A DNA stretch of 64,000 nucleotides, from the NCBI GenBank assembly GCA_013239625.1, contig MU054662.1, forward strand, positions 13,753,798 to 13,817,797. The letters are read 5' to 3'. The notes below the pieces were generated by a model, which was given only the letters and a program-made list of their open reading frames with translations, did not search any database and was not told where the DNA came from. The DNA is from Lama guanicoe (taxonomy: Eukaryota). Every line of letters starts with the position of its first letter. The stretch's first letter is position 1. Shown one piece after another: positions 1-64,000 of the stretch. The translations under genes and the position numbers were made by a program.

Positions 1-299
1 CTTCACTAATCTAAACCACAAAAGTTGCCCCAGTGTTTAATAAATAAAATGAAACCCCTGCGGCCTGGCACTCGGCGTCCCCTCGGCACGTCCCCTCACC
101 CGACTGTCTCTGCTCCGCTCGGGTCCCGGTGACTGGCTGGCGGCTCCCAGGACCGGTGTCCACGCCACCTCTGCTGTTTTGACGTCAGCCCCGCATCAGA
201 TGGAGCCTGGACCGCAAAGCTGTGCGGCGGCAGCCCCGTCTGTCACTGCTCCTCCCTCCTCGGGCCCCGTTTTGCGTCTGCATCAGCACTGCGGACTCG

Positions 300-445
300 G
301 TGCTAACTGCGTACTGTCTCTATTGTCTTCATCTCTAGACTCCAAAGCCTAGAGGTTCTGAGACCTGATTTTACTCACCGCTGTGGCCCTGTCAGCATGC
401 GGCACACAGCAGGCGCTCCGTGACTTCTGTTACAGGTGAATGAGA
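300..445 (+). mobile_element. L2 3' end
   Basis: ctagactccaaagcctagagg...ttactcaccgctgtggccctgtcagcatgcggcacacagcaggcgctc...gtgaatga. Confidence 0.6.
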
Positions 446-2009
446 TGCTTATCTCTGCAGAAAGCCTAGGTGGTCGATGGACAAGGCCGTGGCATGAAGG
501 GGACCCGCGCACAGGTGGCGTGGTGGAGAGGCAGCTGCGATGACGGCATTCTGATGGCTTCAGGCCCCCATCCCAGCTCTTCTTCTCCAGGACTGGCTGT
601 GGGACGCGCTCTGGGCAGAGAACGCTAAGGGCCTTTTCACGCCCCTGGACCACACACCCTTCGACGTGAACAGAACTGTGAGGCCTGGCACGGGCCAGGC
701 TGGCTAAAGTCCCCAGATGTGGTTGGGGACCACAGGGCAGCCACAGGGTGTCCTGGTTACCTGCTCTGAGGGATGGCCTTCGCGAGTGGGTCTGACCACA
801 GAGCCCAGCGGGTCCTGCACGGGTGCCTGGAGGAGGCGGGGCCACCCATTTGCTGGATAGAATGACGATGACGTTTGAGCAGAACGGTGCCGTGACCGAG
901 CCGGGGTGGGCTGGCTGGTCCGCAGGGGCCACACGAGGTGCACGGCCGAGTTCCCTTACACCTAGGCAGACCCCGTCATCACTTCTCCCAAAAGCGGCGT
1001 GAGCAAGATGCCGCGGCAGCTCCCGGCCCAGGCGCGCTCCCCCCAGCCTCGCTGGTCAAGTGGCCGCGCAGCCCTGAGGCTCAATGTCCGAGTGCGGCAG
1101 AGCCACGGCTGGAGGGGCCTGACGCCCAGCATCACCCTCCGGGTACAGTGACATGGGGGCGGGGAGACACAGGTGTTTTTGCCCGAAGAGCTAAGATCTG
1201 TGGGCTGTTCCCTGTTACACTTAGTTACTCAGAGACACTGTTCAAAGCACTTCCCCAAATCCACGCCCCTTTCTTTGTGAGGAGAGGGGCGTGTGCCTGG
1301 CCGGGGCCTCGCCACCAGAAGCCAGGACTTCCGCAGGAGAACCTGTGTGCTTCTCTCTCCGCTGCACCACAGGCTCGCTCCCCGGCGCTGAAAGCTGGTC
1401 ACGGGCGCTGTCATTGCCTCCTCCGCCGCCGGCCTGCAGCTCCGGGGGACCCGCCGTCGCTCTTCTCGAGAGGCGGGAAGAGGCAGGAGCGCAGGGGCGG
1501 AGGGCTCTCGAGACGCCGCTCCGAGAAGACGGAGGACGGCTGGCGGGCCCTCGAGCACTTGCTGTTTTGTCTGGTTCTTGTTCTGATTCTCGAAGTGAAG
1601 AGACGCCACTTAGCCGGGGGCCGCCTGCCTCCTCGTATCCCGCTCTCTCTCCCGACGAGGACTTGGAGGGGAATTTCAAGACGTGCGTGTAGGCAGGGAG
1701 GAGAGGGGCTGCTGGCAGGAACGGGGAGACGCAGCGGCCCGCCTCTCTGGGCTGCACGCTCCCTTGGATGGCGGCCGGGGATTAATCAGGGTCCGGTCCC
1801 CCTGCCACACATCCTGAGTGGAGCCTGGCTTGTGACCAACGTCACCCAGCAACGCGGCGTCCTTCCCTGACCGTCTTCCCCCACAACCTTCTTCCTCCCC
1901 TTTCTGCCTTTCTCAGCAGTGGTGAGTTCACTCCTTCAACGGGCTGGTGTGCCAGTTTCAACTACCTCCCAATCCAGAATGGGCGCGACAGACCCGCCAG
2001 GGGCGTCCT

Positions 2010-2127
2010 CCCGTGAGCTCAGGGGAGCCCCCCCGCACTTTCCTACCCACCAGCAGCACTCACCCCGGGGGCTGGCACACAGTTGGCGCTTAACAAATGC
2101 TCGTTGCGTGAATGAGTGAATGGATGA
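2010..2127 (+). mobile_element. L2 3' end
   Basis: gctggcacacagttggcgcttaacaaatgctcgttgcgtgaatgagtgaatggatga. Confidence 0.7.
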
Positions 2128-2739
2128 CTTCTATTACGTCTTTCTATAAATGTGTGTTTATCATCTGCTATCCAATCACATGACAAACAGACTGAGGCAA
2201 ATGATCGAACGTCGGTGCGCCATCAGCGGCCACTCACTTTTACATGTTCTTTGTTAATAGGTAAATAAGACATGCTTCTGCCATTTTCTAGTGAATAAAA
2301 GGAGTTCTGGGTCTAAATTCAAAAAAGTCAAAACCAACCCTCAGGCATCTGGGAGGGAGACAAAGGGAAGCTAGCCAGACAGAGAGGTGAGTTAATCCAA
2401 GTTCCTGGGAAGCAGGAAGCAGCCACTTCTTGGGTATCTGGGCAAGAAAAACCCTGGGCTCTTGGCAACCACAGGAGACCAGACGGGAATGGAGTCTCCA
2501 GGTAGCCTGTGGGGACCAGCGGGAAGCGGAGGTAAGGCCAGGTGAGAACTCACTTCAGCAGACACGCTTTGGGCTCCTGAATTACGCCTGCCTGACTCTC
2601 TGGGGGAAACCAAGAGTGGCCAGAGCTTTGTTCACCAACACCTGTGACAGGAACGGGAGAAACAGAGACAGCTACAGCTAACTGACCCAAGGCTGACCAC
2701 GACTGATGACGAGTGGCCCATCGGAATCACACAAGTGCC

Positions 2740-3400
2740 GGGGAAAGGCATTTCATCAAGGTGGGTGGCAGCGTGTATGACAGGACACTCCAGGCAGCTG
2801 AGCGTCCTGAGTGAGGCGTCGTGTTGACTGGCAGCTCTGGAAGCAGAAGACAGGAGGGGAGGTTACAGCGAGAAGGAACGTTTCAACGGCTCACCAGAGA
2901 AAGGCAGTTACTGAACTGGTCAGCAGAAGAATGAGGTGTGGGAGGGGAGAAAATGCTTTGCTGAAAAGAAGACTGGAAAGTTTGGAAGGGTCACATCGTT
3001 GAGGGTTTTAAACGTGAGGCTTAAGCATTTGTGCTTTGCTCTGAATGCTCTTGTGAGCATAAGAGTGACTGGACAAAACCTGTGTTCTAGGAAGAAGAGC
3101 GGCAGGCAGTGTGCAAGGTGCGTGGTACAAGGAAGGCCCTGGAGCAGGAGGACCGGGCTGAAGGTGGAGGCAGGACCACGAGGCCCTGAGATGGTGCAGT
3201 GCTGCTGGCAGCGCGTCAGGAAAGGTCTGGGCTGAAAGTCAGAGCCAGATGGGCAGACAGTGGCTGGTTGAGCGTGAGGATAAAAGAGGTGGAGAAAAAT
3301 TGTAGGAGTTGGAGCCACAGTGACAAGGGGAAGGAGGATGGCATTAAGAAAGCCGGGGGAGTAGGGAGAGTGTGTTCACGCTAAGTAGACTAATTTGTTT
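2740..3400 (-). mobile_element. L2 LINE fragment
   Basis: Purine-rich antisense L2-like sequence (gagggttttaaacgtgaggcttaagcatttgtgctttgctctg; ggcagacagtggctggttgagcgtgagg). Confidence 0.5.
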
Positions 3401-6400
3401 CTGTAGCATGAGGGCAGGAGTCTGGAGCTGAAAAAATGAGACAGAGATGGATTGGGGGGTATTAAAAATGACAAGTGTTTGAAGGTACTATTGTGAATTT
3501 AATAGCAGATTGATTAGAGGAGAAAAAATGAAGAGTTGTCCTTTATTCTGCAGACCTGGTTACGTCTGAATTTCAATGACGGATCGTGAGCTGCATTTGC
3601 TGATGGAGCTTCCGTCTGACCGCTGGCTGGCTCCCTACCAGGAGGACGTGGACTCCTGGAGACGTGCCCTCTCTCCTCCAGCATCCAAGCACAGCATGGC
3701 CCACCTCAGAGAGCCTCCCCAACCGGCCTAGGGACAGAGTCTCGCCGGGCGCAGCCTCCCCAGGTCTCACAGCTTTCCTCAGAACTCCCGACAATTTGTA
3801 AAGCCCCGTTCAGGACGCAGGTGGACAGAGTGAAAGGATTCAGGACCACAGTCAGCGCCTTAACCTCCAGAAGTTTACAAGTGCCCACGTGTTCTCTCCT
3901 GGACCCGACAAGTTAGAGGCCTTTGCCCTAAACTTCAAACATACGTTGTAGAGAGACGACCAAGGCCACGTGACACCAGTGAACACCTTACAAGGCATCA
4001 AGGACTTCGTACAACGCTAGTGGTGGCGGCTCTGCGAAGGGGTGCACCGTTCCCATTTACAAATGTCAGCGTGGATTCGCGATCGACACGGCGGACTAAA
4101 CTTCTGAGCGTTTCACTCCAGGCTGACTGTTCGCTGGCCGTGTGCCGCCAGATACGTCCTCAGCCTTTCTGGGACTCCGGCTGCACAACAGAAGAATGGG
4201 GCTAATGATGGCGTGTAACGGCCTGCTTGGTAAGGCCGTGGGGATGAGCAGTGAGCGGGCCTCCAGGTGAGAAAGAGGCTCGGAGCTCCGGGAGGAGAAG
4301 CCACAGCCGACGAGAACGCAGAGCTCTCACCGCTCCCTGGTCTGTCTCCCGCTAACCCAGAGGACTCCCTGTCCGGGCCGCGTAATGTGACAGGGCTGGA
4401 GCCCGCGTTCAGTATAGACAAGCAGGGGGGAGTCTCATTTGAGATTAAACTTCTAAAAAGAGCTGTCAAATCTGCAAGCCACTGCCCTCCTGACCTCTGC
4501 CGAGAGCTAAGACCTGCTAAGACCTCCAGCATGCTTCTGCTCTGCAGGGGCTGGATGAACGGAGCCTCCTTACACCAGCGTCTCCTCGGCAGCCCCTCGG
4601 ATGCTAAAGGAGCAGACCCCCTCGGCACTAGGGCCCCGGCCCCGTGAGTCAGGCCCCCGCTCCCCAGCGTGCGCTTCAAGCAGCTGGTCGGAGGGATGTC
4701 TTTGTTTCCGAGGCTGAAACCCTCACGCCCGACTTGCTGGGTCGTGTCCTGCAGGCAGGTTCCGGCCTCGGCGCCTCTGGCAAAGCCCAGTGTGGAAAGC
4801 AAGCCCGCTGACCATCCAGACGGGGGAGGGGAGGATGGCGGTGACCGGGGGGCAGTAGGTCGCGCGGAGTTTGATGAGTTATGAGGTGTTGACGGGCCGG
4901 AGGACGAGGTGGGCTGTCCGGGCTGACCAGCGCATGGCAGATGGGGGAGGGAGGTACCTCCTGAGCAGACAGGTGGGTGAGAAATGCCCACCTGCTAAAA
5001 TACAGAGAACACGCCACCTGAGCAGGACAGAGGCCAATTCTGGTTGTCCAGCACTTACTGGACAGTAGCAAGTACATGTGAGCCGTAAACTAGCACCATT
5101 GTGCTCAGCTGGGATGGGCCTGCGGCCGCTGCACTACCAACACTGCAGAATGAAACCCGTACGTCCCCAGTCCCCCCAAATCCTCTCCTGCTCTCCCCAG
5201 CCCACCTCTGAGCTGAGGCACGGGGTGGGGGAGCCACGAGCCCCCTGCCCTTCCCACCCCAAGTGCGACGGCTAATTTACTCGCAAAATTTGTTTCCTCT
5301 TTTCCATCGCCTGTACGATTCAGCTTTCTACTGATACACCAGTCATCGCCTCCTCCAAGCTCCCCAGTCCCCACCCCAACATCTGCAGCTCTTACTGGGT
5401 GAATAAATGCCTGTTTTCGGCATAACAATCTGCCGTGGACGCCTCGTCTGTTCAGCATCAGAGCCTCCTGCTGGTGTGGCTGGAGCCGCTTGCTCACTGA
5501 AGGCCCTGCCTGCTCCCTGCGGCTGCGCAGGTGGCCCCCACGGCTGCCCTGAGCTCATCCCGTCAGCTCAGTGGGCCTGCGGCCTGAGCAGCCGACCCCA
5601 GTTTGGAGCCCGGCCTCTGACTTCAGAGGAGGCTTGTGGGGGGGGGAGGGCAGGGCTCGGGGAGGGAAGACACACAGAGTGAGAAGCTGAGATGCTTAGA
5701 GAGACCCCCGCACCTCCACTCAGGGCCGGGGAAGGGAACCGCCCACAGCCTGTCTGCTAGGCGCCCACCCCTGCCTGAGGAGGGGCACAGCGGGTGGGTT
5801 GAAGGCCGGCGCCGTCGGGAAGCGCAGGTGCTCAGCCGCACCCCGGGCCAGGCCCGGCCTCTCCTCCGTCATCTCACTAACCTGTCCACGCGGCCTCGGG
5901 CAGCGCGTCCCAGGAGTTTTGACTCTCCGCGCCCCCACCTCCCACATAAGGAAACGGCTTCACAGAGGTTTCAAGTCCACACTGGAGGCACATGACGAGG
6001 CGCAGCAGCAGCTGCCGGGGACTGGGCCCTGCCCCTGCCGGGCACGATGCTGAGCCTGTGTGGGGGGCGTCACCTGGCCCCCAGCAGCCCCCCAATGCAG
6101 GATCCAGGCCACCTATGACACCGTATGATCCTCACCCCGTCCCAGCACTCATCTTCCAAGTCTGCAAAGAGGCCTGAGCACCTTAGGGAAGCCTTCTGCC
6201 TCCTCCCCCCCGCCCCGGGTCCTTCCAGGGCTGCCGGACCCTCCAGTGGACCCTGCGGTCCGAGTCATGTAAACGAACCGGGCACTCCCACGGGAAGCAT
6301 TTGTGCTGGACTCCTGCAGAGCTTGACGGGGGTGGGGGCACCAGCTCGAGGGGCAGCAGAGAAGAATGGGGCGCACCACCAGGAGGCCACTCGGTCCCCC

Positions 6401-9400
6401 GCCACCTTCTCTCGTCTGAAACCATTTCAAAGACATTAATAATTCATCAACCCCAGAGGTGAAGGAAAAATTTTAAAAAGAGGAAAACAAAGATCTAATG
6501 GGCTTCAAGCCTCCCACACACTTGGCAAAGGTTGTGTGCGTGCTCTGCTGCTGGAGAGCAGGAGGATGAGGGGGACGCGGGGGAGGGTGTACCAGCTTGG
6601 CAACGGGCACACTTTCTAACGGGAGGGCGCCCGCCACGATCGACCTGCGCACCCACGCCTGCAGCGCTTTAGGGTTTACAGTTTTCATGGACACACTGTG
6701 CTCGCTGAAGGAAAACTGAGTGAGCACGGTGCAGCTTCCAGTTACCTAACTTCTCAGGTGAGGGAATAGCCTTCAAGAGCCCAGGGGCCTGCCGCCCACC
6801 AGACGCGGTCCTCCGCCCCTCCCCCCGGGGGCCCCTCGTGCCCGGCGCCTGTCCCATCACAGGGGAGTCAGCTCGTCTGGAAGGAAGAGCTGGAGACAGG
6901 GTCTCTGGATTTCCGCACAGTCTCGGCTGAGAGTCCCGGGGGTGAAAGCGGCTGCGAGGTCCCGGGGATATGAAAGCGTCTCCTCCTGACCTTCCAGAGC
7001 CCCTTGGAGAGGTTTGCAAGAAGCAAGACCCTTGTTCACGGTTAAGGGACACAGAGACCAGGAGTTCAAGCACCACCTGCTGAGAAGCAGGCTCCTCCTG
7101 CACGGGCTGTTTCCACCTCGGTGTCCGGAACCCGCGCCCCTCACCACCCCGGCCCGCCTTCAGAATCCCGTCATTCCACACGACCGAGGGGCTACGTAAA
7201 CGGGGCGAGACACCCCTTCGGAGCCCCGCCTCACCCTCTCCGCTGTGACCTTTCACCTACCGGTGCCCCAGGGGAAGAGGAAAGCGTGCTTTGTGACTCT
7301 GTGGACGGTGAGGGGCCGTCACCCTTCTCCGAGTTTGCGGTTTGGCTGCGTGTGAATGCGCACTTCTTTACTGCAGAGCTCGGAACTTCTGGGAGAAGCT
7401 GCTTCATCAAAAGATGTCACCCCTGGAGGCTTACGCACCCCGCACACCGGGGAGAACACGGAGCGCCCAGCGTCCCCCCATCACCAGCGACCCCCACCCT
7501 CCACGCTCACCGTGGGCCCAGGGCGACCCGTTCCCTCTCCACCGCCCACAGAGTGGTCTGTTCTGACTCCCTTCCTGGTACAGAGACACCCCTCCAGGAA
7601 CCTGGGAGTGTGAATGTGCTAACGCAGGTAAATTGTAATTAATTTCCCTCTAATTGATGCGTAGGACTACCTGGGCCCCTCATTTTCTTCCCTTCATTCC
7701 TTTATAAATATGTGATTTGACAGGTTAATTTGAAAGCAAAAGTTAGATTCTTTACAGCCACCTAAGCAGGGGCCCCAGAACGCAATTTGCTGTCTAGTTG
7801 TGTGAAGCATAATAAAAGGGTTGAAGTCAGGTTATCTTTTTTTTTTAATCGTCATTTTACTAATTTAATCTTTTCCCCTTCCTAAGGTAATGAAATATTC
7901 ATCCCACAGCCTGAATACCTTGGCAGGCGTCGGCGAGGAAGTGGGGACCAGAGGGCTGGGGCCTTGCAGGTGACCCTTCCCGCGGGCCCTGCAGCCCGAC
8001 CTGGAGGGGAGGGGAAGCCAGAGAGAAGCACCACGAAGTCCTGCAGCCTCTGGGCCGGGAGTGCCTCAGCCATTGTCTACGAGGCGGAGGGAAAGGCCAG
8101 GCTCTGCCTCAGGCGAGTGGCAGGGAGGGCTTCCAGCCTGAGGAAGACTTCTCCGCAGGGGAGCTGATGCCCTGGCCGGGGAGGGGGGGGCAGCTGACCC
8201 AATGGCAGGCTTAGCTGCGACCGCTCTTTGGGCTCTTTGCAGTGACACCGAGGCAAGGGCTGGGGCTCCTCTCAGTCTGCCAGTGCCTCTTGGTGCTCAG
8301 ACCGCATTCCCAACCACGGATGGCATCGCCTCCTGCTGGTTTGCTCAAAAGCTCTCCACACCCAGGCCTGCCCACTTGACGGCCTCCTCCTCCCTGGAGA
8401 GCCGGCCCTTCCGCTAGCAAGGATCCAAGACCACCTGGCTCAGTTCTTTCCCTCAAAGCATCAGTCCAACAGCAGGAGGCAGATGCATCTTGGGAACATC
8501 TCTAGGCTCCACCCCAGGGGCTTTCTTCTTGGGCCTCCACCTTCCCCTCTCCTGACTGCCCAGGTTAAAAGCAAGAAGGAAAAGGGACGAATGCAGGTTT
8601 CTCTCTGCAGGCACGGTGAGGTGCCTGCCTCTCACACGTCCAGTACCACACACCTAGGTCCACTAGATTCAGGAGGCAGAGCCCCCTAAGGAGATGCACG
8701 TCCAGGTGAGCTGAGGAGACACGTTCTCGCCAGCTGGTGCTCTCCCTCACCCGCAGAGAAGAGGAAGTCCCTGCTCTGGCTGGGGGACCGGGGGAGGAGG
8801 AGCGGGCGCTGGGAGGCAGGGGCTCGATTCGGGCCCGGGAGTCACCAGGTGGCCCTGCGGAGACGACACGCAGACGCATCTCATGCAGAGAGCTCCGGCC
8901 CGAACGCTCAGCCCCAGCCACCCCAGGGTCCCCGGCCGTCAGGCTCCTGCTCCACGGGAAGAGTCCGTGCAGACGGAGACCAGAAACGAGACGGTCCCAT
9001 CTGTCGCCGCCGTCACGACTGTACCCCCTGCACCATGTCACTCACTTGTATTTGCCATGAAAGGGCTGACCTGGCAAAACAGTGTGATGAAACAAGAGAC
9101 TGATAAATGCCTTGTAATCATGACTTTTTCCTTTGAACTTTACAACGTTTTCACCGTTTCAGTGGTTTTAGCCCTTTTTGCTTTCTCGTGTCGTTGCAGA
9201 CTTTTTATTTTTGTATTAGACTCTGCAATTATGACTATTCACCCACATAGAATTTAGTTCTATTTTTTACGTCCAAATAGTTGGGAAACTTCATGCATTG
9301 GGGAAAAGGTGTCCCTCGCCTACTGTTGTTTTTAATTATCAGCATTAAAATACCTTAAAATGCCGCCTGAAAATTAAAGGGAAAAAAAAAACACTTATCA

Positions 9401-10079
9401 GGGAAGCAACTGCAACACACCAGAGAAAAACGTCCTATTGAAAATGTCATGAGCAGGTTGAAGAGCCTCAGTTAGGAGCTGAGAGTGAATCCAGTCTGAG
9501 AAGCGGGGGACGGGCAGAAGAGGAGGAAAGAGCAGGTGCATGTGAAGTCAGAGAACGGAAGGAAGAACAGTCACAAGGGCAGTAAAATGCTGAACTCTGC
9601 AAAAAAAAGAGCCAGCAGGCTCTGGGAACGGGCACCGCGTGGCCCCGAAGCCCAGCTTCCCGCCCTGGAGAGCTGTGCACGGCTTGTCTCTCGTGTCTCT
9701 AGAACTGTGACCCAGGTGAGGCACGACTTTGCTCTGTCTACCCGGCTGTTTGGTTAGCATAGGTTGCTGAGGGTTTCTATATTAAAAAAATTTTTAAAAA
9801 AGGCGCGCTGTGAATGTGCCCTTGAGGGGACGCTGCCTCCTGTGCCACGGGAAGCCCCTAAAGACGGAGTGGAGCGTGGGACGGGAATGAGGGCAAGACC
9901 GAGAGGCCGAGGGAGGGAGGATGCTGGCTCCGCCTGTGCTTGAGGTTCTTAATGTCTCAACCACATCATCCTTCCTCCTCCCCTCGACGGAGACACCCCG
10001 TGGCTCTTCTTCCCTCCCTCGCCCTTCAGCCTATCCGACTGCCTTCCAGAATCCACTCCTGCACAATGCTGACCTCAAG

Positions 10080-11330
10080 GGAGCTCCAGGGTATGACGTT
10101 TAAAAGACGAGTTTTTACCACCTGTCTTCTTCTTAGTGACTATTTTGACTGCTCTGTCCTTGAAACCCTCTCCTGCTTGGGTTTCCATGAAATCACCTCC
10201 TGAAGTGTCTCCCAGTCCTTCGGCCACACCCCTCCTTTTGTCTTCTGTGACTCCTACTGTTTCCGGCACATGTGTGCCCCCCCCACCCGCCGCGCACCCT
10301 GCTCCTCCCCGGCTCTTGCCCCTTCGCGCACCACCGTTCATTACCCACGCCACACCCCCGTCATCAACTGTGCCGATCCATCTGCTGGACACCATCCACA
10401 CATCTCCTCATCTACATTCAGGCTGGAACTCTTCTCTGAACTCAGATTTTTTCAGCTGCCTGCTAGACATCGCTGCGGATCCAAATTTACACCCACACCT
10501 TCCCCAGTGCCTGCTCCCAGCTCGTTCCTCCTACCCGTCCCCATTTTGAACTCCGCTCCTCACCCCGTTTGCAGAGCCAGAATCCTGGGGGCCGTCTCCG
10601 CCTGCATGTCCCTCTCGTCGCCCCGACCCCACGCATTAACGGAGCCTGGCCCTTCCACTTGTGGAGCAGCCCTCAGACCTCCCTCTCCTCCAATCCACGG
10701 TCTTTGTCCAGGGTCAGGCCCGCATCACTTCTCAGGTAACCTGTCCGACAGGCCACTACCAACACGCTTTCCCACCTGGATTCATTTCTTCCAGTTCGTC
10801 TTCTTGACTGTCAAAGCATCTTCACAAATGCAAATCCAGTCATTTCACTCCCCTGCCTGCTTAAATTTTTTCAAAGTCTCCCTTGGTTTTGGAGGACCAA
10901 AGCCCGATTTCTTAGTGTGGCAGAAGAGCTTCCATTCTCACAAGATCCCAGCTAACAGCCGTGCACGTCTCTTTGCTCTGCCCCTTACCTGTACCCTTCC
11001 CTCGGTCCGTCTCAAGATCTGAGCAGCAATCGGAAGGCATGTGTTCCCACGGGCAGCCCCTCCCCCACCTAGCTGACCACGTTTCAGCTGCACAGGTCAC
11101 TCTCCCATCACTGTCTGCAGGAAGGACCGCCCCTCCGGGTCCCTTCTGCATGTCCCTCTAATTCCCAGAGGCGGCCTCTGGGAGAGCTCGGGTTCAGGCA
11201 TCTCTGTCTGCTCGTCTGACTGTCCCACTGGCTGAGAATTTCTTGGGGCAGGAACTGTAGTTCCATACCCCTAGTACAGTGTCTGTCACATCCTAGGAGC
11301 TAATAAAGTGCTTGTTGATCTGTTTATAAA
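10080..11330 (+). mobile_element. L2 LINE, long decayed fragment
   Basis: cttgaaaccctctcctgcttgggtttccatga; cagctgcctgctagacatc; aatcctgggggccgtc; 3' end ggggcaggaactgt...ctagtacagtgtctgtcacatcctaggagctaataaagtgcttgttga. Confidence 0.75.
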
Positions 11331-11485
11331 ATAAACACAACACGTGATCATCGACCACAAGGCTGCCTATAAAGAATCACGAAGAAATCCACTGTTTATT
11401 TTAAAAAGATGTCTTCCAAATACAGGTCCTTGGGTCAACGGCCATTTTGATCCGCAAAGCAGGAAAATCTGCTTTCTAATTTAAA

Positions 11486-11487
<2 letters not shown>

Positions 11488-11520
<33 letters not shown>
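11488..11520. repeat. (CA)16 microsatellite
   Basis: Perfect CA run. Confidence 0.98.
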
Positions 11521-11523
<3 letters not shown>

Positions 11524-14500
11524 CAAAACTAAAACTAGAATTTTGTTTCGTTGTTACAAATATTTTGCTCAAAAGGTCTGACCCAGACATCACAGGATTT
11601 CTATCCCACCAGAGCGCAGACGAAGAAACTGGGGAGTCCGGGTCTCTCCACCCCCGACAGCCGCTCCCCGGTCAGCCCGCTCCCCCTTCACCCCTGGGTC
11701 CGTCTGCGAGACCAGGTAGGGAGGAGTACCCCTGCAGCCGCGCGGAGGTTTCCACCTGCTCCACTTGCGCATCTGCAGTCTGCTTATCAGGTCACCCAGT
11801 GGCAAGTTCCTCAGAGGGGGCGGGCAGTTTCTCCCTCTTCTGCAGCTAATGAGCAAAACAGCTGTCGCTGAAGGACAGGGAAGGCGGGCGGGCTTGGTGC
11901 AGACACCACGGGCAGGTGTCATCTTTATGGAGAACCGCCGCAGACCTTCCGGAGCAAGAGCTGCAGGGGAGACCCCTGCCCTGTCGCGTGTGTAGGCAGT
12001 GCCCCATAGCCCGGCAGGACCGGCAGGACTGGTCCCCGACGCCTGCTCGGCCGGCCCGCCTCCCACGGGCTCCGGGTGGGGACCAACATCGGCTGCCGAA
12101 TTCTCAGCAAAGGGAGACTGTCTTGGATCCGCGTTGGCCCGCCTCCCAGAATTGACTTTTATCACCGGGTAAATCACCCGCAGGCCCCGCGGGGCTGCCC
12201 ATCCTCGCAGCACACGACCTCCCCACTTCTTCTCGGTGCCCCTCTCCCCGCCTCCCCGTCTCCCCTCCCTCGCCTGGTAGCAGGCTTCCTCTGGCTGCTG
12301 CTAGACACAGCTTCTCACCCAGCTCACGCAGGGATGAAGGAAGCTCGTTTCAGAGCCAGTAACCAACTCCCCCTTTGAATCAAACTGCCGACTCGAATTG
12401 TACCAATCTGTCTAAACAACCCACGGAAAATGAGACCTGAATTGTGCAATTTTGGTGTGTCCACCTGGCTTGCTGATTTAATTTCTCTTTCCAAAAACCT
12501 GAGGCCCAGGACTGCCGCCCCCCTCTAGATTCGTCCAAGAAAATGAGAGAAGAGAAAAAAGCACATCTCCAAAAACAAGTCGTTCCGCCAGCGCCACGGG
12601 CCCGGTGCTGCCAACGGGCGCTGCCTGTCCAGGACCTGCGTTCCGGTCCCCAGCGAGAGCCGGCAGGAGGTGCAGAGCCGCAGGGAGCTGAACAGTCACG
12701 GGGAAAGGAGACAAACAGCTCAGCTCTGTCTTGCCTGTGCGTCTGGGACTTGGCTCTGGGGAGAGACAAAGGCGGAGACCGGCCTTTCCAAGCCGGGGCA
12801 GGAGGCTCGGCCTTGTCTGGGATGTCCTCGCGGGACCTGTGCTATCAGATCCCTCGTCCTGCCCACTTGGCTCAGAAAGGCAGGGCAAGACTCTCCTCAG
12901 GTTTTAATCTCTCGACTCCTGAAAGGAAGGCCCTCCCTGGTACCCAAAGACAATTTGCGTCTCAGAACAAAACATAAATGAGAGGCTTAGATGCGAAAAA
13001 AGCACTAAAACCCACCCTTGTCAGCAAATGATGATTACAAGGCGGGGGGGAAGCACATGAACACGGTACTCCTGAGTGTCTCAGGCTCGTTTCTGGAAAA
13101 CAAGCTCCCAGAGGCAAGAAAGGCCCTGGTTAGAAAGGGAGGGAGGTCCCGTGGAGCCGAGCACTTGTGGACGTGCGGCCGCTAGGCCTGGAGGACGGGC
13201 CTGTGCATCTGATCTGCGCCGGGAAACGATGCCGCCCACGAACTCCCTGAGTCCCACGTGCCACTTGTCACGGGTTGTTAAGAACAGTGGCGCTATTTCC
13301 CGATTCCAGCAGGTCCTCCTTGCCTCCCCCGACCCTGCAAGCCAACGGGAGGCGATGAAGGTCTGTGCCAGACCCCGGGTGAGACAGACGCCACAGGGGA
13401 GATTTTTAAACATCTTCACACATCTGGTCACTGGAAAACACAGCCAGCACATCCCCTGTGTGCTGGCAAGCACTTGTGAACGCAGTACTTTATTCCTGGA
13501 ACATTCTGCATGTGTCCTGTGGCAAGAGGGGAGGTCAGAGGTCTCTGGGGTGCAGCACACGTCAGTCAGGACAGGACAGGGTACGCTGTGGTAACAGACG
13601 AGCCCGCGTCCTGGAGGAGGTCCCCAGCGAGGCTTTGTCTCTTGCTGATGTCAATGCACAGCCTTCACTTTGCAGCCAGACGGGCAGCACTGCCCCTCAG
13701 GGGTCCTGCCGGCCTCACGTTACAGGGACGAGAGGCATGGCGAGGAAACCCTCCTTGGAGCTTACACTGTCGGTGCTGCGCTGGCTACAGTGAGTCACGT
13801 GCCCATGCCGAGCTCCACGGGGAAGCCAGCGCTCACTCCCCGCCGAGAGCAAGGCAGATGTCTGCGGACACCACTGAGCTGCCTTCAGAAGACGGGACGT
13901 CCACCGGCGTGGGCTCCCTCCCAAAGCGCTGTCCTCCAGCCCAGGCCCAAGCAAGGTCAGGACCATGCCCCGCCCGATCCCCAGTGCCCCAGAGCCCAGC
14001 TGTCAGCAGAGGGTTTCGCTTCTGGGAAGCCCTGGCCACCTGGCTCCTGACCAGGCCCCTGCGGCTGCAGCCTCGTCAGAGGAACAGAGACGCAGAGACA
14101 GAACACGGACTGCAGGGGGAGAGCTGAGGAGCAGAAGCCCACGCTGGCCAAGGGGAGGCAGGAGGACGCTGGTTTGCTCACATCTTACTTTCCAAACAAG
14201 CCCCACAGGAGGGAGGATGTAGTCACCATGGGGTTTTATTGACTTCCGGAATTCACAATCACACTCACTTTGCCGTAAGAACTTCACCGTGAGACGCATA
14301 GCCACACGTCCCACCGGGTCCCCAGACCTCTCGATTTGTGACGAGCAGGAAGGAGCTGCCAGCCATCCAGGGAGAGGAGCTGAGAATCAGCCCAAGGGGA
14401 GCAGCAGAGGCCAGAAGGTACTGGGTACCCGCTCCTGAAAGACCAGTTTATAAAACATTCTGGAACCGCTGTCCCGGTCAAGGTTAAGTCTGCAATGTGA

Positions 14501-17500
14501 CGACCACAGGGTCAAAGTTGGGTTGATAGAAAACGGAATGGGCCCGCCATTGCTGAGCCTGGAGCACCTGCTCGCGGACTGCGGTGCGGTGCTCAGAGGC
14601 GAAGCTGTTCCCTGCCTGCATCCCGCTTATCAGAGACGAGAGAGGGGCGTGTCCGGGAGAGTCCCCCAGGCGGGAGTGACGCAGGAGTGAGTGTGTTTGA
14701 AGGCGACAGGCGGGAGCTTCTTCCTGAGCCCTTTCAGCGCCCGGTCCCCGCTCCCTCCTCCCCGTCTCTTTGCTGCCCGGCCCCTCGTTCCCCAACACTC
14801 AGCACAGGTGTGGAAGGAAAGACTGGATTTAATTCCCACCGTTTCTATGCGAGGCAGCCAGAGCATCCTTTTGCTCTGCCGCACGTGTGCTAGACAGAGA
14901 AACAGCAGTCCCAGCGCAGACGAGGAGGCGCCCTCACCCTCTCCCGGACTTCACTCTGCGTCTGCTGTCACAGCAACCCCAGGCCAGACTCTGACTAAAA
15001 GCTTCTCGTGTGGCTTTCAACTTCGTGTCCATGGGATGCGGATGAATTCTCTCCTCTTAATGAACCGATAAGGCTCCCCGCCTTCTACGAATAAGGGATG
15101 CATGTCTCATCCAACACGGCTACTCAGCGCGGTTCTGCGGCTCCTGAGGGCGGCTTCCAGGCACTCAAATCCAGGAGCCCATGTGCCCTTTGTTAAGTGA
15201 CTTCGGGCCAAGTTGCTACTAAGCGAAGTCGTCCAAACCAGCGGGCTCAGCGTGGTGACGTCTGGTGGGGCAGGGCACAGTGACGGAGGGCTCGCAGGTC
15301 AGACAAGGGACTGCGCCGTCCGCCTCATCCCCCGGGCCCAGGTCCCTTCCCCGTTTATGAATGGAGACCTTAGCGCCCCCCTGGCGGGTTATGCTAAGAA
15401 CTCACTTAGTGTCTGGAACCGAGGCCTGTGGCAAATACTTCTCCAATGAATGAATAAATATTGAATACATTATTCGGTAAAGTTCTGGGCACACTGTAAG
15501 CACTTTAAAGAGCCAGCTGGAGCTCCAACCCAAGGCGAACTCCCCAGGTGAGCAGGATGAGAGAGAGCCTTCCAGGTGGGACAGTCGACCCCAGCACCAC
15601 CCGCTGAGCGTCAGGTGACAGGGCCCATCGCTCTGAGCCTCATTAGAGCACGGGGAACACTGCCTCCCCTGTGTGCTCAGGGGTGAGGGACATTGAGGCA
15701 CGGAGCCCAGCGGCTCAAGAACTCAGGGGACAGACAGCAAAGCCTCCGGCGGAGGAGCAGAGTTATGCCGTGATCCCCTGTATTGAGAGGACCGCCTACT
15801 TCACGGCTTTAGGGCCCCGAGCCTGACACAAGACGTCGGTTCAGGGTTCCGAGGCAAACTCCGTCCCGGGGAGCCGCAGGTGTGGGCAGACATCCATTTG
15901 CTGTGGATGAAACTGTTGCTAAGCAGAGGAAGGAGTCTCCCAAGCACTTATGAGAATGGCTTGCAAAGCTCCTTGGATGCCTAATGTTCTTAAACCGCAT
16001 TTTAATGATGTAAGGGGAAATGAACTAGAAACCCGTGGATTTAATTTCCCTTGAAATACGTACACATTTAAAAATTAAGGGGGAACACATTCAGAGCAAA
16101 ACCTATTTGGGATCTGGTGGCAGCCGGAACACTGGCAGCGTGATCCGAGCCCCATCCAGCAAACCCATCACAGCCACGTGGCTGGCTCTGGGCAGAGCTC
16201 ACAGAGGCTTCTGACGGGCATCCGTCCTGCAGACGCTGGAGGACGAGGGTTCACCATCCCAGGGCCGGGCGACTGAGGCCCCGCAAACAGGTCTGCTTGC
16301 TCAGACCACGAGGGCCCTGTTGCCCGAGCTCAGAGGAGGCGCCCGCTGTTTGCCCCGCGTGGTGGCCGGGAGCCTGGAGAAAAGGCTCCCTGAAGGGGTC
16401 TGCTGCCACCAAGCTCCTGGGCTCACCTGGGTTTTCAGAAACGCAGCCTGAGGGGTCTCCACACACAGACGCCAACAACCACGGGTGGAAAAATGTTCCC
16501 CTCAAATCCAGAAAGTTCCAGAAAGCAAAATGTGAATCTGTCCCACTCGGGAAACGATTTACGGAGCATTCACACTGTATGGGGTGTTATAAGCAACCTA
16601 GAAAGAACATAAAGTTTACGGCGGCGTGGGGGGTCACGCAGAAGACAGCGGTGGAAAGACCCTGAGCTCTCAGGGAGGTGGCTCTTTACAGAACAGCCAT
16701 CGATGAACCTACAACTAAAGACACAAAGAGGGAACCACAATGGGGCGAGACAGGTAGGCAGGCGGGGCTGGGGCAGAACGTCCCACAGCCCCGGCGAGTG
16801 AGGCCCACACGGGAGAGCAAGTGGAACTGCAGGGGGGGCTCTCCCCCCACCAGGACCCGGGGGGCCTGCTCTGGGAGGATGGGCCACCAGAGCGCCTGGC
16901 TCTGAAGGCCAGCGGTGCTTCTGCCGGGAGACCAGAGACTTCACTCTGGAAGGGCCACACGAAATCTCACGTGCTCTGTGACCCGGGGCAGAAGCAGGAG
17001 TCCAAGTGGGGCCTGTGTTGGACCGACCTGCTGATCTGGGGGGGCCCCTGGGGGGAGGTAGGAGGCAGCTGGAGCTCACCTGGGACACAGACACTGGCAG
17101 CAGCCTTTTGGGGGGGCCCGTCCTACCACGTGGGCACTGGTGCTGGCCAGTGCCCTTCTGGAAGCCTCTCTCCAGAACCGGCCCCACCCACGCCCACCAG
17201 CCTGTAGGTGCCAGTTCTGGGACATATCAGGCCAGGCAACCAAAGGGGTGTGGACACTGCCCCCTTCACTAGCAGACAGGCTGCCTTAAGACCCTCTGAG
17301 CTCATAGCTGGACACGGGCCTGCCCACCAGAGGGCCCAGAATCCAACTCCAAACACAAGTGCACAGGCACTAGATCCGAGACACCCAGGATTCTGCAGCA
17401 AAAGACACCAGGACCCGGCTTTGCCCACCAATAAGCCTGTTCAAGCCTCTGGGCCAGACTCACACACCAGTGGATGGACACCAGCTGGAGGATGACAGCC

Positions 17501-17682
17501 GTCAGCACATCCAGCCCGCCCACCCCCAGGACTGGCTGGGCTCCAGCCCCGCCCACCAGCAGGCCAGCACAAGCCTCAGGACACCTGGGACCCAGTCAAG
17601 AGCCAGCACCCTCCCTGCCAGTGGTTCAATACCAACTCTGGGACCCCTGGGCCCCGCAACCAAATCCCAGGACCTGGCTCTG

Positions 17683-17975
17683 CCCACCAGTGGGCCAGCA
17701 CCAGCCCCAGGCCTGGCTTCACCTACCAGAGGGCAGGTAATAGCCCGGGGGTCTCCTGGACCCTGGATCCACCCACCAGCGGGCCAGCACCAGCCCCCGG
17801 ACTGGCTTCACCTACCAGAGGGCAGGTAATAGCCCGGGGGTCTCCTGGACCCTGGATCCACCCACCAGTGGGCCAGCACCAGCCCAGGCCTGGCTACACC
17901 CACCACAGGGCAGGCAATAGCCCAGGGGTCTCCTGGACCCTGGATCTGCCCACCAGCAGGCCAGCACCAGCCCCA
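17683..17975 (+). repeat. Tandem array of ~89-bp units (about 3.3 copies) in the L1 5'UTR
   Basis: The unit cccaccagYgggccagcaccagcccc...ggtctcctggaccctggatcca restarts at 17683, 17772, 17861 and 17949. Confidence 0.95.
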
Positions 17976-18486
17976 GGGCCCCTACAGGCTTTGAAGCCAA
18001 CCACCTCATGACCCAGCCCCACCAACCAGGGACCGGCAGCCTCCACACAAGGCAGGACCTGGCAACCAACCAGACCAGGCACCAGGCATGCCTACCAGAC
18101 CACCCCCATGGTCAGCCCACCACAGCAGCAAGACCCACACAGCCCTCTCAGCAGGAACCCCTGGAGCACATGGCTCGGGTGAAGAGAGGGGAGTGAGCTG
18201 CTGGGACGCACAGGACGTCCCCTGCAAAAGGCCACTTCTCCAAGGTCGGGCAATGCAACCAACCTACCAGATACACAGAAACGAAACAGCAAGTTAGGCA
18301 AAATGAGGCAACAGAGGGACAAGTTCCAAACAAAGGAACAAGATAAACCCCAGAAGAAGAACTGAGTGAGTGAAGATGTGCAATCTACCTGAGAAAGAGT
18401 TCAAGGTAATGATGGTAAAGATGATGGAACAACTTGGGAGAAGAATGGATGAACAAAGTAAGCACTTAGAAATTTTTAACAAAGAG

Positions 18487-18874
18487 GAAATTTTTTAAAA
18501 TTGTTTTAAGTTTTTAGAAACTTGTTTATTGAAGTATAATTGATTTACAATGTTGTGCTAGTTTCAAATGTAAAGTGACAAATTCTTTTTCAGATCATTT
18601 TCCATTGTAGGTTATTATAAGATATTGAATATCGTTCCCTGTGCAGTACAGGAGGACGTTGTTGTTTATCTATTTTATATATAGTCTTGTGTATCTGTTA
18701 ATCCCAAACTCCTAATTTATCTCTCCCTCCGCCTTTCCCCTTTGGGAACCATAAGCTTGTTTTCCATCTCTATGAGTCTATTTCTGTTTTGTAAATAAAT
18801 TCATTTGTGTCATATTTTTAGATTCCACATAAAAGTGATGTCAAAAAATTGTCTTCCTCTGTCTGACATACTTC
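18487..18874 (-). mobile_element. 5'-truncated younger L1 (cetartiodactyl-type 3' end) nested in ORF1 of the older L1
   Basis: T-rich tail followed by tttattgaagtataattgatttacaatgttgtg...agattccacataaaagtga...ctgacatacttcac. It is flanked by ACAAAGAG at 18479-18486 and 18875-18882, and the host ORF1 resumes after it. Confidence 0.9.
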
Positions 18875-19172
18875 ACAAAGAGTTAGGAAATATAAAGAAC
18901 AACCAGAGATGAAGAATATAATAACTGAAGTGCAAACTACATTGGGAACAGTCAACAGTAAACTAAACGATACAGAGGAACAGGTCAGTGAGCGGACGAC
19001 AGAGGAGTGGAAACCACTGAGGCTGGACAGGAAACAGAAGGAAAGGGACTGAGGACAGTATGAGAGCCTCTGGGACAACAGCAGGTGCATTACACTCACG
19101 TTATGGGGGTCCCGAAGGGGGGGAGAGAGGGAGGGGGGAGAGGACATATTTGAAGAATTAATAGCTGAAAAC

Positions 19173-19487
19173 TTCTTTTTTTCTTGATGAGTCTAGCTAA
19201 CAGCATGTCAATTTCATCTGTCTTTTTAAAGAAACAAATCTTAGTTTCATTAATGTTTAATTTTTTTATTCTGTATTTCATTTGTTTCTGCTCTGAAATG
19301 TACGATTTCTTTTTTCCTACTAAGTTTGGATTTCGTTTGTTCTTCTTTTAGTTCCATTTGCATGGAATACCATTTCCATCCCTTCACTTTGAGTCTGTGT
19401 TTGTCTTTAGATCAGCAGTGAGTCTTTTATAGGAAGCACATATATTTGTTTTGGTTTTCTATCCATTCAGCCACTCTATGTATTTTG
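19173..19487 (-). mobile_element. Inverted internal segment of L1 ORF2 (endonuclease N-terminus plus linker)
   Basis: The minus strand encodes NINETKICFFKKTDEIDMLLARLIKKKR (ORF track 19096..19281) and endonuclease-like sequence (plus strand: ccatttgcatggaatacc...cttcactttgagtctgtgt, tccattcagccactctatg). Confidence 0.85.
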
Positions 19488-20113
19488 AGAGAGGGCACAA
19501 ATCAATAAAATTAGCAATTAAAGAGGAGAAGTTACAACTGACAAGACAGAAATATAAAGGATCATCAGAGATTACTAGGAGCAACTATACGCCAATAACA
19601 TGGACAACCTAGTAGAAATGGACAAAATCCATTAATATATCTATATCATATATATAAAATGAAATTGTGGCATTTGTAAAAACATGGATGGACCTGGAAG
19701 GTGTTGTGCTTAATGGAATAAGTCAGACAGAGAAAGACAGATACTGTACGACATCACTTAAATGCAAAATCTAAACAATAAAAAAATCTAGTGGATATAA
19801 CAAAAAAGAAGCAGACTCACATAGAGAACAAACTGTTGTTACCAGTGGAGGAGGGGGAGGAATAGGGTAAAGGATTAAGAGGTATAAACTACTGTGGACA
19901 AAATAAATAAGCCACAGGGTATACCGTGCAGCGCAGGGAATTTAGCCAACATTGTATGGTAACTATAAACGGAGTGTAGTCTGTAAAAGGTTTGAATCAC
20001 TGTTTTGCACAACTGAAACTAATGTGTAATATTGCAAGTCAACTATTCCTCCACTGAGGAAAGGGGAGGGTGTCCTTGGGTTCTCTGTCAACGCGCTGCC
20101 GTTTTTTAAGAAG

Positions 20114-20186
20114 GGGCTTGTGTATCCGGAGGTTTTGGCATCCGTGGGGTCCCGGAACCAGCCTCCTGGAGATACTGAGGGGCAGC
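20114..20186. mobile_element. MER2/Tigger-family DNA transposon terminal fragment
   Basis: gggcttgtgtatccggaggttttggcatccgtggggtcccggaaccagcctcctggagatactgaggggcagc resembles the MER2/Tigger terminus (...GGATTTTGGTATCC...GGAACCAATCCCC...GATACCGAGGGACGACTG). Confidence 0.65.
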
Positions 20187-23100
20187 CTTTCTCACTCCTT
20201 TGTTTCTGAACATAGAGCTTCCCCACTTCCAGAGTTCTAAAATGTTTTCTGAGTTCTCATGTCTAAAGAATCTGTTGGAATAAACACCCTCCAAGCTCCT
20301 GCCTAATTAGCGCAACAGCCTTTTCCATGAGGGTAGGGGCTGTGCGCTAGGGGTTTTGTGCCTGTTTCACCACAGCATCAGAGAAGGAGGACAGAGGGTG
20401 CACGCTGTGGCGGCCCCCGCCCCGCCCCTGCACTCTGATGCTTGTCTGTCCCTCAAGGCTCTCCCGGAATCTCCTCCAGGATGCCTCCTGGACAGCTGCA
20501 GACCACACTGGTCCCTGGGCCACGAAATCCAACACCAGAGCCTCTGACGCAGTGTAACCCCACTGCACACTACCTAGACAAAAGGAGTCGGGAGACAGCG
20601 GTGCCCACCCGTAAAGCGGGCGGGTGCCTTGAAGATGGACACGAGGAATCTTGAGAGAGACTGAGCGCCCACTCTGCGTCGGTCACTGGTCCACGGGCTT
20701 TACAGTTCACGTACCACGACTCGCTCACTCACTCCCTCGACTCCTCAGTCGTCAGACACTGACAGTCAGATCCTGGTCTCTTCTCTCCACCAGTGGCACC
20801 TAAGCATCTCCTCTTTTTCACATCATGCTATGAGGAGAACACAAGATAAAGCAGGAACGACCACCACCTAAAGGATTCTCACAGGTCAGTGAAACAGGCA
20901 GTGTTTTAAAGAAACTGTAGACACTACATTCATGCAGTCACTTCGAGGCTCCGGGAGCCGCTCTGGGGTCCCTCATGTACTAACGTGTTCAGTCCGTGTA
21001 AGAAGCACGTGAGGTAGGTATCACTGACAGCCCGTGTTCTAAGTGACGGAGCTGGGACACAGCAAATCACGGCTGATCGTAGTCAATGCAGGAAGGGCCT
21101 GCCCTTGCCTCTTCACAGTACTTTCTGTGCGACACAGAGGTGTGACGTTGGCGTATGCAGTGGAACGCAGAGGGAAATGCAGTTACTTCTGCAGGGAGCA
21201 GGGGTGGCAGGAAATTTGTGGAGAAAGAGCGTGTTTGAGTTGAGGGAGGAGATGTGTGACACACACCGGCTTCACAAGCAGACCGGCTCCCAGCCGTGCC
21301 TGGTCCTCCCCAGACCGCTCTCTCCCTTGGCAAGGGAGAGTGTTCAGGGGGCAGACCTGACAAACTCGAGAGGCGAGCCAATTTGGATACTAAGCCCAGG
21401 ATAATTCAGATGTGAAACAGATTAAACTCATTTGCAATTACCAGTCCTGTCCTCTTCGGGGAAAGCATGTGAGCCTCTTAGCAATCTCGTTCAATGAGTA
21501 TTGGCATTGTTTGGGATCACCGCCTCTCTCTGTCACCGGCGTGGTGTCCAGAAGAGAAGGGTGTGATTAATGGCAAACAGGCTTGCATTTTTCTCCCCCG
21601 TGTTTTCTCTTGTCCCTGTCCTCTCATCATCCGTCTAGGGTCCTCATCAGAACAGTAAAATAGCGGCACAGAGAAGCAAGAGGTAAAAGGCGCTACACTA
21701 AACAGCCTCAAAACGATTTGGAAGAGGAGCTGAAAAAGCATGAAACAACAGTGTCTTCTTTAAAAGCCGTCAGACTTAGAGCCGGGTGGCGGGGGCAGAA
21801 GCCCCAGGGGCACTGACCACACCTGCGTCCTCACCCACCCGCCCCCCGGGCCTTTGTTTATTTGTTTGTTTCCCTCATCAGTGATGATGGGTTCATACTT
21901 CCTAAATGACAGAGTTGATGAGAAATGAAAAATAAGTAACATAAGGGAAACTGCTGGGCCCCGTTCGGTCCTACTGGTGAACACGATCCATTTTCGTGCT
22001 GAACTCAGTTACGTTCCAAGCAGATCTAAGAGCCGCCAGCCTTCTAATCTGGGGCCCAGGTCTGACCACAGCGAACTCTATGTGCGGCTCACGCCGTCAG
22101 CGCGCGACGTTGCCGGGGATCTCTCAGCAACTTGCTTCCTCCCCCTTTTTGCTCGGGCTATAAACATGCCTGAGAGCCTCTATCCCTCGGGAAAGCCCAG
22201 TTCAATCTCAGTGTTCTCCTGGGCCGCACCCCGAGGGCTCTGTCTTCTGAGTAACCTCCACGCGGATGGCATCCACTCCGGGGTTATCAGCAGTCACCCA
22301 CACGCTGGACACCCCGAGTCCGTGTGAGCACAGACCTCTCCTTCCCGCAGCAGCTGACCAGACACAGCCAGTCCATGGCTTGCCTGCTCACCGCCCCCCT
22401 CCGCCGGCGTCAGCCCCGCCACCCAGCCTCCTCAGCCAGAAGCCGCGTGCTGCTCTGTCCGGCCCCCTAGCTCCCCACTCCCATCAGCGTGGAGGCCGCT
22501 CTTGCTCCTTCTTCCAAGGAAACTCCAGAAAAGAGTTTCCCCCTTAGGGTATTACACTCACTTATCTCTTCGTGTTTTTTAAAATATGTATATGAAAACT
22601 AGAAGGCGTGCCAACGAATCCCCATGGAGAAAGGAGAGGAGGTTCAGCTGGGGGGCCTGTCCCAGCAAGAGAAACAGGAAGAGACCTCACTTGACGGGGT
22701 GGGGGCCAGAACGCTCCACGTCGCTCTTGGTGTCCCCAGGTCAGCAGGTGGGTTGCCTCCCTGGCTTGTACGGCAGCAGCAGTGGCATCGGTGAGAGACG
22801 CCAGGGCTGCAAGTTCCTTCCTGAACACAAACGCTCTGCGGCCGGAGGAAGAGCTGTTAGCTGAACAGCCTCCAAAAAGTCAACTGCAGGGACATGGGGG
22901 TGGGAGGAGGGCCGGCGAGTGAAAAGGGATGTGGGGAAGGTGGTTCTGGAAGTGTGGTCCTGTTTCTTCCGACTACATTGTCAGAAAGAGCTAGTTCTCA
23001 AGCAAATGGTGTTTGGGGGTGGGCAGAGGCCAACAGCGAGCGACAGAAAACCGTGTCCTGGAACCAAAGGAAGCTGAAGGCTGGGAACAAAACCGAGCCA

Positions 23101-23384
23101 AGCTGACAGAGCTTTAAATAATAAAATAAGGAAATACAAACTCTGGAACAATTTGGGAAATTAATGATGCATGGCTCGATAGCAAGCTCTGGCTGGTGCC
23201 ATCTTGCACAAGAGCACGTGGCCCTCATCCTTCCAGAGCCTTTGGAAACCAACAGCTCTTCTAACTCTCAACGGTGCAAACGAGTGGGGCCCTGCAGACC
23301 TGCAGGCCCTCGTCTCACACGTCACGCTCACTACCGCATTCCAGGAGTTGAGGTGCATTCCACGCACTCACTCACCCATCATCT

Positions 23385-23530
23385 TATTACCAGGCCCCCT
23401 GGAAAGCAGCTGTGACTACTCCGTCTTTACAGAGAAGGAAACCGAGACACAGGGACCTGAAGCAACCGTCCTGAATCACGCAGCTGGGAAGTGAGACGGA
23501 GTCTGGGGCGGGCCCTGGCCCGCTGGGTCC
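23385..23530 (-). mobile_element. MIR SINE
   Basis: ccgtctttacagagaaggaaaccgagacacagg...tcacgcagctgggaagtg is the reverse-complement MIR core. Confidence 0.7.
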
Positions 23531-25019
23531 AGAGGCTCACCGCGTCTTCATTTTGTCACATTAGTTCACAAAAACTACACGAGGAAGAAGAGTAAACCCT
23601 CCTTGTCTGGGTTCAAAAGCCAAACAAACCTGCTGCAAGCACAGATGAGGGAAGTCTGGGTGGCCACTTGGCTCGACTTTCTGCCAGCTTTCAGTCAAAA
23701 ATCTCACTTTGGAGAGCTGATTTTTCTTGCTCTGGATACAAGTTTTGCTCCTTTCATATCGCCCTTCATTATTCTTGTACTATTAGTAAGGTTGTTGAAA
23801 ACATGTATTTATTGGATTTGCAAAGGACTGGGATAATAGAAATGAAAACAGAAAATTCTGCCAGGAGCATCTCAGTGTCCAGCTGCCCCCCAGATGCAGA
23901 GGTGGGTGTCGACGGCGGGGCGGGAGGCGCCTGGCGGCCCAGAGGACGGAGAGGGACTCCCCTCGAGGGAGGCCGGGACGGTTTCCTGGAGAAGGCACAG
24001 TTAAGACCCATTTTCAAGGAAAGGTTGGGACTCATCTTGGCAGAATGGCGAGATATGTTATTTGGAGAAAAATACATCTTATAAAAATTTTATATTTGAA
24101 AAGCAAAACAAACATTACTTTTACGTTGGCACCAAACTTGAAAACAAAATAAAATCATTTTTACTGGTGTGACATGAAGAGGATGAAAGGACATTGTATG
24201 AATTTTTCTGTTTATAAAGAGGAAAAGAGTTACATAAGGTTGAGAAACACTTTAAAAAAAATGAAGTAGACGGCAATGCAGTGAATACACGCTGTAACCC
24301 GCCCTCAGTTCTGAACGCCCAGCAGTAATGAACAACGTGCATTTTCTTACTCTTGAAAACAAGCCAGATGTCTCGTGGGCCAGAAAAGGAGACAAGCACA
24401 CCGGGGAGCGGCGGGGTTGGGGGCAGCCTCCCACTTTAGCACATGAGAATACAGGATGTGTGATTCAACTTGCGTTGCAGATTAAACGCATAGGACACAC
24501 ACTAAAAATTGATTTGTTGTCTCTCTGAGGTTCGCATGTAATCAGGAGGCACGGCAGCCCAGAGGGGCTGGAAGCCACAGGCCATTGAAGCTATGAGACT
24601 GGAAGCAGGAGGGGCCCCCAGGGCCACAACCCCCAGGTCTAGAAGGAACAAGAGCCTGGTGGAGACGTGGGGGCCGAGCCGGGCCGCCGTCCCCGCCGAG
24701 AGGAGCAAGAGCCAGCTGCCGTCAGGAGCAGTGACTGGGGGAGAGGGACCCTGGATGCAGACTCCTCGGGGCTCGGGGTGGGTCCTGGCGCTGTCACTAG
24801 GTGTCTGAGTGATGTCCCAGGGCATATCTGCACCCACCTCATTAGAATAACTGCAGACGATAAGTGGGAAACAGAAAGCACTTAGGACTTTAAACCATTA
24901 TCTGAGAATCCTCAACACAGCTAAACTAAGAATTCTAAACACGGCTGATCTGTTGCTTACAGGAAGAGACAACAATCATTTGTTTCACAAACAGCGATAT
25001 GGGGACTGGCTAAGCAATC

Positions 25020-26400
25020 AATTAATTGCACAAATATTTACTGAGTACCTGCTGTATGTGGGCACTGGGGATAGCATTCAGCCCGGATGAAGCCTTGTTC
25101 TCTTGGAGCCTACTTTTCAGTGGGATGAAGCAGCTAATTCAAAGATAAATAACCCAGCAAGACCTTCTCAGACAGCAACGCCTCCCGCAGGAGAATAAAA
25201 TCGGCTGGTGGGGAAGGCGGTGCTCAGCAAGAGGGCACGGACCCGGGCTGGTTCATCATGGGGACGGCGCATGTCCACGGACCCCCAGCGACACCCAGGC
25301 TCCAGGCTGTAGAGTCGGGGTGCAGGGAGCAGAGGGCAGAGCAGGGACAGCCCTGGGAGGGGCACAGGTATGAGTAAGAGGCAGCGGCCAGGGTGACGGC
25401 AGCCCAGCGAGGAGGGGAGGGCCGCACGAGGCTGGTCTGAGGCAGGACAGCACACTGCTCGCCAGACGTCACCTAAAGCATGACTGCAAGGAGACAGGGA
25501 CTTCACGTCAGAGGGCGACGTGATTCCATTACCAACAGGACTTTCTAGCTGCTGAGTGCAGAATGGACGGTGGACCAGCAGGAGCGGAGACACAGGGTAG
25601 GAAGCCGTTTCAAGAACATGAAAATGAATGTGTGTCTGTTCACGTATGGCTGACGCGTTGTGCTGCACACCAGAGATGGACCCAGCATTGCGGGCGGACT
25701 ACACTTCAGTAAAAATACACAAATACAAAAGGGTCCAGGCGGTCCTGGCAGGCGGGTCGGGACTGCAGCAGTGGGGATGGGTCTGGACATTTTGGGGAGA
25801 AGCCCCAAGAGGACTTTGCACTGGACGGGACGTGGCAGAGGAGGGTACCTTTTTAAAGGAGGAGTTAAAGGCAGCTGTGGGAGTTTGGCTTTAAGCAGCA
25901 CGGCAATGCCCCCTGATGGGGGAGAAGGCCTTCGGGAGGGCGGACTCGGGTCGAGGTCAGACAGCAAGGGTTCTGTTTTGAATATAAGTCTGAGGTGAGC
26001 TAGACAGACACGTGAGTCAGGCGTGGCGGGTCAGGTGGACACGCGCACTCTTCCGGGCTGTGTTTGGACCGTGTTACCACGTGGGTGGCATTTACAGCTG
26101 TGGGCACAAAGGGGCTTCCCCGTGGACAGTACGCAGACACACAGGGACAGCAGCGGAGGGCAAGGGCGCAAAGGGAGAAGTCGAGGCAGATCTGAGGCCC
26201 AGGTTTCCGGCCTGGTCAAGGGGTCAGACGGCGAAGTCACCAAAGAGCAGGTGGAGGAGGAGAAGCAGATGTGGAAGGAAACTGACACCTTCGGACTTAC
26301 AGACACGGAGGTCAGGCTGCCCTGGACAAACGCAGGTGGAGACGTCCAGCGGACGGTTCCAAATGGGTCAGGAGACAACGTGCTGAAACAATAATGGACT
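25020..26400 (-). mobile_element. L2 LINE fragments
   Basis: caaatatttactgagtacctgctgtatgtgggcactgggg (reverse-complement L2 tail); tgaggcccaggtttccggcctgg; aggtggagacgtccagcggacggtt. Confidence 0.7.
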
Positions 26401-28634
26401 AAACAATCAGCCTGCAAAGCAGCGCAGACCAGTGTCGACGTCCAGGCGCGTCGAAGCACAGCCAGAAGGGACTCAAATCCAGGAAGGGAGCCTCCACTGA
26501 GGTCGCCAGGCCCTGGCGGGGAGCCGGTACGACCTCAAGACAACTCATACCTAAGGAATGAAACAGCAGGCGGCGTGGCTGGGGGGCGGGACCACGGGAA
26601 GCAGCCCGAACACGCCAGCCGGTCGGGAGGCCGCAGGCCCAGGAGGGGGACGAGCTCCAGGAGGGGGGCTGCCGCGCACGGGGAAGACTCCAGTGCAGGA
26701 GTCAGAACTGGAGGACGGGGGGAGCCGACACCCGGGGCGAGAGTTCTCTTTGTTCACGGAAACGGACGCTGACTTACAGCCAGCTGGCCAGCAAACGGGG
26801 CTGCAGAGAGAGTGCCTGAGCCCCTCTTCTGTGCGACAGGAGCGGACGCAGCCGTGGGGGACGGGGCTGACTTGTGAGGACGGCCAGCCAGCCGGGACCG
26901 TGGAGAGCCGGAGGTCGTCCGTGGCACCGGCTAAGCTAAGACGGGGTTTCCAGGGAACAGAGTGGAACACGGAGCTGCTTCGCTGCAGAGTCCGCCGGAC
27001 TCCCGCCCCTGCCGTGTGCGGGGCTCAGCGGTGGAGCCCGGGGAGGGGCACCTGCTCGCCCTGCGGCCATTACCCTGCTCTTCCATCATCTCCCGGGTTT
27101 GCTCCTTTACGCTCTTTCTAGCCACTTTCCCAAAAGCCTTTTATCTTGCCGTCCCTAATACCTATCATTTACTTCAATTTGCTCCCCCGTCAGAAAGTCC
27201 CCTCGGCGACCCCAAAGGTGGGGCCCTCACACACCCGCGGATGCCGGAATAACCTGTCCCTTGCGGTATTTTTAGCTTTTCAAACCTCATGCTTTTCATT
27301 TTGCAGAGGATGCCAAGGGGATGAGGGAAAAGCTGCAGCAAGGAGGGAAAATCAATATCCCGCAGGAAGCCACACGCTCCCACTGTTTGCTCTTGTGTCA
27401 GACGCCAGGTTGTGGAGGGACATTTTTGCAAAGTCTGAGACGGCTCCTCTTCTCCCGAACACTTAGTGCAGAATGCTTCCGAAGGTCTGGTCTCCCGGGA
27501 GAAAGGTCAAAACTTCAGAAGTGCGCTTTACAACTCGAAAGACGGCAGAGACACAGCAAAGGTGGGGGATCATGGAGAACCTTGGTTCTCTCCCCCTCTA
27601 GGAACCACCTCAGGGAGAGAAGGGGCGAAGGAGGCACAGCCCTGAGGAGACGGCCGGGCGAGAATCTAGTTGCTACAAGTGTTCTTGGCTTATTTTATCG
27701 TTCCTGGAGAAATTCACGGAAATCGATTTAATGCTGGTCTGCTCCTTCTGCAAAATGTGAATCCTGGGCCCCATTTGAATGCGTGGCATCAGCTCCCATG
27801 TGGAAATAGCGTATACAGGCAGACGCTTTGAACGCCAATGGAAGATCACCTCTCCCTTGATTTAAAACATCTTTTAAATTACTTTCGAAACTCCACTCTG
27901 CTAGAGTTGACTTTGAAGACAGACTCGTGCGCTCAGCAGTGCAGTGCCAGGCGGCCACCCCGCCATCCGTGAAGAGCCCGGGGACACAGTGTGCCGAGGA
28001 CGACAGTCACCAAGCACAGAGATCGTGGACCAGTGCAAAAATACGGAGTTACTTACTGCACAACACGCCCGGTGCTAGATGTGAGTAACACGAGACACCA
28101 GGGGGCGCTTAGAAGCAGCCCGTGAGAGACGCATGAGGGTTAAGAAAGCCTCGTGGAGGCAGCGACCTCTCCTTGAGACCTGAAGGGTGCACAGGAAGTA
28201 AACAGCTCCAGTGAGGGCAGACAGATTCATTTCGGCAGAAGGAGCCATGTGGGGAAAGGCTCCCGGCGAGGGAGGAGGAAGGGAAAGGGCTCCGCACGGC
28301 CGGAGCCAAGACGCAGGGGGCGGGGACGTGGTCGATGGACGCGAGACCACACCAGACTTCTGACGCGGGCGTCGTGTAGGCCGTGGCGGCTACGTGTTGA
28401 CCTGGGGCAAGCGGTGGGAGTGGCTTTGTCTACCTTTCTGGCTTTGAAGTTTCTGGAGGCTAGCCAAGTGCTCTTATTTAAAGATGTGAGACTCTGAGAC
28501 ACAGAAGAAATATCTGTGCTAGAAATGAAACAATAACAGGTGGCCAGCGACCAACAAAACGACCACAGACGTGCCAGACCCCTACCGGAGGCAAGCGCTG
28601 TGCTAAATGTGTTGAGTACGTTATCTCATTTCAC

Positions 28635-28730
28635 TTTTTTTAACTGAAGTTAGGTTGATTTACCGTGCGGTTGTTCGTCTCTGGGGCAGAGCACGGTGAC
28701 TCGGTCACCCACACACACATCATTTCCTGT
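28635..28730 (-). mobile_element. Very short L1 3' tail fragment
   Basis: ttttttttaactgaagttaggttgatttaccgtg...gcacggtgactcggt resembles the antisense L1 terminus (TTGAAGTATAGTTGATTTACAATG...ACAGCATAGTGATTCAGT). Confidence 0.6.
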
Positions 28731-29339
28731 TACTGCCCGTGTGAGGTCGGTGCCACTTAGAAAGGAGACGATGACTCCTTTCATGTGTGCTCAAAAAAAT
28801 AGAAAAGCTTTATGTAACTGTGAATTCACTTACCAGAATTATTATCATTAGCAATCACGCATCTATAATCGGACGGTTATTTATTTGACAATATGTTTTG
28901 TGTCTGTATCTCCGCAAAATCCTTGCAGGCTGGGACTCAGAGGTATATAAACAGAAGTTCAGGAGTCAGTATATGGCACGTAGAAAGAACTCAAGAGGAA
29001 AAAAGAAGAACGAGGAGATAAAAAAGTGAACGCACATCCTCTCGGACACAGGAAGATTTCCAGAAGGAGCAGTAAGTGTCCCGTGCGCAATCTTTTTCGG
29101 ACAAAGGAATGTCACCGTGGTAAACAGGTTCTGAGGAAGCCACCAACTTCCAAAGCACATTGTCTTACAAATCACCCCCTCATTACAAAAATTCACAGTA
29201 ATTCAAAGAGGCTGCCACAGGGTGTGCAAGTTCTTAAAAGTCATCACAAGACACAGGCACTGACTTAGCTCTAGTCCTGTCCTGGTTTAAGAATCTCTAA
29301 GTTAAAAAAAAAAAACAGATTTTTTTCTTCTGTCACTAC

Positions 29340-29675
29340 CCAGCTTCCACGGCATTGTAACAGCCTAAAGACGCAGACGCTGAGTTTATGAGGCAAATAA
29401 TGGAGCTGACGGATGGGTCTGCACTCGGAGGGGTGGAATGAAGATTGGACCAGGGACGGCCAGGACCGGAGGGGCCCGCTCCCTTCCGTCCGCCCTGCAA
29501 GGAGCCCTGGTCAGCCGAGGCACTGCGACTTTGGCATAAATCAGGGGCAGGGACGATGAGTGTGGAGAAACGGCCTGGCAGCCACGGCGCTGCACCCATA
29601 AATCAGCGACTGATTCAATCCTGCGAGATGCCTCGTTTGATTAATTTATGTCAGCATTTTCTCTGCTGTCAGGCT
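29340..29675. promoter_or_regulatory. Candidate PBX-HOX/MEIS developmental enhancer
   Basis: Reverse-complement TGATTTATGC (29534-29543) and TGATTTATGG (29596-29605), TGATTAAT (29638-29645), TGTCA (29649-29653) and CTGTCA (29666-29671), all in non-repeat DNA. Confidence 0.5.
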
Positions 29676-30229
29676 CAGTCCCCAAGCCTCCCCCTTCCCT
29701 GGCGCAGAGAGGGGCCCCTCCCTACCACCAGGAAAGCAAGGAGGAAACGGGGCACCAGAGAAGATTCTAGAAGGACTCGCAGGACTCGCAGAGTCTCCCC
29801 CAGCGCAGCGAGGAGGGGACAAGGACAGGCTGTCACGGGGAAGCCAGGTTCCAGGTCGGATGACGCAGCCACTGTGCTCTCCCGGGACCACCCTTCTCTG
29901 CGCTTCACAGGGACAGAGGGGAACACGCCCGTCACCCCTGCGACAGCGACACGACGGCTTTCTTAGCAAAAGTAGAAAATGCATCCGTGCTTCATTCTCC
30001 TGATGCAAAAGGAATTGTGAGCATCACCCCTTGTAACAGCAGAGAACTAGAAACCACCCAGAGACCCAGCGACAGGAAAGCAATCGTGCCGCAGCAGCAG
30101 AGGAAATGCAGGCACCCACCAGCACAGAAAGCAATGCTCGTGTGCAAGAAATGCTCCCGGAGTGCTGCTCAGTGAAAACCACCCAGGGCTGAACAGCTGA
30201 ATTTGTGTGTGTTTCTGGGGGAGAAAAAG

Positions 30230-30713
30230 TATGTCTGTCTGTATTTTGGTCTCTATTATTTTAGTCTACCAAACTACGCTCTAAGTGTTTATGATAAATA
30301 CCTATTTCTCGTGCACTGGGAACAAGAACCGAAAGAGCCGTCTTAACAAAGACTACAGAGGGGGCACCACAGTCCCGGAGGGAGAACTGGGACCTGCCTG
30401 TCACAAGCTCGCGGGCGCCGTGAAGAGACCCTCGGTGTGCGGGACCAGCCTGGCAGCCGTAAGAGGAGGCCAGGCCGCGCTCGGGCGGGCCCGGGTCAGC
30501 GCGGGCAGGCGGAAGACGACCACAGCTTGGGTCGGGGGAAGCGGCAGCGGCCAGAAAGGAGGTGGCCGAGTGGAAGGGCCCGGCCCTTGCGGGGCCGCCC
30601 GGCCGCGTGCAGACGCGGCGCGTCAGTTTCGGGGCTGACGGCGAGCGGGTTCGCTCAAAGCCCGACGAGTCATCTCCGCTGCTGCTCACTTACGTCACCG
30701 TTATTACGAATGT
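30230..30713 (-). other. Putative 3' UTR of a composite (read-through) terminal exon, with variant poly(A) signals
   Basis: In-frame TGA at 30714-30716. Minus-strand CATAAA (30288-30293), AATAGA (30252-30257) and AATACA (30240-30245) are followed by a U/C-rich tract. There is no canonical AATAAA. Confidence 0.35.
30400..30700. promoter_or_regulatory. Small intragenic CpG-island-like tract
   Basis: Very dense CG dinucleotides (e.g. gcgcgctcgggcgggcccgggtcagcgcggg, gcggggccgcccggccgcgtgcagacgcggcgcg) just downstream of the microexon on the minus strand. Confidence 0.55.
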
Positions 30714-30728
30714 TCATACCTTACTTAC

Positions 30729-30740
30729 GTTGGTGTATAG
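30729..30740 (-). CDS. AGAP1: 12-nt neural-type microexon (LYTN in phase 0); 21-nt variant 30720-30740 (LYTNVSK); host gene tentatively AGAP1
   Basis: Minus strand reads ...ttttatttttttttccctctccttttgctacacttgtaaag|CTATACACCAAC|gtaagtaag|gtatga. It has a very long pyrimidine tract, an AG-free zone of about 50 nt, a UCUC element, UGC at -16..-14, a consensus GTAAGT donor and a frame-preserving length. The gene name is inferred from similarity of layout to the recalled AGAP3/CRAG junction (NIFT-ICAT-VSN...), not from a flanking exon in this window. Confidence 0.65.
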
Positions 30741-33700
30741 CTTTACAAGTGTAGCAAAAGGAGAGGGAAAAAAAATAAAAAAACAGAACAACTAGCTTTT
30801 CCATTACGGGCTGCAACCCATGACAGGCAGCATCTATCAAAAACACGGTCTCTCTGTTCACACATTTAATTAGGAAGCTTGGAATTGAAAGGGAAGGACA
30901 GGGAAGGATGACGCGCCCTGAAGGAAATCCTGTAACTCACTGACTGCGTGTGTGTGTGTGTATTTTAAGGGAGTCTGGAGTTAAAGTGTGTCTGGTACTC
31001 GGCACTGGGCTGACCAAGCCCCTCAGGACGGGGAGCAGGATGAGACGGACGCACCGAGAGCCCCAGCTCTGTCTTCCTTTGTAGGCGAAACCTGCGAACC
31101 TACGGGCCAGTGAGAATGCTCAGTGAATGAGACGAGCGTGTTGGGAGCCTGGTCCTTCGGTCGTTAAAGAAGTGCTGAATGAACCTAGAGAGGGGGCGAG
31201 CCACTGGCTGGAGACCATGGGGAACACCCCAGCTCTGGCCGTCCGTCACCAACACCACGAGGTTTACAGAAGTCCAGCTCGCCTGGGGTCTCCGGGGGCG
31301 GGGTCCCGGAGTCCACACTTCCAAGGGGTTCCCACACGGCCCGGCACACGGGGCCACTCTGGCTGCCCACCTCCCGGGGGCCTGGCGGGAGGAGGCAGCG
31401 GGTCTTACCAACGAGAAGCTCTGAAATCGCCCTCCTCCCAAGGCACTGATTCTGCTCTCCAGGGTCTTCCATCCTGTGTTTGACACCTTGGGACGTCCAA
31501 GACGAAATGTGCCCCCCCAGTGCTAAATAACTGCCCTGCTCTCTGCGGACGACGCGCCCTCAGGGGCTCACGGAGGAAAACCCAGGGAACAGGAGAAAGG
31601 TCTTCCTTTGCAAGACGGGACTCTTCTGAGGGCTGGCGGATCTCTCAGGGCTGAAATCCGCGCTGAGGAGGGCCCAGGAGATCAGCCATTCCCATGATGT
31701 CTCGCTTCTGGTGAGACACAAACACCTCACCCTCTTTAAAATGTAAAGAAAAAGTGCAGCAACGTAATTTGCGTGGTTATCGAAGCCGAGCAGATCTCTT
31801 GCTCTTTGCCGATACCAACCGGGGCTCCCTGACCGCCAGCCGTGCCCTCCAAGGATGAAAGAGCAGGAAGGAGGGAAGAGGGACCCTTTAGCTAAAGAAG
31901 GCGGCCAAGGGAACGCTCAGCGCGGCCCGTCCCATCTCTGAGGAGGTACCAGGAACCCCCAGCAAGAGATGCAGGTGCTGGGAGTTTCCCAGCAAAGCCA
32001 CGTGTCAGGAAGTGAGGGGTTCAGAGCCAAGATGCCAAAGGGCAGCCCGCTTTCAAGGAAAGCAAAGTGAAACGGGAAACCAAGGTCCTGGTTAAGTGGT
32101 GCGCAGCGCCGCGGCCAGTGAGGGTTCCCGTTACAGGGATCGAGGAGGAACCGAAGCAAAAGACTGTGGGGGGGGCGGGGGACACTGAGAGCTGTCACAG
32201 ACCCCTGTCCTCGCAAAGCACAAAGAAACCCTTTCCTCCTGGAGAACCACAGGGGAGACCACCACCAACTCAATTAGCCGGTCTAGCCCACGACCCGCCG
32301 ACGCGAGGGCCCGAGTGTGCCAAGGAAACTGAAAAGGTGCTAATCTCGGCGAGCCCGTCACACGAGGGGGCTGGCAAAGAGGCCATGTGGTGCCATCCTG
32401 AGCGCAAATAAAACCTCGTTATGAGACCTTCCTGTGGGGCCACAGCTCCGATTATAGGTGTGTCTACCGAAAAGGAAACCGCACGAACCCCAGCCTCATG
32501 GGACTCCCGGGCAGCACGGAACTCTGAGAATAAAATCAGTGTTGAGCGAAAGCCGCTTGAACTCTGCCAAAAGCAAACAGGAGTGCTCTCTTGCTGCGCA
32601 GTTTCTGCTGGGGAGAGCAGAGGGAGAACTCTTAATCATCCCACACTGTGCCCTAAATCCAGTCTCCTTCTGCAGAGTCACATCTCACCATCTAGGAAAA
32701 CGTCTCCTCCACAAGGAGGGTCCGCAGACCTGCAGAATTTCCTGAAGAAAAAACAGCCTGGCTGATGGCAGCTGAGAAATAAGACGCTCGTGTTACTGCA
32801 TCACAGTCTCATGACTGCAAAATAGCTTCTTCCCCCAGATACTGTGAGATAAGTACCACCTCCTTAAAAAAAATCACTGCACAGCCTCACTCTTCCATTC
32901 ACTGATTAAAGACCTACTAACCTGAAAAAATCCTACCCTAGTTTTTTGGGAACGTGTCATACAGGAGACCACGGTGATGTTATTTTAAGAGATACAAAGA
33001 ATCATACGGCTTGAACTTTTGCCTTCAAGGTGCTTATAATCCACGTGGAGATACCAGACAGACATTCAAAACATGACGAGAGGTAAAAGGTGGTGTCTGA
33101 GTTAGTGCCAGAATGAGCTACAACGCTTATGAACCTCAGAGAAACCCATCCCCCGAAGAGACAGTGAGCGCGTGCAGACTCCCCAGGGCCGCAGGGCACG
33201 CCTGCACGTCCACACTCTGAACACGCAGCTTGGTTTCCGAAGACGCTCGAGTCCACACGTGGAGACACGCCTCCCTGGCGGTCACCAGGGCCCCACTTAT
33301 TTGTGCAACACAAACCACGGCCGTGTTTGACACCATCCAGCCCCGTCGTCCAGCGCAGCAGAGGAGGTCCGAGACGGAACAAGCGAGGGGGGAGGCAGGT
33401 CTCAGCCAGCAACCCGAGTCCTGGAGCAGAAGGAAGGGGGTTCAAATGACGGATGCTTCAGGCCAGGAGCAGCCGGCGTCTGTGGTCTGAGCTTCACTCA
33501 CCAGTCTGTTTCCTCGCTTCTCCAGCCTTCATCAAGTGCCCAGACACCACGAGAGGGCAAGGCGTGACGATCACGTGCAAAGGGGCTGGCTTCTTACGGA
33601 GGTCGGATGAGGCCTCCGCGGCGAGGTGGCCCTCGGGCTCCCGGGCCTGAAGGATGAGGGGCTGTGCCTGAGACGCAGTCTGGGAGGCGGGCGGAGGGGC

Positions 33701-35204
33701 AGCTGCAGGGGAGAGGGCTTCCCGCGAGGAGGGGGCAGGAGAGCCAAGACAAGCTGGTCTGAGTGGCGAGCAGGGCGGGGCAGCTGCGTCCGGCGGCGCA
33801 GACAGAGGGGCGCTCCGCGGGCCCGCCGCTCCGTGCGCGTGAAGCCACGTCCGCAGAGCTGTCAAACCCAGGCCCATTAAGTGAGCGTCTCCTTAAAGTA
33901 ATTAAGACAGGGAACAGCACTTCAGTTCAGTGGGACAGTAGGGCTTTGTTACCGAGCAGGCAGCTATTCACAGAAGACACCGATCGCACGTGATTAAGTC
34001 TCACCAGGTCTGTCCTCAAGCACCCTCGTTTAATGTGGAGCGATGACGCGCTCCAGGATGGGTGGGCGTCTTTGCCCAGGCAGCTGACAAGCGGGGAGCT
34101 GTTCCCACGGCGCATTTCCACCTCATTCTAAGCGCTTCCTTCCCAAGTCTGGATTCCTTCGCTCCCCGGGGCCCTGCGTGCAGGGTAAGCCGACTTCGCC
34201 TTTGGAAATTTTGTTTGGTGACCAGCTTGGTTTTCCCCCCTAATGTTGACGCTAACGGGTTTCATTGCAGAACATTTCTGGAAACATCTACAAAGCCAGC
34301 ACTACAGAGCTTTCAAACCTCACACTCGGAAGTCTTGGGTGCAGAGACGCCAAGGTAAGAACTGCAACGCGGTAATGACAAACTCCGCACCTCTCGGCGA
34401 GGCGGCACCAGCCAGCGCTCCCTAGATGAGGCCCACGGCAGCTGAAGAAAGACGCGAACCGACACCCATAATCAGAGCCCCTCCAACTGCGTTAGGACAA
34501 TCGCGGTCCAGGCCCATTCGTGTTTGTATAAGATTGTCTGGTTTCCCACACTAAAAGGTCTTTTATGACCAACCACCAACACCGTAACAGCAGTGCTAAG
34601 TGAGAAGAAAAGCCACTGAAATTAATCCAGCTTTCTGCCTGCATTTCCCCGTGCCAGCAGGGCCTCTCAGAGCGGCTGCGGGCTTCAGCCAGCCCCAGGG
34701 AGGGCAGACACTCCACGACGGACCCCGGGGGAGGAGACACTGGTCGCACAGTGGGATGTGGAGGGCGGGAGGAATTAGAGACACCTGCGCCCAGAGAACA
34801 GTCCAGAGGCTAAATCCACCGAGAAAACTCAAGGGGAAGGGGGGGCAGAGAACGGGTAGGGGTGAGGAGCAGGGCAGACTGTGCACTCCGGTTCTCTGGC
34901 CCCACGACGACTTTATTCCAGAATCACCACCACGAGGAGAGAAGACGGTCTTAACTCCCGCTCCGCAGACGTAGCGGCTCAAACACAGACAGCTTATGAT
35001 CCCATAAAGTGCATGAATAGTGATTCTTGAATTAAATTCGCAGCAGACACACACGAGTACTGTTTTCCCAAGCAGTCACTTTGAGGACACGCATCCTCAT
35101 TACAGTGACGACGTGACCACAGCTGTGGGCTTTCACAACAAGGCAGGCAGCGTGGCTGGCACAGTGCGGGGGGCAGGGAAGGCGGTCAGAGGGACCCGAT
35201 GGCA

Positions 35205-35302
35205 GTGGTGATGGTGGTGTGTTTATGTGCGTGTGGTGGGGAAGCATGTGTGTGTGAGTGAGTGTGTGGTGGGCAGATGTGTGTATGTGTGTGTGTTTGT
35301 GT
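35205..35302. repeat. Degenerate (TG)n low-complexity tract
   Basis: gtggtgtgtttatgtgcgtgtgg...gtgtgtatgtgtgtgtgtttgtgt. Confidence 0.8.
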
Positions 35303-37149
35303 GGCAGGGAGGAGATTACAGATGATGCAGACAGAGCCCGGGAGGATCTGGGCCCTCAGGCAGCGCAGCCTCTGAGCGGAGGACAGACACAATCTGACTT
35401 GCACTGTCCGGGGCTCTGTCTTGAGAACAGACCCCAGGGAGCAGGGAGGCTGGTCAGGAAGTAACCGTGGTCCCTGGGCTGGCAGGTGGCGGTGCAGGTG
35501 AGGAGTGGAGGTGATGCCACACTCAGACATGTACCTAAGGCCACATCCACACACTGTGGCTCATGGTCTCACTGGAAACACACTCCCCTCACCCACCCCT
35601 GTCGGGTGCAGTTTTTGCCAAGGCCACCTCTCCTGGGGTGTCCAGCAGGAATTCCAGAGGGAGGTCCTGGGTGGGTCACAGCCAACTTCAGAAACAGCTC
35701 TGCAGGATGTTCGCTTCAGCCCTGATCTTCTCCACGGAGAGTTCCCGCTGTCAGACGCTGCCTGCCCCAAGCTGAGATGCCCAGCCAGTCTCATGCTTGC
35801 CTGATCGGGCGAGTTTCCCCTGCTCACTTCTCCCCCAAACCACCCTCCCTTTCTGCTCCACGAAGAGAGGGGCAGACGCCAAGTGCACCAGAGCTAAGAG
35901 AGGCTGGGCCTTCCACTCTCAAAAGGCGGACTGTCACCTGTGCCACAGCGCCTGCCACAGCTGCTGCAGGGAGGAGGTCTGAACGGCGCCTCCTTCCCCA
36001 GGGCTAGGTCTGCCATCATGTGCACACCGTGCACAGTGTGTGTGCCGCGATGTCTCTCACTTCCCGTGACCTCTGCAATACCCCTGGGAAGTGTGTTGTG
36101 CTGATGGAACTGTCCCAGGGTTTAATATTTTTTCCAACTTATAGAGGAACAGGAGATGAACAGAGTGAAATAAACCACTCAGATCACACAGCGGACGAGT
36201 GGCGGAGCCAGGACACAGTTCTGAGACGCTCTGCTCCTGGAACACAGCATTCCAGAGCCCTGAGTCAGCTCTGGGGACAACAGAAAACAGGTGTCTGTCC
36301 CAGCTGAAGCTCCAAGGATTTCCCACCGAGTGTCCAACCTCTAAAACTTACGACCCTTTTATTCTCAGGAGCAAATGACACCAGTCACCGGAGAGAAGCT
36401 TTCTTTCTGGTCAAGAAACAAAGAACGGAGTCACCTCCCCAGAAGCTGGACCACAGCTCCCACCAGGAACGGGCTCAGTCCTCACCCACGTGCCCTCACG
36501 CACCACAGGGCTCCTGGGAGCCTCGTCCACCCCCGGGAGCAAACGTTAGGACCCTGTCTTTGGGCAAGTCTCTCTTTACCATTGACGCGGTCTCGAAAGT
36601 CAACGGCCAGGATAAGACAATCCATCACTTAGTCTGAGGAGCAGTGGGAAAGGGCCTCATGCCCGCCCTGCTGTTCTCAAGCCCACGGCTTTCCTGCTGC
36701 CACAAGTTTCGCTCAAAAAGGGGGAAAAATAAGGGAGGAAATGTTTATTTCTTCTTCCATAGAAAATAGAAGATTGGATTAAAAATCATTTACGATGTGT
36801 CTGATGTGAAAGATAAAAGGAAATTATCACAGGTGCAGGGGACAGAATATTGGTTCACAATGAGAAAACGTTTTCTAAAATAAGGAATATTGTGCACCCA
36901 GAGTTTGGGAAGGAAATTTAGTAACTGGGAAGTAATGAGAATCTTCTCTTTTACTTCCTGTTTCTGACAGTAGGGACTTGTCTTCCCCCAGATGACAGAG
37001 GGGCCGTCCCTAATGTGTCCCCGTTCGTGAGGCTGTGACATACTGTGCCGACCCCGAACACACGGCCTTCCCGTCCCTCGCTCCTCACCGGGCTGCCGCC
37101 GCCCTCGGACCCTAGGAGAGCCGCCTTCACAAGGGACTTGTGCCCAGAG

Positions 37150-38545
37150 CCGCCCGTGGAGGCACGGAACGTCTCCACCTGCATTTCCAAGGCCACCCCA
37201 GCACAGACTCAGCACATCCACGACGGAGCTCCTGGCCTCTGCGCCCCCACCCTCCACCCCTCATAAAACAGGCTCCTCCCAGTTCCTTTCCGTCCGGTAA
37301 AGTGGTACTGTTACGGAAATGACAGGCCAGCCAAGAAACAAGCACCACTCGGAGGGTTGGAGTACTCAGATTTATTACGCCGGCGGGCCCAGAGGGGCTT
37401 CTGCTCCGAAGCTCTGAGCACCCCCAAGACGTGTGCATGAGGTTTTATAGGGTTAACTACAAGCTCGGGGTATTTGGCCAATAGGCATGGAACAGCTTTA
37501 GCAACATCATCATCACAAAAGTAGAGGCAGGGAGGCAGCAAACCAACATTTCAAGGCCAGATATGTCTCTTTGAAAATCCAGCTGGCTAGCAAAAAACAT
37601 GAACAGGGAATCAGCAAACCAACAATAGTTAACTCAGATTTACAAGTTAGCCCAGCAGAACTCAGATCAGTAATCCGACACTTGTTACACTTGGATTTGT
37701 GAGTTAGCTTGTTAGCCAGCTGGGCTTTTCCTTCACAGTTCCTCCATCCGCCTGCCGGCCCCCGTCAAGGGCCCATCCTGACTCCTTCTCTTCCCTCCTC
37801 CCGACTCCCCATTTACCTCACCCTGTTAGTTCTTTCAACGTGTGCTTCAAACCTGCCTCCTCCCCCACCTGCTGTCACCACCCCGTCCAGGCTGCCACCC
37901 GACCCCACCCTGACTAAGGCCGCAGCCCTCCAGCTGGTCTCTCTGCCCGAGCTTCCCCTTCCAAAGTCACCGTCCACAAAGCCGCGGGAGTGACCCCTCT
38001 TAAATGTAAGCTCACGTCACCCCCTGGAGTCACAGCCGCCCGGCCTGCCCTGCTTTCCGAGGCCTCCTGTGGCCTCCCCGCTGCCTGCCTCCCCGGCCCC
38101 CCCAGCCCGCCCTGACGCGGGCACCAGGCTCCTGCCGCCCATCTTCTCTCTGTTCTGTGATGTCCTCTTCCACCCTGGGGCCCGTGAACTCACTTCCCTC
38201 CTGCCTCTTGGGTCCCTCAACGCTTCAAACAACTGGCCGGTTCTCTTTCTTCAGGGCTGACCCAGACAGCAGCTCTCCAGAGGGGGCTTCCGCCACTAAC
38301 TCAGCCTGAAGAGCAGCCTTACCTGCCCCTCAGCTTCCCCCACTCCACGCCACCTGCTGTTCCCTCTGGGGCAACACCCGACTCCAGGACGGGCCATGCG
38401 TGCGTTTCCTTATTTACCTCCTAGCGTTCATGCTGCGAGGGCAGGGACTCTGTCTACCACCCTTACTTCTGCGCCCCAGTTCTCGGCACTGCGGCCAGCA
38501 TGTAGTAAGTGCTCATTACGTCTTGCTAAATACGTGAGGGAATAA
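37150..38545 (+). mobile_element. L2 LINE fragment split by the solo LTR
   Basis: L2-like ctcctcccagttcctttccgtccggtaaagtggtac / catcctgactccttctcttccctc, and the 3' end gagggcagggactctgtc...catgtagtaagtgctca. Confidence 0.7.
37309..37737 (-). mobile_element. Solo ERV LTR (429 bp, probably ERV1 class) inserted into an L2
   Basis: TG...CA termini. Flanks are GTAC (37305-37308) and GTTC (37738-37741), a 4-bp TSD with one mismatch. In minus-strand order there is a CCAAT box (37478-37482), TATAAAA (37443-37449) and AATAAA (37371-37376). L2 sequence continues on both sides. Confidence 0.85.
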
Positions 38546-39659
38546 AGGAAGAGAAAACACCACGGTTTTCCACAGACCTGCCTAACCTGAATGCTAGGTG
38601 TGTGGCTGACTTCGAAGATTAACTGGCCCAAATCCTCATGTTTTAATAGATGAGAAAGCTGCGCCCCCCTTCCTCCTGCACCTCTGCCGCCTACTGACCT
38701 CCTCGATATTCTTTTCTTACATTTTAACCCCTACCTAGAAAGTGGCCTCTTAATTGGAAGGTACTGTCTCCACGGCACTGGCTGAATCCCACCCGACTAG
38801 TAACCACAGTGTCTATTGTCACAAACACTGAACTACTGAAAAGTCATGCGGTCCCGTTGTTTTTCCCTTTCTTCTTATAAACCAGCGTCCTTCAGAATGG
38901 CCCAGCATGTCAGGCATCTGGTCTACCTGAGGCTGGGCTGGGCCTCCCAATTCCGTTTGCCAGCTAAAATCATGCAACAGGCTACCAACTTTCTGATATA
39001 AATTAGAGGATATACACCAGGCGGGGCTACAGTCCATTTGTGGCTGATTCCGGAGTGAACCAATTTTCTAAGTAATTGGGAAAAAGCCGTCATTTCTTCA
39101 CATGTGTCCCTGGGGGCTGCTAGACTGAGGGCGGTGGAACATCTTTCTAATTGAACGGGGGAAGCAAGGAGGGGCTGCCGCCCTGTACCGAGCAGACTCC
39201 ACACACACGCTTCATCCTCCCCTAATGGGACCTGGTTACATTTTCACCAGATTCCGAGTTTTCATTCCAAAGGGCTTGGTCATTCCCACGTAGTTCCCAC
39301 TGGTCACAGACAGGCAAGATCACGAGAGATGCCATCCCACAGACGGCAGGAGGCACGGAAGCTCCTGGTCAGTTCCAGCCCCGAAAGCCCGCGTCCACAC
39401 GCGCTGGGACCAGCTGGGAGTCTGCTCTAAGTGGTCGCCAGGCCCCGCCCCCTAAAATGTCCCCGAGGAGACGAGAGATGGAGGCGCTGTCTGCCCGCCT
39501 GGCTCCTTCTTGCCAGGCGGCACGAGCAGACGTGATCGCTGCCTTTCCAGAACCATCCTGGACACTAAAGAAGGGGAGGGAAGGGGAGAATCCGACGTGC
39601 ATCGCAAATGTTCTGTGATGTCTCGGAACGAGCAGCTCCCACAACCCCTGCTGCTTTAC

Positions 39660-40065
39660 TCTTTAATTTTTGTAACAAGTGTTTGTGTGCACGTATGTGT
39701 TTACCTCTGTTGGGAAGATGCACAGGGGTGGAACTGCTGGGCCATGTGAGAACTCCGTTCAAACTTTTGAGGAACTGCCAGACTTTCTTTGAAAGCGGCT
39801 GCACACGTTTACACTCCCGTTTATATGAGGCTTCCAATTTCTCTGCCTCCGTCCCAGCACTGTTGTTACCTCTGATTATAGCTGCCCTCGTGGGTGTGAC
39901 GTGACATCGCACCACACTTCCAGTCTGCATTTCCTTCACGATCAGTGCTGCGGAGCATTTCCGTGTGCTCACGGGCCACGTGTACGTCTTCTTTGGGGAA
40001 ACGTCTATTTCGATTCTTTGGTCATTTAAAAACTGGGTTGTCTTTTTAGTAAGAGTTGTAACAGG
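39660..40065 (-). mobile_element. Old L1 ORF2 C-terminal fragment
   Basis: The minus-strand translation contains KEMQTGSVVRCHVTPTRAAII and KRVQPLSKKVWQFLKSLN, matching the L1 ORF2 motifs (EMQIKTTMRYHLTPVRMAII, VQPLWKTVWRFLKKL). Confidence 0.85.
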
Positions 40066-41019
40066 CCCTTCCCTGTGCTTTCTTGTTAATGATTTTAGAT
40101 GGCAATTTAGAAAGTTAAATGTGTTTTTCACAACATTAAAAATCATAGAACAAAGTAAACTCGAACCTCTCCCAGAGAATGAGAGCATCTGCGTGTAACC
40201 CTTCTCATCTACAGCCTCGCAGACCCCTGACGACATGGCCATAGATGTTTGCGTGCTGAGTCCCGAGCACGTCATTGGTCATGTTAGCAAGTGGGTAAGG
40301 CTTTGGGTGAACGGTCCGCCTGTCAAAACCCACTAATCCAAAGTACAAAAAACCTTAGACCTGTAGAGAACCACCTGAATTGTCCACTATTTAGTCCTGA
40401 GGCAAATCTGAAGTCATAGTCCTTTGAGATAAGGTGCAGTGAAAAGGGCAACGAACATCACCGCACGGGGCAGGTGCTCGCTGAATGCCGGCTGGAGGAA
40501 TGCAGGGCACCCGAGCCCTCTGTGGGGCACTGGCTTTCAGTGCTTGGCTTTGTTTATTTAGAAACACAGATGGAGGGGAAGACTTACTGCCTTCTTGGTC
40601 AAAGAGCCGCTGACCTTCTGAAGCCGTAGCCAAGAACCCTAACGTCTTCACGATCCTGAATGTGTTTCCAAATTTGGGCAAAGAGGGAAGTGCGTCTGCT
40701 GATTGATAACCAAGCCACAGGTGGGTCCACTTCCCAGGGCAGGTCGTACTGTGTACGTGAGATGGTGCTTATCTAGTTCTGGGAAGACAAACAGACCTGA
40801 GTCCTGTGTGATCATCAGGCCACCGGCTTACTCGGATCTAGAAGGCAGCAGGGTGCGCAGAGCCGTTCACGCGGCGACCCCACTGCCCCTGGGGTTCTCA
40901 CTCACTCCCTGAAGGTGAGCTCACTCCTCACGGGTCTCCCGTCTCTGCATCTGGGTGCCGACTCGTTGGTCCTTCCTTGGTCATATTCACTTAGGAGTAA
41001 CAAAAAGGGACAGGGCTCC

Positions 41020-41110
41020 AATGTGTGTGACATTTGCTGTTTACTTGTAGGCAAGTTATTCAGCCTCTCTGAGTCTGTCTCCTCTTTTACAGGTTTGAGA
41101 TGCTAAATGT
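41020..41110 (+). mobile_element. MIR SINE fragment
   Basis: taggcaagttattcagcctctctgagtctgtctcctctt. Confidence 0.6.
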
Positions 41111-42314
41111 AACGTGTGTTTCCCCCAGTTCCAGGACTGTCGTGAACCTTAAACTGAGGCAGTGGGGAGAGTTCCTCGCAAAGTGCGAGACTCAGAACAG
41201 CGCCGGCTGGGGCTGCTCCACCTGCTGGGTGACCTCGAATCGGTCAGCTTGCCGATCCTGCTATTTCCTTTTTCCCTTTACAGCTCTTGTTAGCACGACA
41301 TTTGGAAAGAATTCAAAACAAATCACTAAAATAACAGTTGGAGATAAATTGCATCTTCTAGTCCTTGTTTCTTATCTGCTAACACAGAACAGAAGAGACT
41401 TTGGGGAAACACAGCTCTGTGGATACACAGACATCGCTTAAGCCTGACCCAGGAGGATGGAGGACGGTGTTCTCGGCGGTGGTGGTGGTCCTCGAGGCGG
41501 CGGCCAGATGTGGGGGCTGCACCTGACAGAACCTGCCTCCTTCCAACTCACAGAGCAGGAACCAAGAATCCTGAGCCGGCGTTTTCCAGGCTGGACCCCC
41601 TCCTCTCCACAGCCATTATAAGTGGAGTAAGAGAAGGCAGCTCCTGGATGGGCTGGGCTCTTCTCAGCTGGCCAAGAGGACAAAGCCAAGACACAAGCGA
41701 AACGTTCTGCCTTGAAGAAGAGAACTGGGCTTTGCTTAAGTCACTAATGAAGAGAAAGAAGAGAAAATCTTAGAAGATATCAAGCCAAACCTGATCCAGC
41801 AAAATCAAAGATAGCTTTCAAACCCAGGAGGTAATTCCCAGCTTGGAAACAAGCCAGAAGAGAGAGACTGCGTCCATCTGTTCCGCTAGAAATGCCACAG
41901 GAGTCGAATGACCACGAAGACGGTATTTTCCAGGAAACGAAAACCACTAATGGGTATTATTTTGGTAATTCAAATACTTTCTTTCATGATAAACACCTGC
42001 TCCTTTTGGAAACAGATTTAATGATGATGTTTATCCATTTATATCTGTGCACTGCTGAGCCCACTGACGGCACTCAATAAATAATAAATAATGGTAATAA
42101 TAATCCTGATCCGAAAGTCTTCAGGAGGAAGGAATCAGACTCAAGATTTATTGTGGGCACAGCCTGTAAAAATCGATCTGGCCCTTTAAATAGAAGAAGT
42201 GCCTTGAGGGAAGACAATCTATTGATTTATGATGAAAAAAAATGTAATTTTAAGAATTAAAATAACAGCAATAATCAATGTCCTATAAGGCCCATAAGAA
42301 AGAAACAAAGAAAC

Positions 42315-42384
42315 AAGGAAGGAAGGAAGGAAGGGAGGAAGGAAGGGAGGGAGGGTGGAAGGAAGGCAGGGAGGGAGGAAGGAA
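42315..42384. repeat. (GGAA/GGGA)n purine tract
   Basis: aaggaaggaaggaaggaagggaggaaggaagggagggaggg...ggaaggaa. Confidence 0.9.
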
Positions 42385-43819
42385 CAACACCCAGAGTAAC
42401 AAGTGTTGTTTTTCTAGGAACAGAGGCGGACTCCACGAGCACGTCTAAGTTACCGGATTCAGGAGCAAGGTCTGCCCCAGACAGAAACGTCTACTTCGGT
42501 TTGTTCCTTGAGGAGGCAGCTTGTCCAGCTCGGGGAGGAGAGAAGCCGCCCCACCTCCGTCCACCTCCCTTGGTCCATCCAGACCTAACTGCCTCCACCG
42601 GCGGAAGCTCCCGGCCGCTGTTACCAGCAGTGACCGCCCTAGGTTGACTTCCGGCCGCATCGCCCCGGAGCGACGAGGTTGCAGTGAGTTACAACCACCG
42701 GGCCACCTCCGACACCCAGACTCCTCATTAACTCAGCCCTCGCTTTGCCTCCACAAGTAGGTTCAGAAAACACCCACGAGCCCCTTGCCAGGCTCCCTCA
42801 GCGGTTACATGCTCCCTGCAGAAGGAGACTCAATCCGTGCTGATGAACTGTCCCCACCTTCGCTTGCCAGCGTCGCACCTCGCTATGTCTTCTGGTTGGA
42901 ATCTTGCTCCCCCGACTCTCTCCTGACGCCCCCCACGCTCCCGCGCTCCCCTCCTCCTGTGGCTCCTTCGCGCAGGCTGGTTCCCGTGGGGAATGCACTT
43001 CACCTCCCGCTGAGGTGCGTCTTGGAGGCGCAGCGCAGGTGTCAGCTCCTTCACACCGTCCTTCGTGGCTCCTTTATTTAGTGTGGTTGCCTGACTCCCT
43101 TCTACGCCAGTGGAATCATAATCATCACTTTTTTGTAGCATTTCTTTAGTTTTTCTTTGTATAAAATTTAATGTATATACAGTTCTCCCCTAGAACCTGG
43201 TAAGACTCCGGAATGCATGTGTTTGTTCTGCGTGGAGTAGGTGCTTATGATACACTCACTGAATTCTAGTGCTGCCGTGAGGAGGACGCCCATGAGGAAA
43301 GAAGGTAGTATCTGGAAATTCTATGATTTACACCTTTTAGAAAAACCCTGGCCACGTGCTTACATAGTTTCACCCTGAGACTGACAACCGTTTCTCGAGT
43401 GTGTAAACGCGTCCTCATGGATGGTCCATGGCACGCTGTAGGTGGTCTATAAACGCTCCTTGGAAGCCCACCACCAACGCAGGGCGAGCGCCCACGAGAA
43501 AACACACACAGTCTGTGCCCCTGAGCCATCTCGGCGTGTCCTCGCCCAGCCTCTCTCACGTGGCAGATGTTCCTGTCGCACAGAGACATTCTTTTGGATT
43601 CTGCTTCCAACACTCATCACGGCACCCAGTCAGGTACCACTGACAGCAACCAACGGTTCCGTTGTCGTCAATCACACAGCTAATAAAACACCTTCACAGT
43701 GTCCACACGGGACTGAACTCATCTGGGAAGCAGACCCACAGGACTAAAAGCCATCATGAAAACGGTCTTTATCTCCAAAAGGATGACGTCTACCACCGTG
43801 TACTAAAAGTGCCGGCTCA

Positions 43820-43960
43820 TGTGTCTTTTTCTTCCCATTAGACTATGAACTCCGTGAGGGCAGGGGCTACCTGTGTTACCTTCATCATCCTGTTTTCAGC
43901 GCCAGCAGCGTCCTGATGCCTAGCGTATGCTCAGCAAGTGTTCGTTACACGGACGAAGTG
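43820..43960 (+). mobile_element. L2 3' end
   Basis: ccattagactatgaactccgtgagggcaggggct...gtatgctcagcaagtgttcgtt. Confidence 0.65.
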
Positions 43961-46900
43961 TATCATCAGACCGAATTAGCCACGGCCCCCTACGGGCGGC
44001 AAAATTACAGACCAGAACATTCCTACCTTTTCTCTCCCTCCACTGAAGCAATCCCAGAGACTTCCTTAAGTGATCAGACAACATAAATTTAAGGCAGCGA
44101 TTTGGGACTTTAAATGTATTTGCTAGAAAGTTGAGTTTTCAAATATTCATGGGCTGCAGAAATCGGTGTACACCTGTGTCTCAGCAAATTGAAGAAAGCA
44201 CCAAATAGGATCAGGGAAAATAAATGCACAGGGAACAAGGAGGCTTAACTGATTCCTCACGATGACTTCGGGGTTTACCACACCAAGCCAGGTGTGGAGC
44301 TCCTGAACTCCCTGAGTCGACTCTGCCCCTAGCCTTGCAAGGTGTGATTAGTGGATTTCTCAACCACCTCGTGATTTTCACATCCACCGAAAGCATCCAT
44401 TCAGGGACACATCTCGCTCCGACTCTATCTTCCCTCCGTGGGGACTCCAAAGACCGGCTTTCTACCCCCGACCAGACAGCTCTTCCAGAGGCTCATGGAA
44501 ATGCCTCTTGCATGTTAATCGTTGCAGAGATGGCAAAATATAATCCCCGCTGAAGGCCGTTTCCTCGCTTTCTCAGCAGGCAGACTGTCTCGTGACCCGG
44601 AGGGGACAGCTTGGTCATCTAGGCACCAACTCTGAAAAGTCTCCATTGCCCAGCATCAGACTTTCAAGTAGAAATACTTTGCCCTTAATAGCACCGCTCA
44701 CTGAAAGCTTTACTGGCAATCAAATATCATTTCTTCCTTTTCATGCAAAGGCCAGGACAGAATAATGGAGGCAAAAGGCAACGTTAGTGAGGAGAGTGTG
44801 GAACTCCGGGCCCCACCAGCGCTGGAGAAAATCCAACAAAGCCAACGTTGTGAGCCGAGACGCACGGTGATTGTCCGCCGCCCCGGGCGGGGCGCTCATC
44901 ACGGACGGGCTCTGAAACACAGAGGGGCTGTTGGTTTACACGCCTGCGGCCGGAGGACCTGCGCCTGCAACTGCAGCGTCCTCCCCAGAGGCTTCCTGGA
45001 AGCAGGCGCGACTCTGTGCGCGATTTGGCATTACTCAGAGGGGGCGCGTCGCCCTTTCCGATAAAGCCCGGCGCGGGGACCACCCAGCTGAGGAAGTCAG
45101 CCAGCTGGTGACGACTTGCCTTGAGCGTGTCATCCGGATCCAGATCGGCTCGCTACCAGAAAGGCACCGCCTTAAATCAAATTGAGTTCAGCTGCTCCCG
45201 CCCCGGAAGACGGACTCCATCACCACACAGCGTTCCCATCACACACAGTCCAGCATGTGGGCAGAAGGGTTTCCCTCCACTTGAGCACCTCTTTCCCCAT
45301 TAGCCGCCTAAGGGACGCCCTCAGGGTCCGATGGATCCTTGGAAACTCGGCTCCATGAAATCCGAAGGGGTTGAGAGGTGAAGTGTGACTTCACTTCTAG
45401 GCTGACAGTACATTGTCCTTTGCCAGGAAAGGATCAGCTCTTTGGCAAAAGGTCACTAAACTCCAATCTGTTTACTCACATTATTTCTAAGTTCTGTGCC
45501 ACATCCAGGACAGATACCCGCCGAACAGACGTGACGCGGATGAGAGAGCGACCGCGGTTGCAGGTCTGCAGGCGCAGGCTCACGTCCACACCTCACTGCT
45601 TCTCAGGAGGGCCTGGCGCCTGGAAATGCCAAGATAGTAAACCTCTGGCAATTAGCTGGGCAGGACTAACCGCCAGAGTGAGGCCATCTGCAGGGGCTCG
45701 TCTCTCTGGAAGGCTGACCCCGGGGCTCAGGGCAATGGATTCCCAGCCAGTAGCCACCCGGCTGCAGGGGGCATTGACCGAGCAAGAGCCTGAGGTCCAG
45801 CAGCCTGAGCCAGCAGCCCTCCGCCCGGCGCCTGTGTGAGCTCCACGTCACCCAGCCCTGGCTGAAGTGGGGCAGGCAGCATCCGGGTGGGACGGCTTCC
45901 AAACGGCTCTTGCTCCAAGGGCAGGAGAGTGAGGAGAGAACAGGTGTCTTCTCCGGGCAGCTCAGGCCTGAGCACGGCGAGGGGAAGAGGCACGCCTGCC
46001 CCGGACGGTTCCCCCGGGAGACTCCTCGGCACACGGCTCTGCCCGCAGCCAGGTGGCATCCGTTAAGCAACTCCTGCCCCCCAGAAAGCAGCCGTGCTTT
46101 TTATACGAGCGGAGAAATGGGTGAAGCTGGAATTTTTCAACTTCCCCAGAACAAAAACCCACTTGAGTATTTTTCCAAAATGCGTTCAAAAGATCTCGGT
46201 CTTCTTCCATAATCTGTGTATTGCTGGACACGGGGAAGCTGTTTAAAGCCCGATTCTCTTTTGATTGTTACAGATTCTCCCACGATGACCTAAGGACTCA
46301 GGGGAGAGGTGTGTTTTCACAGCAATGTTTTATAGCACCCTCCCAGCCCCGAGCTCAGAAAGTGAACGGGCTGTTTAAAATGTCAATTGGCTCAGAGACT
46401 TCACTTCATTTACACAGTAGGGACGTTAAGTATCAAAGTGAAGTAGGAACACATGAGAAATAAGACTCACACTCTGCTCGACTCTGGTCGGACGGCGTCT
46501 GGGGACAACACGTCGGCGAGGCCTGTGCACTCAGGGACACTGGGCGCACAACACGCAGGGCTGAGGGGGGCCCCCCAGACTCTGGACGGGTGTGCACAAG
46601 GGCCGCGTCAAGAGAGACAGCGAGGCTGCCTCTGAGGAAGGTGCCGGGTGCACGTGGAGTCCCACCCGCTCTATGCGGCCTCCGGGCTGGAGGCAATGTC
46701 AGTGGGTGGACTTCACTGGGAGGTGGCGCAGCTCCTGAGCCGCCTGGCTGTGAGTGGCGGGGATGTCCTCGGGACGGTCACGGGGGCTCCTGAGCACTTG
46801 GGGGAAAGGCTGTAGAAGGCGTGCACGGTGGACGGGGCACCACAAACGAGCTGGAAGTTTTACTGCGACAATGACAGCATGTGAGTCTCTGAATTCATCT

Positions 46901-48299
46901 CTTTGTATCTTAAAATAGTTGCTACAAGAAGGTACACAACTCAAGGCATTTAAATAAAGAACCGACTCCCCTACACACTACGTTCAAACAGCATGATGGA
47001 CGGGGGAACAGCAGGATTTCTTCCTCGGAGGAAAAATAGCGCATCTAAACCAGGAGAGGAGAAAGAAGTCTTAGGCCGGCTCCTTGAAAGGAACAGGAGG
47101 CTGCAGCTTACACGGAGTCTGGGGCTCACCCGGGTCTTCAAGGGCAGAAGAAATTCAGGACGAGAGTGACCGGAGCCGACCTTACGCAGGGGGGCGGGGG
47201 GAGAATTTTCACCCAAGTTCTTCAGGAGACCTGAGGTCGGTCGGCTTTAGAAACTATCTTTGCTCCAGTTATTGTTTAAAAGGTCATTGATTTTTTCTTT
47301 TTAGTTTTAAGAGAATCCTTTTTTAAAATAGGAAGACTCATGGTTTATTGCTCCAACACAGACGCGTGGCTCTGCCGTCGCCTGGTGACGGAAATCCGAT
47401 AACTCGGAGGAGAGGCGAACAGCCAGGCAGACGTCCGCGCCGGCAGAACAAACGACCCTGCACCTCCCGGGACAGCGAGAAGGAAGCAGGTGCGCAGCTG
47501 CTTCAGGCCGATTTCCAGACTCCTCGGCTCTGCCGACACGCGCTCGCCCTCCCCGCGTATTCTGCACGGTGCGGGGAGTCCGAGCTGCTGCTGATCGTCG
47601 ACCGAATCACGAGCTTCCACCAACACCTCAGTTCACCTAAGGCCCCGATTCTTAATGAAAGCTGATTGCCGACAAGTCATGTCATAGCTGGTTAGCCCTC
47701 GTCTTTTTTGAGAAAAAGAAGAAAATGCTCTAAACTCTAAAGGCCAAGTCCCTATGTTTCATGTTCATCAGCAAATCCCCAGATTTAGTAAAAACCTGCA
47801 GATGCTCCAAAACGATGTGTGAAATTACAGGATGAAGTGCCTCACTCTCTGCACTGACCCCAGGGAGCCCCCTGAACGGTTAATCTGGTGCAGTCTGGAC
47901 CCAGCCCACCTTTCCCGCCTCCTGCTTCTGCCCAGCGCATCCCCACCCCATCCTCACTGAGATGCGCTTGGTGCTCGGACGACCTCCATTTGCCCAGCCT
48001 GGACACGTGCTTCCATCCGCGTGGAGGCCCGACGTGCCTGCCGGACTCCTACTCACTCCTCAAGACCCAACTCAAGAATCCTGCCTCTGCCACACGGCCC
48101 ACCACGGCTGCAAGGAAAGCCCCTCCCTCTCCGCACCCCTCAGCGTGTGTGCAGGTCTACACCCAGGTCTGGGTCTGCGATGACTCACCTGTGCCCGCCT
48201 CCCCACGGAGAGGCCACAGCCTGTTGGAGGCACATGGGAGCAGTCCCGCAGGGGCTCACTGCACAAGCCTTTACGCTGTTGCTGTGTCTTGATTTTAAA

Positions 48300-48700
48300 G
48301 TCTAAATGTTTTTCTCATTACATAAAATGATTAGGAACAATACCAAAGTGAACGAAGCAAACACTCTACCCTCACCAACCCCGTTCTTTCAGAGGTGGCC
48401 ACTTGTGTCAAAGTGGCGTGTCGTCTCAGAAGTGTTTTTCTGCACATGCAGTCATTCAGAAAGCCCTGGGTGTATGTCTAATTCATAGATGCAAACACGG
48501 ATACGGACACAGACATGTGGATGTGGAAATAGATACACAGTGATATGATTTAATCCACACGTGCCAAGCTGCAACTCACATTTTCCACTCAACAACATGT
48601 CCCGGAGCTCTCCGTGTCAGTGTGCACAGAAAACAGCACAAGCTTTTTTACAGCTAAGTAGGATTCCAGCATGGACATATATTTTATGCAATTTAATCTC
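48300..48700 (-). mobile_element. Old L1ME-like 3' fragment
   Basis: ctgcaactcacattttccactcaacaacatgtcccggagctctccgtgtcagt...tttttacagctaagtaggattccagcatggacata is typical antisense L1ME sequence. Confidence 0.65.
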
Positions 48701-49264
48701 CTTTGCATCCCGGGGGCTTAGCACAACGCTTGACACCTAGTAAGTGGGCAGGTCCTACCTATAATTGACGGCGGTCGAACATTTTGATGAATATTTCTCT
48801 CTGGGTGCTCTGAGCTCCTCTGGAGATAAATCAGGTCACCTGTCTCGGGCTGGTTTATCACAGGCGAACAGGTGGAGCGTGCGCGTGGGATGCTGACAGT
48901 CCAGAGGGTGCGCTACCTGGAATTTGTGGCATTCCTAACCAGAAGCAGGGCGCAAGGAAGGCCAAGCACGGGGAGCAAAGGAGGGAACCTGGGAAAAGGT
49001 GGGAGTTTCCGGATTTCCAGAGAGCTGAGGCCGCGGGGCGGAGGAGACAGAGCAGTAACCTGGAAGACTCCGTCCCTGTGCCGTGTCTGCAGCTGCACAA
49101 GTCCAGCTCGCCCAGAGCCGTCGCCCCAGGGGCCAGGACGGGAGCCTCTCCCACCTCCTCACCGCCTCCCGAAGCCCAACTCCCAATGTGCCCTTTCTCA
49201 CGGGGCAGATTACACCCCGAATAAAGTGGTGACCCCGACTTATCAAATCCTCGGGTCGGCTTTC

Positions 49265-49640
49265 ACATCATTCACTGACTCAAGAAACAGCTGTTGAATG
49301 TGTGTCAATGGCTGTGCTACTGGAGTCGTTCTGTGTGCTGGGGCACAGCTGTTATCAAAGCAAAGCCCCCCCGTGATGGGTCTCCTACTCCAGGAAACAG
49401 CAGACGGTTAATACAGAGTCAAACGTAGAACCCACTGCCAGTCACTGTGAGATAGTCTGAAAGCATCTCCACACTATGAAAACGTACAGAAACAGAGGGA
49501 AGCAGAAAGAAACAGAAAAAGATACAGGAGTAATTTGCACAGAACCATCAGGGCAGGCTTCTCTGAGGAGGTGACACTTGCCCAGCGATCTGAATGCAGT
49601 GAGAGGTTGGCCGTGCCGGGGTCTGGCAAAAGCCCTCCTC
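49265..49640 (-). mobile_element. L2 fragment
   Basis: tcattcactgactcaagaaacagctgttgaatg...; cagggcaggcttctctgaggaggtgacacttgcccagcgatctgaa. Confidence 0.65.
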
Positions 49641-50399
49641 CTTCGTTTGGTAGACGGAGTGTGGAGCCCGCTGGGGCTCTGCCTTCCCCACCGCCATCAA
49701 CAGAACCCCTCCGCCAGTCTCTCTTCTCTGACACCAATTAGACGGAAGAGTGTGGGCGATAATTCTACACTCTGTCTTGCTTTCATCACCTGTACAATAA
49801 GGAATTAAAATATTGGCTTCTGTGGTCCCCCACCGATAACCTACAGTGTCGTGTTTCTGCAAAGTGATGTGCTGTCTGAGGGACCTCGCTATCTTTATGA
49901 TTGTCCCTCCACACATCCCCTCAAACAAGACAAGAGCCCCGTGGACCCCTCGGCAGCAGAAGGCGGCGGCCCCTACATCTCTTGCTTTGCCGAGGTTCCC
50001 AAGACAGAGGACAGGGGCCTGGCGTCCCCGCGTCTGTTTTCCGTGATCTCGAGGGAACGCTCCTTCCAGCAACAGCCCGCTCAGCCCCTCTGAGTGGGGA
50101 CACTGTGACCACATGGGGTGCCAGGATGCTCTGTGACACCCCCGAGGGGCCCCGTCAGGACCCAGCACGACCGCACACTGCTCTGTCTGTTTGCGGGCAG
50201 GTGTGGGGGGAGAGGTTGGTCGGGAAACCATATGGACCCTGGAACTCCCCCTCCCTCCCCGCCCCGCCTTCCAGCCTGGCTCCGTCTCTAACTCGCAGCG
50301 TGATCCTGAACAATGATTAAAGCTCATTCCTGTGGTTTAGTAGTTCCCACGCACCAGTGCTGAGAGCGTGTGGCCGCAGGCACACAGGGCACCGCCGTG

Positions 50400-50500
50400 T
50401 CACCTTGACAGATGTAGAAACTGAGGCTCCGAGAAAGAGGGTGAACTTCCTCAAGACCACAAGGCCCGGTGGTGACTGGGGATGGAGTCAGAATGCAAAC
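50400..50500 (-). mobile_element. MIR SINE fragment
   Basis: ttgacagatgtagaaactgaggctccgaga...aacttcctcaagaccaca. Confidence 0.75.
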
Positions 50501-50544
50501 CCACATCCAACCCCAAACCTCATGCTTTCAGTTATACGCTTTCT

Positions 50545-50598
50545 AACCAAGTTACACGATCTCTTTGGACCTCAGTTTCCTCATCTGTAAAATGGGAG
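50545..50598 (+). mobile_element. MIR SINE fragment
   Basis: caagttacacgatctctttggacctcagtttcctcatctgtaaaatggg is the MIR core. Confidence 0.8.
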
Positions 50599-52218
50599 TG
50601 CCGAGAAGAACAAATACACAGGCCCTGCTGGGTTCTCTGCAGACCGGGAGCTCGCCCTCACGGGGAGGGGAGCTGGGCGTGAGTTCGCTCTGCTGCTCCT
50701 CCCTCCTTCAACCACTGCCTTCGCGCGTCTCCTCAGCCAACAGTGAGCATCTCTGCCTTCGGGTGAAGGTCATGGGGCACCTGGAAAGCTCGGCACGGAG
50801 AAGCTGTTGGCCGCTACTCAATTCAGGGACTTCCTGCACAAGGCTTTTCTCCTTCAAAATACAGCCAACAGGCAGGTGTGAAATACGACAGAAATGAAGA
50901 CACGAGATTGGGAGGTGGACTAGCGGGAAGGGTAAGGCATCCTCCATCTCTGGCTGGACCTGTCTGTGAGCTGTGAACCACATGGGACTCCTGGAGGCCA
51001 GGTTGGTGACACGTCGCTATATCTACCTGTCAGATCATTCCACATGCTTTAAAATAACATAATTTCTATTTATTGCAGGAGAGTTTAAAAAGTTGCAGTG
51101 GAAAGAGGAATGTCTTTCATCAGAACAGAACTGGCATCATCAGTAGGAAATACTTCAATGCTACAAAAATACATATTCAGAAAATCAAAGGTCAAGCAGA
51201 ATGAGGACAAGGTTATCATCTGAATTCAAATCAAAAGAAAACCAACAAACTGGTCACTTAACATGAAAATCGTCTGTAAACCCAGGTTTGAAATGCCTGT
51301 CTGGATTTTCACATGAGAGGGTCGTGTTCCCCGAGCCCTGAAGTCCACCCTCACTCTGTCCTCTGTGATTCTGCACAGGGAAGAGGCCTGCGTTACTTGG
51401 CTTTTAATCGTGCGACGCACAGCAAGTCTTTATGAAAAAGGACTTTATGCCATCTGGGCACCAGGGACGACGTGAAGGCTGCCAGCGGCTGACCCTTCAC
51501 GGTCCCCCGTGGCCCACGCCGGCCTCTGTGACAACGCGCAGACGCGCAGAACCAGGTGGAGAGTGAGTGCCTTTTATACATACGTGTAGTTTTGGTGGGG
51601 TGACGCTGGGGGCTTGGGAACACGCTTTAGGACGACAGACGTCCTAGGGATGAAAGCAATCTCAGTTTCTCAAAGGGCAGGAGAGCGATGGGGAGGGACC
51701 GGAGAGGACGCTCGAGCTCCTGCAGCTGTTGTTTCGCGCAAGTGTGAAAGTCAGAGTTCGACAGCTGATTTTGACCTGAGATAAACGTCACATCTGTGTT
51801 ATCCCTGGTGACTGAGAATCCCGGGAAGATGCTCTCTGGTACAAGTCACATTTTGCGTTTACAAAACCTAGAGCCACACACAGAGGGAAAGAGCAAGGGC
51901 TCTGGGCTCTAACAGACCCGAGTTCAAATCCTGCCTCCCCAAGACGTCACGGTGTGAAGGGAGAGGAAGAGATGGCTCTGGCACAGACCCCAGACCCCAC
52001 AGATCGCCGGGGCAGTCACTTCACGTGCTGGTTCGGCTTCCTGTCGGGGAGGGCAGACCCTGGGACCGTCCTGAGCCCTGCAAGAGCTGGCGCACGGCGA
52101 GGTTTCCAACGGCGCCTGGCGCCCACGGTCGGCACCTCACACTGTCACCACCTCCCTGTACAAGGCTGGTAGTGGCACGGCTACACCACGGAATGCTGTC
52201 TTAAGGCTTGAAAATCAT

Positions 52219-52577
52219 GAGACAGAGAAAGACAAATATCATACGGTATCTCTTAAATGTGGAATCTAAAAATAATTGATACAAGTTCTATTAACAAACC
52301 AAAAACAGACTCACAAACAGAAAAACTATGGTTACCGAAGGGGCAAGGGCAGGGAGGGATAATTAGGGGTTGGGGATTAACAGACACATTATTATGTATA
52401 AAATATGCAAACAACAAGGGCTTTGACATAGCACTAGGAAATATATTCAATATGTTGCAATAACATACAATGGAAAAGAACGTGAAAAGAAAATATGTAT
52501 GTACGTGTACATGCGACTGAATCGCTTTGCTGTGCACCTGCAACTAACACTGTAAATCAACTACAGCTCAATAAAAA
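52219..52577 (+). mobile_element. 5'-truncated L1 3' end (cetartiodactyl L1_Art-like)
   Basis: gacagagaaagacaaatatcat...tgtggaatctaaaa...ctatggttaccgaagggg...tgctgtgcacctgcaactaacactgtaaatcaactac...aataaaaa. Confidence 0.9.
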
Positions 52578-54849
52578 TTTTAACAAGTAAATAAATATAT
52601 ACACACACATATGTATATAAAACAATGCATAAAAAATGCTTCATACAGAGCCTAACACAATAGACACGCCAGGTGGATGGGGGACCCCTATCATCAAAGA
52701 CCAGAGTAGCTGCAGACACGAGTGCAGCTGCCCACACTCCTGTCTGTCCGTGCTGCCCCCTCTTGGAGACGCTGGCACATTCAGTTCTCTCTCTGCCACC
52801 AAGTAGCCCTGGAACCGTCAGGAAGTCGCCCAGCTGGAGGCCTCAGCATCCTGAGCTGCAAGGTGTAAACGCTAGATGATCAAGGCCTTTCAGCTGTGAA
52901 CCTGCTGGACCCTATGACTCTTCAGTGCGTGCGCTCAGGGTGTGTAAAGGCAGGAGGGAGAAGGTACTGTTCGCCATCACTCCCCGAACATCTCGTGCTC
53001 CTGGAACCCACGATCCTAGGCCAGGAGGTGAGTAGGGCTGGTGGGTTTGGGAGGAGAGGCTGGCCCAGAAGCGGGTGCCCAGGGTTACTCCGAGAGATCA
53101 CCAGGGCCGCCCCAAGGTCACGAGCCCTTTTACCCTGCGCCCTGTCTGCCCTTGGGTCACGGTGTGCTTGACCCCCGGGGCATGACAACAAGAAACGCGC
53201 TAACTCGGAAAATTCTCCTGGTCAGCAAGTCTGTTAACGAACAGAGCGCCCACTGTGACGCTCCACTGCCCTCTGTGTCCCCGCAGCGGGCTCACCTGAC
53301 CCTCCGGGGGTCTCCCGGAGGACGGCCATGAGGAGCAGCGCACGTGACGGTGGCGGCTCTGACAGGCTGTGGACAGCACCGCCGTGACTCCAGCTCAGCC
53401 TGTAGCTGCATGAGCCCCAGACCCAGGCTCTCTGTTTGTGAGGCGACGGGGCTGGGTGGGGCCCACAGAGCCCCGCTGGCTGCCAAGATCCTTCAGGTTC
53501 CGATTCCGACCACCCATCCATTCAGAGAAAACTGTGTCAGCGATGGTCCCCGACTGCTGGGGGCAGGGGCGCCAGAGGCCGCAGTGCGGCAGGTGCCCTG
53601 GACAAGACCGCGTGAGTGGCTGAATTCACGCAGGAAGGATGTGGTCAGAATCACGACCGAGCCACAGTGGACAGACCAGTGGGTCTCCCTGGAGTCAGCT
53701 CGGGCAGAGGACGTGTCACAGAGCGATGCACTGAGCCTCTCTTAGTCACTCAATTCCTGCACGAACACACTGGCAAGATAAGGTTAAATGAAGTACGTCA
53801 GGGGGCGTGAGAAGTCTGACGCCAGGGCTGGTGCCCACGCGTCTGCACTGCTGAGCAGCAAGCAGGAGACACTGCCTCGGACGCGCACCCGACGCGCTCC
53901 CCTGCGCGCCGCCTTCCCAGGCTCCCTTAACCCCGTGCCTCCTCTCAGCAGGAATCCGTCAGTGCCGGCCCTCCCAGAAGGACGGCCGTGTAAGTAAAGA
54001 CATTTCACCTAGGTCACTGCTTCCTCTAGGACCACAGGAGCACATTTAGGCTGGAGCAGGTTACAGTGCAGGGTACGGGGCTTCCCATCTGCTGGGAACC
54101 ACGCCGCCCCCGGCTACGTGTCCTCACGTCTCCCAGGGGAGCCCTGCTTTAACGTCTCCCACGGATGCCTCAGGACCAAAGCCACCACAGCAGGAAGAGG
54201 ACAGACCGATCTGAGAGCAACCACGGCAGCACGTCTTCACCAGGACAGCTGCCCTCTGTCCTCTCACGGGACTAGCGCTCACTGCAGACCTCATTTATCA
54301 GGAAGGCCTTTGCTGAACACTCTCCCTTCCCCCAGACTCCGCCAGCTCCTCGTCACACACACTACAGCACTCTGCCCTTCTCCGTCATGCCGCTGAATCA
54401 CAGCTGCAATTAAATAATTAGGGTGTAGATCTTTGTTTAACGCCTGTCTCCCCTGACGGATTACAGCTGTACGAGGCAGGGCGGTAGGAAGCCCCGCCAT
54501 CCCAGTTTCTGCCTCGGACCCGGGGCGGCAGAGGTGTCCAGCAGTTCTGCGCCGAGAGGATGAGTGTGAAGTTACGTCTTGGGAGGTGTACGAATGAAAG
54601 GCTCACGTCGCTGATCCACATTTTAGGATTAAAATAGAAATGTGGGTGTGCACGCTCTGAGATGGACTCTGACAACCAGCTCACCCACCAGAATAGACAC
54701 CTGGGGGCAAACACAGCAATTTGAATTTGAAAGACATTATATTATTCCTCAGACGGAAGTTTCCAGTAACCTGTGTAACACACTGTGTTCTGGGCAGTTG
54801 GCTTTGGAGTCTCCACCAGACAGGAGCTCTCTTGGTGGGAGACTGCTGA

Positions 54850-54940
54850 CTCGGCGTAGCCAGCACCTCGCACCTATCACGGTGCGGAATGCACAAAGTG
54901 TTTGTTGAATGAATGAACGAACAAATGAATGAACGAACGG
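54850..54940 (+). mobile_element. L2 3' tail
   Basis: cagcacctcgcac...tgcacaaagtgtttgttgaatgaatgaacgaacaaatgaatgaac. Confidence 0.7.
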
Positions 54941-55217
54941 ACCAGAGAGCTCTAGAGAAGCAACTAAAGCAATGACCCCAGACTGCAAGGCAGAAGTCAG
55001 TTATCCACGAGAGCCTTCCCATCAGGTGCAGGGAAACAAAATATGTCTATTTCTGAGCTTCACCTTTATTTATTATTAATAAATGGCTTCCCTGATAAAC
55101 ATAACTTTTCTCAGAGACCTACTAGATTTTCAAGTGGTAGCAACTGCTATGATGAATTGGGAAGAAAAAAAAAACAGCAGCTCTTCCAGGAACACGTGTC
55201 TCTCAATTTAAAGTATG

Positions 55218-55349
55218 AGCATGTGCATATCACATGCACACACGCATGCGTACACACACATACACACATGTGCATACACGTGCACACGCATGTACACGCA
55301 TACACGCACGCTCGCACACATGCACACATGCACATGCGCGCACACACGC
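55218..55349. repeat. Compound alternating purine-pyrimidine repeat (CA/CATG/CACG)
   Basis: gcatgtgcatatcacatgcacacacgcatgcgtacacacacatacacacatgtgcatacacgtgcacacgc... Confidence 0.9.
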
Positions 55350-58300
55350 TTGGGGGCGCTGCAGCGACGGCCCGGCCCGAACAGCCTTCCTCTCTCGGCG
55401 TGGGCCTGACGGGTGACGCCGGCGCGGGGACACGCCTCGTTGGGCCAGGCTGTCGCGCACCGTCTTGCTCATGACGGGGAAATGAAGTCCATTTCCAGGC
55501 GTCTGGGGGACGCGCAGCCAGCGGGCTCTCCAGGGCCATTCCCCTCAGTTTGCTCGAGTGGTTTTATTTTTCAGAGAACTGGCTGTTGGCATCTGAGGGA
55601 CAGAACATGGGAGACGCGGGGCGAACAGACAGGACGATAAAGGGCGCTGTGCCCCGCTCCTGTCTCCTCTTTCCCCCTCAGCCCCCCGCCCCCTCCCGCC
55701 CCGTGGGATTTCGTGACCCCTGTCACTGTCACAGCAGAGCCCCGGGAAGCCTCCATCTGCGGCCGCCCTCCTCTCTGACGCACCCGCCTCTGAGCCTCCG
55801 CGGGGAAAGCCGGTGCGTCGCCGGCTGCCGTGACGGGTCCTCTTCCTTCTGCCGGCAAAGCCACGGAGCCGGAGCCCAGGGCATCTCCTCTTTGCGGCTC
55901 CTCAGCGCCAGCCCCACCCCAGGGGAGCACGCAGAGCACTGCCGTCAGAGGAGCTGGGGTTTCTACCTGCGTCAGCGTTCATTCTCCACAGGGGAGGGGG
56001 TGGGGCGGAACGGAGCTTTTTTCCTATTGAAAATCAGCCTGGTCCCTGACTCAGACTGGAACTCAGGCTCCACTTCTGTCTCCCGCGAGCTGTGCGGTCT
56101 CGCTAGGGTCACGTCTCTTCCCTGAACTTGCTTTACTGGATTTACTGCTTTCACGAGACCCGCGAAGATGCACTGAGGTGCCCGGGACGGAGCAGGCCGG
56201 CAGTGAGGAGGAGGAACCGCGCCCGGGGAGCATGACGGGGGCCCCTTACCCCCGATGCCCTCGAATGGCGTGTCCCCGCCCCAGCCTCTCAGTCACCACC
56301 GCGATTCCCTTATGCCGTAGGAAGAGAGGACGCAGCTGAAAACGACAATAAAAGCAGCTACGCAGGAAGACCTCTGTGCAAGCCACGACCCCCTGACATC
56401 AGAGACCAAGCGTCATTCCAAATGGAGACTTGCCCACTGCAACCTCAGCCGTCGGATCGGAGTCAAACATCCCTTTAAGTTCGGAAAGCTCAGTGCAGAT
56501 CCTTTAGGCTCTGCCTTCTGTTGATGGCTTTCTGGAGCCGGGGGAGCAGAGTGGCTGTTACTCATCTGAGGGACTGGGAGCCCACAGCTCCTCGCACCCA
56601 GAACTCCACCCTCCAAGCACGGCGCCCTTCTGGCTCCGCTAACGACTGGACCCTCGGAAGTCCTGGCTCCTGTGTCTCAGGCCTGGAGCAAAGGGCTTCG
56701 CAGCTCCGCACCTGTGACGGGCGCACCCCAACCCCACACACGCGGCAGTGAGGCGCTGTCGACAAGCAGAACTTCAGAGGTGATGTTTTCCACACGGGAC
56801 CGGCCTACAAGCAGAAGAGATGTGAGTGTATTGTGTGTGTCGGGGGCTGCGACAACCCTGAACTCTCACGGGCCTGGTGACCGTGCTCTGATGTGGCATC
56901 GAGAGGGTGGGAATTTCGCAGGAGGAATCCCAGGGGCCCAGAGGCCCTTCCCTGCAGCCACAGCAGTGCACCTTGCACCAAAATGCGTCCCCAGGGCCGG
57001 GCGCCCCCCGGCTGTGCAGGAGCGCGGAGGGTGCGCAGTAAAGCGTCATCGTCATCCTCAACACGAGCACGTCACGCTCTTCACGCAGCATCGCTTTCAA
57101 GGCTCACAAAACCCCAGTGAAGCAGACACAGCTAAGGCCTCAAGCGTGCAGGCATTGACCCAGGTCGCCCAGGCAGGGAGCGAAAGAAGGCACATAACGC
57201 TACGACTTGTGAGGACGAGGACGGTACAGCCGTTCAGGTACCCATGGGCCCCCGGCCTCCGATGACAGCAGACTGACGACACAAACCTGGCCGTGCCCAC
57301 CGTCACCCTCCCAGCACGCATCGCCGTGAGCAGGGCCTTTCCAAGGAGGCGAGGGCCAGCACAGGGAGCAGGAAGTCTTCACGTGCTCAAACCCCACGTG
57401 AACCCCCGCCGCCAGTCCCAGCAGCACGACGACCAGCCGTCCAGCCACCAGATCAGCGAGGACAGCAGTGAAGCAAGCGTCTTCCTCTCGCCGCCCCCCG
57501 GCCCCGCCCCGTCAGAGCGCGGCACGGGGGCCTCAGCGTCCACCAGGCTGGGGAGGCGCCGCCTGCTTTCTTCCCCGCGGCCTCCCCCGGCTCAGCCCCC
57601 ACTCCCACCCGGCCGCGCTGACGGCTCTGCTGTCCGGGACACGTGCCTGCGTTTCTGCCGCACGCCCTTTGCACGCCCTGCTTCCTCTCCCAGGAAGGCT
57701 CCCTCCCCTTGCTTGGCCACCCCCTCACCTTCTTCAAGTCTTTGCTCAACAGTCTCCTCGCCCAGGAAGCCGCCCTGAACACTCCGTTGACATTGCAAAC
57801 CCCCTGCCCCCTGCACTGCACTCTAGGTCCCCTTGTTCTCCGAAGCACGTGACACCTGACAACCTCTGTGACTCCCTTCCTCACGATAAACACTGCTCCC
57901 GTCTGTCTCCTGCTAGTCCAGAAGCCCATGGCCTGTGGTCCAGGTGCCCAGGTGCCCGGAGCAGTGTCTGAGCAAACGCCTGGGCTGAGGACTCTTGCTT
58001 AACCCTTCCGTGAGACACTCGGGACTCTGGGTAATAAAATGGAGGCTCCAGCTGCAATTTGGGATGAGTCTGAAGTGGTGGTTAGGAGAGCGTCTGAAAG
58101 GTCTAACAAGCAGGGACAGATGAGCGACAGGGTCCCGGGAGAATGCAGCTCTGAGAAGCCGCGGCCTAGAAAGGACCCAGGTCTTGGTTTGATTGGATGC
58201 TCCTTCTAAAGCAGCCCTCTCAGATGCAATGTTCACAGTTAATTGCAAAGGATGTCTTGCAAACAAAACAACTCAGAAAACAAAAAGACAGAGCTACACT

Positions 58301-58685
58301 TGAAAAAAAAGATATTTAATTTTTATTGGGGTTGAGAGAAAATCTAAAATCGAAATAAAAATCCTATAATAATAAAATCAGTAGTGATGAGAACGCCGCC
58401 GCCCCTGAGGTGCAATCCGATGGCAGCGCAGCCTTCCCCTCCCCCCAGGGCGGTGGCGTCTGCCCGCCGCCCTCCTGTGTGCACCTGACCCTGATCCTCC
58501 ACACCTGTCCTTCCCGATCTGGTTCTCACTGGGTTTCTTAAAGAGCTTCCTCTCGTCCTCCTAACATTATGCACAGCCGTCAGCTCTACAGGGTCTTCCT
58601 TAATACATCAAGGCTGTTCCCTTTTCACTTCCTTCTACCGATTCCCACCCTGGGATGGTCAACGATGCCCGGTGGGGGGGCGCGA

Positions 58686-59204
58686 CGTGGCAGACGGCAA
58701 AAGTGGCCACGGATTCCTCCCAACCCCGTACGCAAGCAGCTGGGCCACATGACTCCGCTGCCACCTGCGATGAGAGGTGCTGTCTGTTTCTCCACTCCCT
58801 GAAGCTGGCCTTGGCTGCGTGACTTGCTTCGGCCAGCGGGACACCAGCAGGCCAGCTCCCGGAGAGGGTCTGACAGCCCTTGTCCCCTGGGGCTTGCTGT
58901 CTTACTGCCCCCGGGACGCCTGTGGCTACCACCGCGGGAACGAGCTCTGCCAGCCTGCGGGATGAGGGGGGATGCGGGGCCAAGCCCCCCACAGGACCTC
59001 GGCCGGAGCCAAGCCGATGGCCAGTCACAGTGAGGCCAGCCAGCCCGGCTGAGCCTCCAGCGGACCCCGGAGACCGGCGGGGCTGGCCCAGACCAGGAAC
59101 ACGCCTCAGCCCATGCACAGGTTCCTTGAGAAGTAATTGCTGTTTGCTGCTTAAAACCACTAAGCCTTGGAGTCATTTATCACAGAGGAAACCCAAGTGG
59201 CACA
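58686..59204 (+). mobile_element. MLT1 (ERVL-MaLR) solo LTR, MLT1G/H-like
   Basis: Start gtggcagacggcaaaagtggccac; internal ggctgcgtgacttgcttcggccagc; end ttgctgcttaaaaccactaagccttggagtcatttatcacag...aca. Confidence 0.8.
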
Positions 59205-60049
59205 GGAGACGTGTCACTCCCAGGATGCAAGGAGGCGCTGGGCCCCGTAAGTGCAGGAAATGGGTGTTTGGCGCCTGTGATTCCCCAGCGGGGACTGAGA
59301 TCTTGCCACACAGCGGACTGATGTTTGTTGAATTTAACTGGGTTTAATCAAAGATATTCTCAGACAAACAGACTCGACCAGTGTTTTAGAAATAATCGGG
59401 TACTTGCCGTGCACAATAATTTTAGATGGTCTGTGGAGGAACGAAAATTCACACAAAACCGTACATTGCCTTGGGGAACGCTGTAAAGGGGTGGCTGAAC
59501 ATCAAACCCGTGATGTCACAGGCAGCGTGGCTGAGGCCAGGCAGGGCTTCGTCTTGCTGTGGTCGCCCCCACAGGCCTCCTGAGCCGCTGGCATGAGGTT
59601 CAGGACTGCCCGGCAGGTTCCAGGCCCCCGGGACGGAGCCTGGCCCCATAACTGTTAAGAGGCAGGGTGACTCCGTGACCCAGTGTCCTCAGCGAGCACC
59701 TCCGCGCTCCGCGGCTCCCCGTGCACATCTGTGTCGTTTTCATGTCGATGATCGTGGGCTAGACACTGAATTTTACTGGTGTGTGGAAAGGAACCCTGGA
59801 AACAGAGTAGGAAACGATCCTACAGCCGAACACGCCCCCGCCCCAGCTGCCTGTGCAGCCCAGGGCACCGTTGTGGGCGCTCCCACGCCCCAGCCTTCTC
59901 GTCTCTCAAGCTCAGCTCCCTTTCCTTCTGGACCCAAGGCACCCTGGAGACTCAGAAAACAGAACAGTCCCTGTGTTCTAAAAACCAGAGAGCAGGTGAC
60001 ATTCCTCACCGGATTTATTTTACTTTATTTTATTTTTTGCCAAGTGTTG

Positions 60050-61250
60050 CTCATAATGTTTAAATTCTAAAGAAAACCATATTAAAGTCAAGAAAAGTAT
60101 GGCCTTAATAGAGCGATAATGATAATAATGTTGATGAATAATTAAAAAGATGCTTTTCCAAGTGTAACCTTCCTGCATGACGAACGCAGCGTGGAGAGAC
60201 AGCTCTGCAGGTGACAGCTGGAGCCGAAAACTTGGTATTTCAGAGTAACATTATTTCAAATGCGACAATCCTCAGAAGGCAACACAGACATGCTGCACGA
60301 AGTAATTTAGCAAAAGGAGGACTTCAAGTCATAATTGGAGGGTGAAATATGTTATGAAGATAAAATATTCCAATTTTAATCAGAAGAACAACAGACAGTG
60401 CCCAGAAGGATCAGTGGAACCAGCGAATCACATTGTAAAGGCCTTTCTAACCCACAGCCTCAGATCCACAGGCTGACTTTTGCATGTATACGTAGCTTCC
60501 TCTGCATATTTCTTATCACTTATGATAGAAAAGGGTTTTTGAAGCTGAGACTAAGTTCATACGCTTTACGCAGCGTGTGTACAAACACATGCACTTACTC
60601 TAACGGGGGTGTGATTATCACCGAACTGCGGCTTTTAATGGAAAGATTATTAGGAGCAGTTGAATCCGACTGCATTTAGTCTCCCTGAGACTCTGAAATT
60701 ATTTTTTCAAAACGTTCAGATTTTGAAAAAAGGCAAAACTGTGTTTGTCTCCAATAGCCTTGCCTTAATTTTTCAGACTGGCATTTTAAGGCAAATTTAA
60801 TCCATACAGTTCACTCTCATTTACACTTAAATTATCCAACTAGAGCTTTTAACAGCTATTTAATGTCCCAGACACCTTTTGAGCTTTTAAAGTGAGCTCC
60901 TAAAAGCCGTCTCTCCTCCTCTCATCAGCTTAAGAGGCTGCATTTGGCTCAGAGCAAACAAATTGAATCCTGAAACTTTGGGTTATTTTTCCTCCCGGTT
61001 TATGACCTATGAATGTAAAGTGGCTTTCAGATGTGACATAACTAATTTTCCGTCCCCGTGAACCAGCGCGGGGTGGGTATCGCATCACACTCGCTCATGA
61101 GCAGCCCCACCGCCAGCACACGAGGCCGTCTCTGGCCTCCTCATTGAGGCTCCCTGGCACATAAACAGATAATTACAGACGCTCAAACTTCTGTGACATT
61201 TGTCATGTGAAAATTGCCCAGGCCTCCTTTGGAATCGTATAAGCATCCAT
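60050..61250. promoter_or_regulatory. AT-rich, repeat-free island with homeobox motifs (candidate conserved enhancer)
   Basis: Sharp drop in GC relative to the flanks; many TAAT/ATTA cores; TAATCC (60798-60803); TTTATGA; TGACAttTGTCA (61194-61205). Confidence 0.45.
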
Positions 61251-64000
61251 CTCGGAACTCGCCGAAGACACAAAAACACCTCGCTCGCTCTCTCAGGGTT
61301 TCTGCCTGTTTACGGATGGGAAAGCCTCCAGCAGGCCCCTCGTTCCGGGCTGACGGTTCTGAAGCACCAAGGAGTTCATGAGAAGGTCACGTTTTGAGTG
61401 AGTGTGTGTGTAGGACAGATAAAAGGACAGAGGGACAGGGAGGGACCGGGGTGGACTGAAGGCCTGCACCACCTCTTTGGGACGGCGGGCTCACTGACAG
61501 CTGGGGCTGCAACCGTCCTTTCCCGCAAGATGAGCCCCGTGGCTGCTGCCTGTGCTGCGCCCCTCCTGGTCCTGGTCTAGGGGACCCGGTCTGGGCTGCT
61601 CCAAATGCTCCCCACACACGTGGTCCTCCTGTCCCTCCACCCCGATGGGCTCTCATCTCGATGCCCAGGGTCCCCACGTCCGCTGGGGCACCCAACACGC
61701 TCCCAGGGTCCAGATGGGGGATGAGGAGCAGGGACAGGAGGCTGGGGGGTGGGGGGCACCGCGAGGCCAGGGCAGGGACGCCCTGCAGGGAGGAAGGCTC
61801 CCTCCTCCGGAGGACAGCCGGCCGGCGGGGGCTGGGCCGCACCAGGACCTCTGCTTTGATCACGAAGGGGGCTGCAGGCAGGGAGGGGATGCTGTGCACA
61901 GAGCCCTCCCCATCCACCCTGCGGCCCCAGTGAGCGCCGTCTGGGTTGCCGCCTCGTCCTCATCAGACCTCACGCCAGCCGCTGGATGAAGCTGGCTGCC
62001 CGGCTGAGTTCAATCCCAGCCCCATTTCAGTTTACACGTTTCCTCGGAATGCAATTTCCTCTCCTGGCTATTGGATTCCTTCAGGGCCTTGTAACTGATG
62101 AGTGGAGGCCACCAGGAGGGGGGATGGGAGGGGATGGGGGAGCTGGGCCAGTGACCCGGCGTCCACAGCACGCCACGTCCTCAGGGCACCGTCTAGAAAA
62201 GCCACAGAACACGTGGGTTTCCCGCGGCCAGGGGACCTCAGGAGAGGGGCAGCGCAGGCCTCACGTGACGCAGGCCCCCACGCTGGAGTGCCTGCTGCCC
62301 CCGGGCTCCCCCATAAACCACCACTCCTCAGTCAAACTGATTTTTTAAATCATTCACCTTCTTGCCCGTTCCCATGAGTAGAATTAGGGGCCCATTATCT
62401 TGTCCTCAGCCCGTAGGCACCTGGGGCCCCAGCCAATGAGCAGACTGGGGTTCACTGCTTCCAGGTATTTCTGACTGAAGCTCAGTTGAGCCCCAAGTGG
62501 GCAGGGGGTTGTCGAGAAGAGGATGTTCTTCGCAGGACCCGGGAACCTGAGCTGTGACCGGGGGGAGGGGTCGGCTGTGGCCACCTCCCCCGTCCGGCTC
62601 CAGGGCTGCTGGCGGCAGCAGGAACCGTCGCCCTGGGTGGCAGGTGCTGGGCCAGCTGGCCAGGCAGGCCGAGAGGGCCAGCGCCTTTTATATTTTCCTG
62701 CTCAGTGACGCCTTCGGCCAGCCTGTCTCCAGGAGACGAGTGAGGCCGGGACAAATCCCCGCACCTGCTGGGCTTCCTGGCGGAGGCTTAAGACCTTCCC
62801 CCGTCCGGTCGGCTTTACCCAAGACTGGGTTCCTGCCAAGGAGGTCTTGCTGAACCACTGCAAGTCTGCGTGGGGCTGCTGTGTGCACTACTGTACTTTA
62901 TTTTATCTCATTTTCAGTGGAGAGTAAGCTCTAGACGACTCCAGCCTTGGTATAATCCAGACTGAATCACGTTAAAAGCAGCAGCAAAATCCGACCCAGG
63001 AGCACCTCTGATGGTAACTGGTGCCTGATAACTGATTTTGAGAGAGCAAATTACACTTAGGCTGAAACACAGGGTTTGAAGAGAGAGATGGAGGGAGGAC
63101 CGTAAACATTAAGTGATCTCCTTCAGGAAGCCGAGAAACACTTCTCGAGTCCCTGCAGGAGAAATCGTACAGGCTCTCCAAAAAGGCACTGAGGCCAGGA
63201 AGAGAAGCAGCTACTCAGAGGCAAAGACGGTCCTCCAGCAAGTGCCAGCCCGATTGGATTGGTACTGTCTGCCTCCAGGATGCAAGGGAGCGATGAGAAG
63301 GATTAACTAGTGATGTCTGCAGCTGGCATGGCCAGAGAGGTATGGGCGCACGTGCAATGGGCTGCTCTGCTGCAGGGGCTGCCCACAAGTTTGGTGCCAC
63401 AGGGATCATCACGTCCTTCTCTGGAGCTGCTGAGCTCCGTTTGTGGCTTTGATAGAGGAAGAAGCCCACAGAGAGGTCTCAGAGGTCTTCGGGATTGTGT
63501 TCATCCGGGCCCATCAGCTGTCACGGGCCCTTCGAGGCATAGAACGAGCTGGTCCCATCACCCTCCGTAAAGCCCAGGGCCCCAGGGAAGGACCCGCCAC
63601 CACAGCCCCTGTGTCTTTGTCATCATGCGGCAGGATGAACTCGTGATTGCCTTTACTTCCGCACCTAAGGTATTGCCATAAGGTGAGATCCAGGCCTGCC
63701 TGCTCTGTGCTGCGTATTTTGCCCCCAGCGTTGTGTTTCTCTGCCCAGTTGCCTTGACTGTTTCCACGGACAGGCTCTGGGAAGGTGAGTGCGGGACGTC
63801 TGTCTAAGCACAAAGGAGGAAATGTGGCTTCCCTCGGTCCCCTTGTGTAACTGGCTACAGACTGCCCTCAGGCAGCCACCACGTGTTCCGGCAACTTGGC
63901 CGGAAGCAGGAAGGACAGTCTTACAGTTCTTGGAGGCACCACGTTCTGCCGGCCCCTCAGTGCGGTGGAAGCCAGGGCAGCCCAAGCAACCTCTCCGCAG

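What the first reader, a model, noticed from the sequence alone, without database searches (positions are those of the whole stretch)
30686..30800. Neural microexon wired as a multi-outcome switch (skip / +LYTN / +LYTNVSK / LYTNVSKV-stop)
Seen: on the minus strand a very strong 3' splice site (long U/C tract, UCUC, UGC 14-16 nt upstream) precedes CTATACACCAAC. Two frame-preserving donors follow 9 nt apart (AAC|gtaagt at 30728 and AAG|gtatga at 30719), then an in-frame TGA at 30714-30716. Only phase 0 is open through the 21-nt form. Established: UCUC plus UGC just upstream of the 3' splice site is the SRSF11/SRRM4(SRRM3) microexon enhancer. Inference: one acceptor, probably neuron/endocrine-activated, could give a 4-aa insert, a 7-aa insert, or a truncated protein by read-through and intronic polyadenylation. 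That would make microexon inclusion the gate for a short isoform.
Basis: partly seen in the sequence, partly recalled or inferred. Interest (0 to 1): 0.85.

Follow-up and report, generated by a model that had tools for sequence, protein, structure and literature searches.

The report
Candidate 12-nt neural microexon, unverified
The splice-like motifs are really there and look like a textbook brain-type 12-base microexon inside a very long intron, but I found no evidence that it is expressed or conserved, and nothing supports the proposed "multi-outcome switch".

Summary
The layout matches published SRRM3/4-type microexons. It has a weak proximal 3' splice site, a long distal pyrimidine tract with CUCUC, and UGC at -14 to -16. 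It also has a 49-nt AG-free zone, one branch-point-like A at -35, a 12-nt exon and strong donors. Only two such patterns occur in the window, against 0.05 expected. The six donor-like GTs just downstream are the densest non-repeat cluster in the window.

Strand asymmetry fits a long minus-strand transcript. No other coding exon is recognisable in the 64 kb. The host gene is therefore unproven, and AGAP1 is only a lead from other first-reader notes of this scan.

Expression and conservation could not be tested.

The switch idea has no support. The nearest AATAAA is 1.8 kb downstream. An in-frame stop soon after a donor is expected by chance. LYTN assumes phase 0.

Verdict: a plausible ordinary microexon, about even odds of being real, and probably already catalogued if it is.

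The parts
30775..30779 (-). Branch-point-like UUUAU; candidate branch A at 30776, 35 nt from the AG
   Evidence: It is the only A in a yUnAy context inside the AG-free zone 30791-30743. Read; inference, no experiment.
30757..30790 (-). Long pyrimidine tract (34 nt, 3 purines) containing CUCUC at 30765-30761
   Evidence: The Y fraction over -5..-55 is 0.80, at the 99.9th percentile of all AGs on this strand.
30754..30756 (-). UGC motif 14-16 nt upstream of the exon, between the pyrimidine tract and the AG
   Evidence: The position matches the UCU_CUC[N1-50]_UGC enhancer described in bioRxiv 10.1101/2024.09.17.613571.
30741..30742 (-). Acceptor AG (context AAAG|C), the first AG after a 49-nt AG-free zone
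   Evidence: The classical matrix score is 4.2 bits, 89th percentile, so the proximal context is weak.
30729..30740 (-). Candidate 12-nt microexon CTATACACCAAC. It reads LYTN in phase 0; the other two phases are also open.
   Evidence: It is one of only two microexon-type patterns in the window.
30723..30728 (-). Donor 1, AAC|GTAAGT; gives the 12-nt form
   Evidence: 7.7 bits, 98th percentile of GTs on the strand.
30714..30719 (-). Donor 2, AAG|GTATGA; would give a 21-nt form. It contains the in-frame TGA at 30716-30714.
   Evidence: 7.9 bits, 98.5th percentile; it lies in a weak predicted 5-bp hairpin.
30684..30698 (-). Second group of donor-like GTs (GTGACG, GTAAGT, GTGAGC); it overlaps a CRE-like TGACGTAA
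   Evidence: Together with 30728-30714 it forms the densest non-repeat cluster of strong GTs in the window.
30300..30700 (.). Compact CpG island (GC 0.65-0.74, CpG observed/expected 0.8-1.1) next to the donor cluster; role unknown
   Evidence: the strongest CpG-island-like segment in the window.

Best explanation
This is most likely a single 12-nt, frame-preserving alternative microexon of the SRRM3/SRRM4-dependent neural or endocrine class. It sits deep in a very long intron of a gene transcribed on the minus strand.

Proposed mechanism (inferred from the published model, not shown here):
- The AG has a weak proximal context, so the exon is skipped by default.
- In cells that express SRRM4 or SRRM3, the factor binds the UGC at -14 to -16.
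- Factors on the CUCUC/pyrimidine tract, and U1 snRNP on the strong GTAAGT donor, add to this. The extra donor-like sites downstream may help recruit U1.
- Early spliceosome components are then recruited, and 12 nt (4 codons) are inserted.

The second donor, the in-frame TGA and the further GT motifs are best read as incidental or as auxiliary U1 sites, not as programmed alternative outcomes.

The host gene may be AGAP1, which has a catalogued, highly conserved neural microexon of unknown function. That identity is not shown here.
For: - All motifs are present at the stated places.
- The architecture matches the published description of SRRM3/4 microexons: strong 5' splice site, pyrimidine tract and branch point displaced from the AG, a weak 3' splice-site context, and a bipartite UCU_CUC...UGC enhancer.
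- The pattern is rare: 2 in the window against 0.05 simulated.
- The distal Y content is at the 99.9th percentile and both donors are at the 98th percentile or above.
- The site has the densest non-repeat cluster of donor-like GTs in the window.
- The segment is unique in the window, so it is not a dispersed repeat or a retroposon tail shared with other copies.
- The window has A>T on the + strand in 28 of 32 bins (skew +0.068). That is the asymmetry expected if the minus strand is the sense strand of a long transcription unit (the link to transcription is from established knowledge).
- No other exon is visible, which fits a giant intron.
- AGAP1 has a conserved neural microexon with 79% human-chicken identity in its flanks.
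Against: - There are no RNA reads, no junctions and no orthologous sequence.
- Cryptic microexons with UGC and UCUC motifs but near-zero inclusion are known, so motifs alone do not prove use.
- The other pattern match in the window (+ strand 1917, 5 nt) looks like chance. This suggests a real-DNA background near one per 100 kb.
- The adjacent CpG island with a CRE-like site offers a non-splicing reason for a distinctive, possibly constrained sequence block.
- The other AGAP1 notes of this scan lie on another assembly piece.
Confidence: 0.5

Rival explanations
1. It is a chance or cryptic pseudo-microexon. A T-rich tract, an AG and GT motifs happen to line up in an intron, and the site is never or almost never spliced. 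The distinctive block (AT-rich patch, retained CpGs, ACGTAAGT twice, CpG island) may instead be a transcriptional element such as an intragenic CpG-island promoter or enhancer with CRE-like sites.
For: - No expression or conservation evidence was obtained.
- Cryptic microexons with the same motifs exist.
- A second pattern match in the window looks like chance.
- The proximal 3' splice site is weak, with A at -3 and an 89th-percentile score.
- The strongest CpG island of the window lies next to the site and carries TGACGTAA.
- The local RNA folds are no better than shuffles.
Against: The full conjunction of features is much rarer than any one of them: an AG-free zone, a single well-placed branch A, CUCUC + UGC at the published distance, a length that is a multiple of 3, two 98th-percentile donors, and the correct strand for the transcription asymmetry.
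Confidence: 0.38
2. One regulated acceptor feeds several programmed outcomes: a 4-aa insert, a 7-aa insert through the second donor, or a truncated protein (…LYTNVSKV-stop) through read-through and intronic polyadenylation.
For: - Donor 2 scores as high as donor 1.
- Only phase 0 is open through 21 nt, and the TGA is in that frame.
- The unusual donor cluster shows that something beyond one 5' splice site is encoded here.
Against: - No canonical poly(A) signal lies closer than 1.8 kb downstream of the TGA.
- A stop within nine codons of intron is expected by chance.
- The phase of the host gene is unknown because no flanking exon was found.
- Four further donor-like GTs would give out-of-frame products, so the cluster does not single out the 12/21 pair.
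- No reads are available.
Confidence: 0.07

Closest known systems
SRRM3/SRRM4 (nSR100)-dependent neural microexons with the bipartite UCUC...UGC intronic enhancer (Irimia 2014 and Gonatopoulos-Pournatzis 2018 from my own knowledge; summarised in bioRxiv 10.1101/2024.09.17.613571)
   Same: - Length 12 nt, within the 3-27 nt range and a multiple of 3.
- UGC between the branch point and the AG.
- CUCUC in a long pyrimidine tract displaced upstream.
- Long AG-free zone and weak proximal 3' splice site.
- Strong 5' splice site.
   Different: - Neural inclusion, SRRM4 dependence and conservation are untested here.
- The dense stack of six donor-like GTs and the adjacent CpG island are not part of the standard description.
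The catalogued AGAP1 neural microexon (VastDB event studied in bioRxiv 10.64898/2026.01.16.699960)
   Same: - It is a conserved neural microexon in a very large gene, with highly conserved flanks.
- That paper reports a stem-loop enclosing the microexon and one downstream of it. The minimum-energy fold here also pairs the UGC region with GUGAGCAGC downstream and has a small hairpin after the exon.
   Different: - The paper's text gives neither the length nor the sequence of the event, so identity cannot be checked.
- No AGAP1 exon was recognised in this window.
- The fold here is no more stable than shuffled sequence (z = 0.3 to 1.0).
Tandem alternative 5' splice sites and composite terminal exons made by intronic polyadenylation
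   Same: Two frame-compatible donors lie 9 nt apart, and an in-frame stop follows them.
   Different: - There is no nearby poly(A) signal.
- There is no evidence that either the distal donor or read-through is used.

Membership tests
SRRM3/4-dependent neural microexon | Exon of 3-27 nt, usually a multiple of 3 | tested here: met
   12 nt between the AG at 30741-2 and the GT at 30728.
SRRM3/4-dependent neural microexon | UGC between the branch point and the AG, with a UCUC-containing pyrimidine tract upstream | tested here: met
   UGC at 30756-30754, CUCUC at 30765-30761 and a Y tract at 30790-30757.
SRRM3/4-dependent neural microexon | Branch point and pyrimidine tract displaced from the AG, a long AG-free zone and a weak proximal 3' splice site | tested here: met
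   The AG-free zone is 49 nt. The only branch-like A is at -35. The classical acceptor score is at the 89th percentile and the distal Y content at the 99.9th. These are in-silico results only.
SRRM3/4-dependent neural microexon | Strong 5' splice site | tested here: met
   AAC|GTAAGT scores 7.7 bits, 98th percentile of GTs on the strand. The matrix is approximate and written from memory, not MaxEnt.
SRRM3/4-dependent neural microexon | Inclusion in neural or endocrine tissue and skipping elsewhere; dependence on SRRM3/4 | not testable with these tools
The runs found were reproductive-tract RNA contigs and unindexed raw reads.
SRRM3/4-dependent neural microexon | Conservation of the exon and flanking intron across vertebrates | not testable with these tools
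   No vertebrate genome collection was available. The metagenome pattern scan was blank, and protein searches with local ORFs were blank.
AGAP1 microexon (catalogued event) | Lies between AGAP1 coding exons on the same strand | tested here: inconclusive
   No coding exon of any gene is recognisable in the 64 kb. A small first motif scan found nothing convincing.
AGAP1 microexon (catalogued event) | Same exon sequence and length as the published event | not testable with these tools
   Neither the papers' text nor the supplements held give the sequence or the length.
Composite terminal exon / intronic polyadenylation switch | Poly(A) signal within a few hundred nt downstream of the read-through stop | tested here: not met
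   The nearest AATAAA is at 28885, 1.8 kb downstream. The next ATTAAA is 3 kb downstream.

The most novel reading that the evidence does not exclude
The microexon is real, and the unusual stack of six 5'-splice-site-like motifs in the 45 nt after it is functional. It could act as a U1 snRNP landing platform that lets a 12-nt exon be defined, or as a set of competing donors that tunes a 12-nt versus 21-nt (+4 aa versus +7 aa) output. The CpG island next to it could couple the splice choice to local chromatin or transcription.
Probability: 0.1. Interest if true: 0.5.

Novelty: new member of a known kind. Interest (0 to 1): 0.25.

Why it matters
If real, this is one more instance of the conserved neural microexon programme. 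If the host is AGAP1, it is a catalogued event whose function is still listed as unknown, in a trafficking gene linked to neurodevelopmental disorders. That would be useful for annotating this genome, but it is not a new principle. The only part that could teach something new is the dense donor-like cluster and the adjacent CpG island. Their role in defining very small exons could be tested with a minigene.

Tried and rejected
2. Host gene from flanking exons. Scans by GC3-GC2 contrast, splice matrices and amino-acid composition found only L1 fragments and GC-rich noise.
3. Conservation. An exact 20-nt pattern in metagenome contigs gave 0 hits. I did not scan prokaryotic genome contigs, because any hit would be host contamination of unknown and possibly human origin.
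4. Orthologous spurious ORFs in the protein collection, using the 77-aa and 142-aa local ORFs, gave nothing.
5. Literature, for the sequence or length of the AGAP1 microexon or an 'LYTN' insert. The text has no sequence and the supplements were blank or not held.
6. Rfam found no family in the window.
7. RNA structure. The folds around the exon are no more stable than shuffles, so I make no structural claim.
8. Retroposon-tail origin of the T tract. The segment has no other copy in the window, so this is not supported, but it is not excluded without a repeat library.

Full report
**Observation**

- a pyrimidine-rich tract at 30790-30757, with CUCUC at 30765-30761
- UGC at 30756-30754, which is 14-16 nt before the exon
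- AG at 30742-30741
- the 12 nt CTATACACCAAC at 30740-30729
- AAC|GTAAGT, with the G at 30728
- AAG|GTATGA, with the G at 30719
- TGA at 30716-30714, in frame with the exon's first base

All three frames are open through the 12-nt form. The insert LYTN is therefore an assumption, because the host gene's phase is unknown.

**Is it more than chance?**

I scanned both strands for this combination: a pyrimidine tract with Y at 0.8 or more, no AG in the last 25 nt, a UGC within 30 nt, an exon of 3-27 nt, and GTRAGT. The scan finds two sites. One is this site. The other is a 5-nt candidate at + strand 1917. A second-order Markov simulation of the window gives a mean of 0.05. Real DNA has more pyrimidine tracts than such a model, so the true background is higher. 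The second hit suggests roughly one per 100 kb.

With approximate position matrices written from memory:
- The acceptor scores at only the 89th percentile of AGs on the strand. It has A at -3 and purines between -4 and -12.
- The pyrimidine fraction over -5..-55 is at the 99.9th percentile.
- Both donors are at the 98th percentile or above.

The last AG before the acceptor is at 30793-30792, which leaves a 49-nt AG-free zone. Inside that zone the only A in a branch-point-like context (UUUAU) is 30776, 35 nt from the AG (read).

This is the layout described for SRRM3/4-regulated microexons in bioRxiv 10.1101/2024.09.17.613571. That paper describes a strong 5' splice site, strong pyrimidine-tract and branch-point signals placed far from the AG, and so a weak 3' splice-site context. 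The space between holds a bipartite UCU_CUC[N1-50]_UGC enhancer.

**Surroundings**

- The 45 nt after the exon hold six donor-like GTs at the 91st percentile or above (30728, 30724, 30719, 30698, 30693, 30689). This is the densest cluster on the strand. The only comparable cluster in the window, at + strand 35217-35300, is a GT-rich simple repeat.
- The cluster runs straight into the strongest CpG-island-like segment of the window, at 30300-30700 (GC up to 0.74, CpG observed/expected about 1.0). It overlaps a CRE-like TGACGTAA.
- The exon and about 150 nt upstream form an AT-rich patch (GC 0.38) inside GC-rich DNA.
- The segment has no other copy in the window, so it is not a dispersed repeat.
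- The window is otherwise repeat-poor. It contains L1 fragments, and their 3' end looks, from my memory of L1 sequences, like a laurasiatherian mammal's.
- Base composition is asymmetric. A exceeds T on the + strand in 28 of 32 bins, with a skew of +0.068. From established knowledge of transcription-associated mutational asymmetry in mammalian introns, this is expected if the minus strand is the sense strand of a long transcription unit. That agrees with the strand of the candidate exon.
- Three different scans found no other credible coding exon in the 64 kb. This fits a position deep inside a giant intron. It also means the host gene cannot be named from this window.

**Host gene**

Other first-reader notes of this scan guess AGAP1 for this very site. 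They also place AGAP1 features on another assembly piece. These are unchecked AI notes, and I treat them only as a lead.

The literature confirms that AGAP1 has a neural microexon conserved between human and chicken. Its flanks are 79.3% identical, its average inclusion in human is 13%, and its function is listed as unknown. The same paper reports stem-loops enclosing the exon and downstream of it (bioRxiv 10.64898/2026.01.16.699960). Neither the sequence nor the length of the event is given in the text or supplements held.

The minimum-energy fold of the local RNA also pairs the UGC region with GUGAGCAGC downstream and shows a small hairpin over donor 2. However, the folds are no more stable than shuffled sequence (z = 0.3 to 1.0), so I give this no weight. 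I put the chance that the host is AGAP1 at roughly one in three.

**Expression and conservation**

These are the two tests that would settle the matter, and I could run neither.
- The look-up of sequencing runs listed three RNA runs from a reproductive-tract study that hold 6-10% of the sampled words of 27741-33740, plus DNA holders and unindexed raw-read runs.
- An exact 20-nt pattern across the exon and donor found nothing in metagenome contigs.
- Searching the protein collection with the 77-aa and 142-aa ORFs that overlap or lie next to the exon also found nothing. I had hoped to find spurious ORFs called on orthologous DNA of other species.
- Supplement searches in three microexon papers found nothing, or no supplement was held.

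**The 'multi-outcome switch'**

- Donor 2 is as good as donor 1 by matrix score, so a 21-nt form is conceivable. Four other donor-like GTs nearby would give out-of-frame products, so the sequence does not single out the 12/21 pair.
- The in-frame TGA nine codons into the intron is what chance gives.
- The nearest canonical poly(A) signal is 1.8 kb downstream (AATAAA at 28885), and the next ATTAAA is 3 kb downstream. There is no local signal for the proposed read-through and polyadenylation.
- The claim that microexon inclusion gates a truncated isoform is unsupported.

**Verdict**

The best explanation is an ordinary 12-nt SRRM3/4-type alternative microexon in a giant intron of a minus-strand gene, possibly AGAP1, at about even odds. 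The main rival is a cryptic or chance pseudo-microexon beside a CpG-island regulatory element, at about 0.4.

If the exon is real, it is a member of a well-known class and most likely already catalogued in other mammals, so interest is low. The one unexplained feature worth a bench test is the dense stack of donor-like motifs and the CpG island next to it.

Noticed in passing
window 30684-30728 (minus strand): Six 5'-splice-site-like GTs within 45 nt, including ACGTAAGT twice 35 nt apart. It is the densest non-repeat cluster in the window. The second copy overlaps a CRE-like TGACGTAA.
   Followed up: partly
window 30300-30700: A compact 400-bp CpG island (GC 0.65-0.74, CpG observed/expected 0.8-1.1), the strongest in the window. 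It lies right next to the candidate exon. It could be an intragenic promoter or enhancer. Three reproductive-tract RNA runs hold 6-10% of the words of 27741-33740, but which part could not be determined.
   Followed up: partly
It lies in an AT-rich patch about 1.1 kb from the exon.
   Followed up: no
window 1917-1921 (+ strand): The only other match to the microexon-type pattern (Y tract, UGC, AG, 5 nt CAGTG, GTGAGT). It is not a multiple of 3 and sits in a GC-rich region, so it is probably chance.
   Followed up: no
window 17683-17977: A tandem array of an 89-bp GC-rich unit, 3.3 copies, 91% matches.
   Followed up: no
window 18270-19900 and 52200-52600: L1 fragments in both orientations. The 3' end at 52480-52580 looks, from memory of L1 sequences, like a laurasiatherian mammal's L1. 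Apart from these, self-comparison finds almost no dispersed repeats in the 64 kb.
   Followed up: partly
whole window: GC is about 55% and CpG observed/expected is 0.5-0.7 throughout, unusually high for mammalian intronic DNA. A exceeds T on the + strand in 28 of 32 bins.
   Followed up: partly
window 35217-35307, 42315-42384, 11488-11520: Simple repeats: a GT-rich 31-bp unit, (AAGG)n and (AC)n.
   Followed up: no
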